A stretch of DNA of 32,000 nt from Candidatus Harpocratesius repetitus (GTDB taxonomy: Archaea; Asgardarchaeota; Lokiarchaeia; Sigyniarchaeales; Promethearchaeaceae), in assembly GCA_021498095.1 (NCBI GenBank), contig JAIZWK010000001.1:1980001-2012000 (forward strand). The letters run 5' to 3'. Below are positions 1 through 32,000 of this stretch, one piece after another. How positions within the stretch are numbered: position 1 is the stretch's first letter; the number at the start of each line of letters is the position of its first letter. The position numbers and the translations under genes are program-made. The notes beneath the pieces are model-generated. The model ran no database searches, had not been told where the DNA came from, and saw only the letters and a program-made list of their open reading frames with translations.

Positions 1-131
1 GATCAGCTTACATGAAAAAGACGAGTATAGCAATCAAAGTCATCAGTAATTCCAATATAAATTGATAACAACGATAAGGTAGAATAAGATTCATTCAAAT
101 GAATTAAAGTAAAATGATGAAAAAATTATTA

Positions 132-395
132 TTAGCTCTCTTCAAACCAAAAACCACAAGTGTCTTTTGTCAAAAATTCCTTATTTGAGCGGGGATATTT
201 TCGACATGCGATAAAACGGATAGGATATATGGTACATCTTGCTTTATTATTTTCATCATATCTAAGAAAAGGGCATACATTTGGAAGTTTACAACACGCT
301 CCACAACGATTACATGAGCCTCTGCGTTTTTTGCTCACTGGTAAAAAAATACTAATGGTATTACGGTATAATTTTGCCCAATAATTATTCTTCAT
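132..395 (-). CDS. Small cysteine-cluster protein (YkgJ-like, putative Zn/Fe-S binding)
   Basis: 87 aa with CNRCGACC followed by four more spaced Cys, the CxxCGxCC pattern of YkgJ/zinc-iron-chelating proteins. Confidence 0.7.
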   Translation of the reverse strand: MKNNYWAKLYRNTISIFLPVSKKRRGSCNRCGACCKLPNVCPFLRYDENNKARCTIYPIRFIACRKYPRSNKEFLTKDTCGFWFEES

Positions 396-447
396 ATTAT
401 ATTTGAATTTGTGTGTTATTTCCTTTTAAATTTTGGAAAAATCAACT

Positions 448-458
448 TTTATATATAA
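448..458. promoter_or_regulatory. Candidate archaeal TATA box in the divergent intergenic region
   Basis: TTTATATATAA (449-458 is palindromic) after an A-rich BRE-like stretch, between the divergent starts at 395 and 586. AT-rich background lowers specificity. Confidence 0.3.
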
Positions 459-585
459 TTTTAGTGATAGTGGGTATTGAAGATAATGAATTCTGAAAGA
501 ATTGTCAACCAAAATGTGATGAGAATAAACCGATATTCCTATTTCTTCCCGTTAACTAACCAAAAAATAAGTAATGTGAAACTAT

Positions 586-765
586 ATGTCCGCGGAGAAT
601 GCAGAACTACGTGAAATCGTTACTCCAAGCCAAGTGATTGCCTCGGATCCAAGCTTATTAGCTGGAAGAGGTGCAATAAAAGATATCAACGGAGAAATTA
701 TCTCTATTTTCGTAGGATTAAAAGAAATCCAGGGGAAATACGTAGATGTTATTCCTTTTTGCTAA
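586..765 (+). pseudogene. rrp4: 5' fragment of exosome RNA-binding subunit Rrp4 (N-terminal domain only, 59 aa)
   Basis: Own translation: MSAENAELREIVTPSQVIASDPSLLAGRGAIKDINGEIISIFVGLKEIQGKYVDVIPFC*. It follows the Rrp4 N-terminal pattern (R-E-x-V-x-P-G...AGRG...I-x-S...GL...V-x-VIP) but stops before the S1 and KH domains. It is one residue below the apparent 60-aa floor of the ORF track. Confidence 0.7.
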
Positions 766-2743
766 ACATATTATTTATAATGGAGATGTTTATGCTTCTC
801 TTCAAAAAATAAAAGATAATTCGATTGATTGTGCAATAACTTCTCCTCCTTATTGGTCACAGCGTAATTATGGATTTGAAAATCAGATTGGAAACGAAAA
901 AACCCTTGATGAGTATTTTGAAAAATTGCTCTCAATTTATAGCTTATTACGAAAGAAAATTAATAATAAAGGTATTTTTTTCCACAATATTGGTGATAAG
1001 TACATAAACAAATATGGAAATAAACCTCTTGGTATGATTCCATATAAACTAGCATATTTTATGGTTCAAGAAGGATGGATTCTTGAAGATATTATTATCT
1101 GGTATAAACCCAATCACATGCCTTCAAGTGTAAAAAATAGATTTACGAATACTTATGAACCTGTATTTGTTTTTGCAAAAATACCAGATAATTACTATCG
1201 TCTGAATAGGAAATTGAATAATTCCTCTAATATCTTAAAAATAAATCTTCAAACAATTTCTTATGCACATATGGCGACTTTTCCTGAAAAACTTGTTGAA
1301 AGTTTACTAAAATTAGGATTACCAAAAAATGCGACTATTTTAGATCCATTTGCAGGAGCCGGTACGACATGTAAAGCAGTACAAAATTTGAATGAAAGAA
1401 ATAACTTCAAAATGAAAAGCATTATGATTGAAGCTAAATCAGATTATGTTAGCATAATGATGAAAAGATGTAATATTAAAAACGAGAATATTATTGGTAC
1501 TGATTATATTCCTTATGAAAAGAGAAAAATAATCGATAAAATCTCCGTTTCTTCCAATAATATCACTTATGATGATATTAATCCTAAATCTATCATTATA
1601 AAACACTTGAAAACGCAAGAAGAATTCAATGAATTTATTCCTAATTTATTTAATAATGATTATTCTGACAATTTGGATGATGACGGATTACTATTTATTA
1701 TTTTACCTGATCATGATATTGAAAAAGTATATAGTATTTCAAAGGCAAAAAGATGGATTATTCGCAATATGCTTGTTATCCCTACAAAAGATAAGAAGGA
1801 TTGGGTTCCGATCTTTTTTTTAGTTAAAGACACAAAAATGGTTAGATATCAATTTCAAATTGATAATATTCGAATTAATCATCTTCATAAAATCGAAGAA
1901 AACTGGAGAAAGGTTAATTTTTTAGGTTATAAGGTCATAAAATCACAGTCTATTACGAAAAATCCGCAAAATGGGATTATTATAAAAGTAATTGGGAAGT
2001 ATTCCAATGGATTGCCAAAATGGGTGGTTGTAAAGTGGGAAGATTCTTCAAATAGTATAGAGGAAATAATTAATCCATCAAAAAAAGCGCCGGAAATTAT
2101 ATTTTTTTGTCCATATTGTAATAAACAACTAATTAAGTATCATTTAAGTCGAAAAAAGATAATATGTAGTAAATGCAACAACCTATTATGGAGAAAAGGT
2201 GATATTTTTTCCATTCCAAAATTGAAATTGGAACAAAATAAAAAACCACCGATTATCATTTCAGAAAAAGAAATGAAAATTGTTGAAAAACAAACAAAAC
2301 GGGATTATAATGGAAAGTTTAAAGATGTAGAGAGAATCAATATGGGTCAATCTCCAGGAGCGCGGGCTTCTGTTTCTGAACAGTATTTCTCAATGCAACG
2401 ATATTATAAAGTTAAACAAAGTATGTTTTGTGATTATCTGAATATTCATCGTGAAAATATGGGATTATCGAAGAATGAATTAACTAATCTCTTTCCACCT
2501 GAATATAAGCATACAGTTGGTCATTGGTTAAGGAAAGATATGGGTGGTTCATTACCGAAGATTGAAGATTTACTGACATTACAGAAAATTCTACATCTTG
2601 ATGATGTTTATGTTCAATTTGTAAACCGGTTCGGTTTAAAACTCCAGACTGTAATGGCAAATTCAAATGGAAAGAACCCTGGCGATTATCTTGAAATGAA
2701 TATACCAGATCTAAAAGAAATGTTTGAAAAGCTAGTTGATTAA
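746..2743 (+). CDS. Multidomain beta-class N4-C/N6-A DNA methyltransferase with Zn ribbon and HTH
   Basis: Catalytic TSPPYW (SPPY at 842-853) precedes SAM-binding DPFAGAGTT (from 1343), the beta order. IIWYKPN and HMATFP are typical. The C-terminal half has CPYC/CSKC, an XRE-like HTH and GKNPGD. Confidence 0.9.
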   Translation: MLFLFAKHIIYNGDVYASLQKIKDNSIDCAITSPPYWSQRNYGFENQIGNEKTLDEYFEKLLSIYSLLRKKINNKGIFFHNIGDKYINKYGNKPLGMIPYKLAYFMVQEGWILEDIIIWYKPNHMPSSVKNRFTNTYEPVFVFAKIPDNYYRLNRKLNNSSNILKINLQTISYAHMATFPEKLVESLLKLGLPKNATILDPFAGAGTTCKAVQNLNERNNFKMKSIMIEAKSDYVSIMMKRCNIKNENIIGTDYIPYEKRKIIDKISVSSNNITYDDINPKSIIIKHLKTQEEFNEFIPNLFNNDYSDNLDDDGLLFIILPDHDIEKVYSISKAKRWIIRNMLVIPTKDKKDWVPIFFLVKDTKMVRYQFQIDNIRINHLHKIEENWRKVNFLGYKVIKSQSITKNPQNGIIIKVIGKYSNGLPKWVVVKWEDSSNSIEEIINPSKKAPEIIFFCPYCNKQLIKYHLSRKKIICSKCNNLLWRKGDIFSIPKLKLEQNKKPPIIISEKEMKIVEKQTKRDYNGKFKDVERINMGQSPGARASVSEQYFSMQRYYKVKQSMFCDYLNIHRENMGLSKNELTNLFPPEYKHTVGHWLRKDMGGSLPKIEDLLTLQKILHLDDVYVQFVNRFGLKLQTVMANSNGKNPGDYLEMNIPDLKEMFEKLVD

Positions 2744-2966
2744 AATATTTTTTTGATTGATTTTAACTTGATTTTTATTTCATTTTTTAGTTGATTTTAT
2801 AATAGAAAAGATAATTATACTATCTGTTTGCTTTATTTTATACCAGTCTGAGAAATTTTACAAGCTTTTGATGGTGCATTAATCAGAAAGTTTTGGGAAA
2901 AAAGTCTCGACAATACTGTAAATGATTTTTTGATATAGAAGATATTATAGCAATCAATGATCAACA

Positions 2967-4361
2967 ATGATAGGACAGAGAAAAAATTCTCTAATCAAAC
3001 AAAAGAGCATGGAAAAAATGTCGGAGAATAATATGAAGAATGAACAAAATGTCCTACCGACAACTGATGAACATCTATCTCAGAAAGAAATTATTCGCAT
3101 GTATGCGAAGTATGTAAGTAAACCCAAAGCTACTTTCTTTAAAAGTCTAAGTTTGGGGGTTGTACAAGGTCGTCGTGAAGGCTTACATTTATATAGTATT
3201 TCAGGACACAGAAAAAAAGATCCTCCTATTGATTTACTTAATTGTCGAACCAGTGGTGGTGTATTTAACTTTGGGCATCGTAACCCTGAATTGATTGCAG
3301 CATTGAAAGAAGGCTTGGAAAAAGGGCTGGATATTGGCGATCATCACATGATTAGTGAACAACGGGCATTATTGGCTCGTGATTTAGCACAAATTTTGCC
3401 TGGAAATATCTCAAAAACCCAATTTTGCGTAGGTGGTGGGGAAGCTATTGATTTGGCAATTAAATTAGCCCGTGCATTTACCAATCGAAAAAAAATTGTT
3501 TCAGCTATTCGTAGTTATCATGGGGTTACTGGATTAGCTATGGCGGCGGGAAATGAACGATTCCGCGGGCCATTTCATTTTGATTTTCCCGATTTTCAGC
3601 GAGTACCGTTTGGAGATCTGGATAAAATGTTGGAAGCTATTGACGAATCTACAGCCGCGGTAATATTGGAAACAATTCCTGCAACAGGTGGTATTCTTAT
3701 TCCTCCTCCAGGATATTTAAGCGCAATAAGAAAACGGTGTGATGAATGTGGTGCCCTTTATATTGCTGATGAAGTTCAGGCAGGTCTTGGACGAACTGGT
3801 GAATTATGGGGGATCTATGGAGGCATTTATCCCGAAGAACGTGTTGAGCCTGATATAATGGTTTTAGCTAAAGGAATGAGTGCTGGTTTATATCCCATGG
3901 CAACGTGTTCCTACCGTCCTGAAATTGAGGCTGTTTTTGAAGAAGATCCATTTTTACATATTTCTACTACAGGTGGTTCTGAATTGGGTTGTTATGTAAC
4001 CCGAAAAATGCTAAGGATGCTCACTGCCCCTGGTTTTTTGGAGAATGTAAAGGTTAGGGGTAATCAATTGGAGGAAGGATTGCTGTCGATTAAAGAAAGT
4101 AGAAAAGATATTATAACAGAAATTAGAGGTCGGGGATTGATGTGGGGTTTAGAATTTATTTCTGATCGATTTGGTATTGGTTATACACTTTATATGATTC
4201 AAAATGGTGTTTTTGCAGATTATTGCGGTAATAATGAGCAAACAATCAAATTAATGCCACCTTTAAATTCTACTGAAGAAGAAATTTCTGAAATTCTACG
4301 GCGTTTAACTATTGCAGCTGAAAAACTTCCAACCATAAATAAACAAGGAGGAGATAAGTAA
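2967..4361 (+). CDS. Class III PLP-dependent aminotransferase (putrescine/ornithine aminotransferase-like)
   Basis: FNFGHRNP, GGEAIDLAIKLA, SYHG, YIADEVQAGLGRTG and PLP lysine in DIMVLAKG. The true start may be a downstream Met (3009-3033). Confidence 0.9.
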   Translation: MIGQRKNSLIKQKSMEKMSENNMKNEQNVLPTTDEHLSQKEIIRMYAKYVSKPKATFFKSLSLGVVQGRREGLHLYSISGHRKKDPPIDLLNCRTSGGVFNFGHRNPELIAALKEGLEKGLDIGDHHMISEQRALLARDLAQILPGNISKTQFCVGGGEAIDLAIKLARAFTNRKKIVSAIRSYHGVTGLAMAAGNERFRGPFHFDFPDFQRVPFGDLDKMLEAIDESTAAVILETIPATGGILIPPPGYLSAIRKRCDECGALYIADEVQAGLGRTGELWGIYGGIYPEERVEPDIMVLAKGMSAGLYPMATCSYRPEIEAVFEEDPFLHISTTGGSELGCYVTRKMLRMLTAPGFLENVKVRGNQLEEGLLSIKESRKDIITEIRGRGLMWGLEFISDRFGIGYTLYMIQNGVFADYCGNNEQTIKLMPPLNSTEEEISEILRRLTIAAEKLPTINKQGGDK

Positions 4362-5359
4362 TGAGCATGAAAGGAAAAATGGGAGTATATCTAAGCAAAA
4401 TTCAGAATGAATCAGGAGAATTTGAAATTCTTCAGCTTTTTGAACGATCTTTAGATACTGTTCATCCAGAGAAGGGAGAAATTCCCATAAAATTACTGGG
4501 CTTCGGTGAAATCAGTATTGTATTTGAAATCCTTACTGAAGAATTAAACGGTTTGGCATTTAAACGCCTACCTCTTTTCGAAAGTGAAACACAAGTGTTG
4601 CGACATATTAAAGCTTATCAAGATTACTATTCACTTTTGACTGAGAAAGTAGGGCTTATCATTCCTGAACAAAAAAGTGTTTGGGTTTATATGAATGAAG
4701 AACACACAAAAATTGCACTTTATTGTATTCAGAAAAAAGTACCACCAGAATCCGTTATTAGTTCAAAATTGGCAACAATCACCCCTGAAGAACTGCGTCC
4801 AATTGTTGATTTAATTCTGGCTGAATTAAAAAAAGTATGGTATTATAATAGAGAAAATCAAGATCAGATTGAGATCGGTTTAGATGGACAAATTTCAAAT
4901 TGGGCTTATATTGAATCAAATGAAGGTGCTCATGTAGAGTATCTCGATACTTCTACACCACTTTTTAGAAGATCAGGTGAAGAAGCTATGGAAGTTGCGT
5001 TGTTTCTGAAGAGTGCTCCGAGTTTTCTTAGATGGATGTTAAAATCATTAGCCACTGAAGTAGTGGATCGTTATTACTGCTTGCGGGATGTACTCATTGA
5101 TTTAATTGCTAATTTTTACAAGGAACAGCGACCTGATTTGATTCCTGCTTTGATTGCTCAAATCAATGAATTTATTTCACAAGATCTTTCTGAAATGGCA
5201 ATTAAGCCAATCTCTGAAGAAAAAGTCGCAAAATACTACAAACATGATAAATTCATTTGGAAACTGTATCTGGGATTAAGAAGATTCGATCGTTTCTTAA
5301 AAACAAAAATTCTTAGGCAGAAGTATGATTTTTATCTTCCTGAAAAAATTAAGCGTTAA
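4361..5359 (+). CDS. Conserved protein, DUF6206-like, with protein-kinase-like motifs
   Basis: Start overlaps the aminotransferase stop by 1 nt. Motifs LGFGEISIV, AFKRLP, LDGQISNW, YLDTSTP. The DUF6206 name is from recollection, not a search. Confidence 0.6.
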   Translation: MSMKGKMGVYLSKIQNESGEFEILQLFERSLDTVHPEKGEIPIKLLGFGEISIVFEILTEELNGLAFKRLPLFESETQVLRHIKAYQDYYSLLTEKVGLIIPEQKSVWVYMNEEHTKIALYCIQKKVPPESVISSKLATITPEELRPIVDLILAELKKVWYYNRENQDQIEIGLDGQISNWAYIESNEGAHVEYLDTSTPLFRRSGEEAMEVALFLKSAPSFLRWMLKSLATEVVDRYYCLRDVLIDLIANFYKEQRPDLIPALIAQINEFISQDLSEMAIKPISEEKVAKYYKHDKFIWKLYLGLRRFDRFLKTKILRQKYDFYLPEKIKR

Positions 5360-5434
5360 TTTATAAGCATTGATTATTTTAATTGAAGTAATTAAATAAT
5401 TAACTTTTTTTTTAATGTAGTTTTATCTTAGCCA

Positions 5435-6412
5435 ATGGCTGAAAATGTTCCCCCATCTGAAGTTGCTCCTAACATAGAAGCAAAGACTGGGATTTCTACA
5501 CGTTTTCCTTCATATCTTGGAATAATTTTTCTTCTAATCACCACCATTCTTTGGGGGTCTACTTTTACAATTACAAATCAGATTACTCAGTATGTTTCAC
5601 CAATGTTTTATATGGCCATTCGCTATTTAATCGGGTTTTTAGTTTTTTTACCCTTCTTTCACCATTTTCGCCAAACTAACCTTGAGTTTTGGAAGATCAC
5701 ACTTAAAGCTAGCAGTTTATTATGGGCATCATTTGCGTTACAAACTGTAGGGATCCAATTAACAACTGCAGCAAAATCTGCTTTCATTACAGGATTAAAT
5801 GTGATAATGGTTCCTATTTTTGCAGCACTTATATACAGACAAAAAGTTCGAAAAATCATATGGATTAGCACAATGTTAGCGTTGATTGGAATTTCCTTGA
5901 TGTCGCTATCCGGTCTTAATAGATTTGAATTTGGAGATCTTTTAGTTTTTCTGTGTGATATTTTTTATGCGTTATATATTTTATTCTTAGAAAAGAAATT
6001 GCCTCATGTAGATTTAATTGCTTTTAGTGCTTTTCAACTGGCTTTTCTTTCCTGTTTTTCTTTTATAGCTTCATTTATTTTTGAAAACTCATTTTCAAAG
6101 TTTAGCCTTTCTTTGATTTCATTAATACAACCTCCATTTGGGTGGTATATTTTATATATGGGCTTTATTGCTACTTCAGGTGCAACTTTATTTCAAATGA
6201 AAGGGCAAAAAATGGTTTCAGCCACTCAGGCTGCAATAATCTATGCTTTAGAACCCATTTTTGGGGCACTTTTTGCAGTGATTATTGGAAACGAGGAATT
6301 AACATGGCAAATTCTTGTTGGAGGAACATTAATAATGGTGGGTATTTTCCTTACAATTGAAATATTACCAAAAAATCGCCAAAATCTAATAATACTATCC
6401 GAAAAGAGTTAA
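5435..6412 (+). CDS. EamA/DMT family transporter
   Basis: About 10 hydrophobic helices in two repeats; ILWGSTF, KSAFITGLNVIMVP, AAIIYALEPIFG. Confidence 0.9.
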   Translation: MAENVPPSEVAPNIEAKTGISTRFPSYLGIIFLLITTILWGSTFTITNQITQYVSPMFYMAIRYLIGFLVFLPFFHHFRQTNLEFWKITLKASSLLWASFALQTVGIQLTTAAKSAFITGLNVIMVPIFAALIYRQKVRKIIWISTMLALIGISLMSLSGLNRFEFGDLLVFLCDIFYALYILFLEKKLPHVDLIAFSAFQLAFLSCFSFIASFIFENSFSKFSLSLISLIQPPFGWYILYMGFIATSGATLFQMKGQKMVSATQAAIIYALEPIFGALFAVIIGNEELTWQILVGGTLIMVGIFLTIEILPKNRQNLIILSEKS

Positions 6413-6473
6413 AAAAATAAAAAAAACAAAAATAAAAACAAAGAAGCAAATTTTTAAAAATTTTAAATAAAAT

Positions 6474-6833
6474 CTAAAAATCTAATTCAACTTGTTTTAT
6501 ATCCACCGATCTTGATTTTCCTTTCCCTTTTTCCTTTGCCATTGCTTTCTTTTTTTGGTGGAGTAATTTTATTTTTTCTAATCGCATTTTTTCTTCGTAA
6601 GAAATGACTTTTTCAGGAACAATTGTGGGATCATCATCAAAATATCCCAAATCTTTATTAAATTCAGGTATAAATCCTTCTGAATCGTATAAATTCTCAA
6701 ATCCCATATGTCCTTCAGGACTGTGAAACGTTGTTTTACTTTTTCGTTTTGGGTGATATTTTGGATTGTTCCTTTGCTTTTTTCCGTTTTTACGCGACTT
6801 GCTGGTAGAAAGATTCTTTCGTGCCACTCTCAA
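6474..6833 (-). CDS. Hypothetical protein with basic termini and acidic centre
   Basis: 119 aa filling the gap downstream of dys. GAGGAG SD-like sequence lies upstream of TTG 6833/GTG 6827. No family recognised. Confidence 0.6.
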   Translation of the reverse strand: MRVARKNLSTSKSRKNGKKQRNNPKYHPKRKSKTTFHSPEGHMGFENLYDSEGFIPEFNKDLGYFDDDPTIVPEKVISYEEKMRLEKIKLLHQKKKAMAKEKGKGKSRSVDIKQVELDF

Positions 6834-6901
6834 ATTCTCTCCTCAAGTGCTTATCGTAATAATAGAATTCGTTCTATAAAATTTTATTTTTTTAGAAATA
6901 A

Positions 6902-7921
6902 TCAATCAAGCTTCTTAATACGTTGAAATAGTGCTGTCATTATTAAAGGGAATCCAATTGTGCTATCAACCCAAACACTTTGGTGAGTTGCATTTACTGC
7001 ATATTTACCCCAAGATATGCTTTCAGAAATGGTACAACCCGATAATCCTCCATCATATTGGGTGGCTGTATGAAATCTTACACTAAAATTGTATCCGTCG
7101 AAAACTCGATCTTCTTCTGATTGTCTCATTTGATCTAAGTATGGAAAAATCTGCTGTGCCCAATTTCGTGGAACTCCGCCTCCTAAAATAATAGAACCTG
7201 ATTTTTCATGATTTTTAATATTTTCAGCAAAAATTGGGATATCGCCCAATTCATCTATAATGATTTGATAGTCCTTTCTTTTTCGATATTTCACCAGATT
7301 TAATCCTAATTCTGAATCGGAAAGTGCTCCACAATAAATTGGTACATTATATTGAGCTGCTATTGAAATAAAACTCCTTCCCGGTAATTTTTCTCCAAGA
7401 AATTTTAAGAACTCTGAAGGTGTTAGAATGATCTTTTCTCCTGGATTAAAATGAGATTTGATTATTTCTAACAATCCATCTTCAGCTAATGCATATCCAC
7501 TTTCAGGTAAAAATGTATCATAAATTCGGTTAATTCTATGTGCATATAGTTCATGATCATTAACGAATTCTGATCCAATAAAGTGAGCTTGGTGTGTTGG
7601 TTCAGGATCAAATACATTAACTATTGAATGAATTAAATTTGCTCCAGTGCTTACAATGGCATTAATTACGCCCAATTCAATACCTTGATTTATTATTTCT
7701 TCCATTCCTGCGGGAATCATTGCACCTGCTAAAGTAAGTACTTTAAAGCAGTTTGGTGTATTGACCATTTTAGTAAGTACTTCCAATGCATTACCCAAAT
7801 TTCTCCCTTGGAAAGAACAAGTTTGCAGACCGATCAGTGCATCTTCAACTGTTTTAACACCTTTTGGATTAAATGGGTGAATTTTTTTATGTAAATAATG
7901 ATCTTTTTGCATGTCCTTCAC
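6902..7921 (-). CDS. dys: Deoxyhypusine synthase
   Basis: FQGRNLG, LAGAM, STGAN, RINRIYD, GALSDSELG, ILGGGVP, DGGLSG and SWGK with the catalytic Lys. Confidence 0.92.
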   Translation of the reverse strand: MKDMQKDHYLHKKIHPFNPKGVKTVEDALIGLQTCSFQGRNLGNALEVLTKMVNTPNCFKVLTLAGAMIPAGMEEIINQGIELGVINAIVSTGANLIHSIVNVFDPEPTHQAHFIGSEFVNDHELYAHRINRIYDTFLPESGYALAEDGLLEIIKSHFNPGEKIILTPSEFLKFLGEKLPGRSFISIAAQYNVPIYCGALSDSELGLNLVKYRKRKDYQIIIDELGDIPIFAENIKNHEKSGSIILGGGVPRNWAQQIFPYLDQMRQSEEDRVFDGYNFSVRFHTATQYDGGLSGCTISESISWGKYAVNATHQSVWVDSTIGFPLIMTALFQRIKKLD

Positions 7922-8004
7922 CTAAAAACAAAATCCTTGTAAATATAAAAAAGAAAAAGAAGATCTATAATTATATCTTTAAAATCAGTTAATAATGATA
8001 ATTT

Positions 8005-8595
8005 TTAAATGATAAAGACGGCTGCTGAAATTACTGTGGTAAATTCACCATCTTTTTCGACAACAGCCGTAGCAGTATGGGACATCGTTTTGACAATTTT
8101 ATCACTCATCAAGAAAATTTCACGACGTTTATCATACGCTTCATCAGGATCAAATGGAATTCCCAAAGTCGATGCTAGCATACTTGCAGCTAGGTCTTCA
8201 GCAAAATCGCTGGCAGATTCTTCATCTTGCCCAAAAGAATGATGTTCACTTAAATATCCATAATGATTTTCATCTTTAGGTTGGGCTACACCAATGGAAG
8301 CTGAGATCAAGCGATTCTTTTCATTTGAACTGTGTTTTGCGAGAACTAAGTAAACAATTTGTCCTGGTTTTAACATGCCTAAGCCTTGTTCTCGGGGAAT
8401 CTCCTGACAATTCGGAGGTAATATTGAAGAAACTTGTACTAAGTTTAATGTTGAGATCCCCGCATCTCTTAATGCCGCTTCAAAGGATTGGAGTGATTTT
8501 TTGGCACGCCCTACTCCTTTCGTGAAGAACACATATTTAGGAATCATTGAGTTGTTCAAGGCATTTTGAGTTTTAATTTTTCTGTTTTTTATCAC
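8005..8595 (-). CDS. pdaD: Pyruvoyl-dependent arginine decarboxylase
   Basis: IPKYVFFTKGVG, SFEAALRDAGI, NLVQVSSILPP (Ser-Ser autocleavage site), GYLSEHH. Likely true start is Met17 at 8547. Confidence 0.93.
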   Translation of the reverse strand: MIKNRKIKTQNALNNSMIPKYVFFTKGVGRAKKSLQSFEAALRDAGISTLNLVQVSSILPPNCQEIPREQGLGMLKPGQIVYLVLAKHSSNEKNRLISASIGVAQPKDENHYGYLSEHHSFGQDEESASDFAEDLAASMLASTLGIPFDPDEAYDKRREIFLMSDKIVKTMSHTATAVVEKDGEFTTVISAAVFII

Positions 8596-8654
8596 AAAAC
8601 ATTATCAAAAAAATTTTCTATATTTATTTTGAAGATTGATAAAACTGTAAAAAA

Positions 8655-9872
8655 TTAAATTTTGAGCACAAATTTTGGTTTTAATTTTAATTCCATCTTT
8701 CCCAATTGTAGATCTTCAATTTTATTTACTACTTTCTTACCACGATATGAAAACTGGGTTTCGGCTACATCACTGAATATAGTAATTGCTTCTTCATTTT
8801 CTTGCTCACAGATAAAATATCTCATACCATCAATCTCGAGAACATCCGTAACTCTATTAATGTGAGAGAGAAGATATCCTCCACCATGAGGAACAACATT
8901 AAAGTTCGCAAGATGATGATATACATTATTTTTTTTTGCTCGTTCTTCAAAGCCTAAATTCATAATTTGTTCTGAGTTTAGATTTGGTAACGCACTAACA
9001 ATATACATTGGTAAATCGGATCGAAGTGCTACAGGAAATAATTTCTTTGGATCTTCTGTTATATGTTGAGATCCTAATAATAATTCCCCATATGTTACTA
9101 ATCCTTGATGCATTGGATTAGAAATTACTTCGATTTTTCCAAAAAGCATTTCTGCGGCTTTTTTACGTTTTTCTGCAGCATACCAATGAGCATATTTGAA
9201 AAATTCCATAAATTCCTTTGCATCTGTTCCATCTAAATAAAGAATTGGCCCAAAAGGTGTTTCGATTTTTTTACATATATCTCTTAAGTCAGGTGATTTA
9301 TCATAATATAAACCGGGACCTTTTTCTGTTTTTTGACGTAATTCAGGTACAGAACCATGAATAACGAACATATAATTTGGATATTTTGTCGATTCTGAAT
9401 AGTTTTTCTCAATTTCAAATACATCAATAAAATGGTTTCCTTTTTTGAAGTCCCATTGAATTTGGATATTATCAATAAATACTTCTTTTTGAATAATTTT
9501 ATTGATATTTTGGATGATTTCACTTGGTTCTGGTAAAGTTTCCAAACCACCGACCAACATTCCACAAGCATTTGGTTTTGTATCAATAAAGATTAAAGGA
9601 TCTTTATCATCTCCCCAAGTTAATTTGCCGCCATACCCATATCCATTTTGCCACCTAATCTTATTTCGAGAAATTGTTTCATCCGGTGTTGAGATAAATG
9701 TGGCATTTGGTTCTTTTCCGAGTTGTTCCTGCGCATAATGAATTTTTGCGAGGCCATACTTAAAATTCCAGCGACATAATGAAGATGCACCATCTTCAAC
9801 CCCTAATGAAAAGTAGAATGATTTTGCACGATGAAGCAAATCTACCTTTGACAAGCTCGAAATTGGTTGCAT
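8655..9872 (-). CDS. Divergent RtcB-like (RNA ligase family) protein
   Basis: RtcB motifs in the canonical order: TPD, GYGYGG, NACGM, GNHFID, IHGS, YA-x-x-KR, MHQG, PHGGG, SYR, LKP-x-x-V-x-K at the C-terminus. Confidence 0.7.
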   Translation of the reverse strand: MQPISSLSKVDLLHRAKSFYFSLGVEDGASSLCRWNFKYGLAKIHYAQEQLGKEPNATFISTPDETISRNKIRWQNGYGYGGKLTWGDDKDPLIFIDTKPNACGMLVGGLETLPEPSEIIQNINKIIQKEVFIDNIQIQWDFKKGNHFIDVFEIEKNYSESTKYPNYMFVIHGSVPELRQKTEKGPGLYYDKSPDLRDICKKIETPFGPILYLDGTDAKEFMEFFKYAHWYAAEKRKKAAEMLFGKIEVISNPMHQGLVTYGELLLGSQHITEDPKKLFPVALRSDLPMYIVSALPNLNSEQIMNLGFEERAKKNNVYHHLANFNVVPHGGGYLLSHINRVTDVLEIDGMRYFICEQENEEAITIFSDVAETQFSYRGKKVVNKIEDLQLGKMELKLKPKFVLKI

Positions 9873-10180
9873 TGAACAACTAGAAGGAGATTCATGTTAA
9901 TAAACATTTCCCTAAAAAAGTGAGCCAAATTTGGTATCTCAAAGAACTTTGAATTTTTGTCAACTAAAAGAATGAAATGATAACTTTTGTAAGTAGAGAT
10001 ATGAAATTCATATATCGATTATACTTTAATTAATACTAATCAATTATTATAATTTTTTTTCAAAACGTTGGAGAAATTTGCACAATGATAGAAAATCTCG
10101 CAAATTAATATTATATTATGTAGCAAAGATCATTAAGGTTGGCTCTTCTAAATAGTATTAATAATTAGAAGGTAATTAAA

Positions 10181-10837
10181 ATGGTTTTTACTCGACAATT
10201 AACAAAAGAAGAAACAGCAATTCTTCTTAAATTGCAGAATTTTGTGCGTTCTGCACATGCTGAATCAAATTCACATGATTATGCTCATGTATTAAGTGTG
10301 TGTAAATATGCAATTCAAATTGGAAAAGAAATTAAAGAACCTGTTGATCCATTCATTTTAAGTGCAGGGGCATTATTGCATGATATTGGAAAGACCAATA
10401 ATGTGTTTTCACATATTCACGGTCTTTTTGGTGGAGCTTTAGCTGAAGAATTTTTAGATGGTTTAAAAATCGATCCCGAGCTACGGGATGCAATCTGCCG
10501 AGTTGTAATTCGACATACTCCGACGTCGATGATTCCCCCTGAAACACCCGAAGAAAAAGCAGTATATGATGCAGACACTTTAGATCGTCTTGGATTGATG
10601 GGATTATTACGCGGTTTCATTGGAAAAAATGGTGCGATGGATAAAATTATGTATACTTATATGGAAAAACGCAAACACGATTTTAAAAAGCTTCATTATC
10701 AGGTGAGTAAAGATCTCGGCTTAGAAGGTGAACAGATGATGCTTGCGTTCATTCAGATTATTGAAGATCGGCTTAAAACTCGCATGGATTCAATTCACGA
10801 CTTATTTTCCAAAGAAGGTTTACTTAATTCACATTAA
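10181..10837 (+). CDS. HD-domain metal-dependent phosphohydrolase
   Basis: HDYAH, LLHDIGK, H-x-x-x-G, RH and DADTLD. Confidence 0.9.
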   Translation: MVFTRQLTKEETAILLKLQNFVRSAHAESNSHDYAHVLSVCKYAIQIGKEIKEPVDPFILSAGALLHDIGKTNNVFSHIHGLFGGALAEEFLDGLKIDPELRDAICRVVIRHTPTSMIPPETPEEKAVYDADTLDRLGLMGLLRGFIGKNGAMDKIMYTYMEKRKHDFKKLHYQVSKDLGLEGEQMMLAFIQIIEDRLKTRMDSIHDLFSKEGLLNSH

Positions 10838-10887
10838 TTAAGCCATTTTTTATATTTTCATCTTTTTACTAAGATTTTTGATCTTTC

Positions 10888-11628
10888 CTAGTCTTCCAAA
10901 GATCTAATAGGCAAAACTGTTTTTGGATCATCAAATAAGATACCATCGATATTCCATTTCATAAGTTGCTTCATTACTTCGATTGGATTGGAATAATCAA
11001 TGAAATTCCAAGAAAGTGCTTGAATTTGCAGAGAATGGCATTTATCAATAAATTTTTCTGAATCAATTAGTTGGGATTTTAAGGAAATCATCTTGAAGGG
11101 TAAAGGTAGGTGTTTTTGTGAATTAATATTATATAATTGATCAAGAGGAAATTCTTTACATTTAGTGATATTTAGACATATTGGCACATCTGGGCAGATT
11201 TTATGTGCATCTTGTAATTCTGGCAAATAGCGACCGCTGAATACTATTTTAGATGATAGTTTTTTTTCTTTAATTATTTTAGCTGTGGGTATACCTGTTT
11301 TCTTTCCCTTTAATTCTATCATTAGATTAGGAAAATGATTCGATTTATGTTCAAATTCGTCAAGTAAAGCTGATAAACGTGGAATTGGCCATTTTCCATC
11401 CTTAGATCTAACTTTATCTAATTCTTGGCTGTTCCATTGTGATAATTCTCCGTTTGCATTCATAGTACGATCTAATCGTGCATCATGGAGAATATATAGC
11501 ACTTTATCTTGTGAAAGTTGAACATCAAGTTCAATATAATCCATCGATAACTGTGCTGCCTTACTAAATGCTTGAAAAGTATTTTCAACCACCCCAACCC
11601 GAAATCCCCGATGAGCAATATAAATCAT
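10888..11628 (-). CDS. Glycerophosphodiester phosphodiesterase
   Basis: IAHRG, ENT, IELDVQLSQD, ILHD, MIELK and terminal IDGILFDDP. Confidence 0.92.
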   Translation of the reverse strand: MIYIAHRGFRVGVVENTFQAFSKAAQLSMDYIELDVQLSQDKVLYILHDARLDRTMNANGELSQWNSQELDKVRSKDGKWPIPRLSALLDEFEHKSNHFPNLMIELKGKKTGIPTAKIIKEKKLSSKIVFSGRYLPELQDAHKICPDVPICLNITKCKEFPLDQLYNINSQKHLPLPFKMISLKSQLIDSEKFIDKCHSLQIQALSWNFIDYSNPIEVMKQLMKWNIDGILFDDPKTVLPIRSLED

Positions 11629-11715
11629 TTTCCTAATCTAGATATCGTTTTGGGAATTTAACTTTTGCAATAAGATTGAAAGGATGAAAGCATTGAAATA
11701 AGTCTGATCGGTATC

Positions 11716-11748
11716 TTTATATATGTCAAAAATGTAATTGATTTGACA
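11716..11748 (+). promoter_or_regulatory. TATA box plus operator-like inverted repeat upstream of hcp-like gene
   Basis: TTTATATA at 11716-11723, about 30 nt before ATG 11753. It is immediately followed by TGTCAAA-N11-TTTGACA (11724-11748). Confidence 0.55.
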
Positions 11749-11752
11749 GATC

Positions 11753-12337
11753 ATGTATAAAAATAAATTTTCATCTTTATATAAGTTTAAAATTGGCTTT
11801 TTATTGTTATTATCGCTTTGTTATACCCCATTCTTTGTTCAGGCTGTGAATCCACAAGATATTCCATCTCCTTCTACAGATGATGACGCACCTATTCTCC
11901 AGATGAATCTCTGGATTGAAAGTCAAGTTTCTGGAGTTATTCAAGGGAGTTCAACAACAGCAGGTAGGGAAGGTTCGATGGAAGTTCTCGGATATCATCA
12001 TCTTATCTCAACATCTCCTGATAGTACGAATCAACACTCACCTTTTCGCATTGTGAAGGTCGTTGATAAAGCAAGTCCATATTTAATGCAAGCTTTATGT
12101 AATCATGAACTACTCGTTTCAGTGGTTTTACGTTTCTATCAGAAAGATGAACTATATGGAAATTATGTGGAATTTTATCGCATTGAACTGACCAATGCTA
12201 AGTTAATTGGAATTGAAACTCATGCATTAGTATCAGGAGAACTAACAGAAACTATCTCTTTAAATTATGAGTCGATTTCTTGGATTTGGGTAGAAGATGG
12301 AATTGAATATACAGAAACTGTAGGTGATGTTTTCTAA
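11753..12337 (+). CDS. hcp: Hcp/TssD-family tube protein homolog with N-terminal signal peptide
   Basis: Residues ~50-194 follow the Hcp pattern: G-x-I-x-G...GREGSMEVLGYHH...HSPFRIVKVVDKASPYLMQAL...E-x-L-x-x-V-x-LRFY...FYRIELTNA...ETISLNYESISW. The N-terminus is basic, then hydrophobic, ending in VQA. Confidence 0.85.
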   Translation: MYKNKFSSLYKFKIGFLLLLSLCYTPFFVQAVNPQDIPSPSTDDDAPILQMNLWIESQVSGVIQGSSTTAGREGSMEVLGYHHLISTSPDSTNQHSPFRIVKVVDKASPYLMQALCNHELLVSVVLRFYQKDELYGNYVEFYRIELTNAKLIGIETHALVSGELTETISLNYESISWIWVEDGIEYTETVGDVF

Positions 12338-12381
12338 TCAAAAACTTATCAACACTTATTAACCTAAATCATAAAGTAAAA

Positions 12382-13119
12382 TTGATAAAAATGAGAAATT
12401 ATAAAAATTTCACCCAGATTTGCCAACTATGGCTATTTATTTTTACTATTCTATCATCTGGTATGATCTTAAGTAGTTCAGCGTATGATGGTGTGATTAT
12501 TCCTATAAAAAATGCTACACATTATAATTTCTCTGTAATTGTTGTATATGATGTAAATTTGGAAAGCATTTTTTCATTCACAGACAGGAAAGAAGATTCA
12601 TTTGTAACAATTTTGCAATTCTGTGTTGGAGATAAGAATATTGGAATAATGCTATTTACAGTTGATCAAGGTAGTTATTCTTGTAGGTATTTGCTCGGAT
12701 CATTTGATTCATCATTATCGGTATGGGAACAAGGAGCAAAGAACACTCATTTTCAAATATTAGATGAACAAACTATTCAATTCACATTCTTAGAATTAAG
12801 TCCTCAAATTGTATCTTCAGAATTATGCGTATATATTTTAGCATTCACAACTTCTGATTCACCAGAATCGGTAAAAAGCAATTTATCCACCTATTTGGAT
12901 AGTTATCATTCTGCAATTAAAGAATCTCAAAAAATGAGTGAACCTATTTTTAATGAATATAACCAGACTTCTTCAAATATCGGTTCTGATAATTCTACTG
13001 ATAGTAGCCCCGCCAATGATGAAAAATTTAGCATAAATGGGTTTCATAGTTTTACAGTTGTATGTATTTTAACTTTAATTGTGATAATATGGAAAATGAA
13101 AACGAAAGAGAAAATGTAA
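12382..13119 (+). CDS. Secreted, C-terminally anchored surface (glyco)protein with CTERM-like sorting signal
   Basis: Signal peptide ending SSA (likely start ATG 12391). Several N-x-S/T sequons (NAT, NFS, NLS, NQT, NST), a Ser/Thr/Asn-rich linker, then INGF, a TM helix and a basic tail KMKTKEKM. Confidence 0.7.
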   Translation: MIKMRNYKNFTQICQLWLFIFTILSSGMILSSSAYDGVIIPIKNATHYNFSVIVVYDVNLESIFSFTDRKEDSFVTILQFCVGDKNIGIMLFTVDQGSYSCRYLLGSFDSSLSVWEQGAKNTHFQILDEQTIQFTFLELSPQIVSSELCVYILAFTTSDSPESVKSNLSTYLDSYHSAIKESQKMSEPIFNEYNQTSSNIGSDNSTDSSPANDEKFSINGFHSFTVVCILTLIVIIWKMKTKEKM

Positions 13120-13214
13120 TGTCGCATAACAAAATAGAAAATGAAAATAAAATGAAAAATTCCTGAAATAACAGGAAAAAAAACTAAACCCCACGAAAAA
13201 TATATAATTTGTAT

Positions 13215-13502
13215 TTATTGGGCTGCTAAAATATCTGCAGCTGTGATTCGCTTTCGCTTTTCAGCTTTGACAATTTTCAAAGCATCCTTAGTTAATTTTG
13301 TTCCTACTTTTTCTAGTTGCTTAATTAACATGGTTACTGCATCTTCTGCAACTAATTCTGCACCTTCCGCTTTCATTAATCGACGAATAGGTGCTTTGGC
13401 AATATGTCCTCCACTCTTTGATGAAGATTTCTTCTTAGAAGCCGCTTTTTTTGGTGCTGCTTTCTTTTTCGGCTTCGCTTTACTTACTTTTCTCTTAGCC
13501 AT
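13215..13502 (-). CDS. Archaeal histone (HMf-type fold) with Lys-rich N-terminal tail
   Basis: Residues 33-95 (IAKAPIRRLMKAEGAELVAEDA...RKRITAAD) match the HMf fold, including the R-x6-D salt bridge. Residues 1-32 form a tail with 13 Lys. Confidence 0.93.
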   Translation of the reverse strand: MAKRKVSKAKPKKKAAPKKAASKKKSSSKSGGHIAKAPIRRLMKAEGAELVAEDAVTMLIKQLEKVGTKLTKDALKIVKAEKRKRITAADILAAQ

Positions 13503-13677
13503 AATATATCACTTTTGTTTGATTTATGATAAAAAAAATTCTCCGCAAAAAGGAGTTAACTTCATATACTCCTTATTTTGATTAACTCATTTTGCACTTT
13601 TAAATGTTGTCGCCTTTGGGTGAAATTCCTTCCACACTTTTCCATCTCCTCCGAATTTTTCCCGACAAATAACGACT

Positions 13678-14766
13678 ATGATTTTTAAATTAATTATCCA
13701 AATAAGCTCGTGCATCATAAGATGTGAATTCATTTATACTTCAAGCACTAAGTATAATTTGTATATGAAAGATTATGCTCTTATTTATAACCCCATTGCA
13801 GCTGCAGGAAAGACCAAAAAAAAATTTGATCTTGCAGTAAAAACTCTTGAAAATTTGAATGTTTCTTTTGATTTATTCAAAACTGAACATTTTGGCCATG
13901 CTATTGAATTAGGTGAAACTTTAGCTAAAGATGGATATCGTGTTATTGCAGCTGGTGGAGATGGAACATGTAATGAAGTATTAAATGGTGTAATTGCATC
14001 AAAAACGAATGTTTTATTGGGGTTTATTCCAATTGGAACCGGTAATGATATTCCTGGTGCTGTAGGTTACGCACCAAAACAAGTAAAGCGCGCTTGTGAA
14101 ATAATTGCATCAGGTGAAAGTGGACCTGTCGATATTGGCTTATCTCTAAATTCAACTGGTGAAAAACGGTACTTTTTAGGAATTGGAAGCCAAGGATTTG
14201 ATGCTGAAGTAACTAAACGAACCAATGAAGGTTCAAAAATGCTCCCAGGAACGTGGAATTACATTGCCTCAGTTGTAAGATCTGTATTTGGCTTTAAAAA
14301 ACGACAAATACGCGTTACTTTAGATAACGGAACCTATATAGGTGAATGCAATTTGGTAGCTGTAGGCAATGGAAAAACTTATGGGGGTTTTATGTATATG
14401 TGCCCTCGAGCGGATGTTCATGATGGGTTATTTCACATTTCTATAGTTAATATGGGTAGATTTGAGTTATTATATAAGTTTAACACAATGTATTCTAAAA
14501 CATTGCATCCAGATCGGCATATAAAAGAATTTTTCAGTCGCACAGTTAAGATCGAAATGTTTTCTCAAGATGATCCTTCTTATATTGCCCAAGTTGATGG
14601 TGAAATCATAGGGGATTTACCCATTCAATATGAATGCATAAAAGATGGTTATACATTCATCAAACCGCGAGAAGATGAAGCCGAAAAGTGGTTTAAGGAA
14701 CGTTATGGAAAAAAATTCTTTAAATATGTAGAACGATTAAAGAAAAATGGAATTGATTATTATTAA
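13678..14766 (+). CDS. Diacylglycerol/lipid kinase family protein (YegS/DgkB-like)
   Basis: IYNP-x-AAAG, AAGGDGTCNEV, IPIGTGND, GIGSQGFDA, VGNGKTYGG, VDGE. Likely true start is ATG 13765, with TTTATA about 27 nt upstream. Confidence 0.9.
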   Translation: MIFKLIIQISSCIIRCEFIYTSSTKYNLYMKDYALIYNPIAAAGKTKKKFDLAVKTLENLNVSFDLFKTEHFGHAIELGETLAKDGYRVIAAGGDGTCNEVLNGVIASKTNVLLGFIPIGTGNDIPGAVGYAPKQVKRACEIIASGESGPVDIGLSLNSTGEKRYFLGIGSQGFDAEVTKRTNEGSKMLPGTWNYIASVVRSVFGFKKRQIRVTLDNGTYIGECNLVAVGNGKTYGGFMYMCPRADVHDGLFHISIVNMGRFELLYKFNTMYSKTLHPDRHIKEFFSRTVKIEMFSQDDPSYIAQVDGEIIGDLPIQYECIKDGYTFIKPREDEAEKWFKERYGKKFFKYVERLKKNGIDYY

Positions 14767-14865
14767 AAAACGTAAAAACTCGCAAAAATTTAAGGAACAA
14801 CAGAAACTTGGTAAAAACACCAGTAATTCTACAGGTTATCAGATGCTCCTTCTTTTTTAGAAAGG

Positions 14866-15165
14866 ATGAAAAAAAAACATCGGAAAGCTAATCATTATTG
14901 TTATGCGTATCGTATTTTCGAATCTGGGGGGATAATTCAAAATTCGTCTGATGATGGAGAACCTACCGGCACAGCTGGAGATCCAATTTTATTTGTGTTA
15001 GAAAAAAGAAGATTAGTTAATATCCTTGTGCTTGTAATTAGATATTTCGGTGGAATAAAATTAGGAAAAGGCGGATTAGTAAGAGCTTATGGAAATGCAA
15101 CTATTCATATTATCGATCGACTTGGAGTTCAACCTGCGAATAATGATAAAAAAGTAATGAAATAA
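14866..15165 (+). pseudogene. yigZ: Truncated YigZ/IMPACT-family fragment
   Basis: HYCYAYR, SSDDGEPTGTAG and VIRYFGGIKLGKGGLVRAY are IMPACT/YigZ signatures. The N-terminal KKS-x-F strand is absent, and there is an in-frame TAA at 14824-14826. Confidence 0.65.
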
Positions 15166-15247
15166 TATATTCCATAAAAATGTTAAAAAATATTCCATAA
15201 AATGCAATAATATAACAAAAAAGATAAATACTAAGAAAATGTAAATT

Positions 15248-17359
15248 TTATGCATTTATATACCGGATTGGAATTGAAAAAGGAAGATTTCTGGATGATG
15301 TTCCAATCCATAAGGTATATTCACCTGGTTCTTCAATAAATGAATGTTTTTCTTCAGAATAATATTTAAATGAATCGAATTCAACTTCAATTCTAAATTC
15401 TTTTTGCTCTCCTGGATTCAACCAAATTTTCGTAAATCCTTGTAATTCTTTTGGTGCTCTTTCAACATTTGAGTGAATAGCTTTGACATATACCTGAATT
15501 ACTTCGGCTCCGAGATATTTTCCTGTATTCTCAATTGTTCCTTTAATAACCACTGGTTTTTCTTTTGTACATATTTCATTATTGCATGATATATCTCGAA
15601 TTGAAAAAGTGGTATATGATAAGCCATAACCGAAGGGAAATAGTGGATCAATACTATATTTATCAAAATAGCGATAACCGATGTAGATACCTTCATTATA
15701 ATATATTTTCTTCGCCTTTAAATCTCCAGGGAATGTGTTTTGAGATTGATGTGCAGGATGATCCTTTAGGTATTTTGGGTAAGTTACTGGAAGTTTTCCT
15801 GAAGGGGATAATTCACCAAAAATTATCCGAGCCAGTGCTTTACCTCCCATCATACCTGGATACCATGCATTAAGTATAGCTGGAACATCATCATACCAGC
15901 GAAATATATCCACAGGACTCCCTGCAATTAATACAACAACAGTATTAGGATTTTTTGCAACTGTATCATGAATAAGATTTTCTTGTTTTTCAGAAAGAGC
16001 AAAGTTTTTCCTATCTGAACCTTCTGTATCACCATCAACACCAAAAATTATATTTCTGAACATATTTCCGCCATGATCTAAACCCAGAACCAATAACACT
16101 GCATCAGCTTCATCAATTTTATCAAATTTATCTATGATTTTGATCTCTTCACTTTTTTTTGCTTTTTTATTATAATTATTGATATATTTAATGATTCCTT
16201 CTTTGGGAGTGATAAAAAATGGGGGAACTGCGGCTGAACTTCCCCCTTGGAAGGGTTTTCCAAATTTCTTATTCGCATTTGGCCCAATAATTGCGATTTT
16301 TTTCATATCCGATAATGAAAACGGTAGAAAATTATTTTCATTCTTTAATAACACCATACTTTCTTCAGCAATTCGTTGAGCAACATTTTGATGTGAAGGA
16401 TCATCAATAACTTTCGGAATTCTATTCATTAAGAAATTTTTATCATTCAATAAACCTACTCGGAAAAACGTTCGAAGCATCGGTCTAAGCGCAAAATCAA
16501 TGTCTGATTGGGAGATTTCATTCTCTTTTAGTGCTTTTAATATTTTTTTCGGTGTTAACGTTTTACTCCAACTTGGCATTTCCAAATTTAATCCTGCTTT
16601 AATGCAACTTGCTACCCCCTTAGTCCAATTTGCAGCTCCCCAATCAGAAACCACATGTCCAGTAAATCCTAATTGCTCTCGTAATACAGTTTGAAGAAGA
16701 AATTGATTTTCTGCAGCATAGACTCCGTTTATTTTATTGTATGATGCCATTATTCCCCAGGGATCGGATTTTTCAATAACACGTCTAAAATTCCGTATAT
16801 AGATTTCGAATAACGTACGTTCGTCAATTTCAACACTAATTTTCATCCGTTTAGTTTCTGAATTATTTGCAACAAAATGCTTCACACAAGCAGCAATTCC
16901 TTCTGATTGGATACCTTTAACTAAATCTGCTCCGAACTCAGAAGAAAGGAAAGGATCTTCGCTTAAATATTCGAAATTTCGCCCACATAAAGGACTTCTA
17001 ATCAGATTAATTCCTGGTGCTAGTAATTGATGTCGCCCTGAAAGTTTCACTTCTTCACTCATAGCTTTACCCATTTGAAATGCCAAATCACGGTTCCAAG
17101 TCGCAGCCAATCCAATTGTTGCAGGAAAACGAGTACGAATACCTTTTTTACTTGAATGATATGCGACTCCTAAAGGCCCATCTGTCATTCCAAAAGAAGG
17201 TAAACCTATTCTATCAATAGAATTTGTTGTCCAAAAGTCTTTTCCCCTAAGTAGTTGAATTTTTTCATTAAGAGTTAATTTGCTTAATAGAATTTCGACC
17301 TGTTCATCTAATGGTGGGTTATATTCAAAATTATTATGATCATCCTTCATAATATTCAA
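15248..17359 (-). CDS. bglX: Glycoside hydrolase family 3 beta-glucosidase
   Basis: TDGPLG, RFP, GRNFEYLSEDP, CVKHFVAN, nucleophile in VVSDWG, VLLKN, GKLPVT, YIGYRY, FPFGYGLSYT and a C-terminal Fn3-like domain. Confidence 0.95.
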   Translation of the reverse strand: MNIMKDDHNNFEYNPPLDEQVEILLSKLTLNEKIQLLRGKDFWTTNSIDRIGLPSFGMTDGPLGVAYHSSKKGIRTRFPATIGLAATWNRDLAFQMGKAMSEEVKLSGRHQLLAPGINLIRSPLCGRNFEYLSEDPFLSSEFGADLVKGIQSEGIAACVKHFVANNSETKRMKISVEIDERTLFEIYIRNFRRVIEKSDPWGIMASYNKINGVYAAENQFLLQTVLREQLGFTGHVVSDWGAANWTKGVASCIKAGLNLEMPSWSKTLTPKKILKALKENEISQSDIDFALRPMLRTFFRVGLLNDKNFLMNRIPKVIDDPSHQNVAQRIAEESMVLLKNENNFLPFSLSDMKKIAIIGPNANKKFGKPFQGGSSAAVPPFFITPKEGIIKYINNYNKKAKKSEEIKIIDKFDKIDEADAVLLVLGLDHGGNMFRNIIFGVDGDTEGSDRKNFALSEKQENLIHDTVAKNPNTVVVLIAGSPVDIFRWYDDVPAILNAWYPGMMGGKALARIIFGELSPSGKLPVTYPKYLKDHPAHQSQNTFPGDLKAKKIYYNEGIYIGYRYFDKYSIDPLFPFGYGLSYTTFSIRDISCNNEICTKEKPVVIKGTIENTGKYLGAEVIQVYVKAIHSNVERAPKELQGFTKIWLNPGEQKEFRIEVEFDSFKYYSEEKHSFIEEPGEYTLWIGTSSRNLPFSIPIRYINA

Positions 17360-17453
17360 CTGAGGATCATTAACTCACAACTTGGTAAATACCTTCTTTT
17401 TCTTTTCTCCTTTGCAAAATGGTAGCACAACATTATTTTAAAGGAATCACACT

Positions 17454-18269
17454 TTGCAGATAACTGAGAAAATTATGAATTTTTGGCAAGAAGTTGTTTT
17501 AGCATTCATTCAAGGTATTTTAGAGTGGTTACCAGTAAGTAGCGAAGGATTTCTACTTTTATTTTCAGTCAATCTTTTTAATGAACCAGAAGCATCAGCA
17601 TTTCGATTAGCACTTTACTTTCATTTAGGGACTGCACTCGCTGTTTTAGCAAAATATTGGCGCGATTACTGGGAATCCATAACAAAAAACCGCGATGTTT
17701 TGAGATTTCTAATTCTTGCCACCATATCAACTGGAATCTTTGGAATTCCTTTGTATCTTCTATTAAATGATTTCTTGAGTAGTAATGCCATGACAGGAAT
17801 GATTCTAACACTTTTAATTGGAATCACCCTGTTAATTACTGGAACACTTTTAAAAACGGGTAAGATTAAAGCAACAGATAAAATTTCCTTTTCTGAACGA
17901 AGTATTAAAGATGAAATTTTTTTAGGTGTTTGTCAAGGTTTTGCTATCCTTCCTGGTATCAGTCGTTCAGGAACAACTGTTACATATCTCCTTCTTCGAG
18001 GATATAAGAAGGAAGATGCTTTTTATATGAGCTTTATCATAAGTTTACCAGCAGTAATTGGAGCAGTTTTATTTGATCTATTTATTACACAAGAATATTC
18101 ATTTGCACTAAATGGGGAATTTTTAATCTTGATTCTTATTACAGCTTTAGTAGGTTATTTGAGTATGGGTTTCCTTTTGCGAATGGCACGAAAACTCTCA
18201 TTTGATTTAATTTGCTTTATTTTAGGAGGAATTACTATCCTTTTAGTAATTTTATTATCGATTTTTTAA
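17454..18269 (+). CDS. uppP: Undecaprenyl-diphosphate phosphatase (UppP/BacA family)
   Basis: QGILEWLPVSSEG, HLGT, Q-x-x-A-x-LPGISRSG-x-T, SF-x-x-SLP. Likely start ATG 17475. Confidence 0.92.
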   Translation: MQITEKIMNFWQEVVLAFIQGILEWLPVSSEGFLLLFSVNLFNEPEASAFRLALYFHLGTALAVLAKYWRDYWESITKNRDVLRFLILATISTGIFGIPLYLLLNDFLSSNAMTGMILTLLIGITLLITGTLLKTGKIKATDKISFSERSIKDEIFLGVCQGFAILPGISRSGTTVTYLLLRGYKKEDAFYMSFIISLPAVIGAVLFDLFITQEYSFALNGEFLILILITALVGYLSMGFLLRMARKLSFDLICFILGGITILLVILLSIF

Positions 18270-18434
18270 ATATCATTTTTTTATTTGCTCTCTTTTCTTC
18301 TAATTATAATAATTATTGAGAAAAAATTCCATTTTTGGATTAATAATAAAAAGTAAAAAATTTTGATGGAGATAATTTATATAATCAAATTTTCTTTAAA
18401 TATAATTGAGTATATTAAAAAGAAGTGATATTTT

Positions 18435-19295
18435 TTGCAAGATCAAATAAAAACTGTCCCTATTCCACAAAAAGCAACAAAAAAGTTTAGAAGCACTCGA
18501 ATTGAAAATGCACCTCCTGATTTATTTGATCCAAATACTCCACGTTTGGGACGTCGTGAAAGTGAACCTCATTCTGCTGAAGTTTCATATCTTTATGATG
18601 TTTTAAATACAAATTTTAAGGATGATAATCGTGTTATTTGGGATTTACATCATTATTTTATTATTGAAAATCAAGAAATTGATTTACAATTTGATATCTC
18701 ATTTTTTAAAGGATTATCGATACCTTATACTTTATCATCATATAAAGCACAGCTATACCAAAATAGAGTTCCTACAATGGTTATAAATATTCTCTCTAAA
18801 AGTACATGGCGGGCTGATGTTGGGGAACATGTGGATTACTGTAAATTACTGAAGATTCCTATTTATGTGGTGTTTAGTGCCTACCATGTAACCTCTGCAA
18901 TCTATAAACCTCCATTTTTACGAGCATATATTCTTCAATCGTCAGGTGATTATAAAATACTTGAAGTAAGAGAACCAACCATAAATGAAGATAACCCATG
19001 CCAAAATCCGTCTGCTATTATTGATTTGCGCCCAATTCTTAATTTTAGGTTAGGGATTATGAAATTAAAGAAGAAACATGAAGGAAATTTAGATTTATTT
19101 CGAATTATAATAATAAAATCCACTGTCTTGAAAAGATATCTTACAGAAATGGAGAAGGAGAAATCAAGAGCAGATCAGGAAAAAGCAAGAGCAGATCAAG
19201 AAAAAGTAAGAGCAGACCAGGAAAAAGCAAGAGCAGATTTATTTGAAAAAAAATATAAAGAACTTAAAAATCAATTAAAAAATTCAAAATCTTGA
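18435..19295 (+). CDS. Uma2-like (PD-(D/E)xK fold) protein with C-terminal coiled-coil repeats
   Basis: TTG start. E-x-x-x-H, D-x-x-FDISFF, MVINILS-x-ST, D-x-x-EH-x-x-Y...IPIYVVF, then EKARADQ repeats. Confidence 0.65.
   Translation: MQDQIKTVPIPQKATKKFRSTRIENAPPDLFDPNTPRLGRRESEPHSAEVSYLYDVLNTNFKDDNRVIWDLHHYFIIENQEIDLQFDISFFKGLSIPYTLSSYKAQLYQNRVPTMVINILSKSTWRADVGEHVDYCKLLKIPIYVVFSAYHVTSAIYKPPFLRAYILQSSGDYKILEVREPTINEDNPCQNPSAIIDLRPILNFRLGIMKLKKKHEGNLDLFRIIIIKSTVLKRYLTEMEKEKSRADQEKARADQEKVRADQEKARADLFEKKYKELKNQLKNSKS
19158..19241 (+). repeat. Four tandem 21-bp in-frame repeats encoding EK(S/A/V)RAD(Q/L) heptads
   Basis: gagaaatcaagagcagatcag / gaaaaagcaagagcagatcaa / gaaaaagtaagagcagaccag / gaaaaagcaagagcagattta. 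Confidence 0.95.
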
Positions 19296-19398
19296 TCAAA
19301 AATTTATGGTTTCATCTTTTTTTTGTTTTTTGATTACATTTCTCTCATCATGATAAAAATAATTTTAAGGATTCCATCCAAGGTTAATTCAGATTGAA

Positions 19399-22300
19399 AT
19401 GTTCTTGAGCTTAATGATTATTTTACAATTTGGAGAATTCCTACTGAACCATCTTAATTCTATTTTGATTGGATTTAATACATTAATTGGGTTGATTATT
19501 TTTATTCGAATGATGATTCATTCAAGGGCCGAACTTAAAACTGCTCCAAATTATAAATTTCTTCAGAAAAGTAGTAATTTTATCAGTTCATTCGCTTATT
19601 CATTAATGGTTGCATGCACTGTTACCTTTATTTTTGCATTGCTTTCTTCAATGATCGCTGTAAATGCTCTTTATTATGTTAATAATTTTAAACGAGAATT
19701 TTCCAATTACAATCAACTTATTGCAACATTTCAATTTCCTATTTTCCTACCCACGATTTTGCTAATTATGGGAAGTTTTGCGATTTTTTATTCTTTTATT
19801 GAGTATATTTTATTGGCTCAACCTTCCCAAGATGGTCCTATGGAAATTCAAAGGTGGATTGAAAAAACATTTATTGATCGATTTCACCCACCTTGGAGTT
19901 ATATAATGGCCCTAATTGTCTTTTTTATAGTTGTTCTTCTTGCTCCTCTTATTACCACGAAAATATCTTTACAGTTTTGGACAGGATTGCCTTATAATGC
20001 AAAAATTTGGCTTGTTGTTTTAATCTTTTTGGTTTGGATTATGCTGGGTCCCATATTTTACCTTTCATATTATTCTCAAATAGGAATTGCTCAATCTTTT
20101 TATCGTGGAAGGAAAATTAACTTAAAAAAAGATAAGAAGTCTGCTTTCTTTTATTATATTGCCATTTTAGGTATTATAAATACTTTTTATTCATTTGGGA
20201 AATACTTAATATTGATATTTGATGCACGCCCTGATACAGCACTTAATCCGGTAGCTGCACAAGGGGATTTTTGGCCAATTATCTTTAATTTTATCAAAGA
20301 ACATAGCAACTGGTTTACACAAGAACAAATTGAATCAATTATTGCATTTTTTGCAATTTTTCCACTGGGATTCACTAGTTTTATATTTACAACAATTATT
20401 TTTGGAATTGTTGGATTCTATGCAAAATTTCTGAGTAAAGAACCTCTTAACACCCCAAAAATGGTATTATTTGCTGCCTATATTATTACTGGTATTGCTT
20501 TTTCAATTTTCATAAACACTATTGTTAGCTTTCCATATTCATTTCCAACAAAATTTTTAAATTCAATTGGTTTTCCTTTAAACACTCGAAAAGTAGAAGA
20601 TCAGATTCTTTTGCTACGGATTTTTGCCATACCGTTATTAATTGAGAAATCTATAAATCTTTTCTTTTTAATTAATTTTATTTTTGTGAATAAATCAATA
20701 AAGCAACAGATGGAAAAGTTAATTTTAAATCAAGCGATTATTTCTGAAGATTTTTCGATTTTTCAGAAATATATGAATCATAACGATCCACAAATACGAT
20801 TAAAATTGTTTAAACATCTTCTCGATTATATTAAACTTGATCCAAAAATATCTGAAAATGCAAAGCAACAACTTGCAGATATTTTTTCTTCATTTATTTT
20901 TGATGAGAATCCTGAAATCCACCAAAATTTTATTCAAAATTCTTCAATATTACTTGGATATTTTGGTTTTTCACAACAATTGCAACTTGCATATCGATTA
21001 ATTGCTAAAGAATCACCACAATCTATAAAAATGGGTTTTCAAGTATTAAATCAAATTTTAAAATCTACAAAATTGCTTAGTAATAAAGATTTGACTGTTT
21101 TTTTAGAAATTTTGAAAAAAATATCGTTAAAATCCTATAACAAGAAAATTTTCTCCCAACTTACAGATTTTCTTAGTAATCTCCGTAGATTTTATCCTGA
21201 ATTAACTCAAAAATTAGTTTTATCCTTTATTCAATCAACTCCACGCTTTGAAAATTTACTTGGTCTAAATTTTATCGCTCAGTTTCCTAATTTCCTTCAA
21301 TACGAAAAAAGATTGATTGTCTCTTCATTACGCAAATTTCTAAAACAAATGGATGTCGAATTAGTTCAGAGTGCATTGCATGCTTTTGTTCGTTTTGTTT
21401 CAATTGATATCACCTTAATTCCAGATTTAATGAAAGAATTTAATCAAATTACATTAAATGAAAAATCAATAATTCAAGAGAAAATTGGTGGTGTTGTTCA
21501 GTTTAATTTGCTGCGTCCTGAGTGGTTTATGCAGTTTTTTGATTACCTTAAAGTTTATTTAGAGAGTCATAATTATAGAATCAAGGCAGATGCTCTTATC
21601 GCTTGTGGTGCAATGACAGCGCCTATATCTATCTATCAATTTTTTGATCAAATTTATCCATATTTACTTCAAAATATTCAAGCTGAAGAGATTCAAGTAC
21701 AAAAAGCAGTTATTTCATCATTAATTGTAATTGCACAAACACGTTCTGATATTTACAAAGATTCACGATTTCATAGATTATTTACGTACTTAATTGTGGA
21801 TTCTCATTCTGAAATTCGTCATCAAGTATATCGCTTTTTTAAAGATGGAGATCCTGAATATCTTCTTAATGATATTGCTGTTTTACTAAAAACTCCATTG
21901 GATTTGGAAATAAGAGTCGATCTTTTGAATATTTTATCACAGATCATTCCCTCAATTATTCCTTATGTTGATGATATCGATCTTTTTTCAATTTTAATGC
22001 AACAACCATTTGAAACTTCTGAAAACAGAATTAACCTTTCTGTGATTCAAAATTTACAAGATGATAAGACAACTTTATTTGGATTTACTCGTTTTCATTC
22101 CGCTTTCAATCTTTTTGATTCAGTTGCTACACTTTTATATGATTTAACTTACTATATTCCAGACAAATATCCAATTCTTATTCAATTTTCCAAAACTCAT
22201 CAAAATTTGGAAAGTGATTTAAGCATTGCTAAAAAACTTGAATTTTATGCAAGAATCGTTTATGAAGAATTAAGCTTAGAACGTACAGTTGGCATCGATT

Positions 22301-23832
22301 TCTCCATTTCACAATTTTTAAATTTAGTTCATAATGATTTTTCAAAAATACAATATCATAGTACTAGTGTTTTGATAAAATATCTTCCGAAATTACTAAA
22401 AATTGCAGGAGATTCTCATCACGATCTTTTTCAAATTGGTTTTAACCTTTTAAAATTTAAATCTCAATTGAGTCCTGTTGAAAAGGGAAATCTTTTAGTA
22501 TTTTTAACCGAAACGATCTCAAATAATGAAAAGTATTATCTATCGAATATTTCTCTGCTTGATTTTCAGAAGCAGAAATCAATTTCAATTATTCCCTATA
22601 AAGATGTTCTAAATAAATATATGTTATTTTGTATGAAGGATCCAAATCCTGAAATTCAGAGATTTCTTCTAAAATCCCTTCATTTATTAATGATTGGGTT
22701 TTCAGATGAAGGTAAAATTCGCGAATTTTTGATTCACACAATTCGACATTCAAGAGATCCTAAGATTAAATCATCTGCAATGAAGTTCTTTACTTCTCTT
22801 TCTATTGAGATAAACAACAGAGAAAGTATTTCTTTATTTTCGAAACAACTAAGATCATCAAGTATTGAAGTAAAAGCTCAAGCCATTGATTCATTAGGTA
22901 TTATTTTGCGTGCATTTCCTACGATTAGTGCGAATAATAAAAGTACTGAGGCTAGAATCGTTCGTTCTTTATTATATCGTGCTTTTTATGATTCTTATTC
23001 ACCTTCAGCTCCAATACAAATTCGCGCCATCATTATTGCACATTTACAAACAATTCTTTTGATCCAACCGAATTTTCCTGTTTCTTTAAAAATATTAGAG
23101 CAATTATCTCGAGAACCTGATGAATCTCTTGCCTCACAAGCTGTTTCGCTTCTTTTCGATTTTATTGATTTTAATCAGAAGAAATTTGGTGAAGAACTGG
23201 TGATTCTTCATAGATTTTCTAATTCTACTCATTTTTCTGTTCAAAAAATAATGGCAGATCAAATTGCTCGTTTATGGGAGAATAAAATTCAAATTAGTAC
23301 ACTTTTTCCAATAATATTCAATTTGACGACTAGCAATTTCACAGAAATCCGACAATTAGTTTTTAATATTATTTTCAAGATATTTCGCCAGAATAATTCA
23401 CTGATTGCACTTTTTCTTCAAAATCTATTTTCTCTAACTAAAAAGGATGATCATGAGATACGGAGGGATTCTCTAGAACTTATCCTTAATATTATTAATA
23501 ATCTTCCTGTATCTTTAGAAATTGTTGAAAAAGTTAATCAAATTGTTCTTAGAATGTCTGCAGATCAATCAATTGAAATACAAATATTAGTCTCTCAAAA
23601 AATGATTAATCTTATTAATCAATATCCTCAATATAGTACAATTTATCTACATATTATATCGAATTTCCTCCGTACAAATCATTCTGAAATTATTAAGAAT
23701 ATTCTCCCGGCTTGTCGAGTAATTATTCAAAATAAAGCTGAATATAAAAAGCTACTTGCAAAACATGTTAAAAAAATATTTAAAAAAACTCAAAATCCTT
23801 TTCTGGAACCATTATTACGGGAATTAACTTAA
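19399..23832 (+). CDS. Large polytopic membrane protein with C-terminal HEAT/ARM-like alpha-solenoid
   Basis: About 430 N-terminal residues with roughly 10 hydrophobic segments. About 1000 residues of helical repeats follow with HEAT-like ends (DPQIRLK, SEIRHQV, DPNPEIQR, DPKIKSSA, EVKAQA, DHEIRRDS). Confidence 0.7.
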   Translation: MFLSLMIILQFGEFLLNHLNSILIGFNTLIGLIIFIRMMIHSRAELKTAPNYKFLQKSSNFISSFAYSLMVACTVTFIFALLSSMIAVNALYYVNNFKREFSNYNQLIATFQFPIFLPTILLIMGSFAIFYSFIEYILLAQPSQDGPMEIQRWIEKTFIDRFHPPWSYIMALIVFFIVVLLAPLITTKISLQFWTGLPYNAKIWLVVLIFLVWIMLGPIFYLSYYSQIGIAQSFYRGRKINLKKDKKSAFFYYIAILGIINTFYSFGKYLILIFDARPDTALNPVAAQGDFWPIIFNFIKEHSNWFTQEQIESIIAFFAIFPLGFTSFIFTTIIFGIVGFYAKFLSKEPLNTPKMVLFAAYIITGIAFSIFINTIVSFPYSFPTKFLNSIGFPLNTRKVEDQILLLRIFAIPLLIEKSINLFFLINFIFVNKSIKQQMEKLILNQAIISEDFSIFQKYMNHNDPQIRLKLFKHLLDYIKLDPKISENAKQQLADIFSSFIFDENPEIHQNFIQNSSILLGYFGFSQQLQLAYRLIAKESPQSIKMGFQVLNQILKSTKLLSNKDLTVFLEILKKISLKSYNKKIFSQLTDFLSNLRRFYPELTQKLVLSFIQSTPRFENLLGLNFIAQFPNFLQYEKRLIVSSLRKFLKQMDVELVQSALHAFVRFVSIDITLIPDLMKEFNQITLNEKSIIQEKIGGVVQFNLLRPEWFMQFFDYLKVYLESHNYRIKADALIACGAMTAPISIYQFFDQIYPYLLQNIQAEEIQVQKAVISSLIVIAQTRSDIYKDSRFHRLFTYLIVDSHSEIRHQVYRFFKDGDPEYLLNDIAVLLKTPLDLEIRVDLLNILSQIIPSIIPYVDDIDLFSILMQQPFETSENRINLSVIQNLQDDKTTLFGFTRFHSAFNLFDSVATLLYDLTYYIPDKYPILIQFSKTHQNLESDLSIAKKLEFYARIVYEELSLERTVGIDFSISQFLNLVHNDFSKIQYHSTSVLIKYLPKLLKIAGDSHHDLFQIGFNLLKFKSQLSPVEKGNLLVFLTETISNNEKYYLSNISLLDFQKQKSISIIPYKDVLNKYMLFCMKDPNPEIQRFLLKSLHLLMIGFSDEGKIREFLIHTIRHSRDPKIKSSAMKFFTSLSIEINNRESISLFSKQLRSSSIEVKAQAIDSLGIILRAFPTISANNKSTEARIVRSLLYRAFYDSYSPSAPIQIRAIIIAHLQTILLIQPNFPVSLKILEQLSREPDESLASQAVSLLFDFIDFNQKKFGEELVILHRFSNSTHFSVQKIMADQIARLWENKIQISTLFPIIFNLTTSNFTEIRQLVFNIIFKIFRQNNSLIALFLQNLFSLTKKDDHEIRRDSLELILNIINNLPVSLEIVEKVNQIVLRMSADQSIEIQILVSQKMINLINQYPQYSTIYLHIISNFLRTNHSEIIKNILPACRVIIQNKAEYKKLLAKHVKKIFKKTQNPFLEPLLRELT

Positions 23833-25919
23833 TCTTTTTTTTCTTTTTCAGTATAAGCGATCTTAATTATTCTTAGTAAATTTTCAAGAAAATCAAGTGT
23901 TATATCTCTTGCTTCACTAATTCTTTCTATTTCATTTGTAAAAATTTGGTTTAATTTATTTCTTTCATAAAATATTACGTTTAAATTTTCAGGATAGATT
24001 AATGCAAATAAAAAGTATGCATGATTTTTTGTTCGTTTTTCCTTTTGTGTAATATCTCTAATTGTTTGACTGTATATTAAAGCCGATTTTTCAGTATTAA
24101 TAAACGGTAGTGGCCCAAATAATCCTTGGTGATAAAGCTGACCTTGACCAAGAGTAATAGAGTATAGACTTCCAGAGTGTAATACTTTTGCTTGATAAAT
24201 TGGCTCAGATATATCTAGATTTATTGTTTCATATATCATCGGACCAATCTTTTCATCTATTTTATATACAACCATGGCGATTTCATCAAAATTTTTATCT
24301 AAAATAGGTGATTCTTTAAAAGGATATAATGGATCTTGCAATAAATTTATGATTTTATGTATTAAATATCCTTCCATGCTCTTTTTTACTAAATCAGAAG
24401 AATTATTTGGAAATATTAAGCTTATTATCTCATTGTTTAATTGGTAATAAAAATCAAGTTGCAATTCTTGAGATCGCTTTAGATTAGATTCTAATTTTTC
24501 TTTAACATTATCTAGCTTCCCAAAAACTATTTTCGTCATTATGGAAATTTCTTCAATAAAAAGAGTTAAAATCATTTGATTAATTTGATGTGACTGTTCT
24601 AAACTATTATCTAATAATTTAATAATATCATTAAAGAATTCATCTTTTTCTAATTGAAAACTTTCCATTTTTTGATATAATTGAAAAAATAAATTACGAA
24701 CTAGTAGCAAATTAGAAATAATTTGATATAATTGATGATTTTCTTTTTTACTAATAAATTTAGCTTCAGATAATAAAAATTCTGTTTCGTAATTGTTTCC
24801 ATTTTCCATTGATTTTTTTGCTCTAAAAAAGAGAATTTGTATATGAGTTATAAGTAATTTGTATTTTTTTGAAAAACCGTCTGCAATTTTTAAATTTTCG
24901 TAAGAATTTTTTGTTTCACCGAGACTTTCTTCAATTTCCGCTAAGAATATATATAATTCAGCTAAGAATTCATAGTTTTCTGTTTCCTCAACAACATTAA
25001 TTGCTTTATTCAAAAATTCTCTCGCTCGCATATATTGTGCTTTGATTTCCCAAAATTTTGCAGAATAAAATAAAGCTTTTGAATATCCTATTGGATCTTC
25101 AATTTCACGATAGATTGTGATAGCATTATTAAGTAATTGATTTGCTTTATAATATTTTCCTAATAATAAAAGAAGATGAGCTTGACCTACGCTTAGCATT
25201 GCTTGTGAACGGAGATCTTGATGTAGAATGGCAAAATCAATTCCTTCTTGGAAAAATTCATTAGCTTCTTGATAGTCTCCTAATTGTAATTTTGTTTCTG
25301 CTAAATTATAATAGATTATACATTTCCACAAGCAATTTCTTTCGGCTTTTGCTATATTTAATGCCTCAACCAAGATATTGTAGGATTTCATCAATTTTCG
25401 CATCTTTCGATAAATTAATCCTTTATTTGTCAGTATTTGCAATATTAATTGTATGTTATGTTTAAATTGATTAATTTGAATAGAATCTAAGTATTTTAAG
25501 GCTTCGTCTAGTTTTTTCTGAGAATAAAACAAAGATCCTAAAATACTTGCAGTTTTTGCTTCTTTTTCTAAAATTCCAAGACTTTGGTAAATTCTTAATG
25601 CATTTTTGGAGTGAATTTCCGCTTTTTGCAGTTCCCCTCTTTCAGTTTCAATAATTGCTAAACCTTGTAATGCATCCGCCTCAAATTCTGACAGACTATT
25701 TTTCACAGCAAGATCGTAAATTTGAAAGTAAATATCTTTTGCAGACGAAAATTTAGATTGATTAATTAAAGATCTTCCAAGAAGAATTAATAGATATAGT
25801 TTTTCGTCTAAATTTTTAGCTAAAGGTAATCTTTTTCGAATTTCAGATTCAACTTTTCTTGGGTCAATTAAGAGTTCCTTTTCTTTTTTTAATAGATAAG
25901 ACCTAAATTCAAGAGTCAT
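23829..25919 (-). CDS. TPR-repeat protein with C-terminal longin/uDENN-like domain
   Basis: Many ~40-aa TPR-like repeats (A-x-x-L-x-x-L-G/A...G-x-Y-x-x-A). The C-terminal ~150 aa start with VVYKIDEKIGP. The stop overlaps the convergent gene by 4 nt (TTAA). Confidence 0.75.
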   Translation of the reverse strand: MTLEFRSYLLKKEKELLIDPRKVESEIRKRLPLAKNLDEKLYLLILLGRSLINQSKFSSAKDIYFQIYDLAVKNSLSEFEADALQGLAIIETERGELQKAEIHSKNALRIYQSLGILEKEAKTASILGSLFYSQKKLDEALKYLDSIQINQFKHNIQLILQILTNKGLIYRKMRKLMKSYNILVEALNIAKAERNCLWKCIIYYNLAETKLQLGDYQEANEFFQEGIDFAILHQDLRSQAMLSVGQAHLLLLLGKYYKANQLLNNAITIYREIEDPIGYSKALFYSAKFWEIKAQYMRAREFLNKAINVVEETENYEFLAELYIFLAEIEESLGETKNSYENLKIADGFSKKYKLLITHIQILFFRAKKSMENGNNYETEFLLSEAKFISKKENHQLYQIISNLLLVRNLFFQLYQKMESFQLEKDEFFNDIIKLLDNSLEQSHQINQMILTLFIEEISIMTKIVFGKLDNVKEKLESNLKRSQELQLDFYYQLNNEIISLIFPNNSSDLVKKSMEGYLIHKIINLLQDPLYPFKESPILDKNFDEIAMVVYKIDEKIGPMIYETINLDISEPIYQAKVLHSGSLYSITLGQGQLYHQGLFGPLPFINTEKSALIYSQTIRDITQKEKRTKNHAYFLFALIYPENLNVIFYERNKLNQIFTNEIERISEARDITLDFLENLLRIIKIAYTEKEKKD

Positions 25920-26043
25920 TGTATAAATTTCTCTATATTAAATTGTTTGCATTTAAGTTAAAGAAAATGGTAAATATATATTTTAGTATGATATAGGAAG
26001 CGATTTACTTATATTTTTAAGAAAGTGCCCGACAAATATATTA

Positions 26044-26250
26044 GTGGTAATTATGAAATACAAAATCGGAATTATTATTACAATAATAGGGTTGGGCGCT
26101 TCGCTTTTATTTTATTCTGTTGCCCCAGTAATTACATATCTATTTGGAACTTACATGTTCTTATTCATTATTTTTCTATACTTTACAGACATACGTGGTT
26201 CATATAGAACAATACAGCTTACTAAAGCTTCAACTCAAAACCTTCGATAA
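26044..26250 (+). CDS. Small two-TM membrane protein
   Basis: 68 aa with two hydrophobic stretches; possible start ATG 26053. Confidence 0.45.
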   Translation: MVIMKYKIGIIITIIGLGASLLFYSVAPVITYLFGTYMFLFIIFLYFTDIRGSYRTIQLTKASTQNLR

Positions 26251-26279
26251 TAATAATTGTATTTCATTTTTTTGTTATC

Positions 26280-26471
26280 ATGCTAGATGAAAGAGGAGGA
26301 ATAATTTTGAGCTATAAAGTTAAGTTCACAACCAATCTAAAAGAAAAAATCCATCCTATTGGAAAAAATTTACTTGAATCAATAAAAAAAGAATCAAATA
26401 ATGCCTTAAATTATATTTCATTTATTGAAAAGATTTATGATGATCTGTTAAATGCTCGTCACCAAAAATAA
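26280..26471 (+). CDS. Small hypothetical protein
   Basis: 63-aa ORF in otherwise unassigned space; no motif. Confidence 0.3.
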   Translation: MLDERGGIILSYKVKFTTNLKEKIHPIGKNLLESIKKESNNALNYISFIEKIYDDLLNARHQK

Positions 26472-26635
26472 ATCTCATTATTTTTCTTCTTTTATTATTC
26501 CTTTTCATGAATAATTGAATATTCAAATTAGAAAGAAGTGATACTTTTAAAATCATAATGAATTATAAAATTTTAACTAGTAATTATTAATATTTTGGCC
26601 ATATTTGTAATAACAATTCTTTAAGGTAAATCACT

Positions 26636-26950
26636 ATGTCTGATAATAATCGAGACTTTAAACAAGAAGAGAAAACTATCTTTTTAGGTGGTTTGATTAT
26701 AGTTGTTCTCCTTTTGGTCATTTTTGCAATTAATGGAATGCCTGGATACTTGTATTTGATTGTGGGATTATTAGGAATTACTCTGGGTATTTTTTATATT
26801 CGCTCACAAGAAAAAGAGAATCGCTTTGAATGGATCAAAGAATATATTTATGCTCGTGAAAGAGAAAGAAAAAAGGAATCTCTCAAATATCAAAACAAAG
26901 ATAATAATGATTTTTTAGATGAAGATGATACTCAGCAAATGGATGAGTAA
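26636..26950 (+). CDS. Small two-TM membrane protein with charged C-terminal tail
   Basis: Two hydrophobic helices followed by a charged tail. Confidence 0.6.
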   Translation: MSDNNRDFKQEEKTIFLGGLIIVVLLLVIFAINGMPGYLYLIVGLLGITLGIFYIRSQEKENRFEWIKEYIYARERERKKESLKYQNKDNNDFLDEDDTQQMDE

Positions 26951-26953
26951 ATG

Positions 26954-27793
26954 TTAATTATTTTTTTTTTTTTCAAAAAGAAAATCAAGTAATCCATCAA
27001 TAAATTCAACTTCCTTACTAAGCCAACTCGGAAATTTTATTTTATTTTTCATTTTCTTAATATGGTTTTTATTTTTCAAATAAGTAAATCTAAATGCTTC
27101 AATAAAGATATTAGTTGCATAAGGAAGATAATTTTCAACTTTTTCTTTACTTTTTTCTAAGATTTTGATTAAAATATTGTTTAGTAGATCAAATGTTAAG
27201 TTTTGATCATCAATTAATTGAATTTGATTTTTATCTTCATTAAAATACAAGGTTTTTGGATAATCATTTTCAAGTGTACGTAAAATATTTAAAATTTGAT
27301 TGGAAATATCAGTTTGTATTGATGAATCAATATATATTTCAATATCCTCAATTATTTGAATGATAAATGATAATAGGAATTCTTTTTCAGTAGGATTCAT
27401 TTTTAAAGAGAGAATTCTTTGAATTTTATGAAGAAGTTGATTTTCATTTAATGGGGACATAATATAATCTGTAGCACCAGTATATAATGCTTTGATTATA
27501 TTTTCACGATTTTCTAATCTCGATAAAACAAGAATTTTAATTTGAGGTTTTAATTCGATTAAATTTCTTAAAAATTGAAACCAATCAACATTTTGAATAC
27601 ATATATCATAAATTATAAGATCAATTTTTTTATTTTTGCATAATTCTAAAGCTTCTTTTTCATTATCACTCTCAAATATTTCTTTAAATCCTGCTTCATT
27701 CAGTAATTTTTGTAGCGATTGTTTAATGTATAATGTATCTTCAATTATCAAAATTTTTTCCATATTTGTAAATCTCCCAACATCATTCATCAA
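26954..27793 (-). CDS. Response regulator receiver-domain protein (atypical)
   Basis: KILIIED, DLIIYD, VLS and GATDYI, plus an unrecognised ~150-aa C-terminal domain. Likely start ATG 27763. Confidence 0.85.
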   Translation of the reverse strand: MMNDVGRFTNMEKILIIEDTLYIKQSLQKLLNEAGFKEIFESDNEKEALELCKNKKIDLIIYDICIQNVDWFQFLRNLIELKPQIKILVLSRLENRENIIKALYTGATDYIMSPLNENQLLHKIQRILSLKMNPTEKEFLLSFIIQIIEDIEIYIDSSIQTDISNQILNILRTLENDYPKTLYFNEDKNQIQLIDDQNLTFDLLNNILIKILEKSKEKVENYLPYATNIFIEAFRFTYLKNKNHIKKMKNKIKFPSWLSKEVEFIDGLLDFLFEKKKNN

Positions 27794-27855
27794 ATTATCT
27801 TTAATTAGTTAATTATTTGAGCTTTGTTCTAATAATTCTACTTTGATTATTTTAC

Positions 27856-32000: not shown

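What the first reader, a model, noticed from the sequence alone, without database searches (positions are those of the whole stretch)
11753..12337. Signal-peptide-bearing Hcp (T6SS tube) homolog in an archaeon with no T6SS genes nearby
Seen: a full Hcp/TssD motif series behind a basic-hydrophobic leader ending in VQA and a Pro/Asp-rich linker. No VgrG, sheath, baseplate or ClpV gene lies in the window. Established: bacterial Hcp has no signal peptide and polymerises in the cytoplasm as hexameric rings exported through the T6SS. Inference: a tube-fold protein has been repurposed for Sec export, for example as an extracellular ring, filament or surface appendage. This could be an undescribed archaeal surface structure.
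Basis: partly seen in the sequence, partly recalled or inferred. Interest (0 to 1): 0.82.

Follow-up and report, generated by a model that had tools for sequence, protein, structure and literature searches.

The report
Exported Hcp with anchored surface partner
A Lokiarchaeon with no injection machinery encodes the bacterial type VI secretion "tube" protein Hcp behind an export leader, always next to an orphan surface-anchored protein gene, so the tube fold appears to have been reused as an undescribed two-part cell-surface device in Asgard archaea.

Summary
ORF 11753-12337 (+) encodes 194 aa: a basic-hydrophobic leader (res 1-31, ending V-Q-A), a Pro/Asp/Ser linker and a full Hcp domain (Pfam T6SS_HCP E 3.7e-25; TIGR03344 82.9 bits; AF2 pLDDT 91.9; TM 0.88-0.93 to EAEC Hcp1).

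- The leader is present in all 32 Asgard homologous loci examined.
- Nine T6SS/contractile-injection families are absent from the 4.36 Mb single-contig genome, and TssC is absent from 400 Asgard genomes.
- The predicted fold is Hcp.

It has a signal peptide, an orphan Ig-like ectodomain, an acidic Ser/Asn-rich linker and a Loki-CTERM-like anchor. This pair lies head to tail in 29 of 32 Asgard Hcp loci (Loki, Heimdall, Hodarchaeales), among unrelated flanking genes. Full-length partners occur only beside Hcp. Both genes are under purifying selection.

Best reading: a Sec-exported Hcp ring held at the cell surface by the anchored partner. Export is well supported. Ring formation and binding are inferred.

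Signal-bearing Hcp homologues are also common in bacteria. This scan has already noted the class on other DNA, including one Asgard genome. I found no paper describing it.

The parts
11716..11723 (+). TTTATATA, a candidate archaeal TATA box about 30 nt upstream of the Hcp start codon; it implies a leaderless or very short-leader mRNA starting at M1
   Evidence: Read directly from the sequence. Function is inferred from the archaeal TATA consensus, not tested.
11753..11845 (+). Hcp residues 1-31: Sec-type leader with a Lys-rich n-region, a hydrophobic core and V-Q-A at -3/-1. It is either a cleavable signal peptide or a signal anchor.
   Evidence: Sequence. AF2 models a helix at residues 6-31. 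Equivalent leaders occur in all 32 Asgard homologous loci. Cleavage was not tested; no SignalP-type tool was available.
11846..11896 (+). Hcp residues 32-48: Pro/Asp/Ser-rich flexible linker between leader and barrel
   Evidence: Sequence. pLDDT is 66-76 here. Homologues have a linker of similar length and composition.
11897..12337 (+). Hcp residues 49-194 plus stop: complete Hcp/TssD beta-barrel domain, with the L2,3 'extended loop' 7 residues shorter than usual
   Evidence: Pfam and NCBIfam matches. AF2 pLDDT is above 95 over the barrel. Foldseek matches Hcp structures. Loop-length comparison.
12382..12492 (+). Partner residues 1-37: signal peptide. The listed start is TTG 12382; the ATG at 12391 is the likelier start.
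   Evidence: Sequence. AF2 helix at residues 7-28. N-terminal hydrophobic segments occur in all partner homologues.
12493..12951 (+). Partner residues 38-190: orphan Ig-like beta-sandwich ectodomain (conserved W115 and F-L-E138), found only next to Hcp genes
   Evidence: AF2 pLDDT is mostly above 90. Only generic Ig-like matches were found, VIA Z up to 7.2. No Pfam or NCBIfam family. Full-length homologues occur only adjacent to Hcp.
12952..13032 (+). Partner residues 191-217: low-complexity Ser/Asn/Asp-rich stalk. It is a likely glycosylated spacer and contains N-x-S/T sequons.
   Evidence: Sequence. pLDDT is below 55. Homologues have S/T- or D-rich stalks at this position.
13033..13119 (+). 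Partner residues 218-245 plus stop: Loki-CTERM-like sorting/anchor signal (I-N-G-F, a hydrophobic helix, a Lys-rich tail)
   Evidence: Same architecture as the genome's 17 Loki-CTERM matches, which read IPGY/F + helix + KRK. Ten of 30 partner homologues match the Heimdall-CTERM or Loki-CTERM models. The window's own copy does not reach E<=1.

Best explanation
Genes 11753-12337 and 12382-13119 form a two-gene operon for a T6SS-independent cell-surface module of Asgard archaea. Both products are translocated by the Sec pathway. The Hcp-fold protein is released on the outside of the membrane, either by signal-peptidase cleavage after V-Q-A31 or held by its leader as a signal anchor. The partner stays attached through its C-terminal Loki-CTERM-type anchor on a glycosylated stalk. 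I infer that the Hcp domain assembles into the hexameric ring typical of the fold. I further infer that the ring is held at the cell surface by the partner's Ig-like ectodomain, giving a ring-shaped surface complex for adhesion, cell-cell contact or ligand capture rather than an injection tube. In this Loki subclade the loop that mediates ring-on-ring stacking in T6SS Hcp is truncated, which favours single rings over long tubes. Shown: gene structure, Hcp homology and predicted fold, the conserved leader, absence of T6SS/CIS genes, and strict gene pairing under purifying selection. Inferred: leader cleavage, ring formation, Hcp-partner binding and biological role.
For: - Hcp identity and fold.
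- Leader: present in 32 of 32 distinct Asgard loci, with small residues at -3/-1 (VQA, VLG, VQS, VIA, VNA).
- Start codon: the same start was used in a 99%-identical relative, and a TATA-like box lies 30 nt upstream.
- No injection machinery: only one Hcp in the genome, and VgrG, TssC, TssB, TssK, sheath, gp25, Baseplate_J and PAAR are absent. TssC is absent from 400 of 400 Asgard genomes.
- Gene pairing: a partner homologue lies -22 to +58 nt downstream on the same strand in 29 of 32 loci from Lokiarchaeia, Heimdallarchaeota and Hodarchaeales, while the flanking genes differ.
- Partner specificity: in 400 Asgard genomes, full-length partner matches (E<1e-40) occur only beside Hcp, in 23 genomes. 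All other matches cover only the stalk and CTERM.
- Partner features: signal peptide, Ig-like ectodomain, stalk and CTERM anchor.
- Purifying selection: dN/dS is 0.07-0.39 for Hcp and 0.09-0.29 for the partner.
- Native composition: GC is 0.29-0.35 throughout.
- Loop truncation: L2,3 is 11 residues against the usual 18, in this subclade only. That loop is a ring-stacking contact in B. pseudomallei Hcp1 (PMC4650826).
- Indirect support for ring formation outside the cell: exported proteins with 6, 3 or 2 tandem Hcp domains exist.
Against: - No experimental or computational evidence here shows that this Hcp oligomerises or touches the partner.
- Leader cleavage is unproven. In the Heimdall-group homologues the conserved motif after the helix is V-N-(A/T)-(S/T), which is as much an N-glycosylation sequon as a peptidase site, so a membrane-anchored form is possible.
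- The window's own partner C-terminus reads N-G-F, not P-G-F/Y, and does not reach the Loki-CTERM model threshold.
- No exosortase/archaeosortase-family gene was found in the genome, so lipid anchoring is speculative.
- Three Asgard loci of family f15 pair the exported Hcp with different, larger secreted proteins, so this Ig-like partner is not universal.
- Gene adjacency alone does not prove binding.
- The genome is 93.6% complete by marker genes, and the gp19 tube search had a silent control.
Confidence: 0.6

Rival explanations
1. Carrier/chaperone pair. As in bacterial hcp-effector gene pairs, the Hcp ring binds the product of the downstream gene inside its ~40 Å lumen. Here it would act outside the membrane as a folding or protection chaperone, or a release device, for the ~17 kDa ectodomain, rather than being a displayed structure itself.
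For: The exported Hcp is always followed directly by a gene for a secreted protein, even where that protein differs: the Ig-like partner in 29 loci and large Kelch-like or other secreted proteins in family f15. The partner ectodomain is about 150 aa, within the size range of Hcp-lumen cargo (established knowledge of T6SS Hcp-effector pairs). The Hcp chaperone and co-receptor role is cited in PMC4650826.
Against: The partner is permanently anchored by a CTERM/TM signal, which does not suit a delivered cargo. The f15 downstream proteins exceed 460 aa and are too large for the lumen. Nothing tested here shows any interaction.
Confidence: 0.17
2. Membrane-anchored monomeric or oligomeric Hcp. The leader is an uncleaved signal anchor, so the barrel is itself a type II membrane protein. 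It acts with the partner as a two-component membrane-proximal receptor or adhesin, not as a released ring.
For: Heimdall-group leaders have uncharged stretches of about 20-25 residues. Their conserved post-helix motif is often N-T-S/T, with Thr at -1, a poor peptidase site. AF2 models a 26-residue helix.
Against: The window's protein and its Loki relatives end the hydrophobic core with canonical small -3/-1 residues (VQA, VLG, VQS, VIA). Many bacterial relatives have unmistakable A-x-A sites placed directly before the Hcp N-terminus.
Confidence: 0.15
3. Functionless relic. This would be a horizontally acquired hcp left over from a lost bacterial-type T6SS/eCIS or a provirus, with a fortuitous hydrophobic N-terminal extension.
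For: The phyletic distribution in Asgard is patchy: 26 of 400 genomes, and 4 of 14 in the window's family counting the window's own genome. Ca. L. ossiferum also carries a degraded second Hcp fragment with four stops.
Against: ORFs are intact in 32 loci and dN/dS is 0.07-0.39. The leader and partner are conserved. Base composition is native and the neighbours are housekeeping genes. No T6SS gene occurs in any of 400 Asgard genomes.
Confidence: 0.03

Closest known systems
Hcp / TssD, the inner-tube protein of bacterial type VI secretion systems (Pfam PF05638, TIGR03344; e.g. EAEC Hcp1 PDB 4hkh, P. aeruginosa Hcp1 1y12 and Hcp3 3he1)
   Same: It is homologous over the whole ~140-residue beta-barrel, at 27-28% identity to 4hkh in the Foldseek alignment and 33-36% to classical leaderless ~160-aa Hcps in A1. 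The predicted fold matches at TM 0.88-0.93, and the family's nearly invariant residues are retained.
   Different: It carries a Sec leader and linker. The genome has no sheath, VgrG, baseplate or membrane-complex genes, so it cannot be assembled in the cytoplasm and fired. Its L2,3 ring-stacking loop is shortened by 7 residues. It is in an archaeon with a single membrane.
Bacterial orphan hcp-effector pairs and 'evolved' Hcp proteins (Hcp with its cargo encoded downstream or fused)
   Same: hcp is followed immediately by the gene of a protein presumed to act with it, and the pair moves as a unit.
   Different: Those pairs depend on a T6SS elsewhere in the genome, have no signal peptides and carry toxins with immunity genes. 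Here both proteins carry Sec signals, the partner is an anchored Ig-like protein with no toxin domain, and there is no T6SS.
Archaeal C-terminal sorting-signal surface proteins (PGF-CTERM/archaeosortase A substrates; NCBIfam Loki-CTERM NF033507 and Heimdall-CTERM NF045529)
   Same: The partner has a signal peptide, an ectodomain, an S/T-rich stalk, a (P/S/N)-G-(F/Y) motif, a hydrophobic helix and a basic tail. Ten of 30 homologues match the CTERM models.
   Different: The ectodomain is an orphan family found only beside Hcp. The window's copy has a divergent N-G-F motif below model threshold. No exosortase-family enzyme was detected in this genome.
Phage tail tubes, extracellular contractile injection systems and tailocin tubes
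   Same: They share the tail-tube fold superfamily and function outside the cell.
   Different: Those are assembled in the cytoplasm together with sheath and baseplate and released by lysis. None of these genes is present, and Sec export of unfolded monomers is a different assembly route.

Membership tests
Hcp/TssD protein family (PF05638 / TIGR03344) | Sequence match to the family models above the curated cut-offs | tested here: met
   PF05638 scores 89.1 bits (cut-off 23.5), E 3.7e-25. TIGR03344 scores 82.9 bits (cut-off 58.9).
Hcp/TssD protein family (PF05638 / TIGR03344) | Hcp beta-barrel fold | tested here: met
   The AF2 model has pLDDT 91.9. The top 50 PDB matches are Hcp proteins or fusions containing Hcp, with TM by target 0.88-0.93 to 4hkh. 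This is a predicted structure, not a solved one.
Hcp/TssD protein family (PF05638 / TIGR03344) | Assembly into hexameric rings | not tested
Ring formation is inferred from the fold only.
Type VI secretion system (as a component of the machine) | Co-occurrence with the core genes TssB/TssC sheath, VgrG, TssK/TssE baseplate | tested here: not met
   No hits in the own genome for PF05591, PF05943, PF05954, PF05936, PF04965 or PF05488. TssC is absent from 400 of 400 Asgard genomes. The controls rang in E. coli.
Type VI secretion system (as a component of the machine) | Cytoplasmic protein without a Sec signal | tested here: not met
   A conserved basic-hydrophobic leader is present in 32 of 32 Asgard loci. 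No dedicated signal-peptide predictor was available.
Extracellular contractile injection system / phage-tail-like particle | Sheath, baseplate (gp25, Baseplate_J), spike and tube genes in a cluster | tested here: not met
   PF04984, PF04965, PF04865 and PF05954 are absent from the genome. PF06841 was also absent, but its control was silent.
Loki-CTERM / Heimdall-CTERM sorting-domain surface proteins (partner gene) | Match to NF033507 or NF045529 | tested here: inconclusive
   The window's partner has no match at E<=1. Of 30 homologues, 8 match Heimdall-CTERM and 2 match Loki-CTERM.
Loki-CTERM / Heimdall-CTERM sorting-domain surface proteins (partner gene) | Signal peptide, low-complexity stalk and an extreme C-terminal (P)G(F/Y) motif, hydrophobic helix and basic tail | tested here: met
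   By inspection and by comparison with the genome's own 17 Loki-CTERM matches. The motif here is I-N-G-F rather than I-P-G-Y/F.
Loki-CTERM / Heimdall-CTERM sorting-domain surface proteins (partner gene) | Processing by a dedicated sorting enzyme | not testable with these tools
   No Exosortase_EpsH-family hit in the genome. The enzyme for Loki-CTERM is not known to me.

The most novel reading that the evidence does not exclude
The Sec-exported Hcp and its Ig-like CTERM-anchored partner build a previously unseen ring-shaped protein complex on the surface of S-layer-less Asgard archaea. Such a complex could serve as a docking or contact device toward syntrophic partner cells. It would be one instance of a broad, undescribed, machine-independent extracellular use of the phage-tail-tube/Hcp fold across archaea and bacteria, including single-chain proteins with 6, 3 or 2 tandem Hcp domains that would form covalent pseudo-hexamers.
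Probability: 0.35. Interest if true: 0.85.

Novelty: new variant of a known kind. Interest (0 to 1): 0.72.

Why it matters
Hcp is treated as a diagnostic marker of type VI secretion, and public annotation calls these archaeal genes "type VI secretion system tube protein". Here the fold is used without any contractile machine, exported by Sec and genetically coupled to an orphan surface-anchored protein in the archaeal lineages closest to eukaryotes.

If the pair forms a surface complex, it would be a new component of the poorly understood Asgard cell envelope. That envelope mediates the cell-cell contacts central to models of eukaryogenesis. It would also be a new assembly route for a tail-tube fold.

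In practice, hcp-based T6SS calls in archaea and many bacteria are probably mis-annotations. One cultured organism, Ca. Lokiarchaeum ossiferum, carries the cassette, so the idea is directly testable.

Tried and rejected
- **Complex prediction.** Hcp residues 48-194 against partner residues 36-195, both with alignments, scored 0.04 (mark 0.32). That is no verdict, and evidence neither for nor against binding.
- **Word-indexed homologue search with the Hcp.** It found only a near-identical copy. The exhaustive search was needed.
- **Partner ectodomain.** No Pfam or NCBIfam family and no Foldseek PDB match at E<=1e-3. AFDB clusters and VIA-align gave only generic Ig/FN3-like sandwiches (Z up to 7.2, in the range expected by chance for common folds). 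The ESM Atlas best hit scored 0.76, which is uninformative.
- **Phylogeny of 165 Hcp domains.** Too poorly resolved (76 of 158 inner branches open) to decide whether leader-bearing Hcps had one origin or whether the Asgard copies are monophyletic. I make no claim about donor or direction.
- **Giant proteins.** P0002, P0024, P0028 and P0043 ranked high in phmmer through many ~50-residue stretches. They contain no full Hcp domain, so I dropped the idea of 36 tandem Hcp domains.
- **Archaeosortase/exosortase search in the genome.** Negative.
- **Type IV pilin-like (class III) signal.** Considered and rejected: there is no short charged N-terminus followed by a G/A cleavage site ahead of the hydrophobic segment.
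- **Horizontal-transfer island.** Rejected on composition and neighbours.
- **Literature.** Seven searches (Hcp with signal peptide, orphan, Asgard, Heimdallarchaeota, TssD, T6SS-independent, Loki-CTERM) found no description of exported Hcp or of this cassette. The Harpocratesius genome paper does not mention Hcp or type VI.

Full report
**Observation**

It has three parts.
- Residues 1-31: four lysines in the first 13 residues, then a 16-residue hydrophobic core ending V-Q-A.
- Residues 32-48: a linker rich in Pro, Asp and Ser.
- Residues 49-190: a complete Hcp domain.

The evidence for the Hcp domain is as follows.
- Pfam T6SS_HCP matches at E 3.7e-25 over profile positions 4-128 of 129.
- NCBIfam TIGR03344 (TssD) scores 82.9 bits against a cut-off of 58.9.
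- An AF2 model built on 51 aligned relatives has pLDDT 91.9. It shows a helix at residues 6-31, a less confident linker and a beta-barrel with pLDDT above 95.
- Foldseek against the PDB returns only Hcp structures at the top: EAEC Hcp1 4hkh at E 1.8e-15 and TM 0.88-0.93 by target, then 6a2v, 3he1 and 5mxn.

One small correction: the internal methionine is residue 51, not 52.

**Is the leader real?**

A 99%-identical protein from another assembly was called from the same start. A TTTATATA box lies at 11716-11723, about 30 nt upstream of the ATG. That is the spacing expected for an archaeal promoter driving a leaderless or short-leader mRNA; this is an inference.

The stronger argument is conservation. 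Hcp genes in three related genomes of the same family all carry a basic-hydrophobic leader ending in small -3/-1 residues: VLG|V, VQS|T and VIA|L. One of these genomes is Ca. Lokiarchaeum ossiferum. Across a sample of 400 genomes of the phylum, 26 carry Hcp. All 32 distinct loci I could examine have such a leader, with a 15-residue Kyte-Doolittle mean of at least 1.97.

Named examples come from Heimdallarchaeota (UCE14079.1) and Hodarchaeales (MHA1973611.1, MHA2363395.1). All three are annotated as T6SS tube protein.

I could not run a signal-peptide predictor, so cleavage is inferred. In the Heimdall-group copies the conserved motif after the helix is V-N-(A/T)-(S/T). That could be a peptidase site or an N-glycosylation sequon, so an uncleaved signal anchor remains possible. 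Either way the barrel is placed outside the membrane (positive-inside rule).

**Is there an injection machine elsewhere?**

The genome held for this window is one 4.36 Mb contig, 93.6% complete by marker genes, and it has a single Hcp match. Whole-genome six-frame searches found none of the following:

| Component | Pfam |
|---|---|
| VgrG/gpD | PF05954 |
| TssC | PF05943 |
| Phage sheath | PF04984 |
| gp25/TssE | PF04965 |
| PAAR | PF05488 |
| TssK | PF05936 |
| Baseplate_J | PF04865 |
| TssB | PF05591 |

The positive controls rang for all of these. The gp19 tube model (PF06841) also gave nothing, but its control was silent, so that result is uninformative. TssC is absent from all 400 Asgard genomes searched. 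The cassette has native composition, GC 0.29-0.35. It sits among housekeeping genes: a glycerophosphodiester phosphodiesterase, an HD hydrolase, an archaeal histone, a DAG-kinase-like protein and a GH3 glycosidase.

**The missed partner gene**

A second ORF begins 44 nt downstream of the Hcp stop, at 12382-13119 (likely ATG at 12391), and encodes 245 aa. It has the following parts.
- A signal peptide.
- A confidently modelled ~150-residue beta-sandwich, with pLDDT mostly above 90.
- A disordered Ser/Asn/Asp-rich stalk.
- A C-terminal I-N-G-F motif followed by a hydrophobic helix and a Lys-rich tail.

The C-terminal layout is the same as in the genome's 17 matches to the NCBIfam Loki-CTERM sorting domain, which read IPGY/F + helix + KRK. 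Of 30 homologues, 8 match Heimdall-CTERM and 2 match Loki-CTERM. The window's own divergent copy does not.

The ectodomain has no Pfam or NCBIfam family. Structure searches give only generic Ig-like similarity.

**The two genes form a conserved cassette**

- In 29 of 32 distinct Asgard Hcp loci, a homologue of this partner lies -22 to +58 nt downstream on the same strand.
- The genes flanking the pair differ from genome to genome.
- A profile of the partner, searched in 400 Asgard genomes, gives full-length matches (E<1e-40) only directly beside Hcp genes, in 23 genomes.
- One partial copy in G125 (profile positions 83-231, E 1.8e-43) lies far from either Hcp gene of that genome.
- All weaker matches cover only the stalk and CTERM segment, which many surface proteins share.
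- Genomes with two Hcp genes have two cassettes. Divergent Hcps come with divergent partners, for example L033 and L035.
- Close pairs give dN/dS of 0.07-0.39 for Hcp and 0.09-0.29 for the partner. The partner evolves faster, at 61% against 88% identity in one pair.
- The three exceptions, all from another Asgard family (f15), have a different large signal-bearing protein immediately downstream.

The general rule therefore seems to be an exported Hcp followed by a gene for an exported surface protein.

**Wider family**

An exhaustive phmmer search of 1.84 billion representatives found 1122 relatives at E<=1e-3. Of the 165 single-domain sequences analysed, 134 have an N-terminal hydrophobic leader before the barrel. 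Some have textbook A-x-A sites directly before the canonical Hcp N-terminus. Named members include a Parvularculaceae and a Planctomycetota MAG.

There are also exported multi-domain proteins with six (P0004, P0126, probably P0014), three (P0022, P0026, P0083, P0137) or two (P0023, P0044, P0088, P0096) full Hcp domains. Some are fused to Big_13, collagen, CarboxypepD_reg or MopE modules. Counts that divide six are what single-chain pseudo-hexameric rings would need. This is indirect support that the fold forms rings outside the cell.

The domain tree is too poorly resolved to infer origins.

**Mechanism**

Export of both proteins and their functional coupling are well supported. What they do is inferred. 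My best reading is that the mature Hcp forms the hexameric ring typical of the fold and is held on the cell surface by the partner's Ig-like domain on its glycosylated, CTERM-anchored stalk.

One structural detail bears on ring versus tube. The L2,3 extended loop is 18 residues in 128 of 165 relatives. It is 11 residues in the window's protein and in only nine others, which form a small subclade. In B. pseudomallei Hcp1 that loop (Asp40-Arg56, with conserved Pro42 and Gly48) makes the contacts between stacked rings, and mutating it leaves hexamers that no longer stack (PMC4650826). The deletion removes the tip of this loop, which favours single rings over tubes in the Loki subclade. This is an inference.

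There are three rivals.
- An extracellular version of the Hcp-cargo chaperone relationship.
- An uncleaved, membrane-anchored Hcp.
- A functionless relic, largely excluded by the selection and synteny data.

**Comparison and novelty**

By sequence and fold this is a member of the Hcp/TssD protein family. It fails the two features that define a T6SS component: a cytoplasmic protein without a Sec signal, and co-occurrence with sheath, spike and baseplate genes. The partner has the architecture of Loki-CTERM/Heimdall-CTERM surface proteins around an orphan ectodomain.

I found no paper describing exported Hcps or this cassette.

This scan has noted the same class before on other DNA: in Nitrososphaera, Saprospiraceae, CPR bacteria and Omnitrophota, and, with a surface partner, in a Heimdall/Hodarchaeales-type archaeon. 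The present stretch was also read as a two-gene module. Those notes agree with what I found independently.

This report adds the following.
- The Lokiarchaeial members.
- The phylum-wide co-occurrence counts.
- The absence of TssC across 400 Asgard genomes.
- The partner's predicted fold and CTERM assignment.
- The selection data.
- The L2,3 loop truncation.
- The 6/3/2 tandem-domain pattern.

I rate it a new variant of a known kind, with high interest for T6SS and Asgard cell-surface biology. The mechanism remains untested.

**Organism**

The nearest named relatives of the partner are a Ca. Harpocratesius sp. protein (73% identity) and Ca. L. ossiferum. The window is therefore from a Lokiarchaeon, probably genus Harpocratesius. 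This is an inference.

Noticed in passing
proteins P0004, P0126, P0014, P0022, P0026, P0083, P0137, P0023, P0044, P0088, P0096 (hits): These proteins, most with N-terminal leaders, carry 6, 3 or 2 full tandem Hcp domains. Some are fused to Big_13, collagen repeats, CarboxypepD_reg or MopE Cu-binding motifs. Copy numbers that divide six suggest single-chain pseudo-hexameric Hcp rings.
   Followed up: partly
L020:3-2028, L026:179-2264, L028:1206-3242: In another Asgard family (f15) the leader-bearing Hcp is followed within 5-31 nt by a large (>460 aa) signal-bearing protein instead of the Ig-like partner. One of these has Kelch-like repeats. The pattern of an exported Hcp plus a downstream exported protein may therefore be general.
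   Followed up: partly
G000 genome, 17 places listed (e.g. L038-L045): The genome encodes at least 17 proteins ending in the Loki-CTERM signal (IPGY/F + helix + KRK), yet has no Exosortase_EpsH-family hit. The enzyme that would process this sorting signal is unidentified.
   Followed up: partly
window 13215-13502 (-): An archaeal histone-fold protein (CBFD_NFYB_HMF, E 2.6e-10) with a ~30-residue Lys/Ala/Ser-rich N-terminal tail that resembles eukaryotic histone tails.
   Followed up: no
window 19399-23832 (+): A 1477-aa protein with HEAT repeats and a sub-threshold Adaptin_N match (24.5 bits against a cut-off of 37). It is a possible eukaryote-like coat/adaptor-type solenoid protein.
   Followed up: no
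L005 (G010:C1:2347157-2347369, Ca. Lokiarchaeum ossiferum): A second, degraded Hcp fragment with four in-frame stops (E 8.9e-4). It is a likely pseudogene remnant of a duplicated cassette.
   Followed up: no
proteins P0002 (5242 aa), P0024, P0028, P0043: Giant LRR-containing proteins ranked high in phmmer through up to 36 repeated ~50-residue stretches resembling the N-terminal part of the Hcp domain (query residues ~62-117). They have no full Hcp domain, and the nature of the repeat is unknown.
   Followed up: partly
window 8655-9872 (-) and 18435-19295 (+): Two sizeable ORFs (405 and 286 aa) with no Pfam family.
   Followed up: no

Follow-up and report, generated by a model that had tools for sequence, protein, structure and literature searches.

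A tailed histone of the HLoB family

The window (the whole 32,000-nucleotide stretch of DNA that was analysed) contains a gene on the minus strand whose product, judged from its sequence, belongs to HLoB, a family of tailed nucleosomal histones in Lokiarchaeia (Promethearchaeia). In our reading, to which we give a probability of about 85%, a dimer of the histone fold bends DNA, and a disordered, modifiable N-terminal tail with a net charge of +14 acts mainly by that charge. The features of the gene and of its leader are collected in Table 1. The window lies within a single 4.36 Mb contig of a metagenome-assembled genome that is 93.6% complete and has 31% G+C.

Table 1. Coordinates of the tailed histone gene, its subdivisions and the elements of its leader, numbered from the first nucleotide of the window.
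Feature	Position	Strand	Observations
Coding sequence of the tailed histone, HLoB-family member	13215..13502	(-)	95 amino acids plus stop; open reading frame and translation; Pfam, NCBIfam and PDB matches; clade in tree
N-terminal tail, residues 1-35, up to the KAPIRRLM motif	13398..13502	(-)	composition, pLDDT, rank in proteome, in-frame indels and dN/dS
Residues 1-32 of the tail, up to GG	13407-13502	(-)	rich in Lys, Ala, Pro and Ser
KKAAPKKAAS motif, residues 13-22	13437..13466	(-)	identical in the HLoB.1 tail of B35, nearly so in HLoB.2
Histone fold, residues 36-95 (helix 1, loop 1, helix 2, loop 2, short helix 3)	13218..13397	(-)	HMM matches over residues 36-94, two-copy model, family-invariant residues
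Loop 2 motif KRKRIT, residues 82-87	13242..13259	(-)	equivalents of R52 and K53 retained, equivalent of T54 is Arg
In-frame TGA, two codons 5' of the ATG	13509..13511	(-)	rules out a longer N-terminus
GTGAT, Shine-Dalgarno variant directly 5' of the ATG	13508..13512	(-)	genome-wide peak; before many HLoB genes as AAGTGAT(T)ATT
GCGGAG box, displaced, 44 nt upstream of the ATG	13541..13546	(-)	CGGAG box before 20 of 23 HLoB loci, 7 genera
Hairpin AAGGAGT-(11 nt)-ACTCCTT, directly 5' of the GCGGAG box	13550..13574	(-)	compensatory changes, z score against shuffles
ACATTTAAAAG, consensus archaeal TATA-like box	13597..13607	(-)	conserved in three genus orthologs; strand inferred

Tailed Asgard histones were noted in 2018 (PMC6136690) and 2024 (PMC11390915), and HLoA, HLoB and HLoC were defined by Cho et al. 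2026 (bioRxiv 10.64898/2026.07.02.735847). The gene is an example of a kind of histone already described and partly characterised in cultured relatives (2026), not a discovery. What is new lies in the comparative details, i.e. a range of tail lengths from 6 to 51 residues, fast change of the tail, the MAKK and APKK motifs, the departures from HMfB residues and the layout of the leader.

The genome has eight histone-fold genes matching PF00808, five of the untailed 'FAWSP' type (HLoA-like) and three of the tailed 'KAPIRRLM' type, whose tails measure 24, 35 (this gene) and 51 residues. We built a maximum-likelihood tree on the fold region only. It splits the HLoB type from the HLoA type with support 100/97, and places this gene with orthologs from its own genus (98/88 and 87/75), within the group of HLoB.1 and HLoB.2 (87/84). 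The long-tailed paralog of the genome groups with HLoB.3 (81/98). By putting the gene in the HLoB clade the tree bears out the sequence-only reading, which had taken it for a rare tailed histone of Asgard type. The reference sequences HLoB.1, HLoB.2 and HLoB.3 of Ca. Lokiarchaeum ossiferum B35 were recovered from genome G007, and are letter-identical to those in Table S2 of Cho et al. 2026.

Other properties of the protein point the same way. Its C-terminus, RKRITAADILAAQ, matches the epitope of the anti-HLoB antibody, RKRVTAADVIAAE, at 9 of 13 positions, with conservative differences at the others. Cho et al. 2026 describe HLoB tails as having more than 30% Lys, a length of about 16-32 residues and a pI of about 10.5; here we find 41% Lys, a pI of 10.65 for the whole protein and a pLDDT below 50 in the tail. 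The HLoC N-terminal peptide encoded by this genome is exactly that listed for Ca. Harpocratesius repetitus FW102, family MK-D1, and differs from those of MK-D1, B35 and B36 (Cho et al. 2026). The exact protein sequence of the tailed histone does not occur in the available part of the tables of that preprint.

The nearest characterised proteins are HLoB.1 and HLoB.2 of B35 (Cho et al. 2026), which belong to the same clade and have 60-67% identity to this histone. All three have a MAKK-type start, a tail of Lys, Ala and Pro with the KKAAPKKAAS motif (exact in HLoB.1), a helix 1 of the YIAKAPIRRLMK type, KRKR-x-T in loop 2, and a short helix 3 ending in AAE or AAQ. They differ in the length of the tail up to the KAP motif, 35 residues here versus 28 in HLoB.1 and HLoB.2, and in the junction, which is a Ser-rich stretch followed by GGH here and RS[TA]Y in the other two. 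Unlike HLoB.1 and HLoB.2, this gene belongs to a genus-specific orthogroup with conserved neighbours of its own, in an uncultured organism.

Where translation starts

The only workable start codon in this frame is ATG 13502. The in-frame TGA just upstream closes the frame on that side, and there is no in-frame ATG, GTG or TTG between ATG 13502 and Met43, which lies in helix 1. The start had been placed at 13502 with the next Met inside helix 1 from inspection of the letters, and that assignment stands. Within the family, 71 of 78 distinct members begin with MA and 62 of 78 with MAKK.

In many relatives the string GTGATTATT lies immediately 5' of the ATG, with its GTG in frame, so that a GTG three codons upstream was a candidate for the true start. 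In this gene the equivalent string is GTGATATATT. It has a one-nucleotide insertion that puts the GTG out of frame and creates the in-frame TGA. The GTG being out of frame here, the conserved element cannot be a start codon, and we rejected this candidate.

If translation began downstream instead, the tail would not be made and the real product would be a tailless histone. This can hardly be correct. The next start, Met43, would remove the invariant KAPIRR segment that contacts DNA, and the MAKK start is kept across the family. The stop just 5' of ATG 13502 is accompanied by a variant ribosome-binding site at the right distance, and N-terminal HLoB tail peptides have been seen by mass spectrometry in relatives (Cho et al. 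2026). Among these is peptide 2-10 of HLoB.2, without its initiator Met, detected in cultured relatives (Cho et al. 2026). The histone would thus be translated from ATG 13502, and the initiator Met is probably removed to give an N-terminus AKRK....

Composition and evolution of the tail

The first 32 residues contain 13 Lys (41%), one Arg and six Ser, have no Asp or Glu, and end in GG. The composition had been given before as 13 Lys, one Arg, several Ser, KKAAPKK-like repeats and a GG junction to the fold, and translation confirms it. Taken up to the KAPIRRLM motif the tail has 35 residues, a net charge of +14 and a pI of 11.6, compared with 10.65 for the whole protein. In the AlphaFold model pLDDT is below 50 over residues 6-31, so the tail is predicted to be disordered.

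We compared the N-terminus with those of 3,636 non-overlapping open reading frames of the genome. The mean number of Lys in the first 32 residues is 3.0 (SD 1.9); 13 Lys gives a tied rank of 3-6, and only six of the reading frames reach that number. The Lys-rich tail is a real outlier, even for a genome with 31% G+C. Unrelated reading frames of 125-420 amino acids (C1:4357228, 890430, 2345087, 1649813, 573655 and 4067770) also have N-termini rich in Lys, Ser or Thr, with 11-15 Lys in the first 32 residues and often a MPAKK or MAKK start. A wider tendency towards basic N-terminal tails thus seems to exist in this proteome, not confined to histones.

A KAPIRRLM-type histone with a tail is present in all 14 genomes of the family. 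Tail lengths form a continuum of 6 to 51 residues, the median being about 21, and within the genus the lengths of 35, 30 and 23 residues differ by in-frame indels. Comparison with the closest ortholog in the genus gives dN/dS of about 0.26 for the tail versus 0.05 for the fold. By this estimate, made on few codons, the rate of change in this genus is about 5 times higher in the tail than in the fold. In a near-identical relative 5 of 32 tail positions are changed, as against 1 of 63 in the fold. That relative, the closest one, has HPP where this tail has its SSS run.

Some properties of the tail persist nonetheless. Of 78 family tails, 40 have no acidic residue, 13 contain KKAAPKK and 29 contain APKK. 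Across the family, then, sequence comparison indicates that the tail is retained and is basic, and that outside the MAKK end and the APKK/KKAAPKK motifs its composition is conserved rather than its sequence. Conservation of the tail had been put forward as a check. The tail is present in all 14 genomes and stays basic, whereas sequence and length are poorly kept. Conservation at the level of composition fits a mainly electrostatic role. The poor conservation of sequence and length speaks against marks at specific sites other than those in the MAKK end and the APKK motif.

Tandem Repeats Finder detected no tandem repeat in the tail at the DNA level. A recent duplication had been considered as the origin of KKAAP and KKAAS, and is ruled out by this result.

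The variability of the tail might suggest that it has no function of its own, i.e. that it is a tolerated low-complexity by-product of an AT-rich genome in which stretches of AAA and AAG codons change by slippage. A length that ranges so widely in the family and varies inside one genus would agree with this, as would the poorly conserved sequence and the several unrelated proteins of the genome that also start Lys-rich. Yet the dN/dS of the tail is not near 1, even if few codons contribute to it. Moreover, about half of the tails exclude acidic residues, the MAKK start and the APKK motif recur in different genera, and no tandem repeat is seen at the DNA level. In relatives the tail lysines carry modifications (Cho et al. 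2026). We therefore regard a neutral tail as very unlikely.

The histone fold and its departures from HMfB

Residues 36-94 match PF00808 with E=2.5e-10 and 40.9 bits against a cut-off of 21.4. The match to the NCBIfam archaeal histone model (archaea_histone, NF043032) scores 50.2 bits, only just above its cut-off of 50. The core histone family PF00125 gives 31.0 bits against a cut-off of 26.4, which is weaker than PF00808, and the tail portion of that alignment is of low complexity. The nearest relatives of solved structure are HMfA and HMfB, with E=7e-8 to 9e-7.

We used HMfB numbering for the fold, obtained by subtracting 31 from the residue number of the protein (the offset of the HMMER alignment), and a family set of 78 distinct members. 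The equivalents of HMfB R10, Gly16, R52, K53 and D59 are R41, G47, R83, K84 and D90. All are present, and are invariant or nearly so in the 78 members. The protein has the same length register as HMfB and HMfA of Methanothermus fervidus (PDB 1a7w, 1b67, 5t5k), and its predicted handshake dimer is of the same type as theirs.

There are also differences from tailless HMfB besides the tail itself. R19 is replaced by Leu in 77 of 78 members, the position being always Leu or Ile; here it is residue 50 (13353-13355). In loop 2, R52 and K53 are each kept in 78 of 78 members. T54 is Arg or Lys in all 78 (Arg in 72, Lys in 6), and is Arg at residue 85 (13248-13250) in this protein. It seems from these substitutions that the loop arginine contacting the groove has moved from L1 to L2 relative to HMfB. 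Gly9 is Arg in all or nearly all of the family. His at position 49 occurs in none of the 78 members and is Ala in this protein, where Leu62 is also Ala; the hydrophobic residue at 46 and Asp59 are kept. Helix 3 is shorter by five residues, with 5 residues after the equivalent of the conserved Asp59 compared with 10 in HMfB, and 59 of 78 members have 5-6 residues there. On the family alignment these departures from HMfB are family traits and not peculiar to this gene.

Henneman et al. 2018 (PMC6136690) described the interface of the hypernucleosome in terms of a His49-Asp59 contact, hydrophobic residues at 46 and 62, and an R19/T54 pair, and deemed the His49-Asp59 contact crucial for contacts between dimers and for tetramers. 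That combination does not occur in this protein. Given the missing His49 and R19 and the short helix 3, HMfB-like assembly into a stacked hypernucleosome cannot be assumed. The fold had earlier been described as an intact one of HMf type. As a fold it is so by the matches to PF00808, NF043032, HMfA and HMfB, but the description does not extend to the functional residues, with Leu for R19, Arg for T54, Ala for His49 and a short helix 3.

Histone dimers are well known as solved structures. We modeled two copies of residues 30-95, which gave a score of 0.87; the best of three controls scored 0.00. Among 30 proteins solved as pairs of one chain, 20 attain the mark used for this score, compared with 1 among 23 solved as single chains; these counts are rough owing to a custom alignment. 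At least 94% of contacts are common to the runs, and pLDDT of the partner is at least 89. Helix 2 packs on helix 2 at residues 63, 66 and 67, and loop 1 meets loop 2 at residues 51-52 and 86-87. The AF2 model of the monomer merges helices 1 and 2 into one helix, and the loop between them is resolved in the two-copy model. The predicted handshake dimer may owe its pass to memory of solved histone dimers, and we read it as a likeness to them and not as binding.

A proposed role for fold and tail

Putting fold and tail together, residues 36-95 would pair head to tail with a second histone fold, from the same protein or from a paralog, and the dimer would bind and bend about 30 bp of DNA. The likely points of contact are the invariant RR of helix 1, the KRKR of loop 2 and the Arg-Asp clamp. 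Residues 1-35 would leave the dimer beside the DNA as a disordered polycation of charge +14. This may act mainly by charge, either neutralising and gripping DNA in cis or bridging in trans. Methylation and reversible acetylation of the tail lysines could then tune that charge. We infer both the mechanism of DNA contact and the regulatory role.

The features of the interface might alternatively mean that this paralog is a specialised variant with no part in bulk packaging, capping or interrupting polymers or favouring open, unstacked assemblies at particular loci or under particular conditions. The family-wide lack of His49 and the short helix 3 would suit such a role, since the His49-Asp59 pair is crucial to dimer-dimer contact (Henneman et al. 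2018, PMC6136690). Another Asgard histone forms open, unstacked assemblies in which its authors suggest there is room for tails, this genome retains three tailed paralogs with tails of differing length, and the published model of the nucleosome has only 2 HLoB with 6 HLoA (Cho et al. 2026). But precisely because the deviations from HMfB are shared by the whole family they do not single out this paralog, and we think a specialised role for it rather unlikely. An HLoB histone whose fold packages DNA, with a tail that acts by charge, is the reading we prefer.

Modification of the tail

HLoB is among the most abundant proteins of the cultured organisms and is co-localised with the nucleoid. Its tail carries methyl-lysine by mass spectrometry, with one possible acetylation, and in vitro LoHAT2 acetylates tail peptides while the sirtuin LoSIR2b deacetylates them (all Cho et al. 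2026). Abundance, nucleoid localisation and tail modification were shown for B35, B36 and HC1 only (Cho et al. 2026). The same work detected no phosphorylation on any archaeal histone, nor ubiquitination or trimethylation, and found no SET writers, other methyl writers or reader domains.

In the present genome, which is 93.6% complete, we find two SIR2 genes, at C1:219666 and C1:2989690, and three to four matches to deacetylase families, and no SET-domain gene. This agrees with the survey of Cho et al. 2026. The suggestion that the tail is a substrate for acetylation, methylation or phosphorylation is thus supported for the first two by HLoB of relatives. Phosphorylation does not fare so well, given that none was detected on any archaeal histone (Cho et al. 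2026) and that the run of Ser is not kept. The further suggestion that the tail modulates hypernucleosome stacking finds no support, as marks had little effect on stacking in simulations (Cho et al. 2026).

Relation to other histone tails

Lys-rich N-terminal tails are also found on two nucleosomal histones of other Asgard archaea, HA of Heimdallarchaeota/Hodarchaeales LC_3 and HMpB of Ca. Margulisarchaeum peptidiphilum HC1. These belong to another Asgard lineage and, it appears, another family, and their tail sequences cannot be aligned with this one. For HA, Henneman et al. 2018 (PMC6136690) proposed that arginines beside helix 1 direct the tail as it passes through the gyres of DNA. HMpB tails too are methylated (Cho et al. 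2026).

The tail resembles those of eukaryotic H4 and H2B, and the C-terminal domain of H1, in being a basic, disordered extension on a DNA-packaging protein. The H3 and H4 tails of eukaryotes are conserved at the level of single residues; unlike them, this tail keeps only composition and short motifs. The string KRKRITAADI of loop 2 and helix 3 is one that we take to resemble KRKTVTAMDV of H4. A search for the winged-helix globular domain of H1 gave no Pfam match down to E=1. Cho et al. 2026 state that archaeal and eukaryotic histone tails lack sequence homology. The likeness to H2B and H1 tails that had been remarked on holds for composition and goes no further.

Tailed Asgard histones bear on the origin of chromatin regulation in eukaryotes, a point already argued from cultured Lokiarchaeia and Hodarchaeales. 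To this the gene adds one long-tailed member from an uncultured genus. The change in tail length, the motifs, the departures at the interface and the pattern of the leader could help in choosing constructs and controls for the study of chromatin in vitro.

The 5' leader

The sequence between the ATG and the TATA-like box is organized in a way that recurs upstream of other HLoB genes. Read from the promoter side, the layout at 13503-13607 (-) and at loci L010-L029, in 7 genera, is a TATA-like box, a hairpin of variable sequence, CGGAG(G)A, an A/T-rich spacer, AAGTGAT(T)ATT and the ATG. UTRs and promoters are not mentioned in the preprint on HLoB (Cho et al. 2026).

The element nearest to the start, GTGAT, peaks genome-wide between -10 and -6, in front of 105 genes, and three copies of the 16S-type end GGATCACCTCC are present in the genome. 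The CGGAG(G) box of HLoB loci occupies one of two positions. It lies either at ribosome-binding distance, -14 to -16, or at -25 to -43 with a second site, AAGTGAT(T)ATT, at -9. In the paralog C1:600526 the GCGGAG box is 32 nt from the ATG, which like the 44 nt here is too far for a normal ribosome site. Few other genes (6 of 3,190) have GCGGAG upstream, and in its displaced position the box precedes only the two HLoB genes, apart from one unrelated reading frame of 230 amino acids (-48). It had been a candidate for a mark of a histone regulon. This we ruled out, as a few other genes also carry it at the usual distance for ribosome binding; going by their first residues alone, two of these genes look ribosomal.

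The hairpin has compensatory changes in 4 of 9 pairs among the three genus orthologs. The 42 nt 5' of the CGGAG box fold better than shuffled sequences, with z=-1.9 here and a mean z of -1.9 over 20 loci, 10 of which are below -1.5; these loci are kin and not independent. A search of Rfam placed no family in the leader, its two matches falling far below gathering scores. It is possible that the hairpin forms a stem-loop at the 5' terminus of the mRNA, which we offer as a lead and not as a result. The consensus TATA-like box is 40-70 nt upstream of the CGGAG box at HLoB loci, and in this gene ACATTTAAAAG is likely to be the promoter of the histone, although the divergent DAG-kinase-like gene could use the box instead.

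The leader and the interface can be drawn together in a broader proposal, in which HLoB histones have given up the HMfB-type tetramer and stacking contacts in exchange for the tail, the three tailed paralogs form a set graded in packing, and dosage is set post-transcriptionally via the leader. The absence of His49, the short helix 3 and the shift of the loop Arg from L1 to L2 are evidence for a trade of stacking contacts against a polycationic tail. If the proposal were true, the three tails of 24, 35 and 51 residues would fix how tightly or openly chromatin packs. A terminal hairpin, a displaced GCGGAG box and a second ribosome site, GUGAU, would together control histone dosage at a post-transcriptional level. 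Taken as a whole we judge this to be unlikely and put it forward as speculation; the simpler reading of a DNA-packaging HLoB dimer with an electrostatic tail is preferred.

Genomic neighbourhood

The histone gene is surrounded by genes for an HD hydrolase, a GDPD, a DAG-kinase/YegS-like enzyme, a UPF0029 protein and a GH3 glycosidase. We see no functional link between the histone and these neighbours. The DAG-kinase-like and GDPD neighbours are common to the genus orthologs.

Two further genes lie nearby on the opposite strand. The first (11753-12337, +) encodes a 194-amino-acid protein with an N-terminal hydrophobic segment and a match to the type VI secretion tube protein Hcp (PF05638, E=3.7e-25). 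To our knowledge an Hcp-like protein is unusual in an Asgard archaeon. The second (12382-13119, +) follows it and encodes a protein of 245 amino acids with hydrophobic segments at the N- and C-termini and no Pfam match. Genome G006, of the same genus, has neither gene at this position, and there the GDPD gene adjoins the histone.

Other histone genes lie at some distance on the same contig. An HLoA-type gene (C1:1979545-1979736, about 0.3 kb before the window) is 14 kb from this HLoB, and an HLoC (C1:1965341-1965418) is 28 kb away. The spacing of HLoA to HLoB, about 13 kb, is the same in G006 (C5:36297 and C5:49377).

The divergent DAG-kinase/YegS-like reading frame is listed at 13678-14766 (+), but its homologs align only from residue 18-28. 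The listed start is probably too early, and the Met at residue 30 (13765) is a likelier one. With the start at 13765 the divergent intergenic region would widen to about 260 nt.
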